Of a DNA stretch of 64,000 nt, positions 1-64,000 are shown piece after piece. This DNA comes from Candidatus Zixiibacteriota bacterium (GTDB lineage: Bacteria; Zixibacteria; MSB-5A5; JAABVY01). The stretch is taken from contig DSEQ01000025.1 in NCBI GenBank assembly GCA_011056555.1, positions 3,736-67,735 of the forward strand, given 5' to 3'. Position 1 is the stretch's first letter, and every line of letters starts with the position of its first letter. The notes under the pieces are model-generated. The model had not been told where the DNA came from and did not search any database. It saw only the letters and a list, made by a program, of their open reading frames with translations. The translations under genes and the position numbers were made by a program.

Positions 1-626
1 TGGAGAATGGAACACATGAAGCCAAATCTCTGATAGCCGAACTGACCTACGATTCGGAAATGATGACATATCATTCGACCGCGTACAATACTCAGCTTGT
101 CAATACCGACAGGCCGGTCTTTACCAAGACCCTGGAGTACGAGAATAAAGTCTCGGTTTCTGCCGCAGTGTTGGGGCAGGGACAGGTATTTGCCGGTTCC
201 GGGACGATCGCGACAATTCGCTTTGACAATGTCAGAAGCCAGGGTCCCGAACTGACCTTAACCCGGGCCGATATCCGCAACAATGACAACAAGAAGCTCC
301 TGGGCGACTTCACCGCACAGACTATAATGGCTTCGGCGGCATTGCCGGAGGCCTATGAGCTGTTCCAGAATCGTCCCAATCCATTCAATCCAGAGACAGA
401 AATCGCCTACAGCCTGCCCGAAGAGACTCATGTTACCATCAAGGTTTACAATATCGCAGGTCAAGTTGTAAGCACACTGGTGGATGAGGTCAGGCCGGCT
501 GGAATTCACAAGGTTACATGGAACGGCACCAATCAGAGCGGTTCCAGAGTAGCCTCCGGCGTCTACTTCTATCGTATGGAAACCAGTACATTCCGGAAAA
601 CCATAAAAATGATTCTGGTGAAATAG
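1..626 (+). CDS. 5'-truncated secreted protein with a T9SS (Por) C-terminal sorting domain; the reading frame is open to the window start
   Basis: C-terminal ~80 aa (NRPNPFNPETEIAYSLPEETHVTIKVYNIAGQVV...GVYFYRM) is a typical T9SS CTD/FlgD-Ig-like tail. No stop between position 3 and the first ATG at 60. Confidence 0.6.
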   Translation, partial: ENGTHEAKSLIAELTYDSEMMTYHSTAYNTQLVNTDRPVFTKTLEYENKVSVSAAVLGQGQVFAGSGTIATIRFDNVRSQGPELTLTRADIRNNDNKKLLGDFTAQTIMASAALPEAYELFQNRPNPFNPETEIAYSLPEETHVTIKVYNIAGQVVSTLVDEVRPAGIHKVTWNGTNQSGSRVASGVYFYRMETSTFRKTIKMILVK

Positions 627-682
627 ATTCAAACATGATCCGGAGGGGGGATTATCCCCTCCGGATTATTGAGGTACATATT

Positions 683-1765
683 ATGAGACATCCTTTGAAA
701 TTGCTTACTATTTTGACTGTCGGGCTGTTCTGCATACTTTATCCTGCCGTACTTGCGTCACAGGACGGCTCGGGACACGTACTCATTTCGCCTGAAGAAA
801 CAACCGTTACCATCGACGACACCTTCAGTATCTTTCTGGCAATTGATACTGTTGAGCTGGTAAAGGATTTTCTGGTCGATATACAGGTGGATACCAATAT
901 AATCAGACTGGACAGCTGTAAGCGGGTCAGTACATTTTTCACCGGACCCAGCGGAGCATTCACATACTGGAAAGATACCGTACAGTATTTCGGAGAAAAT
1001 GATTCGGCTTATGTCTACGAAATCCAGGGTTCGATCTTCGGCCCGGGCAATTTTGTCAATGGCCCCGGTGATTTGGTGCGGATGAAATACACCGCCGTGG
1101 GATACGGCATCAGCCCGGTTGACTTCCGTTACTATGAGTTCAGGGATACACTGGTTGATCCCCAAACCCATATGGGAAATATTATCGAACTCGAGGGAGC
1201 TCTGGACGGACAGGTTATCGTCTGTCCCACCGACCAGGCAATCATTTATGCCGGCCCGAACGATATTGGCTTTTTGTCTGAGAACGGACAAACTCCCGAT
1301 CCTCAAATATTTTCTGTGGCCAATCCATGCTTCGGGGATTTGCAGTGGGAGGCGTCGGAAAGCTGCAACTGGTTTGAGCTGAATTCTTATTCCGGAACAG
1401 CTCCCTCCGATATCACGGTTAGTATCGATATAAGCGGAGTCAATCCCGGTCTCTACCTCGACTCAATTGCAATAAGCTCCCTTGATGCGGCCAACTCGCC
1501 TCAATATGTGAGGGTGTCTCTGGAATTGACGCAGTCCTATCTTTGCGGTGACGCCAACGGTGATGGGAGTATCAATGTCTCGGATGCGGTTTACATCATA
1601 AATTACGTTTTCATAGGAGGCGCTGCGCCCGAACCGATGGCCTCGGGCGAGGTGAATTGTGACGGAAATGTCAATGTCAGCGATGCTGTCTGGATAATAA
1701 ATTATGTCTTCATAGGAGGCAACGCGCCCTGTGATGTGGATGGAGATTTGGAGCCTGACTGTTAG
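683..1765 (+). CDS. secreted protein with a cohesin-like beta-sandwich region and a C-terminal type-I dockerin repeat pair
   Basis: Signal peptide MRHPLKLLTILTVGLFCILYPAVLA at an internal ATG of the listed ORF (the upstream part overlaps the preceding gene). Two dockerin Ca-binding repeats: DANGDGSINVSDAVYIINYVF and VNCDGNVNVSDAVWIINYVF. Confidence 0.6.
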   Translation: MRHPLKLLTILTVGLFCILYPAVLASQDGSGHVLISPEETTVTIDDTFSIFLAIDTVELVKDFLVDIQVDTNIIRLDSCKRVSTFFTGPSGAFTYWKDTVQYFGENDSAYVYEIQGSIFGPGNFVNGPGDLVRMKYTAVGYGISPVDFRYYEFRDTLVDPQTHMGNIIELEGALDGQVIVCPTDQAIIYAGPNDIGFLSENGQTPDPQIFSVANPCFGDLQWEASESCNWFELNSYSGTAPSDITVSIDISGVNPGLYLDSIAISSLDAANSPQYVRVSLELTQSYLCGDANGDGSINVSDAVYIINYVFIGGAAPEPMASGEVNCDGNVNVSDAVWIINYVFIGGNAPCDVDGDLEPDC

Positions 1766-1779
1766 GGAGGAAAATCTAT

Positions 1780-2490
1780 ATGAAAAATAAAATAATTGTG
1801 ATTATCATGCTGATAATCGTCTCAAATTGCACTGTACTTTTTGGCCAAATGCCGGAAATGGCGCTTATGCCTCAGCTGAGCTATACTTCGGGAGCAGGCA
1901 CATTCGATATAAAACTCCAGTTGCTTTCTAATATTTACGACCTCAAAGCATACTCGGTGGCGATACAATTCGATTCCACAATGATCGAAACCCATCCGGA
2001 CAGCATCTGGGAAGGGCCATTGCTGGGCAGCACCGGCGCGCCCACCTTCTTCTGGGCAGGATTCTCGCCCGATTCGGGCACGCTTTACATCGATGGCGCT
2101 ATTCTCGGAGATGGCATAACCACCGGTTCTATAGGAGAATTGGCAACTATTCGGTTCAATGCAGAAAATCCGGTGATACCCGGAGAGTGTCCCCTGAATT
2201 TTATCTCCGTGCGCGCCAGGGATGCGACCAACAGCCCGCTCTATTATGACACTGTAAATGCCACAGTTATAATATGCGAGTATCTTCTGGCTGATGCCAA
2301 CGGTGATGGCACAATCAATGTCTCAGATGCGGTGTACATAATTAATTTCATCTTTGTCGGCGGGCCCGCTCCCGATCCCCTTCTGGTGGGGGACGCAAAT
2401 TGCGATGATACTGTAAATATCAGCGACGCGGTTTATATAATTAATTACATCTTTGTCGGCGGCGATCCGCCCTGCCGCGTATGTTATTGA
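1780..2490 (+). CDS. secreted cohesin-like / dockerin-repeat protein (paralog of the previous gene)
   Basis: N-terminal signal peptide and a cohesin-like middle region. Two dockerin repeats (DANGDGTINVSDAVYIINFIF, DANCDDTVNISDAVYIINYIF). Good RBS GGGAGG upstream. Confidence 0.6.
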   Translation: MKNKIIVIIMLIIVSNCTVLFGQMPEMALMPQLSYTSGAGTFDIKLQLLSNIYDLKAYSVAIQFDSTMIETHPDSIWEGPLLGSTGAPTFFWAGFSPDSGTLYIDGAILGDGITTGSIGELATIRFNAENPVIPGECPLNFISVRARDATNSPLYYDTVNATVIICEYLLADANGDGTINVSDAVYIINFIFVGGPAPDPLLVGDANCDDTVNISDAVYIINYIFVGGDPPCRVCY

Positions 2491-2862
2491 TTCTCAGTTT
2501 CTGATAAATAACCAACGGCTTAAACCGGGCAGAATTGACCGATTTTGAATCTCAGTCTGCTGGTGGGCTGATGGACGATCCATATTTTGTAGCGGCGTTT
2601 GCACAATTATCCGTTTGAAGCATGATGCGCTTTTACAACAAATAAGGGCTGTTTCTGAGGTCATATTTACCCGCAGAAGCAGACTTTCTTTTTGACACAA
2701 TCTTATCTGCATGTCCCCCAATTCATTAATAATTAAATTTGTAGAGCATTTCCCGGCACGGCTATTGCATAAGGATTTATTTAGTGGGGTTGGGTAGGCA
2801 ACCCTGATATTTGGGGGGAAGCCTTCTCGACTAGGGGCGAGCTCGTGAAGGTTCCAATTGAG

Positions 2863-2895
2863 GCCGGCAATCTTATAAGTTGCCGGCCTTTTTGA
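2863..2895. terminator. rho-independent terminator-like hairpin (gccggcaa-N9-ttgccggc followed by a T-run), orphaned about 370 nt downstream of the nearest gene
   Basis: Perfect 8-bp GC-rich stem plus TTTTT on the + strand. No ORF ends nearby. Confidence 0.4.
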
Positions 2896-3035
2896 GATTT
2901 CCCGCCAGCCCCATGAATTCAAGCTGTTTTCGGTATAAGTCTAATCCCCCGGATGTCGATACGCCTCGGGATCAACAAAATAATTGACATTTATATCCTT
3001 TTTGATATATTCCAGCGGCTTTAAAATAGAAGCGT

Positions 3036-5255
3036 GTGATGAAAATTCTTCCGATCTCTATCGCCCTGTTTATCTGCATCTTGAGCTGCGGTTCATCCGG
3101 GATGAATCCTGCTGAAGCGTTCAATCTGGAAATCGTTGAAGAACCATCCAGGCTACCATACCGCTTTACCGGCACGGGATGCACAAATTCCTGGAAATTT
3201 CCTATCAGCCTGGACAGCAGCGGAATACCCGCTCTCTACATCGTCCAGAATAACTGGCGAAAGCCGAGCGACTTATCATCCATCATCTTCAAATGGGAAG
3301 ACAAGGAACGCGACAATATCATAGCCCAGTTCAATGCCCGAACGGTCTTTATCATCTCCCATTATTCCGGCGACTTCGATCACGACTATGTCGAGGAGCT
3401 GGCCATAACCTATCTTATCGGCGATACGGTCTGGCTGGAGATTCTGGAACCCTTTGAAGAGAAGCAACATCGAATTCTGCTTGAGGTCGGGGAAGATTTT
3501 GACAGCAGTGGCAGCTGGGATGGCACCGTATTCGCTTTCAACGATTTCGATATGAATGCTGACGGCTTCAATGAAATCTTCGTAAGTGTTTCAGCCGGAT
3601 ATGACCTTTCTCCCAGATACCTGGCCTGTGTCGACTGGAAAAAAGAATCCATTATCTGGAAATATGACATGCCCCCTTATATCTCATTCGATCATTCCTA
3701 TATACTCCGGGATCCGAATTCCGGTGAGCATGTCCTGCTCTTCGGGGCAGGTTCGTTTTGCAACGGAGTGGAGGGCAATGGCCTTGATGACTGCCATTCC
3801 TATTTGATATGCGTGACCCTTGAGGGCGGGATGCTGTGGCAGAAGGAGATGGGCGGCAGATATACACATACCCATCCGGAACTCATCGATTATGACAATG
3901 ACGGCAAGCCCGATATCATCACGGAAATCTATCCCGAAGAAGATGATAGGCAGACCAGAGATATCATTATAGTTGATATTATGGGCAACACCCTGGATTA
4001 CATTATGATGGAAAAATATCTGAAAAATATGCAAATGTTCGATATCGACCTGGACGGGCAAGAGGAACTCTGCCTGTACTTTGGCGACAATTCCATTGAA
4101 TGTTACAATGATCAGCTTGAACTTGAAGTGTCCTTTAGCTGCGGGGCTCCACTGAGCTTCAGGGACAGTTATGACTTCATAAATCAGGGCAAACCGCAAT
4201 TCATTTGTAATGTAAGAGGAATCGGGCTGGCGCTTTTCGACTCAGAATTTAGACAGCTTGCCTTTTTGGATGAAGAGGATCCGGTTGAGGTATTCAAGTC
4301 TGATGCGGCGCTGGCGAATATCTTTGTACGGAATCCATCCGGCGGCTGCTCGTACAATATCGACAAGGCTCCCTGGCAAAGCGTTTTCTCCCGCTACCCG
4401 ATCCTGGCCTTCCTGGCCGGATTCATACCCTTATCGATAATCATCGCGGTTACCTGGATTATTCTCTTGAAATTCAGGCAGAAGAATAAGACCATTGCAC
4501 AGCAGCGAGATTCGCTTGACAATACCTTGAAAGAATTGAGGCAAACACAGCAGAAACTGATTGAAGCCGAAAAATACAAACAGGCCAAGGACATGGCTGG
4601 CGGCTTTGCACATGAGATTCGCAATGCCCTTTTCCCCGCCAAGGCCTCTATCAAAAAGATCGAAAGCGATCTTCGCAAAAGCGATCAGGCAGATTCGGGT
4701 ATTCCAAAGCTCACCCTGCTTGCCAGTACCGCCATCAGCAAAGCTATCGAGCTGACCAATCTGATTTCTCAATATACAAGGCTTGACTCGATTTACCAGC
4801 CCGAGAATGTAAATATTCACTCGATTATAGAGGAAGTGCTGGAGACCAACGAGTTGCGGCTCAAAGAGAATTCTGTTGAAATCAATCTTGAGGGTTCGGA
4901 TCAGGTCTGCATCGAGTCGAACCGCCGGCAGTTCTTTTCGGTCATAAACAATCTGCTTCTAAACAGCATAGATGCCATGAAGGATAAATCCGAGCGAAGG
5001 ATTGATATTTCCTGGTCCCATAATGAGAGTTCGGTATATCTTAAATTTCGCGATAGCGGCGGCGGCATCCCGCTCGAACTTCAGGAATCGGTGTTCAATG
5101 CCTTCCGATCCTATAAAAAAGAAAAGGGAATCGGCCTGGGCCTGGCAATAGTCAAGCGCGTTGTCGAGATGTATGGGGGCACAATTTCGGTCACGAGCCA
5201 ACCCGGGACGGGCACGAGCTTCAATCTGAAGCTAAAATCTTCGAAGTGCCCGTAG
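3036..5255 (+). CDS. sensor histidine kinase with a large periplasmic repeat (FG-GAP/beta-propeller-like) sensor domain; lipoprotein-type signal peptide
   Basis: Signal/lipobox LSCGSS. A TM helix at about residues 445-470. HisKA H-box (FAHEIRNALFP) and HATPase_c motifs (N, G1 DSGGGIP, G2 GIGLGL). No adjacent response regulator. Confidence 0.85.
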   Translation: MMKILPISIALFICILSCGSSGMNPAEAFNLEIVEEPSRLPYRFTGTGCTNSWKFPISLDSSGIPALYIVQNNWRKPSDLSSIIFKWEDKERDNIIAQFNARTVFIISHYSGDFDHDYVEELAITYLIGDTVWLEILEPFEEKQHRILLEVGEDFDSSGSWDGTVFAFNDFDMNADGFNEIFVSVSAGYDLSPRYLACVDWKKESIIWKYDMPPYISFDHSYILRDPNSGEHVLLFGAGSFCNGVEGNGLDDCHSYLICVTLEGGMLWQKEMGGRYTHTHPELIDYDNDGKPDIITEIYPEEDDRQTRDIIIVDIMGNTLDYIMMEKYLKNMQMFDIDLDGQEELCLYFGDNSIECYNDQLELEVSFSCGAPLSFRDSYDFINQGKPQFICNVRGIGLALFDSEFRQLAFLDEEDPVEVFKSDAALANIFVRNPSGGCSYNIDKAPWQSVFSRYPILAFLAGFIPLSIIIAVTWIILLKFRQKNKTIAQQRDSLDNTLKELRQTQQKLIEAEKYKQAKDMAGGFAHEIRNALFPAKASIKKIESDLRKSDQADSGIPKLTLLASTAISKAIELTNLISQYTRLDSIYQPENVNIHSIIEEVLETNELRLKENSVEINLEGSDQVCIESNRRQFFSVINNLLLNSIDAMKDKSERRIDISWSHNESSVYLKFRDSGGGIPLELQESVFNAFRSYKKEKGIGLGLAIVKRVVEMYGGTISVTSQPGTGTSFNLKLKSSKCP

Positions 5256-5275
5256 TCTTTTCACTGATAGAGCTA

Positions 5276-6664
5276 TTACTGCCTATCGATGGCTGTTTTG
5301 TAAGGTGTAAATCCGGGGACTCCCTTGTGCATGGTCAGGTCGGGCTTATGGAAAGCGGGATCGTCCCTGATCGTCTTAAGGAGCCTCTCTCGTTCTTCGT
5401 CAGTGGCAAGATGTGCAATCCCCACAGCCCGTTCACCCATACTGAGGCTCTTGGGATCAAAGGCGCCATTCTCCGTCACCAGTATAACACGATCGGCTGG
5501 TATTGCAGTTGTAGTGATCCCGGCCGGGCATCTGTCAACGATTTTCGACCTGCCGTCGCGGGTGACTGATTTCATAGCGATTATGGCAACCCCTCCGGGA
5601 GAATACTGCGCCCCCCTGATAAAGTCGCTTTGGCCGCCGATCCCGCTGTAAATCCTGCGGGCATCCAGCGAATCGGCCCAGATATTACCGTGCAGGTCGA
5701 CCCCGATAGCCGAATTGATCGCCACCATATTGGGCTGCTGGGCGATCACAAAAGCATTATTGGTGTAATCCGAGGGCCGGCTTTGCACCGCACTATTGAA
5801 ATGAAGCCACTCGTAACCTTTCTGATCCTTGGCCAGGAAAATCGAGGAGACTGAGAAGTTGATCCGCGGCTTCCACTTATTGGTCACCAGACCCTTCTTC
5901 ACCAGCCGCATCATAGCATCGGCAAACAACTCCGTGTGTATCCCCAGGTGCTGGCAGTTTTTTTTGAGAATGGCCGAGGTAACCGCTTCAGGCACTTCCC
6001 CGATACCATACTGGAGGGTGGAACCGGGCGTCTTGCCGCTGCCGTCTTTGATATACAGGGCGGCAATAATTTCACCGATTCTCATGGCCTTCTTGTCGGG
6101 TTTTTGAACCGGGCTTACCGGCAGGGGATAATCCGCATCAATCAAATAGTCTATATATCGCTGAGGAATTGCGGTGCCACCTACAAAGGGCATGCGGGCG
6201 TTGCGCTCGGCTATCACCACACCGCCCTTGTCGCGGGCGGAGCGGATTGCCGCCAGGACCGCCTCCACCGTCGTACCCAGGCTGTAATTGCCGCCGTTAT
6301 CAGGTCCGGCCACCGAACACAGAACCACGTTGGGACCGTCAGGCTCGGGCGCATAGCGCGGTATCTCGGAAAGATGCATGGGATGATATTTGGCCCAGCC
6401 CTGATTGACCGCTTCCCTGGTCAGGAGGCTGTTGAATATCACCCTGTGGGTTATACTCTGACAGCGCTCTTTGGAAAACAGGGGCCTGATCCTCTCACCA
6501 AGCGGCAGCACACAGAATAAAGCGACATGCTTGATATCCATATCCCTGGCAAGCTGCTCCAGGAGGACCTGCGGAGTAGCGGCATTACCGGAAGTATAGA
6601 TCACGCTTCCGGGCTTCAGGATCTTCGGATTTATTACGCTTTCAACTCTTTTGACAATTTTCAT
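5276..6664 (-). CDS. acetyl-CoA hydrolase/transferase family protein (4-hydroxybutyrate/succinyl-CoA:acetate CoA-transferase-like)
   Basis: Full-length (462 aa) similarity pattern to the AcH/Cat1/AbfT family. Convergent with the kinase gene. Confidence 0.75.
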   Translation of the reverse strand: MKIVKRVESVINPKILKPGSVIYTSGNAATPQVLLEQLARDMDIKHVALFCVLPLGERIRPLFSKERCQSITHRVIFNSLLTREAVNQGWAKYHPMHLSEIPRYAPEPDGPNVVLCSVAGPDNGGNYSLGTTVEAVLAAIRSARDKGGVVIAERNARMPFVGGTAIPQRYIDYLIDADYPLPVSPVQKPDKKAMRIGEIIAALYIKDGSGKTPGSTLQYGIGEVPEAVTSAILKKNCQHLGIHTELFADAMMRLVKKGLVTNKWKPRINFSVSSIFLAKDQKGYEWLHFNSAVQSRPSDYTNNAFVIAQQPNMVAINSAIGVDLHGNIWADSLDARRIYSGIGGQSDFIRGAQYSPGGVAIIAMKSVTRDGRSKIVDRCPAGITTTAIPADRVILVTENGAFDPKSLSMGERAVGIAHLATDEERERLLKTIRDDPAFHKPDLTMHKGVPGFTPYKTAIDRQ

Positions 6665-6757
6665 GAGGTTATAGATAATATGTTACAACAATAATTTCCA
6701 GCAATTTTATATCAAATCAGGTTTGCATCCCTTAAGTCCGGATCAAGATAAACACTT

Positions 6758-8026
6758 TCAATAATATATCTTAAACGAGACAAAATAAATATCCCCATAG
6801 CTTCCGAATTCGCTTTGAGGGACAACCGGGGGTACAATCGGTATTGCCTCTCTCTCCCTGAAGCCCTCGCCTATCCCGATAAAACCGCCCGCACTCAGGT
6901 ATATATTCTCTTCGATATTATACTCAACGCTGGGCGCTGCCAGCAGTGACGGATCGCCAAGATTGATGATCGCCTCCGCGTAGCCTGTTATAAGAGGCGT
7001 AATCTGGTATGAAAATCCGGGTGCCAGATAATGTTCTCCCAGAAAATATACCGAGCCCTCGCTATAAGCGGTTTGATTCAGCAGGCTGTAATAATCATCG
7101 GGGTCATTACTGCCGGCCTGGTTATAATGATATTCGATAAAGCTGTAGGTTCCGCTTCTAAAACTATAGTCCAGGCCGACAGAGCCGCGGAAGTATGATT
7201 CGTCTTCATCAAATCCATCATGTGACAAGGCGCCGGAAAAGACATACGCACCCTCAACCCAGAAACCTGCCCCGCCTATATAGCGCGTCAGATCAAATCC
7301 CAGCAGGAGATTTTCCCGGAATCCTATAACCATTCCGGAAATATCCGTGCGCTCTATATATGTTTTGCCCCGCAAGAAGAAGGCGCTATTCTCGAATTTA
7401 AAATCATCTCCGAAAACATATCCCAGGTCAAGTTCGCCCATAAAGCCCAGGGGATAGCGAATCCGCAGAGCATCAACGCCAATGCGATTTTCGATATCGA
7501 GCTCATTATATGGGAAAGGCGCCAGGACATCAGTGGGATTTATTACATGGGCCGAACCCCAGGCTATAGCCTGGCGGCCGAAATACAGGTCAAACTTCGG
7601 AAATGACAGGCTCAAATATGCCCGGTCGAGATTCTGATTTATCTTAAAGCTGCTTTCCTCGTCGTCATCTGGATATAACTCCCGCTCCAGATCAAGGGCG
7701 CGGTATCCATAACCGCGAGGATTAAAATCTAACAAGGCGGTCCTGTCCAACTGCTTATCCAGAATCACGGGGATCAAATTATATGAACAATGGAAATCCA
7801 CTTTCTCAGAAATCTCAAACCTGGTAGCAAGCCTAAGCCTGTTTGTGACCATCCCCATTAATCCAGGATCAGGGTCAGGGCCAGGGAAGGAGTGTTCAGG
7901 AAAATCAAGAACTGTTGAGAAATTCTTGTAATACCCGCCAATGCTGTACCAGTCCCCTTTCAAGATTGGAGGGCACCCGATCAGCATAATAATCATTATG
8001 ATCATAAGGCTGTTAATTTTTTTCAC
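6758..8026 (-). CDS. putative outer-membrane beta-barrel protein, last gene of the ABC export operon
   Basis: Signal peptide with lipobox-like LIGC. Alternating amphipathic strands, aromatic-rich, ends ...FKIYY. Stop of the upstream ATPase lies 4 nt away. Confidence 0.5.
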   Translation of the reverse strand: MKKINSLMIIMIIMLIGCPPILKGDWYSIGGYYKNFSTVLDFPEHSFPGPDPDPGLMGMVTNRLRLATRFEISEKVDFHCSYNLIPVILDKQLDRTALLDFNPRGYGYRALDLERELYPDDDEESSFKINQNLDRAYLSLSFPKFDLYFGRQAIAWGSAHVINPTDVLAPFPYNELDIENRIGVDALRIRYPLGFMGELDLGYVFGDDFKFENSAFFLRGKTYIERTDISGMVIGFRENLLLGFDLTRYIGGAGFWVEGAYVFSGALSHDGFDEDESYFRGSVGLDYSFRSGTYSFIEYHYNQAGSNDPDDYYSLLNQTAYSEGSVYFLGEHYLAPGFSYQITPLITGYAEAIINLGDPSLLAAPSVEYNIEENIYLSAGGFIGIGEGFREREAIPIVPPVVPQSEFGSYGDIYFVSFKIYY

Positions 8027-8029
8027 GAT

Positions 8030-8737
8030 TCAACCCTTTACCTCATCACGATCAACCTTGCCGTCTTTCAGAACAATCAGCCGCCGGGCCTTTTTCATCA
8101 CGCGCTGGTCGTGAGTTGAAAAGATAAATGTAATTTTGCTTTTCTCGTTCAGTTCACGCATGATCTCCATCAGGCTCTCGGCCGCCTCGGAATCGAGGCT
8201 GGCGGTGGGTTCATCCGCCAGCACAAGGGCCGGCTTCGATACCATAGCGCGCGCCACCCCCGCACGCTGCTGCTGTCCACCGGAAAGGCGGTTGGGACGG
8301 CGGTCGGCCATATCCTCCAATCCCAGATCGGCGAGAATTTTCTTCACCCGTTCATGTCGTTCTTTTTTTGGCACGCCCTGCAGGAGCATAACATATTCCA
8401 CATTTTCCTCTACAGTCAGCACAGGAATCAGATTGTTCGACTGAAAAATAAACCCGATATTATCGCGCCTGAAATCGGACAGCTCCTTTCCGCTCATCTC
8501 CGAAAGCAGCTTTCCAGAAAGCCGGACACTGCCCCCGGTAGCATCATCCAGCCCGGAGATGACATTCAGAAAGGTAGTCTTCCCGGAGCCGGAAGGCCCC
8601 ACAATTGCGGTGAACTCACCTTCATCAATGGTCAGGTCAATTCCACGCAGTGCTTTTACCGGGACTTTGTCTTCACGGTATTCTTTGACTATTCCCTGAG
8701 CCATGACTACATGATTATTTTCTTTTTTGTTCATCAT
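8030..8737 (-). CDS. ABC transporter ATP-binding protein (LolD/MacB/FtsE type)
   Basis: Walker A GPSGSGKT, Q-loop, signature LSGGQQQR, Walker B LVLADEPT, H-loop. RBS AGGAGA overlaps the stop of the upstream permease. Confidence 0.9.
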   Translation of the reverse strand: MMNKKENNHVVMAQGIVKEYREDKVPVKALRGIDLTIDEGEFTAIVGPSGSGKTTFLNVISGLDDATGGSVRLSGKLLSEMSGKELSDFRRDNIGFIFQSNNLIPVLTVEENVEYVMLLQGVPKKERHERVKKILADLGLEDMADRRPNRLSGGQQQRAGVARAMVSKPALVLADEPTASLDSEAAESLMEIMRELNEKSKITFIFSTHDQRVMKKARRLIVLKDGKVDRDEVKG

Positions 8738-8744
8738 CTATCTC

Positions 8745-9974
8745 CTAATGTGCTTTTCTCATAGCATTGACCGGTGTAAGCCGGGCGGCATAGATTGCCG
8801 GATAAAGGCTGACTATCAACGTGAAAACAAATACTAAAATCGGGTAAAGTATGAACTGCCCGGCTGTCATGACAGGATAGAGCGGCTCCCGGAAGGTCAC
8901 ACCGCTGTACTCGGATCCTGTGAAATCGAAACCGACATGGGTAAATATATAATTTACGATGAATCCCAGGACGATTCCTGCAACAGAACTGACAATAGCC
9001 AGCGCTCCGGCTTCGAAAACGATCAGGCGCGCCAGTTCAGCTTTCCTGGTACCGACTGCCAGAAGCACCCCGAACTCATACATCCTTTCGTACAACGACA
9101 TAAACAGGGCATTTATGATTCCCAGCGCCACAACGCCAAACAGAATCAGGCCGGTTATATATATGCTGAATCTTGATAATTCAAAAGCTGTCTGGAGCTG
9201 GGGCATTAGTTCGGCCCAGCCCTCGGCCGTATTTCCAAGCCGGGAATATTCATCCCAGAAAGGATGGTCCTTCTGCCTGCCTACTGATGATTGCCTGAAA
9301 TCGATTGCGATTTCATGCGCACTGTCTCCCAGGTTAAGCATCTCCCGTGCTTTATCCAGGCGCACGAAGGCCATGCCCTTATCGAGCTCATCCACATTCA
9401 TAAAATAAATCCCGGATACCCTGAAAAGCTCCTGGGCCAGGTTATCTGTCTGGACCTGCGCTGCGGTCAGCACCACGCGATCCCCAACTCCGACCTCCAG
9501 CCTTTCGGCCAGTTCCCTTCCGATAACCAAATTGCGTTCTCCCCCACCCGCCTCGAAATATGACCCTTTTTCCATCGCATCGTCAATCTGGGAGAGATGC
9601 TTTTCTGATTCGGGATTAATTCCCACCATGGTAACCGATCTCATATTCACAGGCGAACTGATAGCAGCATAAGAAAGCACCCTGACAGAAAAATTTTCGA
9701 CCAGTTCCTCATGCGCAAGCCTGCCGGTCAAGCTGTCCAGATTGGCAATGGTTTTTTCCACCGCATAGGTCTCCTGAAAACCCTCCCGGTGAATCTGTCC
9801 CTCACCCATGAATGATTCGGTGGCGGATTTAATCATATCCCTTTCCATCCCGATCATCAGAGCATCGACAAAGATGAGTGAAGCAAGTCCGATAGCCACC
9901 ACTGTAGAGGCAATCGCGGTGCGTCTTTTGTTGCGAAAAATATTGCGCCAGGCCAGCTTAATAAACATTATCAT
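8745..9974 (-). CDS. ABC transporter permease, FtsX/MacB/LolC-like (4 TM with a large periplasmic domain)
   Basis: N-terminal TM, ~200-aa periplasmic domain, C-terminal FtsX-type TM bundle. Typical 409-aa architecture. Confidence 0.85.
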   Translation of the reverse strand: MIMFIKLAWRNIFRNKRRTAIASTVVAIGLASLIFVDALMIGMERDMIKSATESFMGEGQIHREGFQETYAVEKTIANLDSLTGRLAHEELVENFSVRVLSYAAISSPVNMRSVTMVGINPESEKHLSQIDDAMEKGSYFEAGGGERNLVIGRELAERLEVGVGDRVVLTAAQVQTDNLAQELFRVSGIYFMNVDELDKGMAFVRLDKAREMLNLGDSAHEIAIDFRQSSVGRQKDHPFWDEYSRLGNTAEGWAELMPQLQTAFELSRFSIYITGLILFGVVALGIINALFMSLYERMYEFGVLLAVGTRKAELARLIVFEAGALAIVSSVAGIVLGFIVNYIFTHVGFDFTGSEYSGVTFREPLYPVMTAGQFILYPILVFVFTLIVSLYPAIYAARLTPVNAMRKAH

Positions 9975-9987
9975 ATTCGCATACTCC

Positions 9988-11202
9988 TCATACCGATCTC
10001 ATCGCCTGGGCGGGCGGAATACGCGCCGCTTTGACCGCCGGAAAGATAGAGACCAGAAATGCAGACACGACAACGCTGAGAGCGGGTATATAGAAACTGC
10101 GCAAATTCACTTCGGTATACATGCGCTTGAATTCGACTCCACCATAAGTAAATGTTTCTGGCAGCGGTACACCGTGAGCAGAAAGAGCATCATTAATCAG
10201 ATAGCTCAACCCGCAGCCGATAATAACCCCCGCCACTGCAATAATCAGAACTTCGATTATTACCAGCCGAAATACCTGACCTGGTGCGGTTCCAAGCGCA
10301 CGCAGGACGCCATACTCATGAGTACGTTCCAGCACACTCATCAGCACGGTGTTCAGCACCCCAACTGCAACCATGATAAGTATCACCACCAACATAATCC
10401 ACATGCCTTCTTTATCAGCCCGCATCGCGCGATAAAAAGATTTCGCAAATTCCTTCCAGGTGGCGACATCCAGCCCTGAATCATTGAGCGCTTCTTCTAT
10501 ACCGGCAGAGGTTTGGGGCACATCCGCCAGATTATCGCATATGACCGCTATTTCATGAATTCTGTTCTGCAGAACCAGGAGTTGCTGCGCATCCTCGAGA
10601 TGAAGGTAGAAGGAGGCGCGGTCCTCCATCTTATCTCCGCTTTCAACTATTCCGAACACTGCATAGAGATCATTGGCAATTGAACCGTCGGCGGCCTGGG
10701 ATATAATTACAATCGTATCACCGACCGAAGCTTTCAAAATTTTTGCCAGGCCCCTTCCCAGCAGAGCCTTATTTGAAGGCTGCGCGGAAAAATATCGGCC
10801 CTCTGCCACTTTTCGGTCCAGATGAGTGGCCCTGCTTTCGATTTCCGGATCAACGCCGATAATTCTCACCCCGGCGCTCTTGTCATTCAGCGAGGCCAGA
10901 CCGGATGCAAACAGGCGCGGAGTTGTGAACTCAACTCCGGCAATATCGGCAATTACATTCCGGAGTGAATCATAATTCTCTATATTCTTATAGAGGGAGG
11001 GTTTATCCAGGTAGCCCTGACTATGAATCTGGATATGGCCGAGACGATTGCGGGTGAATGAATCGATTATATTATTGTAGGTGCCGTCCGACCATCCGAT
11101 CGAAATCGCCGCCAGCACAAATCCCACAAACATGGTCAGCATCGTTATGATGCTGCGGCGCTTGCGCCTGAATATATTGCGCAGGGCGATCTTGAACATC
11201 AT
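9988..11202 (-). CDS. ABC transporter permease, FtsX/MacB/LolE-like (paralog)
   Basis: Same architecture as the previous gene. The tandem permease pair is typical of LolCDE/MacB-like exporters. Confidence 0.85.
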   Translation of the reverse strand: MMFKIALRNIFRRKRRSIITMLTMFVGFVLAAISIGWSDGTYNNIIDSFTRNRLGHIQIHSQGYLDKPSLYKNIENYDSLRNVIADIAGVEFTTPRLFASGLASLNDKSAGVRIIGVDPEIESRATHLDRKVAEGRYFSAQPSNKALLGRGLAKILKASVGDTIVIISQAADGSIANDLYAVFGIVESGDKMEDRASFYLHLEDAQQLLVLQNRIHEIAVICDNLADVPQTSAGIEEALNDSGLDVATWKEFAKSFYRAMRADKEGMWIMLVVILIMVAVGVLNTVLMSVLERTHEYGVLRALGTAPGQVFRLVIIEVLIIAVAGVIIGCGLSYLINDALSAHGVPLPETFTYGGVEFKRMYTEVNLRSFYIPALSVVVSAFLVSIFPAVKAARIPPAQAMRSV

Positions 11203-11219
11203 GGCTTCCGGCTGCTCCT

Positions 11220-11996
11220 TTACTCTGAACGGAGATTGCGCAAAGTGAAAATCCCCTCCTCCGGATCGACTCCGAATTCAAGCTCGATGTAGCGCAGAAT
11301 TGTCCTGCTCTTTTCATCCTCCGGAACCATCTCCATCACAGCTGGAATCCTGCGCCCATCAAATGTGGTGACGTCCCTGAGATATAACGTCCGAGCGAGT
11401 TTGTCATCTTCATCATAATATTTCTCCCAGACTGGAATATATTCGTCTTTTGTGGCAGCGACAACAATGCTCCCCCACACCACAGGCACATCATCATGCG
11501 GGATACATTTGATGTAATAAAGGCTGTCCACCGGATTCTCAACGCTTGTATATTCGTAATCATAATCATCAAAAAGCGAAAACTCCTTAACCAGGTCATC
11601 ATTGGTAAAATCCGAACCCATCCAGGAATTCATCATCATCGAAGGAGGGATTTTTATCACTTTGTTGGTCTTGGGAAGATAGTTCCACATTTCATTCCCT
11701 ATCCTGAGCGTACCCACACCTTCTTCCTTTTCGGGAGCGGTGATCCGGATGAACGTGTGATCCATATTTTTGGTCCAGACCTTCATCTTGAGAGTGCGTT
11801 CCCAGTGCTCGGTGGTAATCTTCATCTCGACTTCGGAGTAGCTGGCCTCGCTGCGGTAGAGCTGATCGATATAGTTAATCACATCCTCAACTTTTGGCCT
11901 GCCGCCTTCGGATTGCGCGTACAGGCATGATCCGATTAATACCATTAAGATTATGAATGAAGTTACAGGAACAAAATAAATCCGTTTAATCATCAT
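11220..11996 (-). CDS. LolA-like outer-membrane lipoprotein-sorting/carrier protein, first gene of the export operon
   Basis: Signal peptide. The LolA_like-type family is usually found adjacent to MacB/FtsX permeases (motifs YSEVEMKITT...W, GSDFTNDDL). Confidence 0.55.
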   Translation of the reverse strand: MMIKRIYFVPVTSFIILMVLIGSCLYAQSEGGRPKVEDVINYIDQLYRSEASYSEVEMKITTEHWERTLKMKVWTKNMDHTFIRITAPEKEEGVGTLRIGNEMWNYLPKTNKVIKIPPSMMMNSWMGSDFTNDDLVKEFSLFDDYDYEYTSVENPVDSLYYIKCIPHDDVPVVWGSIVVAATKDEYIPVWEKYYDEDDKLARTLYLRDVTTFDGRRIPAVMEMVPEDEKSRTILRYIELEFGVDPEEGIFTLRNLRSE

Positions 11997-12120
11997 GTGC
12001 CTCCGGCTAACAGGCGATTGAACTTATTATAGCACCCCATCAGGTTTATATTAATATATTCGTACAACAAAACCAGTTTGTTTTTGAAATTTCAGGGAAT
12101 ATGGTTTTGTTAAGGGCCGC

Positions 12121-13107
12121 TTACTCTCGACTGGGCGGGGCCATAAATTCCGGGCCCAATGGCTCTGAGATATTATTATCTAAAATCTGCTCGATTTCGG
12201 CCAGGTCCTCCGGGGACAATGACCAGTCCCAGATCTCATCCACCGCTTCGAGCTGATCAGGGCGACGCGCGCCCCAGAGCGCCACCTCAACGCCACTGTC
12301 CAGCATCCACCTGACCGCAAGATGTATTACTCTCCTATTATGCTCGTTTTTGGCGAACTGGTCCAGCTCATCGACAGCCTTGAGATATTCCTTGAACCTC
12401 GGCATCTGAAACTTGGGGTCCATCTTGCGCAGATCATCCCCTTCAAATTCGCGATCCTCGCTCATCTTGCCGCTCAAAAGCCCCCGGCAAAGAGAACCGT
12501 AAGCCAGAATTGCGATATCGTTTTCTTTGCAGAAGGGTAACTGGGTCTCAGCGATCTCCCTTTCGAACAGATTATAGGGCGGTTGAGAAACATGCAGAGG
12601 AGCTTCCTTCATAAATGTCTCCATCTGCTCGATTGAATAATTGCTTACTGCAATCGCCCTGATTTTTCCGGCCTCATGAATTTTATACATAGTTTCAGCA
12701 GTCTCCTCGATTGGAACCGCCGGATCGGGCCAGTGCACATGATAGACATCTATATAATCTGTTTTCAAGCGCTTCAGTGAATCATCTACCTCTTTCAACA
12801 GCCGTTCTTCGGAGGCATTCCTGAAAACCTCGTCCCCTTTCCACTCCAGTCCCGCTTTGGTTGAGAGCACGATTCTCTCCCGCTGCCGATATTCGGCCAT
12901 GGCCTTCCCGATAATTTCTTCCGACTTGCCGAAGCCGTATGCGGGCGCGGTGTCGATCAAATTTATTCCCCTTTCCAGAGCGCTCAAAATTGTATCGATG
13001 GATTTTTTTTCATCGGTGCCGCCCCACATCCAGCCTCCGATGGCCCAGGTACCAAGACCCACTCTCGAATTTGCCAGACTGAGATTAGGAAGTGTGACAG
13101 TTTCCAT
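12121..13107 (-). CDS. aldo/keto reductase family oxidoreductase
   Basis: N-terminal AKR signature LGLGTWAIGGWMWGG...E...IDTAPAYG over a 328-aa TIM-barrel length. Confidence 0.85.
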   Translation of the reverse strand: METVTLPNLSLANSRVGLGTWAIGGWMWGGTDEKKSIDTILSALERGINLIDTAPAYGFGKSEEIIGKAMAEYRQRERIVLSTKAGLEWKGDEVFRNASEERLLKEVDDSLKRLKTDYIDVYHVHWPDPAVPIEETAETMYKIHEAGKIRAIAVSNYSIEQMETFMKEAPLHVSQPPYNLFEREIAETQLPFCKENDIAILAYGSLCRGLLSGKMSEDREFEGDDLRKMDPKFQMPRFKEYLKAVDELDQFAKNEHNRRVIHLAVRWMLDSGVEVALWGARRPDQLEAVDEIWDWSLSPEDLAEIEQILDNNISEPLGPEFMAPPSRE

Positions 13108-13192
13108 TTTACTATTTCTCCTTTTTATACTCTATTAAACAACGAATCGATTTCGAATTATGAATATGTATTCCAAAAATGACAACCTGACT

Positions 13193-13921
13193 TTATAGCA
13201 TTTCCTGCAATTCCCTGGCATTCTGAGCTGCATATCCATCCTGATCGTTATCAAAATACATATATATTTCCTTACCACTATCGCTCCAGGCTTCAAAAGC
13301 CCCGCGCCACCCCGCCAGGGTCTCTTTGTCGTATTTGCCTTCGTATTTGGCGCCCGGTCCATGCAGACGGACATAGACAAAATCCGCGGTTATCTCACGC
13401 GGCGATATTTTCTTTTCGAGCTCATATATGCAGAAGGCGGCATTATGCTTTCGCAGGCATTCATAGACATCATCGATCCACCAGCTTTCGTCACGAAATT
13501 CAAAAACATATTTGTCCCTGTCGGGAAGCAATTCCAGAAATGACTCCAGCCTTTCGATGTTTACATTCCAGTGAGGAGGAAGTTGAAACAGAATCGGCCC
13601 CAGTTTCTTATCCAGGGTCTTCACTCTGTCAAGAAAATTGTCAAGCGGTTCTCGGGGGTCATTGAGCTTTTTCATATGAGTAATATAACGGCTGGCCTTT
13701 ACCGCAAAAACAAAATCATCAGGAGCAACATCTTTCCAGTCCTGCAGGGCCCCTTTATTCGGAAGCTGATAAAATGAATTATTGATTTCTACGGAGTGAA
13801 ATATTTCACAATAGTATTCAAACCACTCATTTTTTGGCATTTCATCAGGATAAAATGTGCCTTTCCAGTGATTATAGTTCCAGCCTGAAGTACCTATGTG
13901 TATCTTCTTTTTCTGATTCAT
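13193..13921 (-). CDS. DUF72 (UPF0759) family protein
   Basis: IHIGTSGWNYNHWKGTFYP... N-terminus characteristic of DUF72. The probable start is MNQKKK (an internal ATG of the listed ORF). Confidence 0.7.
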   Translation of the reverse strand: MNQKKKIHIGTSGWNYNHWKGTFYPDEMPKNEWFEYYCEIFHSVEINNSFYQLPNKGALQDWKDVAPDDFVFAVKASRYITHMKKLNDPREPLDNFLDRVKTLDKKLGPILFQLPPHWNVNIERLESFLELLPDRDKYVFEFRDESWWIDDVYECLRKHNAAFCIYELEKKISPREITADFVYVRLHGPGAKYEGKYDKETLAGWRGAFEAWSDSGKEIYMYFDNDQDGYAAQNARELQEML

Positions 13922-13954
13922 CGTTGATTCTCGTTTCACTAAGATTTTGCATAA

Positions 13955-14341
13955 TCAGGAGACTTTGCCATCGACCATCGTAGGCGGCATTGCTGAACGG
14001 AAACGCAAGAGGGTCGTTTCCATATCTTCATTAATAATTTCCAGGGCTTTGTGTCCTCCATCGGCAGTCTCTTCCATAATCATATATTGCGGGTTTTGAA
14101 TTTTATGGGTGACGGTCTTCTCGGCATTTTCAGATGTGACCACCAGCAGATTCAGGTCACCCTCGTCTTCCAGGACAAAATTCTGCATGGGGGCATTGTC
14201 GGCCAGAACTGTCTTGATGTCGTTCGTATCAAAATGGGTTATATCTAAACGCCAGTTCTTGTGGCTGGTCCCGAATCCAAGCACGAATTCCGGCCACTCC
14301 TCTCTGGGAATCTCGAATTTGCGGACGTTTTCGCTGCTCAT
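13955..14341 (-). CDS. hypothetical acidic protein; its ATG overlaps the stop of the upstream PRTase as ATGA
   Basis: Long ORF with a coding-like composition, translationally coupled to the upstream gene. No family recognised. Confidence 0.4.
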   Translation of the reverse strand: MSSENVRKFEIPREEWPEFVLGFGTSHKNWRLDITHFDTNDIKTVLADNAPMQNFVLEDEGDLNLLVVTSENAEKTVTHKIQNPQYMIMEETADGGHKALEIINEDMETTLLRFRSAMPPTMVDGKVS

Positions 14342-14982
14342 ACAGGCCTCTTTTCCCGCATTAACTCGCACACCTCCTCGTCGCTGACCTGCGGAAAGTT
14401 CTCATACCACTGACCAACACTACTGAACTGTCCGGGAGTATGCATGCAGACTACCTTATCGGCCTCGCTTTCCAGTCTCCGGCAGGTCGGTTCCGCCGCC
14501 ACCGGAACAGCAGCTATCACCTTCCGGGGATCGAGTTTTCTGACGGCTTTTATGGCTGCGAGCATCGATGCTCCGGTCGCCAGGCCATCATCAACCAGCA
14601 AAACGGTTTTGCCCGACACATCGGGAGTTTCTCTGCTTCCCCGATATTTGCGCAAGCGTCTCTCCAATTCGACTTTTTCAACCTCGGCTACCTTATCTAT
14701 TACCCGGGAGGGGATATCCATGGTGCGCACGATATCTTCATTGAGGAGCGTCAGACCACCCTGGGCAATTGATCCCATGGCCAGCTCTTCCTGGCCCGGC
14801 ACGCCAAGTTTCCGGACCATAAAGACATCCAACGGAGCGTTGAGTATGCTCGCGACCTCGTAGGCGACCGGCACCCCTCCGCGCGGAAGCCCGAGCACCA
14901 CAGTATCGTCCCCTTCTATCGTTTCCTTCAGCGACTCCCCCAGTTTCAGTCCTGCTTCTGTGCGATCTTTGAAATATGTCAT
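14338..14982 (-). CDS. phosphoribosyltransferase-domain protein (type I PRT fold)
   Basis: PRPP-binding motif VLLVDDGLATGASM. The start is placed at MTYFKDRTEAG (about 215 aa), an internal ATG of the longer listed ORF. Confidence 0.75.
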   Translation of the reverse strand: MTYFKDRTEAGLKLGESLKETIEGDDTVVLGLPRGGVPVAYEVASILNAPLDVFMVRKLGVPGQEELAMGSIAQGGLTLLNEDIVRTMDIPSRVIDKVAEVEKVELERRLRKYRGSRETPDVSGKTVLLVDDGLATGASMLAAIKAVRKLDPRKVIAAVPVAAEPTCRRLESEADKVVCMHTPGQFSSVGQWYENFPQVSDEEVCELMREKRPV

Positions 14983-15004
14983 ATAATTAAGCCTTTTCCC
15001 GCTG

Positions 15005-15403
15005 TTAATCCGAGGGCATCTCACCCTTGCTGCCGGCCTCAAAGAGTTTATTGTATTCATCCGGAAGCTGCGCCTTGACATCCTCAAGCTCGCCGCCTGT
15101 TACGGCATCCCCGATGACTTCAATCACCACTCTGGCATGGTAAACTGCATCCTGCATTCTGGAGCCTTCTTTCTCGGAGACCTTATTGAAAAACTCGTCC
15201 AGGCCGAACCTCTGGCCATGATCACTGTCGCCCATCAGATACACCACCTCATCAGGCAGTTGTGCCGCTAAATTATTTGCCTCTCCTTCAGTTATTCTCT
15301 CTGACAACGTGCTTAATGTTGCCCGGGTCGCCCTTACCGCTTCCTCCAGCGAACTGAGCCTTGCCCTGCTCTGCACCTCTCTTATAAATTCATCATATTT
15401 CAT
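15005..15403 (-). CDS. DUF2267 family protein
   Basis: MKYDEFIREVQ... with two helical DUF2267 repeats. Confidence 0.6.
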   Translation of the reverse strand: MKYDEFIREVQSRARLSSLEEAVRATRATLSTLSERITEGEANNLAAQLPDEVVYLMGDSDHGQRFGLDEFFNKVSEKEGSRMQDAVYHARVVIEVIGDAVTGGELEDVKAQLPDEYNKLFEAGSKGEMPSD

Positions 15404-15445
15404 ACATATCACACCCTTCAATTAAAGATCAGATTAAATCTATGA

Positions 15446-16057
15446 TTATTCTGTTTTACCGGAAGGCTTATCCACAACCTGTACTGTGCTGGCCTGAAAT
15501 CCGGCATCGCTGAGGGCGCCGACAAACCTGACACCCATACCCGGCTCCAGATCTTCAAGCCTGTCATTGACCAGGCTGCTTTCGTTGAAATAAACCTCTC
15601 TCCCTTCAATAGTCTTCAGGAAACCGTATCCTTCATCCTTGAATATACGTTCAATGACCGCGGCCACTTCCTGATCAGGATGCACTTTCACCTCATTGCG
15701 CTGCTTTTCAACCAGTTCCTTCAGCTGTCTTTGTGCAGCGGAAAAAACATCACGGATGACAGCGTCCAGCGGCTCATGCATATCGCCGTCGCCGGGCTCA
15801 CGTTTGACCACTATTTCATGACCCGGCGGGACACGTACATTGACCCTGACCCGATAAGGATTGCCCATTCGTTGGTGTTCCTGGGGTTTCTCGAGCGCAA
15901 TCCGGCAGCTTATTATATAATCGCACACCTTTTCCAGTGATGCCACTTTATCGTTAACGAGATCTACAAGCTCGTCAGTTTTTTTTATGTCCCTTAAGGT
16001 TAATTCGAGCGGTACTTCCAAAACGCCTCCTATCTGGATTCTAAACGCTACAAGCAA
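15446..16057 (-). CDS. hpf: ribosome hibernation promoting factor (HPF/RaiA) fused to a C-terminal cold-shock (CSD/S1-like) domain; TTG start
   Basis: N-terminal ~100 aa match HPF/YfiA (PYRVRVNVRVPPGHEIVV...LDAVIRDVFSAAQRQLKE). C-terminal VIERIFKDEGYGFLKTIEGREVYFNESSL...GVRF aligns to CspA (KGFGFI...DVFVHFSAI). Confidence 0.6.
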   Translation of the reverse strand: MLVAFRIQIGGVLEVPLELTLRDIKKTDELVDLVNDKVASLEKVCDYIISCRIALEKPQEHQRMGNPYRVRVNVRVPPGHEIVVKREPGDGDMHEPLDAVIRDVFSAAQRQLKELVEKQRNEVKVHPDQEVAAVIERIFKDEGYGFLKTIEGREVYFNESSLVNDRLEDLEPGMGVRFVGALSDAGFQASTVQVVDKPSGKTE

Positions 16058-16204
16058 GACTCTCCGATTAAAGCCGCTCCTTTTTTTTCCTGTCCGCAGA
16101 CACCGTTAAATTATGCAGGAATACGCCCTTTGCACAATACTAAATAGTTGTATAGGGATTGCGTAAGTGATGTACGTAATAGCGTAAATGCGAAATCTAC
16201 TGCG

Positions 16205-16921
16205 TTACCATTCCAGATTTTCCAGAGCCAGACGGATATCCCCGGCGGTGTTGAAGTGCTGCCTGATGAGGCTGTGTTTACGTCCCATAATAAGCTTCCT
16301 GACATTGTCATCGGCGCGCTTATAGCCCTCGGCCCCCCCGATCATCTCGTAAAAGACTGTCAAGAGATCAAAAACATCCTGCTGAATGCGTTCACGGTTG
16401 GACCGGCCAAGATCAAAAAGATCTATCAAACGCACATTAAAGCCCAGCCCTTTACGTTTGACCATAATATTATCCGTATGAATATCACCATGATACTGGC
16501 CCAGAAAGTGTATCTGCTCGATACCCCGGGCCAGGGCGTACAGCAGATGCATGGCCTGAAACTGGGTGAGCTTTCTTCCCCGCTGGCGTTTAATAAAGGT
16601 GGAGAGAAGCTCCCCTTCGGCCAGATCGGAGACCAGAAATTCGACCCTCTTCCCGCTGATTTTGGCCTCTCCTCTGTGATGGTACTGGATCAATATGGGG
16701 CAGGTTCTCAATTTGTAGAGTTTTCTTGCATACTTCAACAGAGGCTTGCGGCTTATGTGGTAGGGGTAGAATATCTTGGCCGCGCGGATTATACCGGTGT
16801 GCCGTTCGCGGACTTTATAAACCTCTCCCTCCCAGCCTCCTCCCAGGAATTCCACGACATGATAATTGGATCCCAGAGTGCGTCCCTCGGGAAGATCGAA
16901 ACTGAAGTCATTGCGGCCCAT
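16205..16921 (-). CDS. small protein-kinase-like (eukaryotic-type/RIO/Kdo-kinase-like) protein
   Basis: Gly-rich loop FLGGGWEGEVYKV, Lys motif AAKIF, catalytic-loop-like HGDIHTDNIMV, DFG-like IDLFDLG. Only 238 aa with no other domains. Confidence 0.55.
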   Translation of the reverse strand: MGRNDFSFDLPEGRTLGSNYHVVEFLGGGWEGEVYKVRERHTGIIRAAKIFYPYHISRKPLLKYARKLYKLRTCPILIQYHHRGEAKISGKRVEFLVSDLAEGELLSTFIKRQRGRKLTQFQAMHLLYALARGIEQIHFLGQYHGDIHTDNIMVKRKGLGFNVRLIDLFDLGRSNRERIQQDVFDLLTVFYEMIGGAEGYKRADDNVRKLIMGRKHSLIRQHFNTAGDIRLALENLEW

Positions 16922-17050
16922 GTGAAAATCGTCCTTTGCCTAAAAATGGTCAATTTCAATATATAAATTGTTAGATTTAAGGCATCTGATTTTTAAGCTA
17001 TACCCGGAAAAATTGTGATTTTCAATATTTAATTTTTGAAACTTTTTTGC

Positions 17051-17079
17051 TTGCCAAAACGTAAAATTTCCACTAAAAT
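17051..17079 (+). promoter_or_regulatory. sigma70-type promoter of groESL (TTGCCA-N17-TAAAAT)
   Basis: Read directly. Positioned immediately upstream of the CIRCE element. Confidence 0.55.
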
Positions 17080-17082
17080 ATT

Positions 17083-17109
17083 TTAGCACTCTCACGCCGA
17101 GAGTGCTAA
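17083..17109 (+). promoter_or_regulatory. CIRCE (HrcA operator) inverted repeat TTAGCACTC-N9-GAGTGCTAA
   Basis: Perfect match to the CIRCE consensus about 50 nt upstream of groES. Confidence 0.9.
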
Positions 17110-17157
17110 GAACAGCCCTAAACAGATCTCATGCAAGATATAAAAAAGGAGTTTCAT

Positions 17158-17445
17158 ATGAACATCAAGCCTTTGGCAGACAGGGTATTAGTAGAGCCTA
17201 TGGAAGCCGAAGAGGTAAAAAAAGGCGGGATCATCATTCCAGATACCGCCAAGGAGAAGCCCCAGCAGGGCAAGATAATTGCGGTTGGACCCGGCCGCAC
17301 CGCCGAGGACGGCAAAAGGGTTAAAATGGAAGTCTCGGTTGGAGACAAAATTCTATATGGGAAGTATTCCGGCTCGGAGGTTGACATTGACGCCAACAAG
17401 TATCTGATCATGCGCGAGTCGGATATTCTGGCTATTATCAAATAA
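17158..17445 (+). CDS. groES: co-chaperonin GroES
   Basis: [14 protein letters not shown]... canonical Cpn10. RBS AAAAAGGAG upstream. Confidence 0.95.
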
Positions 17446-17464
17446 TTTAAAAGGAGTAGCACAT

Positions 17465-19096
17465 ATGCCCAAGATGATAGCTTATAATACTTCTGCCCGC
17501 GACAAGCTGAAAAAGGGAATCGATAAACTGGCCGATGCTGTAAAGGTTACCCTGGGGCCGCGAGGCCGCAATGTGGTAATCGACAAGAAATTCGGTTCCC
17601 CGACCATCACCAAAGATGGTGTCACTGTCGCAAAAGAGATCGAACTGGAAGACCACTTCGGGAACATGGGCGCCCAGATGGTCAAGGAAGTCGCTTCCAA
17701 GACCTCTGATATCGCCGGTGACGGTACCACAACAGCGACTATAATAGCTCAGGCGATTTACCGCGAAGGTTTGAAAAATGTCACTGCCGGTGCAAATCCG
17801 ATGAGTGTCAAGCGCGGGATTGACAGGGCGGTTGATGCCATTGTGAAAGAACTCAGGGAACTTTCCCGCCCGGTGCCCGGAAAAAACGAGATATCCCAGG
17901 TCGGCACAATTTCGGCCAACAACGACAAGCTGATCGGCGATCTGATCGCGGAAGCTATGGAGAAAGTCGGCAAGGACGGAGTGATCACGGTTGAGGAAGC
18001 CAAAGGTACCGAGACCGAGCTGACAGTAGTCGAAGGTATGCAGTTTGACCGCGGTTACCTCTCTCCCTACTTCATCACTAATCCGGATAATATGGAAGCT
18101 GTCCTGGAAGATCCGATGATTCTTATCCATGACAAAAAGATCTCGAATATGAAAGATCTGCTTCCGATCCTGGAGAAGGTTGCCCAGATGGGCAAGCCGA
18201 TGCTTATCATTGCCGAGGATGTTGAGGGCGAGGCGTTGGCTACACTGGTGGTCAACAAGCTGCGCGGCACGATCAAGGTTGCCGCTGTGAAGGCTCCGGG
18301 TTTCGGTGATCGCAGAAAAGCCATGCTGGAAGACATCTCAGTCCTGACAGGCGGTAAGGTGATTTCCGAGGAACTCGGATTCAAACTCGAGAACACAGTG
18401 GTTTCAGATCTGGGCACGGCCAAGAAAGTCAATATCGACAAGGACAACACGACCATAGTCGAAGGCGGCGGAAGCACCGAGGAAATCAAGGCCCGTATCG
18501 GCCAGATCAAGAAGCAAATCGAGGATACAACCTCCGATTATGACCGCGAGAAACTGCAGGAACGTCTGGCCAAGCTGGCCGGAGGCGTGGCGGTTATCAA
18601 TGTCGGCGCGGCCACCGAGACTGAGATGAAAGAGAAGAAAGCGCGTGTCGAGGACGCCCTTCATGCCACCCGTGCAGCGGTTGAGGAGGGCATAGTGCCC
18701 GGAGGAGGTGTGGCCTACCTGCGTGCTCTGAATGCTCTGGAAAAGGTTAATCTCGATGAAGAGGAGAAAGTGGGTGTAATGATTGTCCGTAAAGCTCTGG
18801 AGGAACCGATCAGGCAGATCGCGTTCAACTCCGGCATTGACGGTTCAATTGTTCTCAATAAAGTGGCAGAGCAGAACGGCGCCTTCGGCTATAATGCGCT
18901 GACCGACACCTATGAGGATCTTCTGAAGGCGGGTGTAATAGACCCCACCAAGGTTGCCCGGACAGCGCTCGAAAATGCCGCTTCTATTGCAGGGCTGCTG
19001 TTGACCACAGAAGCTCTGGTTACCGAGAAGCCCGAAAAGAAAAAGGAAATGCCCGGCGCAGGCATGCCCCCGGGAGGGATGGATGAATGGGATTGA
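17465..19096 (+). CDS. groEL: chaperonin GroEL
   Basis: Canonical Cpn60 sequence through to the C-terminal GGM-type tail. Confidence 0.98.
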
Positions 19097-19131
19097 TTCC
19101 GCGTATGACACTATAATCAGGTAACTACTCG

Positions 19132-19160
19132 AGCCCGGCTTTTTATGCCGGGCTTTTATT
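19132..19160 (+). terminator. rho-independent terminator of groESL
   Basis: agcccggc-tttttat-gccgggct followed by TTTTATT. Confidence 0.75.
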
Positions 19161-19256
19161 CTGCCGGATTCCATCGCTGAGAAAAATCTTGTTCTATTAA
19201 GTTGTTTTGAGTACAGTAGAGTACAGGCCCAGTATCAGTAAATCGGGGAGGCTCTA

Positions 19257-20363
19257 ATGAGTAATCCGAAAATGATTGTAAATTCATCAAATCTGCGAAC
19301 AATTTGTATCCTGACCATATCGATTTCAATAATTCTTTCAGCTGCTGCCTTATGCCAGCAGACCGGCGGGGAGAAACTGATTATAGGCACCAAACCGACC
19401 GCTCCATTCGCCATGAAAGCCGAGGATGGTTCATGGTATGGCATCAGTATCGAGCTCTGGCGCACGATTGCCTCGGATCTGGAGCTTGAATATGTGTTCG
19501 AGGAGCGTGATTTGCAGGGATTGCTGGAGGGACTCGAGGACGGCTCCCTCGATCTGGTGGTCTCGGCCCTCACCATAAATTCCGAGCGCGAGGAAAAATT
19601 CGATTTCTCTCATCCCTTCTACAGCGCCGGTCTGACGATAGCATCATCTGCATCGGGAGGGGCCAGCTTTCTCAATGTCGCCCAGGGGCTTCTTTCCTCC
19701 CAGTTCATCCGGGTGGTAGCCATACTGGTCTTCATACTGCTTGTCACCGGTTTTTTGGTGTGGGCCTTTGAACGAAAACGCAACGCTGAACAATTCGGCG
19801 GAGGAATCGGAAAAGGTATCGGTTCCGGATTCTGGTGGTCAGCAGTTACCATGACCACCGTAGGTTATGGAGACAAGGCGCCCAAAACTTTCGGCGGGCG
19901 GATTGTGGCCCTGATCTGGATGTTTGCCGCTATCATTATCATATCCAGTCTTACGGCAGCTATTGCCTCGGCCCTGACGGTCTCTAAACTCGAGGCCAGG
20001 ATAAGCGGACCGGAGGATTTGCCCCGGGTGGAGGTGGGTACGATTGCCAGTTCCACCAGCGAGAAATATCTTCAGAATAATAAGATTAACTTCAGCACTT
20101 ATGATAGTCCCGGAGACGGCCTTAAAGCAGTGGCCCAGGGGGAGATAGATGCCTTCGTTTATGACGCGCCAATTCTCAGATATTTGATTAACAATAACTT
20201 CAAGGGTAAGCTGAAAACCCTGCCATCGACTTTCTTGCACCAGGATTACGGCATCGCTCTTTCAAACGGGAGGCCACTACGAGAAGCGATAAATATTGTC
20301 CTCTTGCGCGAAATCGCCCGACCGGAATGGGAAAGCCTTCTCGATAGATATATGGGAAAATGA
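19257..20363 (+). CDS. GluR0-like prokaryotic ionotropic glutamate-receptor homolog: a ligand-gated K+ channel with a split periplasmic solute-binding (SBP_bac_3) domain
   Basis: Signal peptide; S1 lobe; M1; pore helix with K+ selectivity filter TTVGYGD; M2; S2 lobe. Architecture S1-M1-P-M2-S2 as in Synechocystis GluR0. RBS GGGGAGG. Confidence 0.7.
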   Translation: MSNPKMIVNSSNLRTICILTISISIILSAAALCQQTGGEKLIIGTKPTAPFAMKAEDGSWYGISIELWRTIASDLELEYVFEERDLQGLLEGLEDGSLDLVVSALTINSEREEKFDFSHPFYSAGLTIASSASGGASFLNVAQGLLSSQFIRVVAILVFILLVTGFLVWAFERKRNAEQFGGGIGKGIGSGFWWSAVTMTTVGYGDKAPKTFGGRIVALIWMFAAIIIISSLTAAIASALTVSKLEARISGPEDLPRVEVGTIASSTSEKYLQNNKINFSTYDSPGDGLKAVAQGEIDAFVYDAPILRYLINNNFKGKLKTLPSTFLHQDYGIALSNGRPLREAINIVLLREIARPEWESLLDRYMGK

Positions 20364-20466
20364 ATGTGCGGAATTCTGTATCGGGATTATCAATAATCAT
20401 AAGCGTCTTCCTTTCAACAAGTTAAAAAATTCCGACAAAAAGTGTAGAACTTTTTAATCCAGTTGT

Positions 20467-20482
20467 TGTTGAATATTCTACA
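20467..20482. promoter_or_regulatory. 16-bp near-perfect palindrome TGTtGAATATTCtACA upstream of the sensor-kinase/NtrC operon
   Basis: 33-48 nt upstream of the HK start. The same core recurs at 32833-32848. Confidence 0.45.
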
Positions 20483-20514
20483 TAATTGTTGATCCATATA
20501 CTAAAGATTAACCC

Positions 20515-21570
20515 ATGTTTAAAACCAATAAATTATACCTGGTACTTCTGATCGTCATCACGGCAGCGACACTTACGCTGCATTATTATGGCCTTCTGTT
20601 CGAAGGTGTCCTGGGACATTCGCATCTGATCCATGTCATCCATGCGCGTCTGTGCTACATACCGATTGTTCTTGGCGCGGTTTGGTTCGGACTGCGCGGG
20701 GGCATTACTACCGCTGTTGTTATTTCGATTTTCGCGGTTCTGTACATCCAGCTCAAGCCGGTAATCATTGCTGAAGATCTGATAAATGAATACACTGAGA
20801 TCGCATTTTATCTGGCGATCGGCGGCATGGCCGGAATTTTGGTCGACAGGGATCGTTCATTTGTGCGCAAGAAGGAAGAGGCTGAGAGAAAGCTCCAGCA
20901 GGCACAAAGGCTCTCCATGATGGGCCAGATGACCGCTTCCATTGCGCATGAGATCAAGAATCCGCTTGGGTCGATCAAGGGCGCCTCGCAGATTTTGAAG
21001 GATGATTCGCTTTCGGACGAAGAGAAGCATGAGTTTGCGGAAATGATAGAAAAGGAAGCCGACAGGCTCGATTTTGTGGTCAAGGATTTTCTGTCCTATG
21101 CCCGCCCATCCCCATCCAGGTTTTCTGAAATAGACCTGCGCGAAATTCTGAATTCGGCCTATAAACAGCTTAAATATCAGGCTCGTGACAGTAATATCGA
21201 AATAAATATGGATTTTGACGAGGTCCCCTCGATCAAGGCCGACCCCGACAAGCTGCGCCAGGTATTTCTCAACATATTGCTCAACTCATTTCAGGCTATG
21301 CCTGATGGAGGAAAAATCGAGATAAAGTGCCTTCACGATAACGGTGATGCCGTGATAATCATCAGAGATAATGGTATCGGTATCCCCGTGCAGGATCTGG
21401 ACAAAATATACGATCCGTTCTACACTACCAAGAGCCGCGGTTCAGGCCTGGGACTGGCAACTACAAAAGCAATTATCGAAGAGCACAACGGCGCCATCAA
21501 AGCCGACAGCGCCAGGGGTGAGGGCACAACATTCAAAATATCGCTGCCAATTGAAGGTGCGGAGCATTAA
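20515..21570 (+). CDS. sensor histidine kinase (membrane N-terminus with a His-rich segment, HisKA + HATPase_c)
   Basis: 3-4 N-terminal TM helices; H-box SIAHEIKNPLGSI; N/G1/G2 boxes. Its stop TAA overlaps the RR start (TAATATG). Confidence 0.85.
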   Translation: MFKTNKLYLVLLIVITAATLTLHYYGLLFEGVLGHSHLIHVIHARLCYIPIVLGAVWFGLRGGITTAVVISIFAVLYIQLKPVIIAEDLINEYTEIAFYLAIGGMAGILVDRDRSFVRKKEEAERKLQQAQRLSMMGQMTASIAHEIKNPLGSIKGASQILKDDSLSDEEKHEFAEMIEKEADRLDFVVKDFLSYARPSPSRFSEIDLREILNSAYKQLKYQARDSNIEINMDFDEVPSIKADPDKLRQVFLNILLNSFQAMPDGGKIEIKCLHDNGDAVIIIRDNGIGIPVQDLDKIYDPFYTTKSRGSGLGLATTKAIIEEHNGAIKADSARGEGTTFKISLPIEGAEH

Positions 21571-21571
21571 T

Positions 21572-22924
21572 ATGAATAATGAGAGAATACTGGTTGTGGA
21601 TGATGATGCCTCGCTCAGGAGGATTATCGAGTTCCACCTGAAAAAAAAAGGCTACAAACTAACTGCCCTGGAAACTGCGGAAGAGGCCGTTAAGCATCTC
21701 AAAAAATCCAACTTCGAGCTTCTGATATCCGACATCAAAATGTCGGGTATGGACGGCCTGGATTTACTGCAGATAGCGCAGGAAATAAAGCCCGATCTGC
21801 CCGTGATTTTCATCACAGCCTTCGGGACTATTGAGATGGCGGTGGAGGCCATGAAGCTGGGAGCCTATGACTATATCACCAAGCCCTTTGATCTGGATGA
21901 TTTCATGCATACGGTGGAAAAAGCTCTGGACTATCACAGGCTTCTGGATGAAAACCTCAGGCTCAAGAAAGAGCTCAAGAACAGGGATTCATTTTCCAAT
22001 ATTATTGCCGCCTCAAAGCCGATGGAGGAAATTTTTAACAGCGTCAGGAAGGTGGCCAACACCGACACAACAGTGCTCATAACGGGTGAGTCGGGCACCG
22101 GTAAGGAGCTGATCGCCAGGGCCATACACCGGGAGAGCGAACGTTCCGACAATCCCATGATAACGGTCAATTGCGCCGCAATTCCCCGGGACCTTTTGGA
22201 GAGCGAACTGTTCGGCCATGTCGCCGGAGCATTTACCGGTGCGGTCAAGAACAAGACCGGTAAGTTTCAATTGGCTGACGGGGGAACGATCTTCCTGGAT
22301 GAGATCGGCGACCTTAGCATGGAACTGCAGGCCAAGCTCTTGCGAGTACTGGAAAATAGAGTGGTTGAACCGGTTGGATCGAATGAGTCCACGCCGGTAG
22401 ACATAAGGGTACTGGCGGCAACCAATCAAGACCTTAATAAAAAACTGAAAGCGGGTGAATTCAGGGAAGATCTGTTTTACCGTCTCAATGTCATTCCGAT
22501 CAATATTCCTCCCCTGCGCGAGCGCCGGGAAGATATTCCCCTCCTGGTGAAACACTTTCTCAACGAATACTCCGACAGTAAGAGACTATCCATTGATCCG
22601 AAAGCTCTCAAGGAATTAAGCGAGTATGACTGGCCCGGTAATGTGCGTGAATTAAAAAACCTGTTGAAGAGAATCGCTGTGCTGGCTGAGAACAGCAAGA
22701 TCATGCCTTCCGATCTTCCGCCTGAGATAAAATCAGAAGGCAGCCGGAAAACCGGCGAAGACAGAGCCGGTAACAATTCCCTGCAGGAAACTGAAAAAAA
22801 TGCGATAGTAGATGCTTTAAGGAAGACGGGATGGAACCAGACGCGGGCTGCCAAACGCCTGCAGATACCCCGACATATATTGATCTACCGCATGAAGAAG
22901 TACGGCATCAGAGAAGAAGAATAG
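21572..22924 (+). CDS. sigma54-dependent response regulator, NtrC/ZraR/AtoC family (REC + AAA+ sigma54-activator + Fis-type HTH)
   Basis: REC with phospho-acceptor Asp; Walker A GESGTGKE; GAFTGA motif (GHVAGAFTGA); C-terminal HTH (QTRAAKRLQIPRHILIYRMKK). Confidence 0.9.
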   Translation: MNNERILVVDDDASLRRIIEFHLKKKGYKLTALETAEEAVKHLKKSNFELLISDIKMSGMDGLDLLQIAQEIKPDLPVIFITAFGTIEMAVEAMKLGAYDYITKPFDLDDFMHTVEKALDYHRLLDENLRLKKELKNRDSFSNIIAASKPMEEIFNSVRKVANTDTTVLITGESGTGKELIARAIHRESERSDNPMITVNCAAIPRDLLESELFGHVAGAFTGAVKNKTGKFQLADGGTIFLDEIGDLSMELQAKLLRVLENRVVEPVGSNESTPVDIRVLAATNQDLNKKLKAGEFREDLFYRLNVIPINIPPLRERREDIPLLVKHFLNEYSDSKRLSIDPKALKELSEYDWPGNVRELKNLLKRIAVLAENSKIMPSDLPPEIKSEGSRKTGEDRAGNNSLQETEKNAIVDALRKTGWNQTRAAKRLQIPRHILIYRMKKYGIREEE

Positions 22925-22945
22925 AAAACCTGAGCCGATCTACGG

Positions 22946-23485
22946 TTACTTCAGATGAATCATTTTCCCGATAGTGTAGTAATTGTCGGCGGCAAAAATG
23001 TAGAAGTAGACGCCGCTGGAGAGAGATGCGCCGTCCTCGTTGCGACCGTTCCAAGTAACCTCGTAATCGCCCGGAAAATCAATCTCATCTTTAATGATTC
23101 TAACCTTCTGGCCAAAAATATTATAGACCGCAATATAGACGTAGGCCTCTACCGGAAGGCTGTATTTGATCACGGTGCTTGAATTGAAGGGATTGGGATA
23201 ATTTTGCGGCAGAAGAATTTGGAAGTCCTCGTTTTCTTTTGCCGCTTTCTCGGCCAGTTTTTCTGCCAGTTCCTCGGGGCTGACTTGTTCAAATTCGCCG
23301 TTACCGGAGTTTCGCGAATAGACCTGGAACGGTTTTTCAGCATCAGTTGAAATCTCAACTCTCTCGGCCTGCTCCTCGGCCTCTTCTATTTTCTCCGCCG
23401 GGCGATCGGGGTCCTCCCTGGAGAAGACATTATTGGAGATGCCCATAAAAATTAGAGTTAAAACTAAATGCACCATTACTTTCAT
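22946..23485 (-). CDS. small secreted acidic protein with a T9SS C-terminal sorting domain
   Basis: Signal peptide; C-terminal PQNYPNPFNSSTVIKYSLP...VYNIFGQKV...GVYFY CTD. Confidence 0.6.
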   Translation of the reverse strand: MKVMVHLVLTLIFMGISNNVFSREDPDRPAEKIEEAEEQAERVEISTDAEKPFQVYSRNSGNGEFEQVSPEELAEKLAEKAAKENEDFQILLPQNYPNPFNSSTVIKYSLPVEAYVYIAVYNIFGQKVRIIKDEIDFPGDYEVTWNGRNEDGASLSSGVYFYIFAADNYYTIGKMIHLK

Positions 23486-23602
23486 TATTAACTCCTGGTG
23501 CCGTGTTGATTATCTATTATAATTTAAGATTTTCCGAGCCAAAAACAACAGCAAATGACTGTTAAGAAAAATCCTGCCGTTTACATAATTCGGCCCTTTA
23601 TG

Positions 23603-24154
23603 CTACCATGAATCAGGGCTCAATGCTGGACGGCTTTCGGTATGAAAATGATAATAATGATAACCTTCATCCTCATGACCCATATGCATGCCCCTGCCGT
23701 CATGGCCCATGATACCATTCTCATTGAACATGATCATGTAATCGGTTCCATAATGCAGAGCGGAATCGGGCATGAATTCGCAGCTATCGAGATTTTCGTT
23801 CCAGTTAAACCTTCCGCCCCATTCAATTGAATCAATCCAGACCATCATATGGTTTCTGCGGATCATATTCATATGTCCCATTCCACCGTAGTGATCAAGT
23901 GAATCCATCCACTCATGCATCGGTTCTCCGCCGGAAAAATAGCTGTACAAGCGCACAGACTGTGTATCCATTGGCATATTGAATGCCATATGCAGTGATG
24001 TTTCGGTTGATACTGAGGACGCTCCGTCAGCCGGGATTATGCGCAGCAGTTCCGGATCCAGATTCGAGCTTTCCCCCGGTGAATCGTCGTTGCATGAGAT
24101 TAAGAGCAAAAATAAAATGGCCAGACCCCCCATAATAAGCGTTGCGTTTTTCAT
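23603..24154 (-). CDS. His/Met-rich lipoprotein, CopC-like putative periplasmic copper-binding protein
   Basis: Lipobox LISC; an Ig-like CopC-type N-terminal segment (LRIIPADGASSVSTETSLHMAFNMPMD); Met/His clusters (MGHMNM, MHMGHEDEGYHYYHFH). Sits in the copper island. Confidence 0.45.
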   Translation of the reverse strand: MKNATLIMGGLAILFLLLISCNDDSPGESSNLDPELLRIIPADGASSVSTETSLHMAFNMPMDTQSVRLYSYFSGGEPMHEWMDSLDHYGGMGHMNMIRRNHMMVWIDSIEWGGRFNWNENLDSCEFMPDSALHYGTDYMIMFNENGIMGHDGRGMHMGHEDEGYHYYHFHTESRPALSPDSW

Positions 24155-24203
24155 AAGTCTCTCCTGTGCTTATTCTTAGCTCGAGAACACCCGTGATCGA
24201 GCT

Positions 24204-24422
24204 TCAGCTTATTAGATCTTTTTTCTTCTCGTCATATTCTTCTTTGGAGATCTCGCCGGAAGCATAGCGTCGTTTCAGAACCTCCATTGCTGACGGTTCC
24301 TGTGATCGAGAAGAAGTTCTGTCGACCGTAAATTTTATCAGGAACACTATACCGATAACCACCAGGACCCAAAATATTATCATCCAGAGACCTCCGTAAG
24401 CCATATGATCATATCCGAACAT
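24204..24422 (-). CDS. SHOCT-domain small membrane protein
   Basis: One TM helix followed by the C-terminal SHOCT motif EVLKRRYASGEISKEEYDEKKKDL. Confidence 0.6.
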   Translation of the reverse strand: MFGYDHMAYGGLWMIIFWVLVVIGIVFLIKFTVDRTSSRSQEPSAMEVLKRRYASGEISKEEYDEKKKDLIS

Positions 24423-24505
24423 GCTGCACCGCCCTTGATTCTAAGCGGGCAGGCTCGAAAGTCGAATGTCGGCCTGCCCGGACATACATTTCGTTATGCT
24501 TCAAC

Positions 24506-24928
24506 TTAGTTAGAATCCTCCTTTTTGTTTTCGCCAGATTCCATCTGCATCTTTTTCTGCTCGGACATCTGGCCACCCATCATCTGCATCATTTTCTGTC
24601 CCATTTGGCTATGATCAGCCATCATCTGATGCATATTCTGCATCATATCCCGATGCTGGACCATCTCGTCCCTGAGTTCTGTGCAGTCTTCCATATCCAT
24701 CATGGTATTGAAGTGCTGCTCCATTTTTTCGAAATTAGTCATCATGGTTTCAGACTGATGGACCATGTTTTTCATCATGTTTTGCTGGCTCATCATCATG
24801 GAATCATCGGACATCATCATATGCTGTCCCTTATCGTCGCCGCGCATCTCCTGCTGGGCGGTTGCAAATGCGAACAGCATCAAGAGCGCCACCCCCAGAA
24901 ATATGCCAAAAGTAAACTGCCGTTTCAT
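24506..24928 (-). CDS. secreted methionine-rich protein (about 22% Met), putative periplasmic Cu(I)/Ag(I)-binding protein
   Basis: Signal peptide, then Q/D/M-rich repeats (HMMMSDDSMMMSQQNMMKNM...). Strong RBS AAAGGAGG. Adjacent to cusA. Confidence 0.6.
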   Translation of the reverse strand: MKRQFTFGIFLGVALLMLFAFATAQQEMRGDDKGQHMMMSDDSMMMSQQNMMKNMVHQSETMMTNFEKMEQHFNTMMDMEDCTELRDEMVQHRDMMQNMHQMMADHSQMGQKMMQMMGGQMSEQKKMQMESGENKKEDSN

Positions 24929-25043
24929 CGTATCCTCCTTTTTTGGATTGGTTCAAAGCTTTGTGCTGCAAGCTTTGATATAAACTGTTTTCTGCTCGTT
25001 AGGTAAAACAAAAGAAACCGCTCCCTCGTTCCGCCTAAATAAT

Positions 25044-28000
25044 TCAGGAGGATTTGTCAGCTTTCAATGTTTTTCTCATTTTTTGTTCTGCGATAGCGCT
25101 GTACAATACCGGTACCACAAACACTGTTATCAGGACTACAGTCATTCCGCCGAATGACGGTATCGCCATCGGAACCATAATATCCGAGCCTTTGCCGGTT
25201 GAAGTCAGGACAGGTATCAGCGCAAGGATAGTAGTACCCGCGGTCATCAATGCCGGACGGATTCTGCGCCTGGCCGCCTCCACAGTGGCCTCACGGATTT
25301 CCCCGACCGTCACAGGCTTTCTTCTGTCAAAAACCTGCCGCAGATAGGTTGCAACTATAACGCCGTTATCGGTGGCGATTCCGAACAGAGCCAGAAACCC
25401 CACCCATACCGCAACCGAAAGGTTGTATTGCCGAACCTGGAAGAGCTCGCGGAAATCGACTCCGAAGAGCGAGAAGTTCAGGAACCATCCCTGGCCGTAA
25501 AACCAGAGCATCAAAAACCCGCCGGCCCAGGCCACAAAAATACCCGAGAAAACCAGAAGCGTGGTGGGCACATTCTTAAACTGAAAATAGAGTATTAAAA
25601 AGATGATCAGCAGGGATAATGGAAGTACAACAATAAGTTTCTTTTCAGCCCTGACCTGATTCTCATAACTGCCGGCAAAGCTGTAGCTTACCCCGGCAGG
25701 AATATCGAAATCGCCTTTATTGATTTTTGATTTCAGATAATTATCGGCCGCCTGTACCACCTCGACCTCGGCATAATTCGGCTTCTTATCGAATATCACA
25801 TATCCGACGAGAAATGTATCCTCAGACTTTATGACCATCGGGCCCCTGCGAAATTCTATCTCGGCTAATTCCTTCAATGGTATCTGGGTACCGTCAGCCG
25901 CCGGAACAAGAATATCGCCCAGACTTTCCAGTGTATTTCTCAGCTCCCGAGGATAGCGCACTCGTACCGGATAACGCTCGCGGCCTTCCACTGTGGTGGT
26001 CAGACGTTTTCCTCCGACTGCAACCTCTATGATGTCCTGTATCTTTCTTATATGTATGCCATAGCGGGCAATCTTATGCCGGTCGATATCTATTTCCAGA
26101 TAAGGCTTGCCGACAATTCTATCGGCGATGACCGAAGCCGGTTCCACCTGCGGCACCTCTTTCAGATATTTTTCGATTTGATAACCGACCTGCTCGATCG
26201 TCTCCAGGTCGGGACCTTTGACTTTGACTCCCATCGGAGCGCGCATGCCCGACTGCAGCATCACTATGCGCGTGGCAATAGGCTGGAGTTTCGGGGCCGA
26301 GGTTGTACCCGGTAATTTGCCCGCCTTGATAATTTCATCCCAGATGTCATCGGGACTGTTAATATGATCGCGCCACTGACGATACGGTCTGCCGTCATCG
26401 TCGGGTATAAGCTCGCCCTTTTCATCCCGCACAAATTCATCCTTTTCGCGATCATATTTGAATTTCAAGACCTTACCGTCCTTGTTGGTCCTGTATTCCG
26501 ACTTATAATTTATGATCGTTTCAATCATGGAAATCGGGGCCGGATCAAGGGGCGAATCGACCCGTCCGATCTTTCCAACCACATTCTCAACTTCAGGGAT
26601 GGCATTAAAAGCCTTGTCCTGCAACTGGAGTACCTCCAGTGCCTCGCCTATCGAGGCATGCGGCATGGTGGTGGGCATGTACAGAAACGATCCCTCGTCC
26701 AGATCGGGCATGAATTCTTTGCCCAGTCCCGGGAATGTATGGTTAAGCGATGTATATACCTGCGTGGATCTCACAAAATCAGGCATGAAACCGAAGATTT
26801 TATTGAATCCGAGCCAGATTGAAATCCCCAAAAAGACCAGAAGTGTCGGGACCGCAAGAAAGAGCAGCTTATGTTCGAGACACCATCTCAGCACCGGTTC
26901 ATAAATTCTCATCAATCCTATAAAGAGCAACAAGATTCCGCCAATTAAGATAATAACGAATATTAAATTCAGCAGGAATCCATTGCCAATGCCCAGAGGC
27001 ATCCAGTGATGGGCCAGAAATACTCCCACTACCAGCACTATCAAGTAATTGACATAGCGCGGGATTAATGACTGCACTTCCTGCGGGATATATTTTTTGA
27101 ATTGCAGATAGGCCGCAATCAAAACAAGCGCGATTCCGGCCAGCCACAATGACCAGAAGACCGCAATAAACGCTCCCGCCAGGAATATCCCGATCGGCAG
27201 TATGCTTTTAAACCTGGATAATTTTGCCTTGCGGGTGAATAGTAAATCTGCGAAGGGAGGTATAATTGTCAGGGCCACTATGACCGAAGCTACCAGTGCA
27301 AATGTCTTTGTATATGCCAGCGGCTTGAACAGCTTGCCCTCAGCGGCAACCATCGTGAACACCGGAAGAAACGAAATTACAGTGGTTAAGATAGCGGTCA
27401 GTACTGCGCCCCCGACTTCGGATGAGGCAGCGAATATAACATCCCGTTTATTTGCGTCAGGCGGGGCCTTCTCGAGGTGCCTGAGTATGTTCTCACAAAT
27501 AATCACCCCCATATCTACAATTGTACCGATGGCAATTGCAATACCCGAGAGCGCAACAATATTGGCATCCACTCCAAAAAGTTTCATACCGATGAACACC
27601 ATCAGGACTGTGATTGGCAGCAGCCCGGAGATCAGCAGGGAACTTCGTATGTGCATCAATATTACGATCACCACAATGATGGTTACAAGGATTTCATCCA
27701 CCAGGGCAGTATTCAATGTCCCCAATGTCTCATAGATGAGGCCGGTACGGTCGTAGAACGGCACTATTGTAACCTGGGTCTCGGTACCGTCAGAAAGGAC
27801 TTTCCTGGGAAGCCCGGGAGCGATCTCCTCGATTTTTTCTTTCACATGATTTATTGTCGCCAGCGGATTTTCTCCGTAACGAACAACCACTACACCGCCC
27901 ACAGCCTCTGCCCCGCCCTTATCCAGCGCGCCGCGCCTCATTGCCGGACCCAGAGACACAGTGGCAACATCCTGAATCCGGATGGGGACGTTTTCACGTT

Positions 28001-28823
28001 CGAGGATCACGGAACTTCGGATATCATCCAGACTTTCGATAAAACCAAGTCCGCGGATGACATATTCAACCCGATTTATCTCGATCGTCTTAGCCCCCAC
28101 GTCGACATTGGACATCCTGACCGCATTGAAGACATCGGTGAGTTTAATGTTGTGGGCCTTCAAAGCGCTGGGATCGACATCTATCTGATATTCCTGCACA
28201 TAACCGCCTATCGAGGCCACCTCGGAGACACCATCAGCCGACTGCAGGGCGTAACGAACGATGTAATCCTGGATCGATCTCAATTCATGCAGATCCCATC
28301 CACCTGTTGGATTACCGTCTTTGTCGCGGCCCTCGAGGGTGTACCAGAAGACCTGTCCTAATGCAGTCGCATCCGGCCCAAGCGAGGGCTGCACTCCTTC
28401 CGGCAGTGTACCGGTCGGGAGGGAATTCAGTTTCTCCAGCACACGCGAGCGTGACCAGTAGAACTCGACATCCTCCTTGAAGATCACATAGATGGTCGAA
28501 AATCCGAGATAGGAATAACTGCGGATTGTCTTGACACCAGGTATGCCCAGCAGCGAGACCGTCAATGGATATGTAATCTGGTCCTCAACATCCTGGGGTG
28601 AACGTCCCATCCACTCGGTAAAGACAATCTGCTGATTCTCGCCAATATCCGGAATAGCATCGACCGGAACAGGTTCACGCGGCAGATTGCCCAGATCCCA
28701 GTCAAAGGGAGCGACCATAATACCCCAGCCGATCACCATTATTGTCAGCACGGATACGACCAGCTTGTTGTCCAGGCAGTAGCGTATTATTTTATCGAGA
28801 ATAGAATGATTTCTGTTATTCAA
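25044..28823 (-). CDS. cusA: heavy-metal efflux RND permease, CusA/CzcA family (1259 aa, with an extra ~150-aa periplasmic insertion)
   Basis: 12-TM RND topology with HME-family conserved regions (N-terminal MLNKIIRYCL..-like). Length exceeds the ~1040-aa typical CusA because of an insertion around KSEYRTNKDGKVL... Confidence 0.9.
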   Translation of the reverse strand: MNNRNHSILDKIIRYCLDNKLVVSVLTIMVIGWGIMVAPFDWDLGNLPREPVPVDAIPDIGENQQIVFTEWMGRSPQDVEDQITYPLTVSLLGIPGVKTIRSYSYLGFSTIYVIFKEDVEFYWSRSRVLEKLNSLPTGTLPEGVQPSLGPDATALGQVFWYTLEGRDKDGNPTGGWDLHELRSIQDYIVRYALQSADGVSEVASIGGYVQEYQIDVDPSALKAHNIKLTDVFNAVRMSNVDVGAKTIEINRVEYVIRGLGFIESLDDIRSSVILERENVPIRIQDVATVSLGPAMRRGALDKGGAEAVGGVVVVRYGENPLATINHVKEKIEEIAPGLPRKVLSDGTETQVTIVPFYDRTGLIYETLGTLNTALVDEILVTIIVVIVILMHIRSSLLISGLLPITVLMVFIGMKLFGVDANIVALSGIAIAIGTIVDMGVIICENILRHLEKAPPDANKRDVIFAASSEVGGAVLTAILTTVISFLPVFTMVAAEGKLFKPLAYTKTFALVASVIVALTIIPPFADLLFTRKAKLSRFKSILPIGIFLAGAFIAVFWSLWLAGIALVLIAAYLQFKKYIPQEVQSLIPRYVNYLIVLVVGVFLAHHWMPLGIGNGFLLNLIFVIILIGGILLLFIGLMRIYEPVLRWCLEHKLLFLAVPTLLVFLGISIWLGFNKIFGFMPDFVRSTQVYTSLNHTFPGLGKEFMPDLDEGSFLYMPTTMPHASIGEALEVLQLQDKAFNAIPEVENVVGKIGRVDSPLDPAPISMIETIINYKSEYRTNKDGKVLKFKYDREKDEFVRDEKGELIPDDDGRPYRQWRDHINSPDDIWDEIIKAGKLPGTTSAPKLQPIATRIVMLQSGMRAPMGVKVKGPDLETIEQVGYQIEKYLKEVPQVEPASVIADRIVGKPYLEIDIDRHKIARYGIHIRKIQDIIEVAVGGKRLTTTVEGRERYPVRVRYPRELRNTLESLGDILVPAADGTQIPLKELAEIEFRRGPMVIKSEDTFLVGYVIFDKKPNYAEVEVVQAADNYLKSKINKGDFDIPAGVSYSFAGSYENQVRAEKKLIVVLPLSLLIIFLILYFQFKNVPTTLLVFSGIFVAWAGGFLMLWFYGQGWFLNFSLFGVDFRELFQVRQYNLSVAVWVGFLALFGIATDNGVIVATYLRQVFDRRKPVTVGEIREATVEAARRRIRPALMTAGTTILALIPVLTSTGKGSDIMVPMAIPSFGGMTVVLITVFVVPVLYSAIAEQKMRKTLKADKSS

Positions 28824-28833
28824 ATCAGCCCTC

Positions 28834-30777
28834 TTAATTAGTCTTTTCCATATTCGGTGACAGTTTTTCCTTGATCTCTCCGCAACGCAGCATCATAGCG
28901 CCGTAAAACGAATTATAGACGGTATCTACAGTCTGGAGCCAGTAGGCCCCCTGGTTATCACGCGCCATCGGACAGAAAGTCAGGAAATAATCCTGGTCCG
29001 AGGCGTGTCCGAATGTTTCCTGCATTTCAATAATAACATTAGAAAGACCATAAAATGCATCGCGTGATTCTTCGATATTCTCGGCCTCGATGCCGGCCTC
29101 TGCATCCGCGATCATCTGCCCGGAATACTTTATCCATTTCATATGCGCATGATCCTTGAACAGGCCCATATCAACATTTTTGACCGACTTTTTTAATCCG
29201 CTGTAAGCTTCTGTAGCCTTGTCCAGCTCATCCGAGGCAAGCGCCATCTGCACATCAAAATAATGCGCATATACCGGGGTCAGGGCCTGCAATGTTTCAG
29301 GATCAAGCGTCACAGCTTCGGGTTCTTTCTGCCCGGAGGAGGGCCGCGATATGGGAGATTGCTGGCCATGCTGATGGGCCGGGCTGCCCCCTCCGCCTTC
29401 CACAAACATCATACTGGGCCGGGCCTGAATCTGAAGCTCGCTGTCGATCTTGAAGGCACCATTGGTAACAACCATTTCACCTTCAGAGAGGCCGGACTTG
29501 ACAACATATAAGTCTCCCGCACGCGGACCCAGTTCAACCTCTCGCCCTTCAAAGACAGGCTTGTCTCCGTCGCTCAGTTCGATATACACAACCGCGCGCT
29601 TTCCTGTCAGAAGAGGAGCGGAAGCCGGTATTACAAGCGGCGCCTCGGATTCCGAATCAGCCAACCGGTCATTGATCACATTTCCTTCCCTGTCCAGAAC
29701 CGACATAATAGTACCGCTTACAAACATGTCTGGCTTGAGCAGACCCTTCGGGTTATCCACTTCGGTCCGTACTCTGGCTGTACGGCTTTGAGGATTGATC
29801 ACAGGATCGATAAAGGTTATTTCAGCGTTGAATTCCTTTCCCGGGAAGGATGGGGATGTGAACACAACATTCTGGCCGACCTTAAGCCAGGGCAGATCGG
29901 TTTCATAGGCGTCGAAAAGCACCCAGATACTGGAAAGGTCGGCTATGGTATAGATTTGAGTGCCGGTCTTCACATACATTCCTTCTTTGGCGTTCTTTTC
30001 GACCACCACTCCGCTGACAGGAGATTTCAGCTTGACCTGCTCCAGCACAACTTCTGATTCTTCAATATCCTTTATTTGGCCTTCAGTCAGACCATAAAGC
30101 CGCAGCTTCTCACGAGCGGATTGAAGCGTCAGGCTGGCGGTCGACTTCAAAACAGAGCTGCCGTTGTTGAGCCTCTCGACCGACTGTTTGGCCTGCAGAA
30201 GTTCTTCCTGAGCGCTTATCAGTTCGGGTGAATAGATGTGTACCATATGTTCACCTTTCTGGACTGTCTCGCCTGTGAAATCAACGAACATTTTATCGAG
30301 CCTTCCGGGAACCCAGGCGGTGATATAGGAAACCTCAGCTTCATCATACGCAATCCTGCCGTTCATCCTGATCTCGGACTCAGCGAAGGCGCGTCTTACC
30401 GGAGTGGTTTGAATGAGAGCCAGTTTCTTGGCAGTTTCGGACATCTTTAACTGGCGCGGTCCCAGATCACCGCTGTTGTCCGATTCAAGCGGGATCAAGT
30501 CCATGAAGCAAATCGGACATTTTCCCGGCTCAGAGAGCTTTATCTGGGGATGCATGGAGCAGGTCCAGGTCGTCGGCTCGGATGAAGCGGCCTGCGCCTC
30601 GGCCTGGCTGTGCTCATGATTGGCGGCAGTGTTTGCCGATTCACCCCCCCGGCCTCCCGAGACTATCATGCCGAAGGAGAACACCACAACTAAAATCGCA
30701 ATGAATACAATCAGTCCCTTTCCCTTGCGCGGTATAAATCCCAGCAGGCTGTCATTATTATTTCTATGTTCAGTCAT
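28834..30777 (-). CDS. cusB: efflux RND periplasmic adaptor (CusB-like) with an N-terminal heavy-metal-binding Cys motif and a C-terminal DUF3347-like extension
   Basis: CSMHPQIKLSEPGKCPICFMDL (HMBD), then beta-barrel/lipoyl/MP domains, then a helical C-terminal extension (YAHYFDVQMALASDELD...). Confidence 0.8.
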   Translation of the reverse strand: MTEHRNNNDSLLGFIPRKGKGLIVFIAILVVVFSFGMIVSGGRGGESANTAANHEHSQAEAQAASSEPTTWTCSMHPQIKLSEPGKCPICFMDLIPLESDNSGDLGPRQLKMSETAKKLALIQTTPVRRAFAESEIRMNGRIAYDEAEVSYITAWVPGRLDKMFVDFTGETVQKGEHMVHIYSPELISAQEELLQAKQSVERLNNGSSVLKSTASLTLQSAREKLRLYGLTEGQIKDIEESEVVLEQVKLKSPVSGVVVEKNAKEGMYVKTGTQIYTIADLSSIWVLFDAYETDLPWLKVGQNVVFTSPSFPGKEFNAEITFIDPVINPQSRTARVRTEVDNPKGLLKPDMFVSGTIMSVLDREGNVINDRLADSESEAPLVIPASAPLLTGKRAVVYIELSDGDKPVFEGREVELGPRAGDLYVVKSGLSEGEMVVTNGAFKIDSELQIQARPSMMFVEGGGGSPAHQHGQQSPISRPSSGQKEPEAVTLDPETLQALTPVYAHYFDVQMALASDELDKATEAYSGLKKSVKNVDMGLFKDHAHMKWIKYSGQMIADAEAGIEAENIEESRDAFYGLSNVIIEMQETFGHASDQDYFLTFCPMARDNQGAYWLQTVDTVYNSFYGAMMLRCGEIKEKLSPNMEKTN

Positions 30778-30807
30778 GTCATTTCTCCTTTCAGCACCAG
30801 GTTCCTG

Positions 30808-31344
30808 TTACATCTCGTGCTGATGCCCATCCGTTTCCATTTTCATTTCAGGCTCTTCTGCTTGCTCATCTGTGGATGACTTTTCATCGAGTTTCATCAG
30901 ATACTTCTGAGGGTCTTCTTCAAATGACGCGACACATCCGGCACAGCAGAAATAAACCCTGCGTCCTTCGTAATCAGCATAAACTTCCTTTTTTTCCAGC
31001 TCCTTACCGGAAACCGGGCAGGTTGTCTGAATATTCTCGAACAGTACGCCTTCGGCGGCTGCCTTCTTAAAATATTTATCCGGATCGGCAACAAGCGCAC
31101 CGGAACATCCCGGACAGCAATGATACACCCTCTGGCCCTGGATATCGGTGTAGACTTCCTTATCTATCTTGCCGCCCATAACCGGGCAAATGGTTTGCGC
31201 TTTCATTTCCACAGCATCAGCTTTCTCCGCACTTTCGGACTTTGCGGTTTTTTCTGCCTTCTCATGCCCCTCGCCTGCCAAGGCCAGTCCGAATGTGAAA
31301 ATGGAAAGTGCAAATACGATTGAGAAAAATTGAAGCTTTTTCAT
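30808..31344 (-). CDS. secreted tandem YHS/TRASH-domain metal-binding protein
   Basis: Signal peptide. Two repeats of TCPV-G-x(n)-Y...CC-GC (TCPVMGGKI...YHCCPGCSG; TCPVSGKEL...YFCCAGCVA). Confidence 0.65.
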   Translation of the reverse strand: MKKLQFFSIVFALSIFTFGLALAGEGHEKAEKTAKSESAEKADAVEMKAQTICPVMGGKIDKEVYTDIQGQRVYHCCPGCSGALVADPDKYFKKAAAEGVLFENIQTTCPVSGKELEKKEVYADYEGRRVYFCCAGCVASFEEDPQKYLMKLDEKSSTDEQAEEPEMKMETDGHQHEM

Positions 31345-31364
31345 CAGCAGCTCCTTTCAAAAAG

Positions 31365-32747
31365 TTAATTGGTTAAATCGGTTTCTAATTCTTTTCCGGT
31401 TAAAACCTCTATCTCGGCCCCGCTTTTGGCCAGATCAGTTTTTGCTTTTTCAAATTTCAAAAGAAAATCCAGAAGCAGCCTCTGTGCATCGAGCACACTC
31501 AAAAAATCAGCCTCGCCCGCCTGATATGCGGAAAAAGATACATTCAGTGACTGCTCCGCCTTGGGAATCAGGCCGTCACGATACAGGCTGACCTTGCGCA
31601 AGGCGTCATTGTGCCTGTAAACTGCTTCCTCCATAATGGTAGCTATATGATTTTCAGAGTTGGCCAGCTTTTCCCGGGTCATCTTATGGCGCGCCTCTGC
31701 TTCCTCTTTTCTGGCCTTATTTTTGCCGAACCAGATAGGAATATTTATGCTGGCTGAAACCATCCAGGGATCCTTCCCGCTATCCTCCAGCGAGGGATTT
31801 ATGGCGTCGCCTGTTTCGATATAATCCACACCGAAAGTGAAGCTGGGATAAGATGATTTGCTCGCCAACCGGATTCCTGCCTCCTCCTTCTCAACCAGCG
31901 ATCTGATAACATCAAGATCGGGATTATTCTGTATCGCGGCCGAAATCAAGGAATCTTCTGAAAGCGTCAATTCATCAACCTCCATCGTATCAGGAACCGG
32001 AATAGGCCGGGAATCTTTTAGATTCAATGCTTCAAGCAGGCGTGCTCTGGCTGGACGAAGCCTGTCTTCAAGGCTCTGTAGACGATCCTCCAGCATGCCC
32101 AGTTCTACCTGGGCCTTGATGACATCGGGATGCCCTTTCTGGCCCACCTTGTATTTGATGCGGGCCACCGATTCCCAGAATTTTAACAGCTCAAAATTAT
32201 CCTCAGTCAACTGGATTTCTCTTCCGAGATAGTAGAGATCGTAGTATGCGGCCTTAACCTGGTAGATCAGCCTCAGCCTGGCCGATTGATAATTCTTATA
32301 AGCGGCATTAGCTGCCTCCAGCGCGATCTCTTTTCTGGCGCCGAGGGTGCCGAACCAGGGGAAGCTCTGCTTCAGGCCGATCCTGAATTCCTGGGGTCCG
32401 ACACGAGTTTCCACATTCTCGATGAAGTGACCGTAGGAGATCATCGGATCGGGCAGGGCCCCAGCATAGCCGGCTTTTTCAAGCTCGGATTTCCAGCGGT
32501 AAAAAGCCGCCTTCAAAGCGGGATTATTTTTCATCGCAATTTTCAGGTAATCCTCAAGCCTGGCGCTGGAATCGATGCCGATTGATCCGGGAGCATCCTG
32601 CTGGTAAAAATGCTCCAGCGAATCCGCCAGTCTTTCGGCTTCGCCCTTATCCAGCGCATATAATAATGAAGGCAAAATCACCAGAGTGACTGCCATCGCC
32701 ATAATTTCTAGTCCTCTTTTTCTCACTAACTTCATCATATCGCCCAT
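31365..32747 (-). CDS. cusC: TolC-family outer-membrane efflux protein (CusC-like OMF), first gene of the cus operon
   Basis: Signal peptide; two OEP repeats; 460 aa. Confidence 0.8.
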   Translation of the reverse strand: MGDMMKLVRKRGLEIMAMAVTLVILPSLLYALDKGEAERLADSLEHFYQQDAPGSIGIDSSARLEDYLKIAMKNNPALKAAFYRWKSELEKAGYAGALPDPMISYGHFIENVETRVGPQEFRIGLKQSFPWFGTLGARKEIALEAANAAYKNYQSARLRLIYQVKAAYYDLYYLGREIQLTEDNFELLKFWESVARIKYKVGQKGHPDVIKAQVELGMLEDRLQSLEDRLRPARARLLEALNLKDSRPIPVPDTMEVDELTLSEDSLISAAIQNNPDLDVIRSLVEKEEAGIRLASKSSYPSFTFGVDYIETGDAINPSLEDSGKDPWMVSASINIPIWFGKNKARKEEAEARHKMTREKLANSENHIATIMEEAVYRHNDALRKVSLYRDGLIPKAEQSLNVSFSAYQAGEADFLSVLDAQRLLLDFLLKFEKAKTDLAKSGAEIEVLTGKELETDLTN

Positions 32748-32753
32748 TAATAG

Positions 32754-32768
32754 TCAAATTGCATGCCA
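32754..32768 (-). promoter_or_regulatory. weak sigma54-like -24/-12 element (TGGCATG-N4-TTGA) immediately upstream of cusC
   Basis: Correct GG-N10-G spacing, but the -12 GC is GA. It ends only about 8 nt before the annotated ATG. Confidence 0.25.
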
Positions 32769-32832
32769 AAGAGCGTAACCTATTAATAGACAATAAGAAG
32801 AGTTTAATGCGGGAAATAAACGGGATGAAAAT

Positions 32833-32848
32833 TGTGGAATATTCTACA
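32833..32848. promoter_or_regulatory. 16-bp near-perfect palindrome TGTgGAATATTCtACA upstream of the cus operon
   Basis: Same core (GAATATTCTACA) and symmetry as the site at 20467-20482. Confidence 0.45.
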
Positions 32849-32890
32849 TTTTTGCAGACTATTCTCCAGAAGATTGGAGGTATCTGGAAA

Positions 32891-33943
32891 TCAGCAGATT
32901 CTGGGAAGCTGTTCTCCGCTTAACATATCAACTATTCTTTCGGTGCCTATTCTGGTTTTTAATGTAACCAGACCCGATTCTTCTTTTGTAACCTTCCCGA
33001 TGATTGCGGGTGAAAAATCGTGATCAGCCGCATTGATAATCACAAGTGCTTTCCCAGCATCGCCGGGCTTAACAAACATGACAAAGCGCCCCTCATTGGC
33101 AACATAAATCGGATCAAACCCGAGCATTTCGCAGGCCCCGCGCACACCCTTGCTGATGATGATGGACTTCTCTTCCAATTCTATCCGGAATTTCGAACTG
33201 CGGGCAATTTCGACACAAGCTGTGGCCAGACCTCCGCGGGTAAGATCGCGCAGGCAGTGAATCTCGATGCCGGCTTCCAGCAGTTTCATGATAACATCTG
33301 AAAGGGATATACAATCGCTTTCTATTTCAGTATCGAACGACAGCCTCTCACGTTTTGCCATCACCGCCATTCCATGCCTTCCAATATCCCCGTTAAGGAT
33401 TACAGCATCCCCCGGCCTTATACTTGAGGGCCTGATATTCAAATCGTGTTCAATAATTCCGATTCCTGCCGTATTAATATAAATCTGGTCGCATTTACCT
33501 TTATCGACTACTTTCGTATCGCCGGTAATAATTTTAGCTCCGGCATTTGCAGCCTCCCTTCGCATCGACAGGCAGATTTTCCAGAGTGTCTCGATTTCCA
33601 GACCTTCTTCCAGAATAAATCCGACGCTTATATACAGGGGGCGCGCCCCGCTCATGGCCAGATCATTGACCGTACCGCAAACAGCCAGCTTGCCTATATC
33701 GCCGCCCGGAAAAAAGATCGGTTGTATGACATATGAATCGGTGGTATAAGCAAGCCTTCCAGACGGTGCATGAATAACCGCGCTGTCATGCTCGCTTTCA
33801 AGACTGGAAGAATAAAAGGCGGCTACAAAAAGCTTTTCTATCAACTCATGCATCAGGCGTCCACCGCCCCCATGAGCCATCCTGATATGCGGATATTTAT
33901 CTTTTGGAATGGGGCACTCTTTTTCTCTCGGGTCAGCATCCAT
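32891..33943 (-). CDS. hypE: hydrogenase expression/formation protein HypE
   Basis: AIR-synthase-related fold with the MAHGGGG N-terminal motif and the C-terminal conserved Cys tail (PRIC). Confidence 0.9.
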
Positions 33944-35053
33944 CTATTCAAGCCCTGTCTTTTGCAGATCCAACTTACGGTAGCTATAGTAAGCGCTGCA
34001 TGCGCCCTCGGAGGAAACCATTGTCGCCCCAAGCGGATTTTCGGGAGTACATCTGGTGCCAAATGCCGGACAGTCGAATGGTTTCCGTGTGCCTTTCAGA
34101 ATCTCAGCGCTAATACATTCCCCGCTTTGATCCGAAATATCATCGACTTTTCCGAATTTCTCCTCGGCATCATACTGTCTGTACTTATCGCTTATTGCAA
34201 GACCGCTGGATTCTATCATCCCAAGCCCGCGCCATCTTCTATCCACGATTGTCAATACATCTTCCATAACCCTGCGCGCCTCTGCATTTCCCTCTCGTTT
34301 TACCGAACGGGAATACTGATTTTCAACCATAGCTCTTCCATCCTCAAGCTGCGCTAAAGACATATATATTCCCTGGATGATATCCAGAGGCTCGAATCCG
34401 GTGACCACAATTGGAACACTATATCCTGCAGACAATTCCTCGTACTGTTCGAAGCCGCTGACAGTGCATACATGACCGGCCGCAAGAAAAGCGTCGACTT
34501 TATTATTATCTGATGACAATATCACTTCCATGGCCGGAGGAATCAGAACCATCGCAGATAAAACCGAGAAGTTCTCGAGTCCAACCAGACCGGCCTGAAG
34601 GATTGACATCGCATTGGCAGGCGCCGTGGTCTCAAATCCGATCCCGAAAAAGACTACTTCCTTGTCAGGATTTTCCTGTGCGATTCTGAGCGCGTCAAGA
34701 GGAGAATAGACTACACGAAGATCGCCCCCGGCAGACTTAACACTAAACAGATCTCCTGCTGATCCCGGCACGCGCATCATATCCCCGAATGAGCAGAATA
34801 TCACATTTTCGCGGCCGGCGATCTCGATTGCCTTGTCGATAATGCTGAGCGGGGTGACACAGACCGGGCATCCGGGGCCGTGCAAAAGCGTAATCCTGTC
34901 GGGCAAGAGCTGATCCAGCCCGTGTCTGACAATGGCATGGGTCTGTCCCCCGCAGACCTCCATTATGTTCCAGTCTCGGCTTGTTATGCTTTTTATTTTC
35001 TCTGCAAAAGCGGCCACAGCCCGGGGATTATGATATTCGTCGATATATTTCAT
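33944..35053 (-). CDS. hypD: hydrogenase formation protein HypD
   Basis: [10 protein letters not shown]..; motifs CGGQTH and [10 protein letters not shown]. Confidence 0.9.
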
Positions 35054-35301
35054 TGCCTGTCCGCCTCTTCCATCATGCCGTCAATTTCATCGAGATATTC
35101 AAAGACTCTCTGCGCCTCATCCTCATCAACCATGCTGATAGCAAAACCGGCATGCACAATCACGTAGTCACCAATATTAGCATCCGGTACAAGTGACAGG
35201 TTTATTTGCTTGATAACCCCGCCGAAATTGACACGGCCGGTGTGCATCAAAGAATCGTCTCTTTCAATGCCGATAATCTTTCCCGGTATGGCCAGACACA
35301 T
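35050..35301 (-). CDS. hypC: hydrogenase assembly chaperone HypC/HupF
   Basis: [10 protein letters not shown]-terminus; 83 aa; ATGA overlap with hypD. Confidence 0.85.
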
Positions 35302-35306
35302 TTATC

Positions 35307-37616
35307 TTACTCCATAGATTCTTCTCTGGAAACTGCCATAATCTGACCCAACGAGATCCCGCCGTCATTAGGTGGAACCAGGTTGTGCCAGTATGGCAGA
35401 AAGCCCTCTTTCTTCAGGCGGTCAACCGCTTTTTCGGTCAAATACTTGTTCTGGAAACATCCGCCCGAAAGCACGACACGCTTCTTCCCATAAATCTTCG
35501 CAATCTCAACAATCATCTCAGCCAGTGTATTATGAAATCTTGCGGCAATTCGGTTTATGGAAATATCTCTACCATAGTCCTTGTTGATGTCATTGATCAT
35601 CTTTTCCCAATCTATAATATGTATATCTCCCTTTCTGGCAAGATCAAATGAGTAGCTCCCGAGATCATCAGACTTCTCCGCCGCAAATTCCAGCAGCATG
35701 GCTGCCTCTCCCTCGAAGTCGATTTCGTGGCAAAGTCCGATTATTGAGGCGACCGCGTCAAACAGGCGTCCCATACTCGATGTTCGCGGGCAATTGATCT
35801 CATTTTTCAACGCGCCCAGGAGTGGCTGCTTCTGTTCCGGCCTGAACCTGTCCAGAGGATTATTCTTTTCCATCCCGATGATATCTCGTCCATAAAGCTC
35901 GTACATCATCCCCAGCGCCGACCGTCTGGGTCTCAAAATTGCCCTCTCACCGCCGGGAAGCGGGAATGTCCTCAGATGGGCAATTCGCTGGTACGATTTA
36001 CCATCAATAGCCAGAAACTCTCCGCCCCAGATAGTGCCATCCTCGCCATACCCGCTGCCATCCCAGGCCACACCCAGGACATCAGAACTCAGACCATTTT
36101 CTGCCATACAGCTCAGGATGTGCGCATGATGATGCTGCACCTGCAGCAGTGGAGGTCCGCTTTTCCCGGCATAAACTGTGGAATAATAATCGGGATGCTT
36201 GTCGCAGGCTATAATGTCGGGCTTGAATTCATAAATATCAGAAAGTGAATTTATGGTGTCATTGAATGTGTCGATAGAAAGTCTCGTATCCAGGTCACCT
36301 ATGTGCTGGCTCATGAAAACATTCTTGCCTGATGACAGGGCGATAGTATTTTTCTGATGTGCCCCCACTGACAGGCTCGGCCTGGAGGGTTCTTTCAGAT
36401 ATATCGGCAGCGGAGCATAACCGCGCGCTCGTCTGAGGACAAGCTCTCTTGCGGCCGCCACGCGCACGATTGAATCGTCCACATGTCTTGCAATCGGCCG
36501 GTTGTGCACAAGAAATAGATCAGCGACACCCGACAGTCTTGCGAGAGCTTCCTTTTCATCGGTACAGATCGGCTCCTCGGCCAAATTTCCGCTGGTGGCC
36601 ACAACCGGAATTTTCAATTTGTGCATCAAGATATGATGCAATGGTGTGTAGGGCAGCATGATCCCAAGATAGGGATTATCCGGCGCGATACCCTTGAGAG
36701 GCCGAGGTGTACTTTCCAGGCCAAACCGCTTTCGCTTCAGAAGCACAATCGGAGCCTCGGATGATGTCAGTAGTTTTCTTTCAAGCTCGCTGACCTCGCA
36801 CTCCTGTTCAACCATAGCTATATTGGGATACATGAGTGCAAAGGGCTTCTTCTTTCGGCTTTTCAAACTCCGCAACCGCCTGACCGCCTGATAATTCTGT
36901 GCATCGACTATCAGATGAAATCCCCCCAGACCTTTCAAAGCCAGTATTTCACCGCCCAAAACAGCTTCGCAGGCCAGATCCAGAGCCTCATTACGCAGCG
37001 CCAGAGCCTCCCCGGATTTATCCCACAATTCCAGATGCGGTCCGCATCGGGGGCAGGCATTGGGCTGGGCATGAAAACGACGATTTACAGGATTTTCATA
37101 TTCCTCGCGGCACTCGTCGCACATTTCAAAAATTTTCATCGTGGTCATGGCGCGGTCATAGGGCAGCCCTTCTATAATACTATAGCGCGGACCGCAGTTC
37201 GTGCAGTTTGTGAAGGGGTAAAGGTAATGCCTGTTTTCAGGATCGAATATTTCGCGCAGACAGTCCGGGCAGGTTGCGATATCCGGCAGGACCACAGCCG
37301 TTTTATCTCCTGATGATTGGCTGTCGATGATCCGAAAGCCGGTTTCATTTTTCGGATCGATGTACTTCCGCCCGATATCGTCTATTCTGGAATGAACGGG
37401 CCTTTCAGCTTTTAATAATTCCGGGAATGTTTCAATATTTTTGCTATCACCCTCCAGTTCGATTTCTACACCACCTGACGAGTTGTTTATCCATCCCGAT
37501 AATCCTAGTCTTGACGCCAGCCTATAGACTGTCGGACGAAAACCCACACCCTGGACAGCGCCGCTGATCCTGAGATTTACACGTTTGAGCTGTCTATTTG
37601 AAATATTTGCTTTCAT
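35307..37616 (-). CDS. hypF: carbamoyltransferase HypF
   Basis: Acylphosphatase domain, two Zn-finger CxxC pairs, YrdC and Kae1-like domains; 769 aa. Confidence 0.9.
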   Translation of the reverse strand: MKANISNRQLKRVNLRISGAVQGVGFRPTVYRLASRLGLSGWINNSSGGVEIELEGDSKNIETFPELLKAERPVHSRIDDIGRKYIDPKNETGFRIIDSQSSGDKTAVVLPDIATCPDCLREIFDPENRHYLYPFTNCTNCGPRYSIIEGLPYDRAMTTMKIFEMCDECREEYENPVNRRFHAQPNACPRCGPHLELWDKSGEALALRNEALDLACEAVLGGEILALKGLGGFHLIVDAQNYQAVRRLRSLKSRKKKPFALMYPNIAMVEQECEVSELERKLLTSSEAPIVLLKRKRFGLESTPRPLKGIAPDNPYLGIMLPYTPLHHILMHKLKIPVVATSGNLAEEPICTDEKEALARLSGVADLFLVHNRPIARHVDDSIVRVAAARELVLRRARGYAPLPIYLKEPSRPSLSVGAHQKNTIALSSGKNVFMSQHIGDLDTRLSIDTFNDTINSLSDIYEFKPDIIACDKHPDYYSTVYAGKSGPPLLQVQHHHAHILSCMAENGLSSDVLGVAWDGSGYGEDGTIWGGEFLAIDGKSYQRIAHLRTFPLPGGERAILRPRRSALGMMYELYGRDIIGMEKNNPLDRFRPEQKQPLLGALKNEINCPRTSSMGRLFDAVASIIGLCHEIDFEGEAAMLLEFAAEKSDDLGSYSFDLARKGDIHIIDWEKMINDINKDYGRDISINRIAARFHNTLAEMIVEIAKIYGKKRVVLSGGCFQNKYLTEKAVDRLKKEGFLPYWHNLVPPNDGGISLGQIMAVSREESME

Positions 37617-37656
37617 ATGCTTTTAAAATAAATCATACGGTTTGATCATTCCGTTA

Positions 37657-38154
37657 TCATGATAAATAAACCAGCTCATCGATCTCTTGCTTGATCTTGA
37701 TAATTACTTTGCTGATCGCAGGCTTGATCTCTTGTGAAAAACACTTTCCGTGCTCAAAATTCCTGCATTCGATACAATAGACAATCAATTTCTCGGGTAA
37801 ACTCTCCAGGGTTCGAGCAAGCTCGATCGCCTCTCTAAGATTAAATGTGTGTGTGGATAAACTCGAGGTGATGTCCTCGGGAATTTCCTCGTTTAATGCA
37901 TCAAATCGAAAAACTGTTCCGGGTTCACATCCGGAGCATACGGCATCCACAAAGAATACATGCTTTCGTTTCTTCCAATGTTCTATCAGTTTTGTGCTGT
38001 CCCCTACATCCTTTATATATCTTGTCCGATCAGGGTAAAGCTGGAAGATCTTTTTTGCTATCACCGGACCCACCGCATCATCAGAGCGGAATTCATTTCC
38101 GGCGCCTACCAAAAGGATAAGGTCTTCCTCCTGCATCGTAGCTACCTCACTCAC
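37657..38154 (-). CDS. hydrogenase maturation endopeptidase (HycI/HoxW family)
   Basis: [25 protein letters not shown]... with the conserved Asp/His metal ligands. Placed directly downstream of the large subunit. Confidence 0.75.
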
Positions 38155-39436
38155 GGTCTATGGTTAGCTTCAGGAAATGGCAGGAGCAGGAGATGCAGGG
38201 ATCGTAGTTGCGAACGGCCTGTTCACATTTCCAGGTTAACTCGTCATGGGACAGGTTCAGGTTCTTCGAGACAAATTCTGTAAGATCCTCTTCTACCGAT
38301 GATTGATTCTGTGAGGTTGGCGGAATAATTCTGGCATCTTTAATAATGCCATTCTTGTCAATCTGATAACGATGGTAGAGTGTCCCGCGAGGAGCTTCCG
38401 TGGCGCCATGCCCGACGCCTTCTTGTGGTTCTATCTCTATATATGGTTGATCCGGCATTTCACAACTGGCGATTATGCGGAGCGCCTCATCACAGGCGTA
38501 TAATGTCTCAACCGCCCTTACTATTATGCTTTTGAAGGGATTATTGCAGGTCTTGCTCAGGCCGGCTTCTTTGGCGGCCTCTTTTGAGATCTTTGAGAGT
38601 TTATTGAAATTAAGACTGTAACGCGCCATTGGCCCGGTCATGTACGAACCGCGCCCCTTTACAGAGGCCTGCAGCGAGGTGGAATGCTTGACGTGATGTT
38701 CCTCGAAATAATCCAGGAACTGTTCAACACCGATATCGATGCCCTTATTGGAGGCTATCCCGCCCTCATCAATGGGGTACTCGCTTTCATGACTCACGCT
38801 TACGAATTCATAATCCCGTTCAAAATCGGGGAAGTCAAAGGTCGAGACCCATTTTACAGTTTCCAGTGAAGCATCCCGTGCCCATTTCAATGGCTCAACC
38901 ATCTTCTGCAGTTCTTTCTTGTTGGGGACTTTATAAAATCCGCCGACCCGAATATTGATGGGATGGATTTCGCGGCCACCCATCAGGATCATCAGATCAT
39001 TGCCGATCTTCTTGAGCTTTAGGCCTCGTTTTACAACATCCGGGTAATCTTTTGCCATCCCGATCGCATCCTCATATCCCAGAAAATCGGGGGCATGCAG
39101 CATATAAATATGCAGGCCATGGCTTTCGATCCATTCACCGCAGTAAATCAGTCTTCTCAAATCGCGAAGCGGCCCCTCGACCTTGACACCGCAGGCCATC
39201 TCCATCGCATGGCAAGAGCTCATCATGTAGGCAATCGGGCAGATCCCGCAAATTCGGGCGGTGATATCCGGGGCCTCGGTGAATTTCCGTCCGCGCAGAA
39301 AAGCCTCGAAAAACCTGGGCGGCTCGAATATATTCAGCTTTGCTTCCTTAACCTCATCACCGCGGATTTTGACCTGAAGTCCACCCTCTCCCTCGACACG
39401 GGCCAGGTAATCCACCTTGATCGATTTACCTTTCAT
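38147..39436 (-). CDS. NiFe hydrogenase large subunit, group 3b (sulfhydrogenase alpha, HydA-type)
   Basis: N-terminal L1 motif [10 protein letters not shown] and C-terminal DPCISCSCH (DPCxxCxxH). About 430 aa, typical of group 3. Start at MKGKSIKV (an internal ATG of the listed ORF). Confidence 0.85.
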
Positions 39437-40205
39437 GAGCTTCACTCTCCTTCCGGAATGAATCGGCATAGGCATTAAAATTGCGGAAGAATCTGGTCAG
39501 GTCGTCTCTGGAAACATTGAGTTTTTTACACCATTCGGCCAGTGAATTTGTATTGGGTGTTTCCTTGGGTCCGAAGCATCCATAACAGCCCCGATTATAG
39601 GAGGGACACAATGCGCCGCATCCAGCCTGTGTCACCGGACCCAGGCAGGGAGTACCATGCGCGACCATCACGCAGATGTTACCCTTGCGCTTGCATTCCA
39701 TGCACACGCTGTAGGGCGGGATAATCGGCTTCCTGCCGATCAAAAAAGCGCTTACAACCTCGAGCAGCTGGTATTTATTGATAGGACAGCCGCGCAATTC
39801 GTAGTCCACAAATACATGATCTGAAATCGGCGTGGACTTGTTCAGGGTTACGATATATTCCGGGCTGGGGTAAACTATAGCAACAAAATCCTTCACATCG
39901 CTGAAATTTCTGAGCGCCTGTATTCCGCCCGCGGTGGCACAGGCGCCAATCGTCACCAGCACTTTGGAAGCCCTTCTTACCTTATGAATCCGCTCTGCAT
40001 CATGCGGTGTGGTAATCGAACCTTCCACCAGAGAAACATCATATGGACCCTTGATGACTGCACGGGAGGCCTCCGGGAAATTGGCAATCGTAATCTTATC
40101 CGCAACTGCCAGAAGTTCATCTTCACAGTCTAGAAGACTAAGCTGGCAGCCATCGCATGAGGCGAATTTCCATACCGCGAGTTTTGGTTTACGCTCCCTG
40201 GCCAT
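39426..40205 (-). CDS. NiFe hydrogenase small subunit, group 3 (sulfhydrogenase delta)
   Basis: N-terminal CDGCQ proximal-cluster motif plus further Cys ligands; 259 aa. Confidence 0.85.
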
Positions 40206-40206
40206 A

Positions 40207-41073
40207 TCAATACTCTCGCCTGGTGAAGATTTCTTTAATATCGGAGTACCTGAATACAGGGCCGTCTTTGCAGACGAATAACGGACCCATCTGGCAGTGT
40301 CCGCACAGGCCGATTCCGCATTTCATATTTCTTTCCATGGACACATAGATGTCCGCGGGTTCCACGCCACGTTTCTGGAGCCCCAGCGCGCTGAAGCGCA
40401 TCATGATCTCCGGCCCGCAGACCATAGCTGTGCAGTTTAGATGATCGAACGGCGCCCTTCCGATCAGATTGGTCACCACGCCGACATTACCGCGCCAGGA
40501 GCCAGTTCCGCGATCGACAGTTATATGAACTTCGAGGTCAAGACGGGATCGCCACTTTTCCAGTTCCTTTTGGTACAGGATATCGCTGGGAGTTCTGGCT
40601 CCGTATAACAATACGATCTTGCCGTAATTCTCTCTGTGTGCCAGGAGGTAATACATTACCGGGCGCAACGGGGCCATACCGATACCGCCGGCCACCAGGA
40701 CAACATCATTACCCTCGGCCTCTTCCACCGGCCAGCTCGTGCCCAACGGCCCGCGTACTCCAAGAGTGCGGCCCGATTTCAGGCTGTCCATAGCCTTGGT
40801 GACATTACCGACCGCACGGGTTGTATGCACCAGCTTCTCCGGTCTGGTAGGATCGCCGCTGATCGAAATCGGCACCTCCCCCACACCGAAGACATAGATC
40901 ATATTGAACTGCCCGGGCTTAAAATCGAACTTTTTCGGTCCGGAGACAGGCTTCAGTTCCATGGAAAATGTATCCACGGTATCGCGTCTGAAGCGCTGAA
41001 TCATGAACTGCCGGGGCATCATCGGATCATCTTTAAATCCGATTGCCTTTTTATTCTTTTGTATTTCCGCCAT
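40207..41073 (-). CDS. sulfhydrogenase gamma subunit (FAD/NAD(P)-binding, 2Fe-2S; DHOD electron-transfer-subunit-like)
   Basis: Alignable to Pyrococcus HydG (GVGEVPISI; C-terminal [16 protein letters not shown]...CKDGPVF). The start is uncertain (TTG 41130 / ATG 41073 / ATG 41022). Confidence 0.75.
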
Positions 41074-41518
41074 ACACATCAAATAGTTGCATTCGGGTTG
41101 CTTCCAGGCGCTGGGCCATGAGTCTGGCAAAACGCCTCATTAATTCATAACCGAGCTCGTGATCTTCATCCATTTTACCGCGCAGGCATTTACCGTCCAA
41201 TGCGATCGCTCTGGTTAATTCGACCGCGCGAGCGTCGAAATGCCAGCGATAGGGCGGTATCAACCATGACCAACCGGTGACATCCCCGGTTTCACGGGTC
41301 TGAATCGCTATCGGACCTTTTTGCGGGATATAAGTTTCAATTATAATCTTACCGTGCCTGATAAAATAGAAATGGTTAGCCTCGTCCCCTTCACGGAAAA
41401 GAAATTCATCCTTCTTGAAAACAACATTGGAGCCGCAGCCGGTAATAAAATCGATATGCCGTTGCTCCAATCCCTCCAGGAATGGATGCTCTTTTAGTAC
41501 TTTTGCCAGAGATTCCAT
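41051..41518 (-). CDS. stand-alone cyclic-nucleotide-binding (cNMP/CAP effector) domain protein with no DNA-binding domain, embedded in the hydrogenase operon
   Basis: FKKDEFLFREGDEANHFYFIRHGKIII...RETGDVTGW...RAVELTRAIAL beta-roll motif. RBS GAGGAA sits 7 nt upstream, only 4 nt after the beta-subunit stop. Confidence 0.7.
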   Translation of the reverse strand: MESLAKVLKEHPFLEGLEQRHIDFITGCGSNVVFKKDEFLFREGDEANHFYFIRHGKIIIETYIPQKGPIAIQTRETGDVTGWSWLIPPYRWHFDARAVELTRAIALDGKCLRGKMDEDHELGYELMRRFARLMAQRLEATRMQLFDVYGGNTKE

Positions 41519-41522
41519 AAAT

Positions 41523-42659
41523 CTATTCCTCTTTATCTGCCATTATTTTGCCTTTTCCTTCACTTTCCCTGATGGCCTGAACTTCCTCGGTAATATCGAT
41601 TCCCACCGGGCACCAGGTAATGCATCTGCCGCAACCGACACAGCCCGACATCCCGAATTGATCGATCCAACTCGCCAGTTTGTGAGTCAGCCATTGACGA
41701 TACCGAGCCTTGGCTGAAGTGCGCACACTTCCTCCGTATATATAGGAATGATCCAGTGTAAAACATGAATCCCATTTGCGCACACGTTTGGCCGAATTGA
41801 CCTCGAGGCCGGAGATGTCCTCGATGTTTATGCAGAAACAGGTTGGGCACACTAAAGTGCAATTGCCGCAATTCAAACATCTCTGCGCAACTACTTCCCA
41901 GCGGGAACTCTCGAAATTGCGGTAAAGCAGCTCCTTTATGTCGTCTGTATCGAGCCGCCGGCCCATTTTATTCTCGGCCTCTTTCATCAGCCGGTCGGCT
42001 GTCTCGATCGCATTTTGATCAGCTTCTTTGCCCTTGATCTCCTTCATGATTTTTTCGCCGGCCTTTGTACCGGATTCAATCAAGAAATAGTGACCGCTGT
42101 TGTCAACAATTTCCGTGATCGCCAGGTCAAATCCCTTGGTGGCCCTGGGACCAGTACCCATCGAGACACAGAAACAGGTGCCGCCCGGACGCACACAATT
42201 CACAGCAACAATGAAAATATTCTGTCGGCATCTTTCATAATCCGCATCCTTATACGGCCCTTCAAGAAGAATCTCATCCTGGATCCGGATCGCCTCGATT
42301 TCACAGGCGCGGACGCCGATAAATGCCCGTTTGTGGATTTCCTGCTTATTTTCCACAATCTCGAAGCCGTCACCTTTACGCTTCAGCTCAAACAGCTTCT
42401 TCTCAGGCGGATAAAGATATCTTTTCCAGGTATGCTGGCCGACAACATAATCAAAGTATTTCTTGCCGCCCGATTTTACCAGTCTATATCTTCCGCCGTC
42501 CTGTTCATCAGTATACCCAACCGGCAAATCATCCACGTTTGTAATTTCATCATATATAAGGGCCGAATTATCCAGGGTGGGACCGATTATTTGATATTTT
42601 TCTGAAATCAGCGTATCAAAAAGACTTTGCAGGTTACCACTTTCGAGAACCAGAATCAT
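41523..42659 (-). CDS. sulfhydrogenase beta subunit (4Fe-4S cluster protein, HydB-type)
   Basis: Cys clusters CLNCGNCTLVCPTCFC and CVGCGRCITWCP. First gene of the beta-gamma-delta-alpha order typical of group 3b. Confidence 0.8.
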   Translation of the reverse strand: MILVLESGNLQSLFDTLISEKYQIIGPTLDNSALIYDEITNVDDLPVGYTDEQDGGRYRLVKSGGKKYFDYVVGQHTWKRYLYPPEKKLFELKRKGDGFEIVENKQEIHKRAFIGVRACEIEAIRIQDEILLEGPYKDADYERCRQNIFIVAVNCVRPGGTCFCVSMGTGPRATKGFDLAITEIVDNSGHYFLIESGTKAGEKIMKEIKGKEADQNAIETADRLMKEAENKMGRRLDTDDIKELLYRNFESSRWEVVAQRCLNCGNCTLVCPTCFCINIEDISGLEVNSAKRVRKWDSCFTLDHSYIYGGSVRTSAKARYRQWLTHKLASWIDQFGMSGCVGCGRCITWCPVGIDITEEVQAIRESEGKGKIMADKEE

Positions 42660-42681
42660 CCGCCAAATCCTTCAATCGACA

Positions 42682-42699
42682 TTGTGATTTATTTCACAA
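42682..42699. promoter_or_regulatory. CRP/FNR-family-type operator TTGTGA-N6-TCACAA between a TTGACA-N17-TATTTT promoter and the hydB start
   Basis: Perfect TGTGA-N6-TCACA palindrome, 23-42 nt upstream of the hydB ATG. Confidence 0.55.
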
Positions 42700-42812
42700 T
42701 TTATACTCAAAATATGATTGTATTCATTGACTGTCAAGAAGAAAAATAGATTAATCTATTTCATGCTGTATCTGTTAGATACCGCATTCATGAGCTCACG
42801 GCAACAAGAACT

Positions 42813-43508
42813 TTAAATTATTCTTAGACCGGAAATTTTTACAGCCCCGCGATGATAACCATCGGGAAATAGTCTCTCAAGATCATCCAGATCGATTTTA
42901 TTATCTTCGCAGGTCTCATAAACGGTCGGAATCTCATTCTTTTTGGCAAACCTGTCTCGCAGATAATGTATTATCTGCCAGTGCCTTTCGGACAGTTTGC
43001 CGCCTGGGATTTTCATATCTGCAGCGCGATGGGCGGCCTAAAATTCATCCCAGTCATCGGGGTTGACCAAGAATCCGCGCACATCAACCTGGTATACTTT
43101 TTCGGTGGCAATCACATCGTAATCTTTTTCGGTCGTGGGCATGAAATTCTGGCCGAGATAACCCTGTTTATAGGTTACTCCCGCAATCCTGCAGGCCCCG
43201 CGAAGATAGCCGGATGGAAACAGTCGCAGCAGGTCACTGAGACCAAGTTTGCACATGCGGCATGTCTCATAAACTGTCGGGCATTTCCCTTTTTCTTGAA
43301 ACTCAAGCCTGACGTAATAAATCACATCCCAGTGCTCCTCGGTCAACTTGGGAGGCATGCCGAGCTGCATGGCAGTCCATTCGGCAAAATCCTCGTCCCA
43401 GATGAAGAAATCGATCAGAAAATCATGAGAGTCAACCGAGTAAGTCTTATCCTTATAATTTACAATGCTCATGACTGGCTCCTTGTTAAAATCCGAAAAA
43501 CGCAGCAT
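42813..43508 (-). CDS. two-domain (tandem) DsrC/TusE/DsvC-family protein lacking the C-terminal Cys arm; the second domain is interrupted by an in-frame TAG at 43038-43040
   Basis: Domain C (MSIVNYKDKTYSVD...LFPSGYLRGACRIAGV), a linker, then domain D (KVYQVDVRGFLVNPDDWDEF*AAHRAADMKIPGG...GLRII). The stop replaces a Phe/Tyr conserved in the three paralogous domains. Confidence 0.55.
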
Positions 43509-44165
43509 TAAACCAGCCGCAAACCGGCTATTTTTATAATGCCGCGATGATAGCCATCCGGGAAGAGACTCTCGAGTTCGTCAAATTCAAGGTTAAATTC
43601 TTCACAAGTCCTGTAAACTGTGGGAATTCCCCCGAATTCCCTGAAATAGGCCCGCACAAAACGGATGATTCTCCAGTGCTGATCGGTCAATTTCCCGTCG
43701 GGAATCTGGCTTTCCATTGCCCGGTGCGAGGCAAAATCCTCATCCCAGTCATCAGGATTCATCAAGAATCCGTGGACGTCAATAACATAAGTCTTCTCTT
43801 CAACATGGACTTCCTCTTCCTCGACCTCCTCGTAAGGAATCCTTCCCAGATTGGTCTGCCTGTAGCTCAATCCGGCCAGCTTACAGGCCCCTCTCTGATA
43901 GCCGCTGGGGAAAAGCTGGCTGAGATCCTTCAGACGCAAATTATTTTTTTCTGCAGGTTTGATATAAGAGAGGACACTGGCCCGTCTCCTCAAAGTTTTT
44001 CCTTATGAACTTTATTACTTCCCAGTGCCGGCCCGTCAACCCGCCGTCAATTCCAAGGGATTGTGCTATACCTTCGGCGAAGACATCGTCCCACTCGTCA
44101 TAATTCTCGAGAAAACCGGATTGATCGACTTTATATGTCTTGCCCTTATAGCTAAATGTCCTCAT
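43508..44165 (-). CDS. two-domain (tandem) DsrC/TusE/DsvC-family protein, paralog of the previous gene; the first domain is interrupted by a frameshift at an A7 homopolymer (43934-43940)
   Basis: Domain A (MRTFSYKGKTYKVDQSGFL...QTCRK) continues in the +1 frame (NNLRLKDLSQLFPSGYQRGACKLAGL...) into domain B (...HRGIIKIAGLRLV). The TAATG stop/start overlaps the next gene. Confidence 0.55.
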
Positions 44166-44279
44166 ACAAGGCTCCTTGCTAAGATATTAGTTCACATGCA
44201 ACCATTTGTCTTATCCATTGGTCGTCATCCTACGTAGAATCTGTATTTTTGCTTTCTAAGTTAATATCCTGGTGCGTTA

Positions 44280-44295
44280 TGTGATAATTTTCACA
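44280..44295. promoter_or_regulatory. CRP/FNR-family-type operator ATGTGA-N6-TCACAT about 115 nt upstream of the DsrC-like tandem genes
   Basis: Perfect TGTGA-N6-TCACA palindrome. Second copy of the motif seen at 42682-42699. Confidence 0.55.
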
Positions 44296-44374
44296 TTCTA
44301 TAAACAAACTATCACAATCCAGCCTTATGTCAAGCAAAAAGTAGATTACTCTAATAATTTTTGATCAATATTTC

Positions 44375-45172
44375 TCAGCTTATCTTTTTTTGGTGTCTAT
44401 TGCAGAAATATCCGGTCCGCCCGGAGAATTTTCGGCTCTCGATTTTGCCCTTGCATTGGGGACATTTGCGACCCGCTTCTCGATTTGGTAAGAGATATGA
44501 CCGCGGCATCTTCTGCGGGTCAACTTCGGCTTCAACAGCTTTATTGAGAACTGTCTTAAGCGCTTTGAAGATCTTCTTAACCTCTTTGTTACCAAGCTTT
44601 TCTGTCCTGCTGGCGGGGTGAATACCGGCTCTGAAGAGGATTTCATCAGAATAAATATTGCCAATCCCGGCCATCGACTTCTGATCCATCAATGCCGATT
44701 TTACCAAGCCCCGCTTCTTATCCATAATTTCTTTGAACTTGCCCAAATCGAAATCATCTTTCAAAACATCCGGGCCGATATCGTTCTCCGCAGCAAAATC
44801 CTCTAACCCCTTCGCAATATCGACCTTTCCGAGCTTGCGCTGATTATCATAAGCCAGCTTATAGCCATTGGCGAAATTGAATATCACTCTTGCGTGATCG
44901 GGTTCCTGGTCTTCATTCTTGTAATATTTCAAGAAACCGGTCATACCGAAATGCAGCACCAGCCAGGCATTTTTTTCGAATCTGACAAACATGTACTTTC
45001 CCCGCCGCTCGGTTTCTTTGAACTTCCTGCCTTTCAATTTCATCTGCAGGCTGCGGGCGCTATGAGCACCAAGCACATCTTTGTCACGGACTTCGACCTT
45101 CTCGATCTTTCTATTCAATGCGGTCCTGTTAAGATATTTTCTAAAAACCTCGACGTCAGGTAATTCCGGCAT
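44375..45172 (-). CDS. mutM: formamidopyrimidine-DNA glycosylase (Fpg/Nei family)
   Basis: N-terminal PELPDVE (catalytic Pro2, Glu3); H2TH; C-terminal zinc finger CPQC...C..H. Confidence 0.85.
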   Translation of the reverse strand: MPELPDVEVFRKYLNRTALNRKIEKVEVRDKDVLGAHSARSLQMKLKGRKFKETERRGKYMFVRFEKNAWLVLHFGMTGFLKYYKNEDQEPDHARVIFNFANGYKLAYDNQRKLGKVDIAKGLEDFAAENDIGPDVLKDDFDLGKFKEIMDKKRGLVKSALMDQKSMAGIGNIYSDEILFRAGIHPASRTEKLGNKEVKKIFKALKTVLNKAVEAEVDPQKMPRSYLLPNREAGRKCPQCKGKIESRKFSGRTGYFCNRHQKKIS

Positions 45173-45195
45173 TATTCAACCCTCCCCTCGATTAT

Positions 45196-45918
45196 TCATC
45201 TCAGTAAAATTTCCATACCATCGTAAGCTATTTCAGCTTCGACCCTGCGTTCAGGGGCCATTTCACGGATTTTCTTTCCCAGTTTGCGCTCATCCCCCTT
45301 GATGATCTCGGAACCGCAATGGGTTATTATCATTTTGGGCACGCCTTCTTTCCGGCACCATGTCAATTGCGTCCGAATCGGCGTGTGTCCAATTAGAGTG
45401 TCGCCGCGTTTGCGGACAAAGGAGCGCCTGATAGTGGCGCCATCGCCGATATAAAGCGCCGCTCCCTCGAGGGCTTCTTTTCGGTCATAGATATAAACCA
45501 GATCAGGGGCATAGAATACCGTATGTTTTCCGGCTTTGACACGATACCCGACTGCCGGTGCTTTTATCGAATGCTCGACAGGAAAAGCCTCGAATGATAT
45601 TCCCCGCACATTAAACTTTTTCCGATGTCCGACTTTTTCCAGCTTATCTATTTTATATTTTTTAATTTCCGAATATGCATCTTCGGGAGCATAGACCGGA
45701 CACGGAGCACCTTCCTTTAAGCCGAAGGAATGATCCGGATGGGCATGGGTAATTACTATCGCATGCGGATTCAAATCATATACCTTGTTTTTCCAGTCCT
45801 CGCCGCAGTCGATCAGGACGTTTTTACCTTTGAAGGAGACCATCAGGTTGGTGTGTCTGCGATGACGGCTTGTTTTGGCTTCGATATTTCCTCTTGTACC
45901 AAGGAATGTCAGCTTCAT
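45196..45918 (-). CDS. MBL-fold metallo-hydrolase
   Basis: HAHPDH motif (ITHAHPDHSFG) and downstream His/Asp ligands. Confidence 0.7.
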   Translation of the reverse strand: MKLTFLGTRGNIEAKTSRHRRHTNLMVSFKGKNVLIDCGEDWKNKVYDLNPHAIVITHAHPDHSFGLKEGAPCPVYAPEDAYSEIKKYKIDKLEKVGHRKKFNVRGISFEAFPVEHSIKAPAVGYRVKAGKHTVFYAPDLVYIYDRKEALEGAALYIGDGATIRRSFVRKRGDTLIGHTPIRTQLTWCRKEGVPKMIITHCGSEIIKGDERKLGKKIREMAPERRVEAEIAYDGMEILLR

Positions 45919-45936
45919 CAGTCCGTACCAATCAGT

Positions 45937-47073
45937 TTATCCCAGTTCCTCTTCCAGGTCCATCTTCATATTCAGGAATTCCAGCATATCTTTCAAGGTC
46001 AGGACACCTACAAGATTGCCGTTCTCCACAACCATCAGCCTGGTCTTTTGATTCTTTCTCATGCGCGAGAGCGCCTCGACCGCATCGGTATCGGGGCTGA
46101 TTGTATTACTGTCTGAGCACTCATCTATGATTTCGGATACCTTATGCCTGTCGCGCTCTTCCTTCTTGATGTTTTTGACATCATTGATTGTGACACAGCC
46201 CCTCAGGCGGTTGTCTTCCTGAACAGGGAACATCTTATGATGATATCTATAAATATAATCCTCAACCAGATCATCAACCGCAAGATCGGGAGTGACCGTA
46301 ATCGGGTCTTTCTTCATGAAGCGGCTGACCTTCTCGCCCTCCAGAGCCTGCCGGACCAGGAGCTGCTGATATGATGACTGCGACGCTCCCCTGATGAACA
46401 AACCTATCAGAAAAATCCAGATACCTCCAATGAAATTGCCGCTGACAATATTGACCACACCCAGGATCAGAAGCAGGAACCCAAATCCGGAGCCTATTTT
46501 CGAGGCTATAGAGGTGGCTTTCCTCAGATTCTTCTTGGTGGCCCAGAGAATTGATCTGAGAATTCTCCCTCCGTCCAGAGGAAATGCGGGTATCAGGTTA
46601 AAACCGGCCAGCACAAGATTTATGAACCCAAGATAATTTATCACTCCGCCTACCGGGCTCTGACTCAGCGCGCCATGCCAGGCATAATACACTCCGAGGC
46701 AGATCAGTCCAATAATAATGCTGGTTATCGGCCCTATCACGGCCATATAGATTTCCGATTTCGGATTCTGCGGCTCCTCGGTCATCTCGGCCATACCGCC
46801 GAATATGAACAGGGTGATGCCATGCATGGGGATCCCATGCCTCCTTGCTACCAGAGAATGCGCAAGTTCATGAAAAACGACAGAAAAGAAAAGCCCGATT
46901 GTTCCGGCCGCACCCATCCACCAGTAGATCGAAGTGGAAAAACCCTCATACATTGCCGGGAATAGTCCCGCCGCCAGTGACCAGGTAATCAAGAGCGCCA
47001 GAATAAGCCATGACCAGTCCAGCTTTACTTCAAAACCGAATATTGTGAATAGTCTTATGCCCTTGCCAAACAA
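45937..47073 (-). CDS. site-2 protease family (M50) zinc metalloprotease with a C-terminal CBS pair
   Basis: HExxH in a TM helix (FHELAHSLVARRHG), further TMs, two CBS domains. Confidence 0.8.
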   Translation of the reverse strand: MFGKGIRLFTIFGFEVKLDWSWLILALLITWSLAAGLFPAMYEGFSTSIYWWMGAAGTIGLFFSVVFHELAHSLVARRHGIPMHGITLFIFGGMAEMTEEPQNPKSEIYMAVIGPITSIIIGLICLGVYYAWHGALSQSPVGGVINYLGFINLVLAGFNLIPAFPLDGGRILRSILWATKKNLRKATSIASKIGSGFGFLLLILGVVNIVSGNFIGGIWIFLIGLFIRGASQSSYQQLLVRQALEGEKVSRFMKKDPITVTPDLAVDDLVEDYIYRYHHKMFPVQEDNRLRGCVTINDVKNIKKEERDRHKVSEIIDECSDSNTISPDTDAVEALSRMRKNQKTRLMVVENGNLVGVLTLKDMLEFLNMKMDLEEELG

Positions 47074-47131
47074 TTTAATCTCCTTTATAGCTTTGAGTTG
47101 GTTTCTTTACTATAGGAAATGGCCGTCAGCT

Positions 47132-49519
47132 TTACTCCAATCCTTTTTCCACATCAGCTATACGTTTGATTGTATTTATCACGCTGTCGGGATTGAGGGA
47201 AATCGAGTCGATTCCCTCGCGTACCAGAAATTCCGCAAATTCAAGGTAATCGCTGGGCGCCTGACCGCAGATTCCCACCTCGCAATCATGTTTATTGGCG
47301 CGCTCGATGAGCTGCGAAATAAAAACCTTTACAGCATTGTTGCGTTCATCAAAAAGGCTGCTCAATTCAGCCGAATCCCGATCGATCCCCAGGACAAGCT
47401 GGGTAAGATCGTTGGAACCGATCGAGAAACCGTCGAATCTCTGGGCGAATTCCTCCGCCAGAATCACATTGGATGGTATCTCGCACATCACATAAATTTT
47501 CAGGGCGCTTTGGCCTCGCTCCAGATCATAATCTGAAAGAACCGAGAGGATTTTATCGGCCTCCTCGACTGTTCTGCAGAACGGGATCATGATAGCCACG
47601 TTTTCCATGCCGATCTCTTCCCGCACTTTTTTTATTGCCTTGCATTCCAGCGCAAAGGCCTCGCGGTATTTTTCGCTGTAATAGCGCGAGGCGCCACGGA
47701 AGCCGAGCATGGGATTCTCTTCATCCGGTTCAAACTGTTTTCCCCCGATCAGGTCAGCATATTCATTGGATTTGAAATCGCTCATTCGCACAATCACCTG
47801 TTTGGGATATTGCGAAGCCGCGATTTTGGCAATTCCCCGCGCCAGGTGATCGATGAAATACTGCGGTTTGGAATCATATCCTTTGGTAAGATCACGGATC
47901 GTCTTTTTGGCATCCTTGTCTTTCAGGTCATCGTAATGTAAGAGCGCCAGGGGATGAATTTTGATTACATTATTAATAATGAATTCCATCCTCGCCAAGC
48001 CGATACCGTCCGCCGGAAGGCGCCACCATCTGAAGGCCGCTCCCGGACTGGCAATGTTCATCTTGATTTTTGTTTTGGTCTCAGGAATTTCTTTCAGATC
48101 TATGGTCGATTCCTCAAATTCCAGGATACCGTCATATACCACCCCGCGCTCATTGTCCGTGCAGGAAATTGTAATTTCCTGATTATCCTCTATCTTTTCC
48201 GTAGCTTCCTCGGTTCCGACAACAGCAGGGATACTGAGTTCACGGCTGACGATTGCCGCATGTGATGTGCGGCCGCCATAATCAGTGACGATTCCGGCCG
48301 CTTTCTTCATAATCGGTACCCAGTCCGGGTCGGTCATGCCGGTGATTAAGATCGATCCCTCCTTAAATTTGTCAATATCGTCAGCATCCCTTATAACCTG
48401 CGCTTTGGCCGCAGCGATCGCCTCGCCGATGCTCAGGCCGGAAAGAATTTCTTTTCCCCCCTCCTTCAACTCATAAGCCTTCATCGAGCCCGCCTCTTTT
48501 TGAGACTGCACAGTTTCCGGGCGGGCCTGGACAATATAGAGCTTGCCGTTCTGACCATCTTTGGCCCATTCAATATCCATGGGCTGGCCATAATGTTTTT
48601 CGATTTCTACCGCCCATTCAGCGAGTGTCAGGATCTCTTCATCCTCCAGCACAAAGCTGCTTCGCTCTTTTTTTGTAGCGTTGATATTCTTTGTGGTGCT
48701 GCTGCGGGCATAGACCATTTTCTTCTCTTTATCGCCCAGTATCTTATCAATAATCGGGTTATAGCTGTCCCGGCCCAGAAGGGGTTTGAAGACCTGATAT
48801 TCGTCCGGATTGATACTTCCCTGTACAACATTTTCGCCCAGTCCCCAGGCGGCATTGATCACAACCATATCCTCAAAACCGGTCTCGGTGTCAATTGAAA
48901 ACATTACCCCTGAGCCGGCTTTGTCCGAACGGACCATGCGCTGGACGCCGATGGAAAGAGCAACCTTCTTATGATCAAAGCCTTTTTCTTCACGATAGCT
49001 TATGGCCCGGTTTGTAAAAAGCGAGGCATAACAGCTCTTGCATGCTTCCAGAAGATCCTCCTCTCCGCTGACATTCAGATATGTCTCCTGCTGGCCAGCG
49101 AAACTGGCATGCGGAAGATCTTCGGCGGTTGCGCTGCTCCTTACCGCCACGCTGATATCCTGATTCCCGTTGCGGTTGCGTAATTCATTGAAGGCGCTGA
49201 TGATCTCTTCTGCAATACCATTGGGGAACTCACCCTTTCGAAACATCATCCGGATCGATTTTCCCACTTTGCTGAGATTGCCGCCATCTTCTTTCAACTC
49301 CTTCAGCCTGGCGTCCATTTTCTCACTGATTTCATTTTCTTCCAGGTATTTGCGGTAAGCCTCGGCGGTAGTGGCGAAACCATCCGGAACCCTGACGCCG
49401 CGCTCTTTAAGATTGCTTATCATCTCACCCAGAGAAGCGTTCTTGCCTCCCACGATGGAAACATCATCGGAGCTCAAATCATCAAACAATCGAATGTATT
49501 GGCCGCTTTCTTTGTTCAT
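47132..49519 (-). CDS. ppsA: phosphoenolpyruvate synthase (pyruvate, water dikinase)
   Basis: PEP-utilising-enzyme mobile domain with catalytic His (GGRTSHAAIVSRE) plus N-terminal ATP-grasp and C-terminal PEP-binding domains. Start placed at MNKESGQY with RBS GAGGTGAGG. Confidence 0.9.
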   Translation of the reverse strand: MNKESGQYIRLFDDLSSDDVSIVGGKNASLGEMISNLKERGVRVPDGFATTAEAYRKYLEENEISEKMDARLKELKEDGGNLSKVGKSIRMMFRKGEFPNGIAEEIISAFNELRNRNGNQDISVAVRSSATAEDLPHASFAGQQETYLNVSGEEDLLEACKSCYASLFTNRAISYREEKGFDHKKVALSIGVQRMVRSDKAGSGVMFSIDTETGFEDMVVINAAWGLGENVVQGSINPDEYQVFKPLLGRDSYNPIIDKILGDKEKKMVYARSSTTKNINATKKERSSFVLEDEEILTLAEWAVEIEKHYGQPMDIEWAKDGQNGKLYIVQARPETVQSQKEAGSMKAYELKEGGKEILSGLSIGEAIAAAKAQVIRDADDIDKFKEGSILITGMTDPDWVPIMKKAAGIVTDYGGRTSHAAIVSRELSIPAVVGTEEATEKIEDNQEITISCTDNERGVVYDGILEFEESTIDLKEIPETKTKIKMNIASPGAAFRWWRLPADGIGLARMEFIINNVIKIHPLALLHYDDLKDKDAKKTIRDLTKGYDSKPQYFIDHLARGIAKIAASQYPKQVIVRMSDFKSNEYADLIGGKQFEPDEENPMLGFRGASRYYSEKYREAFALECKAIKKVREEIGMENVAIMIPFCRTVEEADKILSVLSDYDLERGQSALKIYVMCEIPSNVILAEEFAQRFDGFSIGSNDLTQLVLGIDRDSAELSSLFDERNNAVKVFISQLIERANKHDCEVGICGQAPSDYLEFAEFLVREGIDSISLNPDSVINTIKRIADVEKGLE

Positions 49520-50279
49520 ATCCTCACCTCTTCCGTGGTAGCTTGAATTGGCCTTGAAGCTACCGGAGACAGCGTCTGAAAACAGGTTTAGCAAATCTCC
49601 GAACACCTCTATCCATAAAGCCCATTTTTAGCATGGCTCTTGATTGACACCCGATTCGAAACAGCAAAAATAATTCTGCTGCCCGCATTTTTATCAATCG
49701 ATTATCTTCAGAAAAATCAGATTTGATGATGTTGTTGGTGATATTGGCCCGGTTTCTAATTCCACTTTCGGTCTTATCAGTGCACAGTGAGATTCGTTGC
49801 ACTGCCAATCACCTCTTCCGAACTGAAATACTGCCCGGGGCTTGATTTTATACGATGCCCCTCACGCAGGGAGACCCAGTAAAAATGTATTGGGATTCTA
49901 CACTTAACGCTTTTTGGAATGTGGAATATAATGGGGGGCCACCCTTTTGGTTTATATTGAGCCGCGATCTCTCCACTACCGGCGGACTTATGATAACCAT
50001 AGTCAGGACAGAAAAATCCGCCATTGAATCTGGGGGATATGCCTGGCGTTAAACTGGATCTTCCCTGCGTGAAGGGCATACCGGCTTGTATGCGACCCCA
50101 TTCCTCGATTCTTTTACTCGGCTTCTCTTCAATTAAATGTAACAAGTTTTCTTTTCCCTCTTTTTCTTTGCTGACATAAGAAACGGGAATCTATCTGCAA
50201 AATCAATACTAATAGATTGTATAGATAATGCGTATTGCTGATACGCATTAGAGGAATTGAAGGTAATGTTTCTGCAGGT

Positions 50280-50948
50280 CTAAGCGTTCTTCTTTCGTGA
50301 GACCTGCTCGCGCAGCCAGTCACACCAGAGATTAAGGTTGTCTCCTGTGCGGCAGGAAATGCGCATGATATGCAGGCTGCCATTGATCTGCCGGGCATTC
50401 TTTTCAGCTTTATCGATATCGAAATCGGATAATCCCAGAAGATCGATCTTGTTTATCACCAGGGCTGATGACTTTCGAAACATGGCCGGGTACTTGAGCG
50501 GTTTATCATCCCCCTCGGTGGTACTGATCAGAACCACTTTCATATCCTCTCCCAGATCAAACCCGGATGGACATACCAGATTGCCCACATTTTCTATGAA
50601 AAGCAGATCGAGAGAATCGGTATCTATCTTCTCTAAGGCTTTGCCCAGCATGCGCGCATCCAGATGGCAGGCGCCCCCGGTTATAATCGGGCGGACAATT
50701 TTTCCGCCCGCACGCTCGAGCCTTATGGCGTCGTTCTCGGTCTGGACATCTCCTGCGATCAGGCCAATCCTGAATTCATCTTTCAAAAGCGAAAGCGTTT
50801 TTTCCAGCAGGCTTGTTTTGCCTGATCCCGGGGAGCTCACAAGGTTTAATGCCAATATTTTTCTTGCTCCCAGATCTTTTCTTATCTGAGCCGCCAGCTT
50901 ATCATTTTCAGACAGCACTTTTTCTTCTACCTGCACTCTCTCAGCCAT
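50280..50948 (-). CDS. hypB: hydrogenase nickel incorporation GTPase HypB
   Basis: GSGKT P-loop, CH motif, G-domain; 222 aa. Confidence 0.9.
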   Translation of the reverse strand: MAERVQVEEKVLSENDKLAAQIRKDLGARKILALNLVSSPGSGKTSLLEKTLSLLKDEFRIGLIAGDVQTENDAIRLERAGGKIVRPIITGGACHLDARMLGKALEKIDTDSLDLLFIENVGNLVCPSGFDLGEDMKVVLISTTEGDDKPLKYPAMFRKSSALVINKIDLLGLSDFDIDKAEKNARQINGSLHIMRISCRTGDNLNLWCDWLREQVSRKKNA

Positions 50949-50969
50949 GTTTTCCTCAATACTTCAATG

Positions 50970-51311
50970 CTACTCAAAAGTCAGATGTGTAATTATCAGT
51001 TCCTCACCCTTGCGGACTTCCACTTCGTAAGATCCGCACCCGGGACAGATAAAAACAAATTCATCAATTATAAACTCTCTGCCGCATGACCGGCAAACAG
51101 CCTCGATCGAAACAGTCTCGATTTTCAACTCTGTCCCCGAAAGCTCCGTTTCTTTCTTCAACATATCAAAGGCAAAGCGCAGCGATTCCGGGTCGATACA
51201 ACTCAATTTTCCGACTTTGACTCCGATCTCTTTTAAGACGTTGAAATTACGGCTCTGCATCTCCTGTTGGGAAAAACTGATTATCTCCCGGGCCACTCTC
51301 ATTTCATGCAC
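50970..51311 (-). CDS. hypA: hydrogenase nickel insertion protein HypA (probable GTG start giving MHEM...)
   Basis: MHE N-terminus and two CxxC pairs (CRSCG, CPGCG). Confidence 0.8.
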   Translation of the reverse strand: MHEMRVAREIISFSQQEMQSRNFNVLKEIGVKVGKLSCIDPESLRFAFDMLKKETELSGTELKIETVSIEAVCRSCGREFIIDEFVFICPGCGSYEVEVRKGEELIITHLTFE

Positions 51312-51434
51312 GCTGATATCCCGCTTGCAGCTTTTTATCTCCAAGCTACCGACGGGTAGGATATTGTCAAATGAAAAAATGTAATGACAGAATTATAAAT
51401 ATATCAGCCCGAAAACAGGAGGTCTGGAATGTTT

Positions 51435-52436
51435 TTAAGATGTCTTAATTTCATGGCACTTATCCGCGAGGGCGGTCAATTCCTCGTATCCCCATATGCC
51501 ACGGTCGTTAAGCAGTTTTGTCAGGTGTTTTGGAAGCGCTTCTTCGCCATTATGTGCTCCGGCTACAGCCCCGGTCATGGCACCCGTGGTATCTACATCC
51601 CCGCCAATAGAAACTGCGGTCGAAATCGCATCCCAATAGCTGTCCTTATAGCGCAAAAAGCTGTAAAGGCTCCAGAGCACGCTGCTTATCACGAAAGGTG
51701 ATATCCCCGGCCATCCATCAACATAATCCGGGGATTTACCGGCACGGCTAATAGGAGCAAGCGCCTTGTGCGGAGGCAGAAGTATCCAGTCTTTGAGCGC
51801 CAGAGTCAACTTCGAAAATTCGTCATCATAATAGGCCATCCACTTCGCGATATTCTCGATAAAAGCGTCAGTGTCTTCAGCCTGCCCGGTAAGAGCCATA
51901 GCTGTGGCCCCGGCAATGGCGACTGATCCCGCCGAACAGCGCGTATCCTTATGCGTTATCCAGCCCTGGGTATGGGCGACTTTTATCATTTCTTCGGCAT
52001 CATCATAATGGAACATCCCTACCGGTGCTGCGCGCATCGCTGTTCCGTTGCCGGCCGAGGGCGGCGGTTCTCCCGACCTCTTCCAGCTCACTCCTCTGGC
52101 GAGATTCCTTGCCGCTTTGGCCGTGGCCAGGCCCTGCCCTACGATACGGTTTTCACGGAAAATCGCCTCGATTCTCTCAGCATAATCTTTGGGATCAAAA
52201 CCGCCTTTTTCGATCATGCTCTCGAGCAGTTCACGGGCCAGCTGAGAATCGTCGGTATATTGCCCGGACCATTCAATCCGGTTCGGCTCAAAACCGTCAA
52301 ACCAATGCTTGGCCTTATTAAAAATGAAGCTGCTGCAGTCATTTTCATCACGGCCTTCAATCGGAAATCCAAGCGCATCGCCAAGGCACTGGCCGAGAAG
52401 ACATCCCCTGAACTTTGTTTTAGATGGTTTTAACAT
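51435..52436 (-). CDS. ADP-ribosylglycohydrolase family protein
   Basis: N-terminal GCLLGQCLGDALG and C-terminal DTD/GG metal-binding motifs of the ARH/DraG family. Confidence 0.8.
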   Translation of the reverse strand: MLKPSKTKFRGCLLGQCLGDALGFPIEGRDENDCSSFIFNKAKHWFDGFEPNRIEWSGQYTDDSQLARELLESMIEKGGFDPKDYAERIEAIFRENRIVGQGLATAKAARNLARGVSWKRSGEPPPSAGNGTAMRAAPVGMFHYDDAEEMIKVAHTQGWITHKDTRCSAGSVAIAGATAMALTGQAEDTDAFIENIAKWMAYYDDEFSKLTLALKDWILLPPHKALAPISRAGKSPDYVDGWPGISPFVISSVLWSLYSFLRYKDSYWDAISTAVSIGGDVDTTGAMTGAVAGAHNGEEALPKHLTKLLNDRGIWGYEELTALADKCHEIKTS

Positions 52437-52757
52437 ATAATCTCAGGATATATTAACACATGGATGCAGATAAAAAAAGCAATTTCTGCGACGATTTGAT
52501 TAGAAAGATCGCTTTCTCAAACAGCCCGGCTTACGGCTTTTAAGTTTTTTTTATTTTCTCAACTTTTTTCGTTATTCCTCAGCATTTTGAAGGCCCTTAC
52601 TGCATGAACAAAATTAATTTTATTCTTGTCTAATTTGAATGATTAATATATACTACAACAGGTTAGACATATTTTGAGATTGCGGAAAAAGGAGGTTTTG
52701 GAGTGTCAACAGGGCCGGAAACCCAATTAAAAAAAGTTGAAAAATTGTAAATTTAGT

Positions 52758-52785
52758 GTTGACAAGTGGTAAATATATAGTACAT
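52758..52785 (+). promoter_or_regulatory. sigma70-type promoter of small RNA 1 (TTGACA-N16-TACATT)
   Basis: Read directly. Paralogous to the promoter at 53237. Confidence 0.45.
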
Positions 52786-52791
52786 TTATGT

Positions 52792-52866
52792 TACCCCTTT
52801 CATTTAAACCTACCCTATAAGATGTGGTGTCTATGGACCGGCTCCTGCTAGCCGGTCTTTTATTTA
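52792..52866 (+). ncRNA. candidate small RNA, copy 1 (~75 nt) with its own promoter and an intrinsic terminator (gaccggc-N8-gccggtc + U-run)
   Basis: About 80% identical to copy 2 from the predicted TSS through the terminator. Shared blocks AAACCUACC and UGUGGUGUCUA. Confidence 0.5.
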
Positions 52867-53236
52867 TTTAAATATGAAAGTTGTGCAAAAAGAAATTCCT
52901 CTTATGCATCGCAGCAGTTTTCTTGCGCTATAAACGACAATTATCAGAAAAATTACACTACTGTTCGTCGACCGAGATCAGCCAGCATCAAAAATTTGAT
53001 CGGAACTATATAAATTCATCCCATCAAAGTCTTCCCCGTTTTAATCTTTAATTCCGAGATAGACATTTCATTCATTCAGGGTGCGATTCATCCTTGTTTT
53101 TTTGCATTTTGGGCATTAAATAGGATCCGGATACTTAAATCTCAAAGAACTCCGGACATTTAAGTTGATACGGACTATACTTTTAGAAATATTTCGCGGA
53201 TTAATGAAATTTTTTGATGATTCCGGTTCAAAAACA

Positions 53237-53265
53237 TTGACATCATGAATCCACATAATTATATT
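53237..53265 (+). promoter_or_regulatory. sigma70-type promoter of small RNA 2 (TTGACA-N17-TATATT)
   Basis: Near-consensus -35/-10 with 17-nt spacing. Confidence 0.55.
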
Positions 53266-53270
53266 CAGAT

Positions 53271-53342
53271 ACCCTTTTCGTTAAACCTACCTTAAAATTG
53301 TGGTGTCTAGGACCGGTTCCTACCTGCCGGTCCGCTTTTTTT
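53271..53342 (+). ncRNA. candidate small RNA, copy 2 (~72 nt) ending in terminator ggaccgg-N10-ccggtcc + U7
   Basis: Paralog of copy 1. Strong terminator. No ORF. Confidence 0.55.
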
Positions 53343-53435
53343 ATAATTCCAATAATGGAAACCAGTGAATTTAAACTTGTTGAATGAACTCGACTTTTGT
53401 ATCCTGTTTCTACTTATTTTATTTGGTGCCGGATA

Positions 53436-54878
53436 ATGGGTAATATGAAATGCTTCTGGAAGATATTTGTTGCGCTTTTGGCTTTGCTTTTAGTGTCGTG
53501 CGGTGGTCATGACAGATCCTCGGACGTCAAAGAAGTAAACCTGGATCTTGCTGCGATCAAAAAAAGCGGATCTCTGAGGGCTATAACCACCTATGGCGCC
53601 ACCAGCTACTTCATATATCGCGGGCGGCCGATGGGGTATGAATATGAGCTCTTGACACGTCTGGCCGAGCATCTCAATCTCAATCTGGAAATAGTGATTG
53701 CCAAAAATCTCGACAGCCTGATAAGCATGCTGAAAAAGGGCGATGGCGATATCATAGCTCATGGCCTGGCAATAACCCGGCAGAGAAAAGAACGGGTAGC
53801 ATTCGCCACCCCTCACACCGTCACCCGTCAGGTTCTGGTGCAGAGGCTGCCCGAAAACTGGCGCGATATGAAGCTGCACGAGATAGAAGACGCCCTGATC
53901 CGCAATCCGATAGATTTGATCGGCAAAAAAGTGCACGTGCGCAGAAATACGTCCTATTACCAGCGCCTTATTAATCTTTCCGAGGAGATAGGGGACGAAA
54001 TCGATATCGAACTTGCCCCGGGCGATCTTGCCACCGAGGATTTGATAGCAATGGTGGCTGAAGGGGAGATCGATTATACTGTCGCTGATCAATATATAGC
54101 GGCTATAAACAAGACCTATTATCCCGACCTCGATATAAAAACCGTCATAAGTTTTCCTCAGCGCATAGCCTGGGCTATCCGTAAATCCTCGCCGCAGTTA
54201 CTGGAAGCGGTAAATGACTGGATTTACGAAATGAAGAAGGGGCTGGATTATCATGTTTTATATAACAAATATTTCAAGAACACAAAGGCCTTCAAACGGC
54301 GTAAAGAATTCTCTTCATACCCCGGGGGCAGGATTTCGGCCTATGATGATCAGATCAAGAAGCATGCCGCTATGCTTAATTGGGACTGGAGCCTGCTGGC
54401 TTCCATGATTTATCAGGAATCGAGATTCGATCCCGAGACGGAATCATGGGCTGGTGCAAAAGGCCTGATGCAGCTCATGCCTGCCATGACCGAGCGATTC
54501 GGGTTAGAGGACCCATCCGATCCGCAAGAAAACATTGAAGCCGGTACCAGGTATCTTCTCTACCTAAAGGAGCTGTGGGGAATAATCCCGGACAGTCTGG
54601 AACGCATAAAGTTCATCCTGGCCTCATATAATGTGGGCGAAAATCATGTCAGTGACGCCCGGCGGCTGGCCGATAAATATGGCGCCGACCCTGATCTCTG
54701 GGAAGGAAATGTCGCCAAATACCTGCGCCTGAAATCGAAGAAAAAATATTATAACGATGCAGTGGTAAAATACGGTTACTGCCGAGGCGATGAGCCGTAC
54801 AAATATGTCAAGGAGATATTTGAAAGATACGAGCACTACCGCAGGGTGATTGAGTTTAATTCAAAGCCGGGGACTTAG
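53436..54878 (+). CDS. mltF: membrane-bound lytic murein transglycosylase F-like lipoprotein (SBP_bac_3 domain + SLT domain)
   Basis: Lipobox LLVSCGG; periplasmic binding domain; SLT catalytic region (ESRFDPETESWAGAKGLMQLMP). Confidence 0.8.
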   Translation: MGNMKCFWKIFVALLALLLVSCGGHDRSSDVKEVNLDLAAIKKSGSLRAITTYGATSYFIYRGRPMGYEYELLTRLAEHLNLNLEIVIAKNLDSLISMLKKGDGDIIAHGLAITRQRKERVAFATPHTVTRQVLVQRLPENWRDMKLHEIEDALIRNPIDLIGKKVHVRRNTSYYQRLINLSEEIGDEIDIELAPGDLATEDLIAMVAEGEIDYTVADQYIAAINKTYYPDLDIKTVISFPQRIAWAIRKSSPQLLEAVNDWIYEMKKGLDYHVLYNKYFKNTKAFKRRKEFSSYPGGRISAYDDQIKKHAAMLNWDWSLLASMIYQESRFDPETESWAGAKGLMQLMPAMTERFGLEDPSDPQENIEAGTRYLLYLKELWGIIPDSLERIKFILASYNVGENHVSDARRLADKYGADPDLWEGNVAKYLRLKSKKKYYNDAVVKYGYCRGDEPYKYVKEIFERYEHYRRVIEFNSKPGT

Positions 54879-55474
54879 TTTCTTTTCTTGCCGAATTTCG
54901 AAAGGTAGTCAACCACGCCGTCAGTGGTCGGTTTCATGCCTTGCCTGCCTTCTTCCCAGTTGGCCGGACAGACATTGCCGCTCTTCTCATGAAACCTGAG
55001 GGCATCAACCATGCGAAGCGCTTCCGGGATGCTCCGTCCGAGCGCATTGTCATTGACTACACAATGGCGAATGATACCTTCCTTATCTATCAGGAACAGT
55101 CCCCTGAGGGCGGTTCCATCGCTCAGAAGCACGCCGTAGTCCCGGGCGATGTTTTTTTTGAGGTCGGACACCAGGGGATAGCGAATCTGACCTATACCGC
55201 CCTGATCGACCGCGGTCTTTTTCCAGGCCAGGTGGGTATACTCGGAATCCACTGAGACACCTACCACCTCGGTCTCCCTCTCCCTGAATTTATCCAGAGC
55301 CTCTTCGAAAGCCAAAATCTCCGAGGGGCAGACGAAAGTGAAGTCAAGCGGATAAAAGAACAGTATTACATACATGCCGCGCATGGATGAGAGATTGAAT
55401 CTGGCAAAGCTGTTATCGCCCATGACAGCGGTGGCTATGAAATCGGGGGCCTCTTTGGTCACCAAGAATGACAT
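54875..55474 (-). CDS. peroxiredoxin (typical 2-Cys Prx, AhpC/TSA family)
   Basis: Peroxidatic Cys motif FTFVCPSEI and a resolving Cys near the C-terminus (VCPANW). Confidence 0.9.
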   Translation of the reverse strand: MSFLVTKEAPDFIATAVMGDNSFARFNLSSMRGMYVILFFYPLDFTFVCPSEILAFEEALDKFRERETEVVGVSVDSEYTHLAWKKTAVDQGGIGQIRYPLVSDLKKNIARDYGVLLSDGTALRGLFLIDKEGIIRHCVVNDNALGRSIPEALRMVDALRFHEKSGNVCPANWEEGRQGMKPTTDGVVDYLSKFGKKRN

Positions 55475-55493
55475 TTAAATATCCTGTCTATGC

Positions 55494-55524
55494 AAATCCA
55501 TGCCGGTCATCCCGGCATGGATTT
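55494..55524. other. 13-bp perfect stem-loop (aaatccatgccgg-tcatc-ccggcatggattt) between the small ORF and prx
   Basis: Read directly. No U-run, so it is probably an intercistronic RNA structure rather than a terminator. Confidence 0.4.
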
Positions 55525-55570
55525 ATTTCCAGATTAAATTCATGACGCTATCCTGCGCCCTCTCAGATCT

Positions 55571-55744
55571 TTAGTCGTTCTGAGGATTGGCGGATTCGTC
55601 GACGCAGATCATCTTAAGCTGATCTTCATTACCCTGATCAATATGCTTCAGGGAGTCGACCGGGCAAAGGTAAGTATTGCCTGAATCGGCCTTGATCCAC
55701 TTTACGCTCAATTCTTTCTTGAACTCTTTCATCTCTTCTGTCAT
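55571..55744 (-). CDS. unlisted 57-aa small protein (MTEEMKEFKKELSVKWIKADSGNTYLCPVDSLKHIDQGNEDQLKMICVDESANPQND) between trx and prx
   Basis: ATG preceded by RBS AAGGAG at 8-nt spacing. Coding-like composition. Co-oriented inside the trx-prx oxidative-stress operon. Confidence 0.5.
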   Translation of the reverse strand: MTEEMKEFKKELSVKWIKADSGNTYLCPVDSLKHIDQGNEDQLKMICVDESANPQND

Positions 55745-55839
55745 GCCATTTCTCCTTTTTCTAATTATTGATTCTTCGCAGCATTGCGAATATTTTTAAA
55801 ATAGATAAACCTCTTTAATTTTTAGATGGTTCCCGGCAA

Positions 55840-56211
55840 TTATTCCATTTCTTCCTGATTCTCGATATGGGCCCGCACCTCATCCATATCCACCCCCATA
55901 GCCTGATTAACCACACCCTCCAGACCGGACTCATCCAGATAACCGGGCTGCATGAAAAGCATAATCTCATCCCTGAAGAGAATTAACGTGGGGATATGCT
56001 CCACCCCCAGTTTGTCGGTTGCCTCCTTCTGCTCCTGAGTATTGAGCTTTGCGAAGGTATATTCAGGAAATTTCTCCGCCACTTTTTCAAAAACCGGTTG
56101 AAATTCCTTACAGGCTCCACACCAGGGGGCCCAGCAGTCAATCACAAGGATTTCTGAATTAGAAAGCAGCTCATTGAAATTTTCTTTAGTCAGATTAATC
56201 AGGTTCATCAT
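55840..56211 (-). CDS. trx: thioredoxin (active site WCGAC)
   Basis: Thioredoxin fold motif VIDCWAPWCGACKEFQP; 123 aa. Confidence 0.85.
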   Translation of the reverse strand: MMNLINLTKENFNELLSNSEILVIDCWAPWCGACKEFQPVFEKVAEKFPEYTFAKLNTQEQKEATDKLGVEHIPTLILFRDEIMLFMQPGYLDESGLEGVVNQAMGVDMDEVRAHIENQEEME

Positions 56212-56306
56212 ATCCCTTCTAATGTACTAGCTCGGTAACCCGGATAATACCGCATTGGTTCCGGCGAAAAGAAAATAAAAATAGAAAAAAACTCTTGACA
56301 AACAGG

Positions 56307-56316
56307 AGTAATTACT
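56307..56316. promoter_or_regulatory. perfect palindrome AGTAATTACT inside the divergent trx/perR promoter region (candidate PerR/Fur-type box), adjacent to TTGACA at 56295
   Basis: Read directly. AT-rich dyad resembling PerR-box half-sites (TTATAAT-N-ATTATAA-like). Confidence 0.35.
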
Positions 56317-56336
56317 AAATAGTAGCTGTTGGCAAA

Positions 56337-56816
56337 ATGGCAGAAGATCAACTACAATCATTTTTAAATCGCTGCCGGGAGCATGGGCTCAAGATCACTC
56401 CCCAGCGCACGGCCATATATGAAATGCTCTGCGGTTCGCGGAAGCATCCCACGGCCGAGCATATATATGCGGAAATCAGGAATAGCTATCCGAATATCTC
56501 ATTTGATACTGTTAATCGAACCCTGAAAACATTCGCAGAGATCGGCCTGACCGGCGTAGTCGAGGGTCACGGCGGGCCGCGCCGTTACGATCCCAACCTT
56601 GAGAGCCACCATCATATCCATTGTGTCCGATGCCGTGAGATATTTGATTTTCAGAGCGACGAGCTGGATAACCTGGAAATCCCGCCGGAAATCAAACAAG
56701 AATATAGAATTTTAAACAAGAGAGTTGTACTGAATGCGGTATGCAGGAGATGCCGCAGAAGGAGCCATATCAAAAAGCAGAGGCAGAAAAAAGGAGCAAG
56801 CAATGAGCAAGACTGA
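56337..56816 (+). CDS. perR: Fur-family transcriptional regulator (PerR-like)
   Basis: Winged-helix N-terminus; HHHIHC and CxxC (CVRCREI, CRRC) metal sites. Its 3' end overlaps the rubrerythrin start by 14 nt. Confidence 0.8.
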   Translation: MAEDQLQSFLNRCREHGLKITPQRTAIYEMLCGSRKHPTAEHIYAEIRNSYPNISFDTVNRTLKTFAEIGLTGVVEGHGGPRRYDPNLESHHHIHCVRCREIFDFQSDELDNLEIPPEIKQEYRILNKRVVLNAVCRRCRRRSHIKKQRQKKGASNEQD

Positions 56817-57330
56817 TGAAAACCTGAAAGCCGCTTTTGCGGGAGAATCCCAGGCCCGCAACAAATACACCTTTTTTGCCCAGGTGGCCAGGAAAGAGGG
56901 CCTGCATTACATCGCCAAGATCTTTGAGGAAACCGCCGAGAACGAAAAGCGTCACGCCAAGGATGAATTTGTGCTGTTGGATGGTCTCGGCGATACGGCG
57001 GCCAATCTGGATGAGGCCATCAACGGCGAGCAGTACGAAACCATCACCATGTATCCCGAGTTCGCTGAACAGGCCAAGGAAGACGGCAATATGGCGGCCG
57101 CCCGGCTTTTTATGCAGATTGCCAAAGTGGAAGCGCATCATCGCGACCGCTACCGGAAATTACTGGAAAGAGTAAAAAACGGTACCGTCTATAAGCGTGA
57201 TGAGCCGATCAAATGGAAATGCAGTGTCTGCGGTTATATCCATGAAGGCACCCAGCCTCCCGGAAAATGCCCCTGCTGCCAGCATCCCAAAGAATATTAC
57301 GAACCGGCGGACATGGAAACCGATATTTAG
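56803..57330 (+). CDS. rbr: rubrerythrin
   Basis: Di-iron ferritin-like EX(n)H motifs plus a C-terminal rubredoxin-like CSVCG...CPCC. Start at MSKTDENLKAAF. Confidence 0.9.
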   Translation: MSKTDENLKAAFAGESQARNKYTFFAQVARKEGLHYIAKIFEETAENEKRHAKDEFVLLDGLGDTAANLDEAINGEQYETITMYPEFAEQAKEDGNMAAARLFMQIAKVEAHHRDRYRKLLERVKNGTVYKRDEPIKWKCSVCGYIHEGTQPPGKCPCCQHPKEYYEPADMETDI

Positions 57331-57376
57331 GAGCATCCGGGGCAGCGGTTCATATCTGCGGACGTATTTAACGGAT

Positions 57377-58873
57377 TCAGGCGCGGTTGTAGATATAGGT
57401 AAGATCGGCAAGCTTCTCTTTAATATCTGAAGCAAGGCTGTTCGGTTTCATCCGCCAGCGCCAGTTTCCATTACCGTGAGCGGGGCGGTTCATACGGGTC
57501 TCCTCTCCCAGGCCCAGAATATCCTGCATGGGGAAGATAGCCAGCTTCGCACGTGATGCCATGGCCAGACGTATCATCTCCCAGGGGATTTCATCGGCCG
57601 AAACTTCCCGCCCGATATACTTGAACAGCCTCCCCCTGATCTCGGGGTCGGTTTCATAATCAAACCACCCCCGCACTGTGTTGTTGTCGTGTGTGGCGGT
57701 GTAGGCGACATAGTTTTCCTCATAATTATGGGGCAGATAAGGATGTTTGGGATCATCGGCTCCAAATCCGAACATCAGAACCTTCATCCCGGGGAACGAA
57801 TATTTTTTCAAAGTCTCGCGGACATCCGCGTTGATCATTCCCAGATCCTCGGCCACAATGGGGGGGATGAAGAAATGTTTCAGCATGGTATTGAAGAAGT
57901 CATCAACCGGGACCTTGACCCATTTACCGTTAATCGCGGTTTCCTCTCCGCTGGCGACCTCCCAGTATGCGACAAGTCCGCGGAAATGATCGATCCTGAT
58001 GATATCGAACTGGCGGAAATTGTGCCTGAGCCTTTGAATCCACCATTTATAATCCGATTCCTTCAGCACATCCCAGTTATAAACAGGATTGCCCCATAGC
58101 TGGCCGGTTTCGCTGAAGTAATCGGGCGGCACCCCGGCCACAAAAGTCGGCGTCTTATCTTCGTTCAATTTGAAAATATGCGGATTGCTCCAGACATCCA
58201 CGCTATCATAGTTGACATAGATGGGAATATCACCGAAAAGCTGGATCCCTATTTCATTGCAGTATTTTCTCAAAGCGAACCATTGCTTATAGCAGAGATA
58301 CTGTATAAATTTTTCCCGCTCGATTTTTTCCTTGAATTCAGCCTCGGCCTTTTTCAGTGCATCCCGGTGCCGGTCGCGAAATTCCACCGGCCACTGATTC
58401 CAGGCTCTACCTTCAAAATGCCGCTTTAAAATCATGAAAAGTGCGAAGTCATCCAGCCAGTAAACATTATCCCGGCAGAACCGATCGTATTCGGCGCGAT
58501 GACTATTTTTCTGAAAATGGGCGAAGGCCCTGTCCAGCAGGGTTTTCTTGTATTCAGCCACAGCCTGAAAATCGACCTTCTCGATATCAAAGTCAGGAAC
58601 CGAATTCAGGTCGGAATCACTCAGGTATCCACCCTCGATCATCAATTCCGGGCTGAGCATCCACGGACTTATGGCTGAGGAGGAGGCGCTGCTATAAGGC
58701 GAATTGCCGTGCATGGGATCGGTCGGAGTGAGGGGAAGAATCTGCCAGCAGCTTTGCCTTGTGTCTGCCAGAAAATCGGCAAAACGATATGCCTCCGGGC
58801 CGAAATCACCTATTCCGAATCGTGACGGTAAAGAGGTTATGTGCATCAAAATCCCGCTGCCTCTCTTTATCAT
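57377..58873 (-). CDS. malQ: 4-alpha-glucanotransferase (amylomaltase, GH77)
   Basis: GSGILMHITSLPS N-terminus and GH77 catalytic regions; 498 aa. Confidence 0.9.
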   Translation of the reverse strand: MIKRGSGILMHITSLPSRFGIGDFGPEAYRFADFLADTRQSCWQILPLTPTDPMHGNSPYSSASSSAISPWMLSPELMIEGGYLSDSDLNSVPDFDIEKVDFQAVAEYKKTLLDRAFAHFQKNSHRAEYDRFCRDNVYWLDDFALFMILKRHFEGRAWNQWPVEFRDRHRDALKKAEAEFKEKIEREKFIQYLCYKQWFALRKYCNEIGIQLFGDIPIYVNYDSVDVWSNPHIFKLNEDKTPTFVAGVPPDYFSETGQLWGNPVYNWDVLKESDYKWWIQRLRHNFRQFDIIRIDHFRGLVAYWEVASGEETAINGKWVKVPVDDFFNTMLKHFFIPPIVAEDLGMINADVRETLKKYSFPGMKVLMFGFGADDPKHPYLPHNYEENYVAYTATHDNNTVRGWFDYETDPEIRGRLFKYIGREVSADEIPWEMIRLAMASRAKLAIFPMQDILGLGEETRMNRPAHGNGNWRWRMKPNSLASDIKEKLADLTYIYNRA

Positions 58874-61674
58874 GATTCCTCCTCACTGATCAATAACGCT
58901 GCCGGAAAGCTATTCAAAATTCGGCCTGTCGAGAATGCATTGTCTTCGCTTTTTATCCGCTCTTTTGTAATCATATTAATCCAGTTTTGAGGGAAGTCCT
59001 CGGGCACTTTTATTCTTGTGTCCTTCCATACTTTTTCACCCAGCGGCAACTCGTCTTCTCTTATCAAAGCGGTCAAAAATCTCGGCGCCGCAACAACAGC
59101 AAAAGAACTTTCGAGGTTCCTTCCAAAAGCGACGATATTGTTACTGAATTCTCCTGCGCATTCCAATGGCATATAATTTCCTTTCAGGAACAGGTTTCGG
59201 TTATTATTCCTGGCCCTCAGGATTGCATGAATCAGGAACTGCTTTACTCTCCCGTCCTGTTTTTTATCCAATAGTCTCCCGATCAGCCCTTCAAGATCAT
59301 TATCGACAGCCTGCTTTATATTTTCAAGGCTGCTGTATCGCTTTTCGAAATCGACCGGCCGCCGATTGTCCGGATCAACCAGGGTCAGATCCCAGTACTC
59401 GGTACCCTGATAGAAGTCAGGCACTCCGGGGCAGGCTATTTTGAGCAGGATCTGTGAAAGCGAATTAAAGATTCCATAATGGGCGATCTTTTTCTGGAAT
59501 GGTACAAATTCTTCCCAGAAATGATTATTCTTCACCCTGTCGAAAACCTTATCAACAAAACCCAGAAAAGCCTCTTCATATTCATTGTCCGGTTTGATCC
59601 AGGCAGTATGTACCTTGGCCTCCCGCACAGCCTTGATGACATATTCCTTGATCCGCTCCTTATAGACCTCGATATCTTCCAGACCTGTATATGTTCCCAA
59701 AAGAGTTTGATAAAAGAAATACTCATCATTGTAATCCGGCGCGTACTTCTGCCTGACTTTCTTCTTCCTGCTGCGGTTAATCTTGATCCAGTTCTTGAGG
59801 TTCTGCTCCCACTCAGTCGGTATTTCGGAAAGAACGTTTATACGGGCGCGGGTATCTTCACCCCGCTTGGTATCATGAGTTGCAGTGGTATTCAACGAAT
59901 ACGGGAATTTTTCGGTACGCCGTCTATTGAATTCATGGAAATTATCAATCGATATCCCGAAGCGGTGCGGGTTGCTGCCGACCTCGTTCAGAGAGGTCAG
60001 GCGGTTGTATATATACAGGATGGTATCCTCGAAACCCTTGGCCATTACCGGGCCGGTGTATTGCTGGAAGTTCATAATCACATGCATCCAGCGCTTCTTT
60101 TCATCCTCGGGAGCGGAATCATCGTACTTCAAAAGCAGGAATTTCTCGATGAACTTCAGTTCATAGCCCAGATCGGGATTCCGCTCCAGGGCGGAGTCAA
60201 TCGCCTCTTTTATAATCTTCCTGTCCGTTTCCCGCACGAACTCATCATTAATATAGGTGCGGTAAACCGGAAACAGTGCAATAACCTCCTCCAACGCACG
60301 CTTTAATCCATACAGCGTGATATCCTGACCATAGCGGTCATGGCTGGAAATATGCTTTATATATTGCGCCAGATTATCAATATTGCCGGCCATATGTTTT
60401 TCGATGATCAATTTCTTCTTTTCATGCAGAATCTCATCATAGCTCTGCGAGAGCCGCGCATACTTATAATACAGTTTGCTGAAGCGGTCGCGGTTATTTT
60501 CATCACACAAAAGCCCGTTAACATGATTTAAAAATTCATATCCGGTGGTTCCCTGTACAGGCCATTCAGAAGGAAGTTGCTCATCTTCTTCCAGAATTTT
60601 TTCTACGACTATAAAGGCGTCGCCGGTTTTCTCCCGCAGCCTCTGCAAATATGTTTCCGGATCAAATAAGCCATCGATATGGTCTATACGCAAACCCGTA
60701 AATTTCTCCTGGTCGAGCATTTTGAAGATGAGTTGATGGGTGTGCTCCATGACCTTTTTGCTTCTGATATTGACACAGATCAGGTCATTGACAGTAAAAA
60801 AGCGTCGGTAATTTATTTCCTCGGTGGCCACTTTCCAGAATGATAAACGGAAAAGCTGCTCACCTATCAGCTCATCGAGCGCCTCTATTCCGCTCTTGTC
60901 CTCGGATTCGGAGTTGAAAAATGCCAGGTTTTCATCAACAAAGTTTCTGACGGCTGCATTATCCTGATATAGCGACCATAATATTCTCTTGACATGCTGA
61001 ACCTGATGACAAAATGAATCGGGACCATCTAAGGATGAAATCGTGCGCATCAGATGAAGCGTGCCCAGGAATTTTATGTACTCGGAGTTGTCCTGACCCA
61101 GAGTTTCCTCCAGGGAGGAGATATTGTACTCAAACAGGCGTGGATATGAGCTTATACGCAGGGGCAGCCTGAGTTCGTAATAATTGACGCTGAGGCCGTT
61201 CCGGTCGTATTTTAATTTGATCTCTCCAACCTGGAGACATTCAGCATAAAGTTTTCCCAGCACCGGCACCAGCATCTTACCCTTCATATTTTCATAGGGA
61301 TGATCCCATTCGATTTCGAAAAATTCATAATATTTCGAGTTTTCCCCCGCCTCGAAAATATCCATGAGCATTTTATTATCAGAATTTATGGCCATGTGAT
61401 TAGGCACTATATCCTGCAGCCATCCCATACCTTTGTTCTTGACCGCCTGCATGAGATTCTGGTAATCATCTTCCTCGCCCAGATCAGGGTTCAGGCTCAA
61501 CGGATCGACTATGTCATAACCGTGCGTACTGCCCTTGCGGGCATGAAATATGGGAGATGCGTATATATCTGTTATTCCCAGCTCAGAAAGGTAATCGACG
61601 ATTCTTTCCGCATCCCTGAATCCAAATCCGGGGTTAAACTGGATTCTGTATGTCGAAACCGGGATGTGCGTCAT
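58870..61674 (-). CDS. treY: malto-oligosyltrehalose synthase (GH13, TreY)
   Basis: STYRIQFNPGFGFRDAERIVDYLSELGITDIYASPIF N-terminus typical of TreY; 934 aa. ATGA overlaps with the flanking genes. Confidence 0.85.
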   Translation of the reverse strand: MTHIPVSTYRIQFNPGFGFRDAERIVDYLSELGITDIYASPIFHARKGSTHGYDIVDPLSLNPDLGEEDDYQNLMQAVKNKGMGWLQDIVPNHMAINSDNKMLMDIFEAGENSKYYEFFEIEWDHPYENMKGKMLVPVLGKLYAECLQVGEIKLKYDRNGLSVNYYELRLPLRISSYPRLFEYNISSLEETLGQDNSEYIKFLGTLHLMRTISSLDGPDSFCHQVQHVKRILWSLYQDNAAVRNFVDENLAFFNSESEDKSGIEALDELIGEQLFRLSFWKVATEEINYRRFFTVNDLICVNIRSKKVMEHTHQLIFKMLDQEKFTGLRIDHIDGLFDPETYLQRLREKTGDAFIVVEKILEEDEQLPSEWPVQGTTGYEFLNHVNGLLCDENNRDRFSKLYYKYARLSQSYDEILHEKKKLIIEKHMAGNIDNLAQYIKHISSHDRYGQDITLYGLKRALEEVIALFPVYRTYINDEFVRETDRKIIKEAIDSALERNPDLGYELKFIEKFLLLKYDDSAPEDEKKRWMHVIMNFQQYTGPVMAKGFEDTILYIYNRLTSLNEVGSNPHRFGISIDNFHEFNRRRTEKFPYSLNTTATHDTKRGEDTRARINVLSEIPTEWEQNLKNWIKINRSRKKKVRQKYAPDYNDEYFFYQTLLGTYTGLEDIEVYKERIKEYVIKAVREAKVHTAWIKPDNEYEEAFLGFVDKVFDRVKNNHFWEEFVPFQKKIAHYGIFNSLSQILLKIACPGVPDFYQGTEYWDLTLVDPDNRRPVDFEKRYSSLENIKQAVDNDLEGLIGRLLDKKQDGRVKQFLIHAILRARNNNRNLFLKGNYMPLECAGEFSNNIVAFGRNLESSFAVVAAPRFLTALIREDELPLGEKVWKDTRIKVPEDFPQNWINMITKERIKSEDNAFSTGRILNSFPAALLISEEES

Positions 61675-64000
61675 TCCACCCTGACCCTTATATGTTCGCC
61701 CAGCAATTTAAACTGCTCCACCCAATCCTGTGCATATTTATCCCCGGCCTCGGCCCTGTCCTTGATTTCAGGATAATTAGTCCTGCCTGTATTGAAATAG
61801 CGCACTTGAGATTTCCAGAGGTTATACTGCAGAGAAAGAGGTTCCAGGGTCTGCATCAGTCGGTTTATAGTTTGCAGCAGCTCCCGGTTCTCGGGCTCGT
61901 CTCTCCATTGCGAGGTCAATGAATCTATCTTTGTACTGGTCAGGTATCCCAGGGTCTCCTTATCTATTTCCAGCGGCCAGCGGCCAATTTCCTCGACATT
62001 TCTTTCCAGCTTTTCGAAATCCAGTTCGTCGCTCTCGAGATTACTGCGGATATCCCGGTTCAAAACAAACTTCATCAGTGTTGAGAAATAGTCGGGGAGG
62101 GGCATATTCAGGTCGGAGAGGGCCTGAATCACCGGATATTGACTCTCAAACAGCTGGCGAAACGAAGTATCGATATCTTTGGCGCTCCGATCCAGAAGCT
62201 CGCTCATGATCGCGCGCTGCTCGTTCTTGAAGAGATGCCTCAATGAGAAGCTGTTGTTCTCAAAATACTTATCGGTAAGCCGCACCACCTCGGAGATGTC
62301 GTTTTTCATGAAACTGCCATGAATGTCGGTCAGCATTGAGTCGAACTTCTCCTGCTCCATCCTTGCCAGCGCTCCGCTCATTATATTGTGCCCGCCCAGA
62401 TGCAGCGCGGCAAAACTGATATGCTCTTCACTCCATGTGATATCGGAGCGAATATGCACCGATCCAATGGCCAGCTTCTGGCGCCCGACTTCTGAGCGGT
62501 CAAAGATTTTTCCCTTAACAGAATAATTATATATCTTATCCTCCTCGGAAAAATCCCTGAACAGGGTACTGATGCCGTAATGTGCGCCGACACGTAAAAG
62601 CTCGAGGATACTGGGTTCAACATATTTTTCATATATATCTGCGCCATGCTTATGTTCATCGAGATTACTCGGCACCCTTTCCATCAGGCCCTTGTAGGCA
62701 TTCTGGAGGTTTATTCCGCTGACTTCCTTCGCCAACTGCATCGCGCGGGCGGCATATTCGATCACCTGCACCGTTTCAAGACCCGAGACCTCGTCAAAGA
62801 ACCATCCGCAACTGGTGTACATCAGCATCGCATGTCTCTGCATTTCCAGAAGGCGCAGGAGCTTGATTTTATCCTCCTGGGTTAAATCTTCACGGGCATG
62901 GTTGCTCAGGAAGCTCTCCACGTTTTCATTGGATCTATCCAGGATGACCTCAATATAATCATTCCTGGCCTGCCACGGATCCTGCAATAGCTTTGAACCG
63001 CTGTCCTCGTAAATTTCAATCAGGTTATCCCGCAGCCAGTCCAGTGCACCCCTGAGCGGTGCACGCCATTTTTGATTCCATCCTTCATGCATACCCGTGG
63101 AACATCCGCAGTCACTCCGCCAGCGCTCGATCCCATGCACACAGCTCCAGGACGAATCCTCGATGATCTCGGCCTCATATTCGGGAGGATGCCGCTCGAG
63201 ATATTCGCCGTAATTGGTCAGCTTGGCAGGGGTTTCCTTCTCCAGGTAATAGAGGCAATAGGCCAGTGCCATATCGCCATGAGTCTGGTGATGCCCGTAG
63301 GTTTCACCGTCGGTTGCTATATGCACAAGCTGCGATTCATCTCCCTCTTCGTCGAAGGCCGAATGCAGGCGTTCGGCAAAAATTTCACCATTGGTCAGAA
63401 GACCGCCGAAGGCGATATCCTGTGAGATAGGACCGTCATAGAAGAACAGCGCTATTGAATTTCCTGAAGGCAGGTTGCAGAGATAGGGGCGTTTCGGATC
63501 AACCGATGAATCGGAGACATCCGTCCACTCCTGTTCACCCAGTTGCCTGATTCTTTTAGCCTGATGCGGGGCCAGGAGTGTGAATTTGATGCCGTACTCG
63601 GCAAGAAACTCGAGCGTTTCGATATCCACCGCGGTTTCGGGCAGCCACATGCCTTCGGGGTCACGGCCAAATCGGCTCTGGAAGTCTTTTATGCCCCAGA
63701 TGATCTGGGTCCTTTTATCGCGTTCATTTGAAAGCGGCATGATGCTGTGATTATAGGTTTGCGCCATAGCCGAACCATGACCGGAATATCTTTCCAGACT
63801 TTCCTTATCTGCCTGCAAAATGGCCTCGTAAATTTCCGGGTCAAACCACTTCAGCCAGCTCAGAAGAGTGGGGCCAAAATTGAAACTGATTTTTGAGTAA
63901 TTATTGCTGATATCGATAATACGCCTTTCCGGATCGAGGATATGCGAGGCCGTGTTGGGTGCATAGCATTCAGCGGTGATTCGGCTGTTCCAGTCGTGAT
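61671..64000 (-). CDS. GH57-family alpha-glucan-active enzyme (amylopullulanase/branching-enzyme-like with a C-terminal DUF3536-like region); 5'-truncated, frame open to the window end
   Basis: GH57 N-terminal conserved blocks (ECYAPN...SFNFGPTLLSWL, AYNHSIMPL) lie upstream of the listed TTG start. No stop in frame up to 64000. Confidence 0.8.
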   Translation of the reverse strand, partial: HDWNSRITAECYAPNTASHILDPERRIIDISNNYSKISFNFGPTLLSWLKWFDPEIYEAILQADKESLERYSGHGSAMAQTYNHSIMPLSNERDKRTQIIWGIKDFQSRFGRDPEGMWLPETAVDIETLEFLAEYGIKFTLLAPHQAKRIRQLGEQEWTDVSDSSVDPKRPYLCNLPSGNSIALFFYDGPISQDIAFGGLLTNGEIFAERLHSAFDEEGDESQLVHIATDGETYGHHQTHGDMALAYCLYYLEKETPAKLTNYGEYLERHPPEYEAEIIEDSSWSCVHGIERWRSDCGCSTGMHEGWNQKWRAPLRGALDWLRDNLIEIYEDSGSKLLQDPWQARNDYIEVILDRSNENVESFLSNHAREDLTQEDKIKLLRLLEMQRHAMLMYTSCGWFFDEVSGLETVQVIEYAARAMQLAKEVSGINLQNAYKGLMERVPSNLDEHKHGADIYEKYVEPSILELLRVGAHYGISTLFRDFSEEDKIYNYSVKGKIFDRSEVGRQKLAIGSVHIRSDITWSEEHISFAALHLGGHNIMSGALARMEQEKFDSMLTDIHGSFMKNDISEVVRLTDKYFENNSFSLRHLFKNEQRAIMSELLDRSAKDIDTSFRQLFESQYPVIQALSDLNMPLPDYFSTLMKFVLNRDIRSNLESDELDFEKLERNVEEIGRWPLEIDKETLGYLTSTKIDSLTSQWRDEPENRELLQTINRLMQTLEPLSLQYNLWKSQVRYFNTGRTNYPEIKDRAEAGDKYAQDWVEQFKLLGEHIRVRVE

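What the first reader, a model, noticed from the sequence alone, without database searches (positions are those of the whole stretch)
42813..44165. Tandem duplicated two-domain DsrC/TusE-like genes, each carrying exactly one lesion (an A7 frameshift and an in-frame TAG)
Four DsrC/TusE-family domains (A-B and C-D) are arranged as two paralogous two-domain genes joined by a TAATG stop/start overlap. All lack the C-terminal Cys-containing arm; A and C retain only the CysB-equivalent (ACKLAGL/ACRIAGV). Domain A is split by a +1 frameshift at the homopolymer AAAAAAA followed directly by TAA (43934-43943). Domain D is split by a TAG replacing a conserved Phe/Tyr. TAG is a genuine stop elsewhere in the window, which argues against recoding. 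The lesions could be assembly/homopolymer errors, recent pseudogenisation, or (less likely) programmed frameshifting at the A-run/stop context. Di-domain armless DsrC-like proteins next to a sulfhydrogenase are themselves unusual.
Basis: partly seen in the sequence, partly recalled or inferred. Interest (0 to 1): 0.6.

Follow-up and report, generated by a model that had tools for sequence, protein, structure and literature searches.

The report
Two freshly broken DsrC-like genes
Two neighbouring genes for double-domain, cysteine-arm-less DsrC-like proteins next to a hydrogenase operon each carry one real, very recent disabling mutation that a sister population lacks, so this is ordinary early gene decay, not programmed recoding.

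Summary
On the minus strand, 44165-42813 holds two paralogous genes, each with two PF04358 DsrC domains and no C-terminal Cys arm. Gene 1 is broken by a 7-A run (43944-43950) followed by TAA (43941-43943). Gene 2 is broken by an in-frame TAG (43038-43040).

A sister population has the same gene order and both genes intact. Its DNA reads A6 where the window reads A7, and its protein has Tyr where the window has TAG. So the lesions are a one-A insertion and a Tyr-to-stop substitution.

dN/dS against the sister is 0.06-0.08, including downstream of the frameshift, so the lesions are recent. The broken allele is 100% identical in at least five assemblies (one at 148x), which argues against assembly error. 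I found no other broken gene in the 64 kb. TAG ends 12 of 57 ORFs. No frameshift stimulator was found. None of 183 other family genes has an internal stop. Programmed recoding is therefore unlikely.

The double-domain family is common: 441 loci in species-representative genomes. About a quarter of well-flanked loci sit beside cytoplasmic [NiFe]-hydrogenase genes. In the window the gene pair and the hydrogenase operon share a TGTGA-N6-TCACA operator. That link is the more interesting residue. Overall: nascent pseudogenes, low-to-moderate interest.

The parts
43941..44165 (-). Gene 1, 5' segment: codons 1-74 of DsrC-like domain A (MRTFSY...TCRKK), ending at premature TAA 43941-43943. Shine-Dalgarno AAGGAG at 44172-44177.
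   Evidence: Pfam DsrC on the repaired product. The 74-aa ORF is called in several public assemblies.
43944..43950 (-). A7 homopolymer: a one-A insertion relative to the A6 of the intact sister allele (TGC AGA AAA AAT AAT TTG = CRKNNL).
   Evidence: One search gives the position. One search is the alignment with L165, where the only gap falls in this run. One search shows a more distant ortholog with CGC AAA AAT AAT.
43508..43940 (-). Gene 1, 3' segment in the +1 frame: the rest of domain A (NLRLKDLSQLFPSGYQRGACKLAGL), the linker and domain B, ending at TAA 43508-43510.
   Evidence: 90% aa identity to intact P0121 downstream of the shift. dN/dS 0.105 downstream of the shift.
43041..43472 (-). 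Gene 2, 5' segment: probable true start ATG 43472 (Shine-Dalgarno AAGGAG 43479-43484), domain C, the linker and the start of domain D, up to ...NPDDWDEF.
   Evidence: dN/dS 0.061 over the first 92 codons.
43038..43040 (-). In-frame TAG replacing a Tyr codon (the sister P0128 reads DEFYAAHRA; the family consensus has Y or F here).
42813..43037 (-). Gene 2, 3' segment: the rest of domain D (AAHRAADMKIPGG...KISGLRII), ending at TAA 42813-42815.
   Evidence: 61 of 74 residues identical to P0128.
44280..44295 (.). Perfect CRP/FNR-type palindrome TGTGA-N6-TCACA, 115-130 nt upstream of gene 1 and just downstream of a TTGACA-containing promoter-like stretch.
   Evidence: one of only two perfect copies in 64 kb; the promoter layout is shared with hydB.
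42683..42698 (.). Second perfect TGTGA-N6-TCACA palindrome, 24 nt upstream of the hydB-like start codon. It is conserved at the same distance in other lineages.
   Evidence: (L031, L130, L162 perfect; L027 one mismatch).
37657..42659 (-). Intact neighbouring hydrogenase operon with group-3b-like subunit composition: hydB-like 4Fe-4S protein (41523-42659), cNMP-binding-domain protein (41051-41518), hydG-like FAD/NAD protein (40207-41130), small subunit (39426-40205), [NiFe] large subunit (38147-39475) and HycI protease (37657-38154).
   Evidence: Pfam. Near-full-length matches at 56-85% aa identity to L162.

Best explanation
Two tandem paralogues encode about 219-aa proteins made of two DsrC-fold domains. 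Both domains lack the C-terminal Cys arm. In one clonal Zixibacteria population, each gene has suffered one recent loss-of-function mutation.

- Gene 1 gained one A in an A6 run. The resulting A7 shifts the frame and gives an immediate TAA after codon 74.
- Gene 2 had a Tyr codon (TAT or TAC) changed to TAG.

Both mutations are real DNA changes fixed in that population. They are much younger than the split from a sister population that keeps both genes intact, and nothing programs the ribosome to bypass them. The genes are therefore nascent pseudogenes. At most they are leaky through background slippage, read-through or re-initiation.

Shown: the lesions, the intact sister allele, strong past purifying selection, and the reproducibility of the broken allele.

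Inferred: loss of function, and that the two paralogues act together, so that losing one relaxes selection on the other.

Inferred for the intact family: these proteins belong to a hydrogenase-linked module. They share an operator with the hyd operon and sit in hyd/hyp or mvh clusters in other lineages. They cannot act as DsrC/TusE-type sulfur carriers because the CysA arm is missing. More likely they act through the helix-turn-helix-like face and/or the four conserved cysteines, as a redox-sensing or regulatory partner.
For: **Lesions present:**

**Intact close orthologs with the same synteny (CBS/M50, MBL, Fpg, gene 1, gene 2, hydB, cNMP):**
- P0121 and P0128 sit on a 5,019-bp JGI contig.
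- The sister's DNA (L165, 87% nt identity) shows A6 against A7 as the only indel in gene 1.

**Recent damage:**
- dN/dS is 0.079 for gene 1, 0.105 downstream of the shift, and 0.061 for gene 2, at dS of about 0.7.
- Both repaired products keep all 45 invariant family columns.
- Both score inside the family range.

**Reproducibility:** the broken allele is 100.000% identical over up to 17.8 kb in five or more assemblies and samples, one at 148x.

**Specificity:**
- No other split gene was found in the window.
- None of 183 other family genes has an internal stop.
- TAG is an ordinary stop here (12 of 57 ORFs).

**Hydrogenase link:**
Against: - No read-level data were available. The assemblies may share underlying samples, so a systematic error is not formally excluded.
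- No decay is visible beyond the two lesions. That pattern is also what functional recoding or a still-functional split gene would look like.
- An A7 run followed by a stop codon is a context in which low-level +1 or transcriptional slippage is known to occur (general knowledge).
- A TTG start lies 1 nt after the TAA (43937-43939), so termination-reinitiation is possible.
- The neighbouring hydrogenase operon is fully intact, so the module as a whole is not decaying.
Confidence: 0.75

Rival explanations
1. Split but still functional genes. Translation terminates at TAA 43941-43943 and re-initiates at the TTG one nucleotide downstream (43937-43939). In gene 2 it re-initiates at ATG 43016, after the TAG. 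The fragments then assemble non-covalently.
For: NCBI and JGI annotators call a 143-aa ORF starting at that TTG (P0122 and P0124) and a 67-aa ORF from ATG 43016 (P0129). No decay is seen downstream of either lesion.
Against: - The break in gene 1 cuts domain A inside its helical core, between predicted helices 67-73 and 78-84.
- The gene 2 restart would drop 7 conserved residues.
- There is no Shine-Dalgarno sequence before either restart.
- No other family member is split this way.
- The lack of decay is equally explained by the lesions being recent.
Confidence: 0.1
2. Functional recoding. This would be a programmed +1 ribosomal frameshift or transcriptional slippage at A7-UAA, restoring gene 1, together with UAG read-through or recoding in gene 2. 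It could serve as a regulatory or phase-variable switch.
For: The AAA-AAA-UAA context contains a slippery Lys codon next to a stop, as in known +1 sites (general knowledge). The downstream frames are perfectly preserved.
Against: - The closest ortholog is in frame with A6 and has Tyr at the TAG position.
- A more distant ortholog reads CGC AAA AAT AAT.
- None of 183 family genes has an internal stop.
- There is no Shine-Dalgarno-like element upstream of the shift site and no stable structure downstream (z +1.13).
- TAG terminates 12 of 57 ORFs.
- No tRNA and no Rfam element is present in the window.
Confidence: 0.05
3. Sequencing or assembly artefacts (a homopolymer miscall plus a base error) in otherwise intact genes.
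For: Homopolymer runs are the classic site of indel errors. All the broken-allele assemblies are 100% identical and may derive from overlapping sample sets.
Against: - Five or more assemblies made with different assemblers (SPAdes NODE, MEGAHIT k141, Logan, JGI, NCBI TPA MAGs) agree, one at 148x coverage.
- Two errors landing in adjacent paralogues, with none seen elsewhere in 64 kb, is improbable.
Confidence: 0.08

Closest known systems
DsrC (gamma subunit / substrate protein of dissimilatory sulfite reductase)
   Same: Each of the four domains has the DsrC fold. Pfam PF04358 gives E 4e-44 and 4e-39. The AF2 model matches DsrC chains 3or2_C and 2v4j_C with TM 0.92-0.93. The N-domains keep the CysB-equivalent in GAC[KR]xAG.
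   Different: There is no C-terminal swinging arm and no penultimate CysA, the residue that carries the sulfur. Family proteins end at ...AGLRVR. Two domains are fused in one chain. Extra conserved Cys are present at positions 64, 71 and 187. The genomic partner is a [NiFe]-hydrogenase cluster rather than dsrAB.
TusE (tRNA 2-thiouridine sulfur relay protein)
   Same: Same Pfam/TIGR03342 superfamily. JGI annotates many family members as 'tRNA 2-thiouridine synthesizing protein E'.
   Different: The proteins score 72.6 and 52.5 bits against the TusE equivalog NF008562, whose cut-off is 191. They lack the catalytic C-terminal Cys. The annotation is a superfamily carry-over.
[quoted passage not shown]
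   Same: They lack the C-terminal redox cysteines while keeping the helix-turn-helix-containing core. There is a weak LexA_DNA_bind hit (E 2.8e-4). The family name DsrC/TusE/RspA is as used in PMC8477390. A regulatory role for such proteins is my recollection of the literature and was not tested here.
   Different: This is a covalent double domain with four conserved cysteines. It occurs in tandem multi-copy arrays inside hydrogenase operons. No DNA-binding evidence exists.
prfB-type programmed +1 frameshift
   Same: A slippery codon sits immediately before an in-frame stop, and the downstream ORF lies in the +1 frame.
   Different: The feature is not conserved in orthologs. There is no upstream Shine-Dalgarno-like stimulator. 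It arose by a single-base insertion in an A6 run.

Membership tests
DsrC/TusE/DsvC superfamily (PF04358, TIGR03342) | Sequence match to the family HMM above the curated cut-off | tested here: met
   PF04358 scores 149.9 and 133.8 bits against a cut-off of 24.9, with two stretches in each protein. TIGR03342 scores 117.4 and 98.5 bits against 53.5.
DsrC/TusE/DsvC superfamily (PF04358, TIGR03342) | DsrC three-dimensional fold | tested here: met
   The AF2 model has pLDDT 84.4 and shows two beta-hairpin plus five-helix units. Foldseek against PDB finds DsrC chains at TMt 0.92-0.93.
Bona fide DsrC (sulfite-reductase partner) | Flexible C-terminal arm with the penultimate CysA | tested here: not met
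   All four domains stop at, or continue without Cys after, the AGL motif. Only 2 of 117 family members have any Cys in the last 12 residues.
Bona fide DsrC (sulfite-reductase partner) | CysB 11 residues upstream of CysA | tested here: inconclusive
   The equivalent Cys is present in domains A and C (C94, aligned to Cys93 of 2v4j_C). It is absent from domains B and D. Without CysA it cannot form the canonical pair.
Bona fide DsrC (sulfite-reductase partner) | Genomic co-occurrence with dsrAB/dsrMK | not tested
   Only 64 kb of the genome is available, and its genes were not screened systematically for dsr genes. No other DsrC-like sequence is in the window.
TusE | Score above the NCBIfam equivalog cut-off and a catalytic C-terminal Cys | tested here: not met
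   NF008562 scores 72.6 and 52.5 bits against a cut-off of 191. No C-terminal Cys is present.
Programmed +1 ribosomal frameshift (prfB-like) | Frameshift conserved among orthologs | tested here: not met
   The sister L165/P0121 is in frame with A6. L162 is in frame. None of 183 family genes is disrupted.
Programmed +1 ribosomal frameshift (prfB-like) | Stimulatory elements (upstream Shine-Dalgarno-like sequence, or downstream structure) | tested here: not met
   The upstream sequence CTCTTATATCAAACCTGCAG has no GGAGG-like element. The 104 nt downstream fold no better than shuffles (z +1.13).
UAG sense recoding (pyrrolysine or suppressor) | UAG avoided as a stop, a recoding tRNA or machinery present, and the UAG conserved in orthologs | tested here: not met
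   TAG ends 12 of 57 ORFs. No tRNA is in the window. The ortholog has Tyr. pyl genes elsewhere in the genome cannot be tested.
Recent pseudogene | Disabling lesion absent from close orthologs | tested here: met
Recent pseudogene | Relaxed selection or loss of expression | not testable with these tools
   dN/dS of 0.06-0.10 reflects the long shared history, not the period since the lesions arose. No expression data are available.
Group 3b [NiFe]-hydrogenase (the neighbouring operon) | Four-subunit composition: 4Fe-4S beta, FAD/NAD gamma, small delta and large alpha subunits | tested here: met
   Fer4_22; NAD_binding_1 plus DHODB_Fe-S_bind; Oxidored_q6; NiFeSe_Hases. Phylogenetic class assignment was not done. 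An extra cNMP-binding protein is inserted.

The most novel reading that the evidence does not exclude
The intact family may be a dedicated partner module of cytoplasmic [NiFe]-hydrogenases. The family consists of about 219-aa double-DsrC-fold proteins without the Cys arm and with four near-invariant cysteines (three in the N-domain, one in the C-domain). The partner hydrogenases are of two kinds: group-3b-like and Mvh/FlpD-like. The family could act as a thiol/disulfide or metal-cluster redox acceptor or sensor, or as a pseudo-dimeric helix-turn-helix regulator. It appears co-regulated with the hydrogenase through a shared TGTGA-N6-TCACA operator. The window would then capture a lineage in the act of discarding the module while keeping the hydrogenase.
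Probability: 0.3. Interest if true: 0.55.

Novelty: new variant of a known kind. Interest (0 to 1): 0.3.

Why it matters
The lesions themselves are textbook early gene decay: a homopolymer insertion and a nonsense substitution. Their main practical value is as a caution that the four small 'DsrC' ORFs in public Zixibacteria MAGs are fragments of two genes.

The context is the more useful product.

- A large, unstudied family of double-domain, armless DsrC-like proteins is routinely mis-annotated as TusE or as a sulfur relay protein, a role it cannot carry out without the CysA arm.
- The family recurs inside or beside two classes of cytoplasmic [NiFe]-hydrogenase clusters in Zixibacteria, Ignavibacteria and related MAGs.
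- In the window it shares an operator with the hydrogenase operon.

If that link is functional, it would add a new accessory or regulatory component to hydrogenases that are widely used as metabolic markers in metagenomics. It would also mean that 'dsrC/tusE' hits should not be read as evidence of sulfur metabolism in these phyla.

Tried and rejected
1. **Close relatives by scanning.** I scanned GTDB genomes and JGI metagenomes. The decisive sister allele came instead from an exact-sequence cluster look-up.
2. **Sister DNA at the TAG site.** It could not be fetched because the sample file is too large. The ancestral codon is therefore known only as Tyr, from the protein.
3. **Other broken genes in the window.** Five groups of overlapping same-strand ORFs looked like possible split genes (60-626/518-1765; 19257-20363/20515-21570/21371-22924; 56337-56816/56734-57330; 13955-15421). 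Pfam shows they are distinct intact genes.
4. **Recoding elements.** The Rfam and tRNA scans of the window were empty. RNA folding downstream of the A run gave no signal.
5. **The -1 frame at A_AAA_AAA.** It would give ...TCRKKIICV*, ending in 'CV' like a DsrC arm. I treat this as coincidence: the product would lack the last two helices of the fold, and the sister has A6, which gives a different frame relation.
6. **Literature.** Searches for double-domain, fused or tandem DsrC, for RspA, and for DsrC/TusE with hydrogenases found nothing specific.
7. **AFDB fold search.** It was unavailable. Model coordinates are not exposed, so distances between the four cysteines could not be measured.
Full report
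**What is there**

On the minus strand, 44165-42813 holds two tandem genes.

Gene 1 starts at ATG 44165, behind AAGGAG at 44172-44177. It reads 74 codons (MRTFSY...LLYQTCRKK) and then hits TAA at 43941-43943, directly after a run of seven A (43944-43950). The remainder of the first domain and a complete second domain continue in the +1 frame to TAA 43508-43510.

Gene 2 most likely starts at ATG 43472, behind AAGGAG at 43479-43484, and not at the TAATG overlap at 43506-43510. Family N-termini align to this ATG. The Shine-Dalgarno stretch is identical in the sister sequence, whereas the codons between TAATG and this ATG carry non-synonymous differences. Gene 2 is interrupted by TAG at 43038-43040 and ends at TAA 42813-42815.

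After conceptual repair, each product has two PF04358 DsrC domains (E 4e-44 and 4e-39) and passes TIGR03342. Both fall far below the TusE equivalog cut-off (72.6 and 52.5 bits against 191). An AlphaFold model of repaired gene 1 (pLDDT 84.4) shows two beta-hairpin plus five-helix units joined by a disordered linker at residues 107-121. Each unit superposes on solved DsrC chains with TM 0.92-0.93, and no double-domain structure exists in the PDB.

None of the four domains has the C-terminal arm with the penultimate cysteine. The Cys in GAC[KR]xAG of domains A and C aligns with CysB (Cys93) of D. vulgaris DsrC.

**Are the lesions real, and what were the ancestral states?**

An exact-sequence look-up of the fragments showed that the same four fragments are annotated in several public assemblies. 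These include NCBI TPA MAGs of candidate division Zixibacteria (HEQ98942-5, HDS01083-4).

The same look-up showed that the 90% clusters also contain full-length members: P0121 (218 aa) and P0128 (231 aa as called). Both lie on one 5,019-bp JGI contig with the same gene order as the window: CBS/M50 protease, MBL hydrolase, Fpg, gene 1, gene 2, hydB-like, cNMP-binding.

- P0121 reads ...LLYQTCRKNNLRLKDLSQLFPSGYQRGACKLAGL....
- P0128 reads ...NPDDWDEFYAAHRAADMK....

For gene 1 I obtained sister DNA (L165, 87% nt identity). The only indel in the gene is in the A run: TGCAG-AAAAAATAAT in the sister against TGCAGAAAAAAATAAT in the window. A more distant syntenic ortholog (L162) has CGC AAA AAT AAT.

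Thus gene 1 suffered a one-A insertion (A6 to A7), and gene 2 a Tyr-codon-to-TAG substitution.

**Age of the lesions**

Nei-Gojobori dN/dS between the window and the sister is 0.079 for gene 1 (dS 0.68). It is 0.105 for the part downstream of the frameshift, and 0.061 for the first 92 codons of gene 2.

Protein identity to the sister is 92% upstream and 90% downstream of the frameshift in gene 1. In gene 2 it is 90% upstream and 82% downstream of the TAG. The gene 2 differences sit in a segment that is variable across the whole family.

Both repaired proteins retain all 45 invariant family columns and score within the family range on a family HMM. Nearly all of the divergence therefore accumulated under strong purifying selection. 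The lesions are very young.

**Artefact?**

The broken allele is 100.000% identical to the window in these assemblies:

| Source | Contig | Length or note |
|---|---|---|
| Logan | SRR5214154 | 17,808 bp |
| ENA ERZ791560 | NODE_13 | 92,963 bp, coverage 148x |
| ENA ERZ27245610 | k141 contig | - |
| JGI 3300010317 | Ga0116197_1005488 | contig seen in three samples |

The fragments also occur on JGI contigs of 68.5 and 470 kb and in two NCBI MAGs.

Different assemblers at high coverage agreeing on both an indel and a substitution makes assembly error unlikely. Without read pile-ups, and without knowing how independent the samples are, I leave it at about 8%.

**Chance?**

A greedy ORF map of the window gives 57 ORFs of 90 aa or more. 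The overlapping same-strand ORF pairs that might have been split genes are all distinct, intact families. So the only two lesions I could find in 64 kb lie in two adjacent paralogues.

Given one lesion, the chance that a second random one hits the 0.66-kb neighbour is about 1%. Among 183 full-length family genes in 159 fetched loci, none has an internal stop. The coincidence is best explained by the two genes sharing one function. Either selection on the pair was relaxed, or loss was favoured.

**Programmed recoding?**

This is the most exciting reading, and it fails the tests I could run.

- The frameshift and the TAG are absent from the nearest and from more distant orthologs.
- No Shine-Dalgarno-like stimulator lies upstream of the shift site.
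- The 104 nt downstream fold no better than shuffled sequence (z +1.13).
- TAG terminates 12 of 57 ORFs, including the hydB-like gene 150 nt downstream.
- The window holds no tRNA or Rfam element.

Background +1 or transcriptional slippage on A7 next to a stop, near-cognate read-through of UAG, or termination-reinitiation may still give traces of product. Candidate restart codons are the TTG one nucleotide after the TAA and ATG 43016. Annotators do call these ORFs. This rests on inference from general knowledge, not on evidence from this locus.

**What the genes are when intact**

The double-domain protein is not rare. A search returned 983 hits, nearly all 217-223 aa. A scan of one genome per GTDB species found 441 loci in Zixibacteria, Ignavibacteria, Desulfobacterales, Syntrophobacteraceae, Acidobacteriota, NC10 and others. 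The family ends at ...KIAGLRVR with no Cys arm. It has four cysteines conserved at 98-100%: positions 64, 71 and 94 in the N-domain, and 187 in the C-domain.

Twenty-five of the 159 fetched loci have a [NiFe] large-subunit gene within the fetched flank. Among loci with at least 4 kb on both sides, the count is 16 of 60. The hydrogenases are of two kinds.

- **Group-3b-like operon**, as in the window: hydB-like Fer4_22 protein, a cNMP-binding-domain protein, hydG-like FAD/NAD protein, small subunit, large subunit, HycI.
- **Mvh-like operon**: FlpD, small subunit, large subunit, HycI. In Zixibacteria and Ignavibacteria MAGs this is followed directly by two or three tandem double-DsrC genes.

L162, with 56-85% aa identity to the window's hydrogenase proteins, places a single intact gene-1 ortholog between hypB and the hyd operon.

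In the window, the only two perfect TGTGA-N6-TCACA palindromes lie upstream of gene 1 (44280-44295) and 24 nt upstream of hydB (42683-42698). Both follow a similar TTGACA-containing promoter-like layout. The hydB site is conserved at the same distance in L031, L130 and L162, and with one mismatch in L027. A one-mismatch version (GGTGATAATGCTCACA) lies about 220 nt upstream of the double-DsrC gene in L053, L073 and L080.

The gene pair and the hydrogenase therefore look like one regulon.

**How it most likely works**

Without CysA the proteins cannot carry sulfur as DsrC or TusE do. That is a tested, unmet defining feature, so I do not file them as DsrC or TusE.

[quoted passage not shown] The proposed regulatory role of that branch is my recollection and was not tested here. 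There is a weak LexA-type helix-turn-helix hit (E 2.8e-4).

The operon position downstream of the structural genes, the tandem multi-copy arrays and the four conserved cysteines point as much to a redox or accessory partner of the hydrogenase as to a regulator. I cannot separate these two roles with the available tools, and I state this only as a hypothesis (probability about 0.3 that the link is a dedicated functional partnership).

I found no paper describing the double-domain family or its hydrogenase association.

**Verdict**

The lesions are ordinary nascent pseudogenisation, confined to one clonal Zixibacteria population whose hydrogenase operon remains intact. Interest in the lesions is low. 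The hydrogenase-linked, mis-annotated double-DsrC family and its shared operator raise the overall score to about 0.3.

Noticed in passing
window 44280-44295 and 42683-42698; L031 4584-4599, L130 584-599, L162 10255-10270, L027 4585-4600: The only two perfect TGTGA-N6-TCACA (CRP/FNR-type) palindromes in the 64 kb sit upstream of gene 1 and 24 nt upstream of hydB. The hydB site is conserved at the same distance in other lineages, which suggests one regulon for the DsrC-like pair and the hydrogenase.
   Followed up: partly
window 41051-41518 (-), and the equivalent gene in L027, L031, L033, L049, L051, L053, L068, L080, L130, L162: A 155-aa protein consisting only of a cNMP-binding domain, with no DNA-binding domain, is conserved between the hydB-like and hydG-like genes of this group-3b-like hydrogenase operon. 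It could be the ligand-sensing half of whatever binds the palindromes.
   Followed up: partly
L170 5794-11392 (Zixibacteria bin38, CP070742.1), also L008, L012, L032, L039, L061: An Mvh-like operon (FlpD, small subunit, large subunit, HycI) is followed immediately by two or three tandem double-DsrC genes. No Hdr genes were seen within the flank examined.
   Followed up: partly
window 42750-42763 (-), L162 about 10195-10210: A second palindrome, ATAGATTAATCTAT, lies just upstream of the TTGACA of the hydB promoter-like region. It is conserved in L162 as ATAGATTTATCTAT.
   Followed up: no
window 43926-43950 (-): The -1 frame from the A run reads ...KKIICV followed by a stop, ending in 'CV' like the canonical DsrC arm. 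I judged this a coincidence.
   Followed up: partly
window 52437-53396: A 960-bp stretch between divergent genes has no ORF longer than 56 aa and no Rfam hit. This is unusually long for this compact window.
   Followed up: no
family alignment A1; positions 64, 71, 94, 187 of repaired gene 1: Four cysteines are conserved at 98-100% across 117 family members, three in the N-domain and one in the C-domain. This could be a metal or Fe-S site or a redox site. Their geometry could not be checked because model coordinates are not exposed.
   Followed up: partly
loci L006, L076 and others (clusters): Away from hydrogenases, recurrent neighbours of double-DsrC genes include PAS/sigma-54 activators (15 loci), Rrf2 regulators (9 loci), a Tat-signal MBL-fold protein (11 loci) and multihaem cytochromes (8 loci).
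   Followed up: partly

Follow-up and report, generated by a model that had tools for sequence, protein, structure and literature searches.

Tandem sibling small RNAs (sRNAs) that agree at their ends and diverge in the middle are known, for example, OmrA/OmrB, PrrF1/PrrF2, and AbcR1/2; in OmrA/OmrB, near-identity between the siblings is found only at the two ends, and the csRNAs are also listed in the same paper (PMC4211561). For Zixibacteria, a phylum known from metagenomes only, our literature search found no regulatory RNA described and no record of an sRNA or of the sequence motif considered here. The window, that is, the whole 64,000-nt stretch of DNA that was analysed, contains a pair of candidate genes that resemble these systems in arrangement and differ from them in sequence and in pattern of conservation.

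Both copies lie on the plus strand in a 1-kb intergenic stretch without a convincing open reading frame (ORF), which is bordered on the left by an ADP-ribosylglycohydrolase gene (51435-52436, minus strand) and on the right by mltF (plus strand, start at 53436 or 53445). The original prediction had placed this island next to hypBA and mltF; mltF is indeed the right neighbor, whereas hypA and hypB are found one gene further left, beyond the ADP-ribosylglycohydrolase gene. Copy 1 (c1, 52793..52865) and copy 2 (c2, 53271..53343) are each about 73 nt long and adopt the same architecture, consisting of a C/U-rich single-stranded 5′ tail, a weak hairpin termed P1 (53288-53305 in c2), a linker, and a terminator with its U-tract. 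Of 63 aligned positions, the two RNA bodies share 53 (3 gaps), and the mean column identity of the pairwise alignment is 81% when the promoters are included. The window has two occurrences of the pattern TTAAACCTACC-N3-10-TGTGGTGTCTA, 100 shuffles have none, and a covariance model built in this analysis (R1) gives c1 and c2 scores of 93 bits each; beyond these two, neither nhmmer nor the covariance model with its filters off yielded further copies in the 64 kb. Two paralogous sRNA genes of about 75 nt, about 80% identical and each with its own promoter and terminator, had been predicted at these positions, and the sequence, the scans, and the alignment bear this out.

The c1 promoter (52759..52786, plus strand) is composed of TTGACA, a 16-nt spacer, and TACATT, with an AT-rich stretch upstream (score, 10/12); that of c2 (53237..53265, plus strand) is composed of TTGACA, a 17-nt spacer, and TATATT (score, 11/12). 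These are the two best sigma70-type sites of the region in the promoter scan, and they are located directly upstream of c1 and c2. At the other end, c1 has an intrinsic terminator hairpin of 9 bp followed by UUUUAUUUAUUU (52835..52858, plus strand), and c2 has one of 8 bp followed by GCUUUUUUU (53310..53333, plus strand); the two 3′ ends make up two of the three terminator-like sites in the scan, each with a U-run, and the mean number of such sites in shuffles was 1.1. The promoters of the form TTGACA-N16/17-TACATT/TATATT and the GC-rich hairpins with a U-run that had been read from the sequence were thus recovered by the promoter and terminator scan. The U-tracts contain 4 to 9 U, and an A interrupts that of c1; the Rho-independent terminator and U-tail of both RNAs correspond to an Hfq-class 3′ module. 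As in a stand-alone sRNA gene, each copy has its own promoter and its own intrinsic terminator, which bracket a short noncoding intergenic stretch.

The loci of relatives were recovered by pattern scans and by look-ups through MltF homologues; the pattern used to scan the genome collection was too loose, with 117 of the 119 loci among the matches listed being due to chance, and the distribution described here is a lower bound. At least seven further assemblies, with the label Zixibacteria or Ignavibacteria, carry orthologues of c1 and/or c2, and the MltF protein of the window is 100% identical to a protein of a metagenome-assembled genome (MAG) labelled Zixibacteria. Both c1 and c2 are found in CAZBZV01 (L062, labelled Ignavibacteria), in GCA_012974705.1 (L121 and L127), and in GCA_011774175.1 (L128); c1-type copies are found in WJIM01 (L064, Zixibacteria) and on a JGI contig (L120), c2 in a JGI locus (L132), and c2 together with a truncated c1 in an ENA locus (L133). 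In relatives whose MltF is at most 67% identical (L129, L130, L131, L134, and L135), no copy is present within 10 kb of mltF, or within the shorter distance available at contig ends.

The RNA bodies hardly vary among these orthologues. The c1 body is identical at 66/66 positions in L127 and L062, at 60/64 in L064, and at 61/65 in L120; the c2 body is identical at 66/66 positions in L062 and at 65/65, with one single-base indel, in L127, L133, and L132. L062 is the most distant syntenic relative, with 76% amino acid identity in MltF and only 50% identity at the third-codon positions of mltF, and its full identity to the window in both RNAs includes the terminator loops. In the comparison of the window with L121, the RNA bodies are 99 to 100% identical and the promoters 91 to 94% (94% for that of c2), while identity in the remaining intergenic blocks is 45% to 89%, with 45 to 60% in the unconserved stretches; a 170-nt stretch between the copies exists in the window only and is absent from L121. 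The check proposed with the original prediction, a search for the elements in related genomes, therefore found them there and conserved far better than their surroundings, and conservation far above the intergenic background, as expected of stand-alone sRNAs, is seen with both L121 and L062. Judged from these alignments, c1 and c2 are under very strong purifying selection and are almost certainly real RNAs, presumably regulatory. The c1 and c2 types are conserved separately, indicating that the duplication predates the divergence of these genomes and that each copy has been maintained. What distinguishes the paralogues is found in the linker, the loop of P1, and the 5′ tail; each difference is fixed among orthologues, which suggests siblings with partly different target sets or regulation. 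We also observed that conservation spans the entire RNA, including the terminator loop; this is more than simple seed pairing requires and could point to a protein or to several partners.

The transcription signals are conserved in a characteristic manner. L127, L062, L064, and L120 retain the −35 and −10 hexamers of c1 and the 6-nt gap from −10 to ACCC, whereas the sequence of the spacer varies; in all copies, the two hexamers and a distance of 5 to 6 nt from −10 to ACCC are kept. Kept hexamers and distance together with drifting c1 spacers are what selection on a promoter with a fixed +1 would produce, and the predicted transcription start of both RNAs is the A of ACCC(C). The c2 spacer (TCATG..TCCACA) is unusually well kept in an alignment of five orthologues. 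The c1 terminator stem is kept in L064 and L120, with changed loops and U.G or C:G variants. Independent transcription of c1 and c2 is strongly indicated by these sequence features, and high expression is suggested by promoters that are close to consensus and follow AT-rich sequence. On inspection, the c1 and c2 promoters showed no conserved box of the Fur or PerR type. Inspection for an operator common to the sRNA promoters and the nearby Fur-family/rubrerythrin promoter established no link, since L062 and L132 lack the ATAATTAT motif of c2.

Whether the RNAs are folded singly or as an alignment, the outcome is the terminator and, at most, one hairpin of 4 bp, and the z value of the whole c1 fold (−2.75) is driven by the terminator. 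The putative hairpin P1 of c1 (52811..52829, plus strand), as predicted by RNAalifold, pairs UACC with GGUG around an 11-nt loop (CUAUAAGAUGU); the homologous hairpin of a third paralogue, c3 (described below), has 6 bp and one compensatory change from A:U to G:C, evidence that comes from this one informative sequence in an alignment fitted to the model. As a folding model, P1 is plausible but not established, and structural covariation is almost absent among the orthologues, whose sequences scarcely differ. When the 3′ half of the terminator is removed, the 55 to 57 nt left have minimum free energies of −6.2 and −6.6 kcal/mol, with z values of +1.18 and +0.80 against shuffles, and contain no anti-terminator. 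Since this fold is no better than that of shuffles, the 5′ ~40 nt appear to be essentially unstructured, which would fit a pairing surface and would not fit a riboswitch aptamer.

Copies of the c1 type occur in at least three contexts: upstream of c2 and mltF; in L062, where a convergent beta-helix gene separates c1 from c2; and in L064, where the copy is convergent with tRNA-Ala(GGC) and lies upstream of a PD40 beta-propeller gene and recN. By following the L064 context, we reached c3, a diverged third paralogue at the tRNA-Ala/PD40 site of L136 (106-179; 25.7 bits; E about 2e-4), which belongs to the same MAG (GCA_012974705.1) as L127 with its c1 and c2 at mltF. The c3 copy comes with a promoter of its own (TTGACT-17-TATATT) and a terminator of 10 bp; it shares with c1 and c2 the C-run at the extreme 5′ end, an AAGAU.UGG.GUC.AUG block, and the terminator, and it lacks the GGA present at the terminator base in c1 and c2. 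The suggestion of two conserved, single-stranded-looking blocks as a seed region holds only in part, since the block AAACCUACC is not kept in c3 and the two blocks are partly complementary to each other (UACC/GGUG). In relatives whose PD40 protein is at most 50% identical (L137-L140), only terminator-like chance matches are found and the RNA is absent. Siblings in the sense of PMC4211561 are thus represented by c1 and c2 in the window and by c1, c2, and c3 in GCA_012974705.1; at least one genome has three siblings as read from its sequence, and the family that was predicted to have two members, both of which stand, has at least three.

Searches for a known identity gave no match. With Rfam 15 at the gathering score, there are 0 matches in the whole window, and at E ≤ 10 the region 52400-53480 has only chance-level matches to eukaryotic snoRNAs and to bacterial sRNA and CRISPR-repeat models, far below the gathering scores; on the loci of relatives, tRNA genes are the only Rfam matches, and ARAGORN finds no tRNA and no tmRNA in the window. 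The expectation that no tRNA, tmRNA, SRP, or 6S signature would fit is in agreement with these outcomes. Neither copy contains a conserved small ORF, as had also been claimed: the candidate peptide of c1, the 9-codon frame ATG-TGG-TGT-CTA-TGG-ACC-GGC-TCC-TGC-TAG, was rejected, as it has no ribosome-binding site, ends after only 4 codons in L064, and has a frameshift in c2. Plasmid and phage collections searched with blastn have no match to c1 or c2, five pattern matches in viral contigs were dismissed as chance because their similarity is confined to the pattern itself, and no terminal inverted repeats or target-site duplications surround the copies. The family therefore appears to be previously unrecorded and, among the sequences compared, restricted to the clade labelled Zixibacteria or Ignavibacteria, and to be of an ordinary sRNA type.

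On balance, we favor with moderate confidence the interpretation of c1 and c2 as stand-alone, probably trans-acting sibling sRNAs of a lineage-restricted family, which would pair with mRNAs via their accessible 5′ part; trans base-pairing, the location of the seed, any chaperone, and the targets are all inferred. Each gene would be read from its own near-consensus sigma70 promoter and end at its intrinsic terminator, giving an RNA whose first ~40 nt start with a C-run and lack structure apart from, at most, a hairpin of 4 to 6 bp, and which closes with a GC-rich terminator hairpin and a U-tail. A conserved, accessible 5′ region ahead of a terminator hairpin and U-tail is the classical design of base-pairing sRNAs. 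The accessible 5′ part may then pair in trans with mRNAs, the C-rich 5′ end (ACCCCUUUC, ACCCUUUUC, CCCCCC) pairing with G-rich sequences such as ribosome-binding sites, and this pairing would change the translation or stability of the mRNA; the hairpin and U-tail may serve as a stability or chaperone-binding module. The regulatory sRNA pair suggested by the original prediction gains support from the Rfam, relatives, and ORF outcomes, its regulatory role being read from sequence.

Scans for partners covered the 64-kb window, about 2% of a genome, and are uninformative rather than negative. When both strands were scanned for long duplexes, all that emerged were long, imperfect ones within coding sequence; 18-nt sRNA windows compared with about 57 translation-start regions gave a best energy of −17, no better than the minima of shuffled sRNAs (−17 to −25); and a census of reverse-complement 8-mers over the 64 kb remained less than twofold over expectation, with no convincing match at a translation start. 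None of the translation-initiation regions in the window is a convincing ribosome-binding-site pairing match for c1 or c2. No Hfq/LSM or ProQ protein is encoded among the ten small window ORFs scanned, and nothing on Hfq in Zixibacteria was found in the literature.

Typical base-pairing sRNAs are conserved mainly in the seed. Because the identity of c1 and c2 extends over the entire RNA, beyond the needs of seed pairing, we keep as the main rival, though an unlikely one, that the RNAs bind or sequester a protein or act as a sponge or decoy for another RNA, the whole sequence rather than a short seed being the functional unit. The 100% identity of a 66-nt body, terminator loop included, in a comparison where synonymous sites are only about 50% identical speaks for this, as do the promoters with their suggestion of high expression and the lack of a detected target within the window; against it, repeated protein-binding motifs of the GGA-in-loop type are absent, the GGA of c1 and c2 is missing from c3, and the RNA, small and for the most part without structure, does not resemble 6S, CsrB, or Y RNAs. 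The paralogues, moreover, differ precisely in single-stranded stretches, which fits diversified pairing specificity. If every nucleotide is constrained, as full identity at a divergence that brings synonymous sites near saturation might indicate, and expression is high, the family might even have a housekeeping or hub function specific to this lineage, such as that of a regulator bound to protein or of a decoy with a C-rich 5′ end mimicking the anti-Shine-Dalgarno end of 16S rRNA, an idea that we regard as doubtful; ACCCCUUUC, in c1 only, presumably resembles the 3′ end of 16S rRNA (anti-Shine-Dalgarno), which is speculation.

That c2, and by extension the family, is instead a 5′ leader that acts in cis, as a terminator-based attenuator or as a riboswitch, on the downstream gene, here mltF, is improbable, even though c2 precedes mltF, with the same orientation, in each of the six genomes found to carry it and its terminator ends about 100 nt before the mltF start codon. 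Attenuators and riboswitches have a competing anti-terminator and a constant upstream position without an intervening promoter; here no anti-terminator fold exists, the RNA without the 3′ half of its terminator folds worse than shuffles, and a promoter-like block for mltF that is not part of the sRNA (TTGTTG, 17 nt, TATCCT, with a TATTCT variant; 53376..53412, plus strand) intervenes between the c2 terminator and mltF. Five genomes, with MltF identities as low as 76%, retain this block, which is 86% identical to L121 between flanks of 46 to 72%, so mltF need not depend on read-through from c2. There is also no match to an Rfam cis-regulatory family, and c1 and c3, with the same architecture, precede unrelated or convergent genes; this shared design, together with the conserved mltF promoter-like block, is why stand-alone trans-acting RNAs are preferred to a leader. 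Very improbable, finally, is the notion that the conserved blocks act as DNA-level elements (protein sites or remnants of small mobile repeats) or encode a tiny peptide rather than functional RNAs. The hexamer TGTCTA, which both RNAs contain and which also forms an inverted pair near 52627 and 52665, and the short frame in c1 could be read in this way; however, the unbroken 66-nt identity is bounded exactly by the promoter +1 and the terminator, which is not the footprint of an operator or repeat, there are only two copies in 64 kb, without the repeats, duplications, or plasmid and phage matches of mobile elements (those in viral contigs being chance), and the frame has neither a ribosome-binding site nor a conserved length or phase in L064 and c2.

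With their clear promoters and terminators, c1, c2, and c3 form a well-delimited sRNA family of at least three paralogues, which offers an entry point for metatranscriptome mapping, comparative target prediction, and the chaperone question; it could be added to Rfam, and its extreme conservation makes it a useful clade marker, whereas by itself it reveals no new mechanism.

Among known systems, RsaE/RoxS and the streptococcal csRNAs have C-rich seeds that pair with ribosome-binding sites, and several paralogues per genome are possible. With these, c1 and c2 have in common that they are short, terminator-ended RNAs whose C/U-rich stretch (at the 5′ end, ACCCCUUUC) is accessible and could pair with G-rich Shine-Dalgarno regions. 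The C-runs of RsaE/RoxS sit in hairpin loops, whereas c1 and c2 carry theirs at the extreme 5′ end; the RNAs are not homologous, and pairing with ribosome-binding sites would be a functional parallel only. Like PrrF1/PrrF2 of Pseudomonas aeruginosa, c1 and c2 are tandem duplicated sRNAs with a short spacer, in which read-through of the first terminator could in principle give a longer RNA such as PrrH (PMC4211561), and siblings of PrrF are located at distal sites in other species, as is c3 here; PrrF1 and PrrF2, however, are 95% identical and Fur-controlled, whereas c1 and c2 are about 80 to 84% identical and show no such conserved box. The likeness to OmrA/OmrB of the Enterobacteriaceae extends to two adjacent same-strand genes of about 70 to 90 nt, each with its own promoter and intrinsic terminator, to siblings that are near-identical at the 5′ end and the terminator and diverge between them, and to a copy number and arrangement that vary among relatives, including a pair split by an insertion (PMC4211561), for which the beta-helix gene of L062 and the insert found only in the window are counterparts. 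OmrA/OmrB belong to another phylum and share no sequence similarity or Rfam match with the present family, and in contrast to a conservation limited to the ends, c1 and c2 are conserved over the whole RNA.

The non-coding DNA around c1 and c2, the two sibling putative sRNA genes of the window, contains conserved sequence in addition to the genes themselves. Upstream of c1, a non-coding island (positions 52617-52700) shares 82% identity with locus L121 of GCA_012974705.1 against a background of 45-60%, and its core, TAyAACAssTTAGACAyA, is also retained in L062, the corresponding locus of CAZBZV01. The island includes a promoter-like TTGTCT-17-TATACT, whose -10 region resembles that of the c1 promoter (TGATTAATATATACTACA versus TGGTAAATATATAGTACA) and which is flanked on either side by the arms of an inverted repeat, TGTCTAA (~52627) and TTAGACA (~52665). 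These elements are followed by a perfect AAGGAGG, but no ORF is conserved; the island may represent a further small transcript or an operator.

The ADP-ribosylglycohydrolase/hypA genes start on the minus strand ~40 nt downstream of a second block, AAAAAAGCAATTTCTGCGACG (52474-52498), which is retained in both L121 and L062 and probably serves that operon as a promoter or leader element. Another block, promoter-like (53376-53412; TTGTTG, 17 nt, TATCCT/TATTCT) and kept in five genomes, lies between the terminator of c2 and mltF.

The spacer between c1 and c2 is variable among relatives. A stretch of ~170 nt (52961-53130) is found in the window but not in L121/L127, and L133 probably lacks it too, because its c1-c2 spacing is as short as that of L127. 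This stretch, which overlaps a 56-codon TTG ORF that is not conserved (52881-53051), contains a terminator-like hairpin (53078-53094). In L062, c1 and c2 are separated by an inserted 597-aa beta-helix/dockerin gene, and the ADP-ribosylglycohydrolase gene of the window is absent. The same locus encodes a plus-strand ORF of 179 aa (L062 5850-6389), the first ~30 residues of which match the start of ADP-ribosylglycohydrolase and the rest of which is HypA; given the missing glycohydrolase gene, this ORF resembles a remnant left by a deletion. The hydrogenase maturation genes of the window (hypC, hypA, and hypB) occupy 35050-35301 and 50280-51344. The closest MAGs carry conflicting taxonomic labels, Zixibacteria in NCBI names versus Ignavibacteria for CAZBZV01.

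Downstream of mltF, an oxidative-stress cluster (54875-57330) includes ahpC, a 57-aa ORF, thioredoxin, a Fur-family regulator (56337-56816), and rubrerythrin, and is syntenic in L127, L128, and L132. The 57-aa ORF (55571-55744, minus strand) is conserved and has no Pfam match. A perfect 13-bp inverted repeat, AAATCCATGCCGG-TCATC-CCGGCATGGATTT (55494-55525), lies between this ORF and ahpC and is found in L121 as well, and a perfect palindrome, AGTAATTACT (56307-56316), is located within the TTGACA promoter of the Fur-family regulator itself.

At a tRNA-Ala(GGC) gene, the sRNA family differs between two relatives. A c1-type copy in L064 and c3, a diverged third paralogue, in L136 are each convergent with the tRNA gene (L064 552-626 and L136 323-397, both minus strand) and separated from it by hairpin terminators. 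The same genomic position therefore holds different paralogue types in the two relatives, a hint that members of the sRNA family have undergone gene conversion or relocation.
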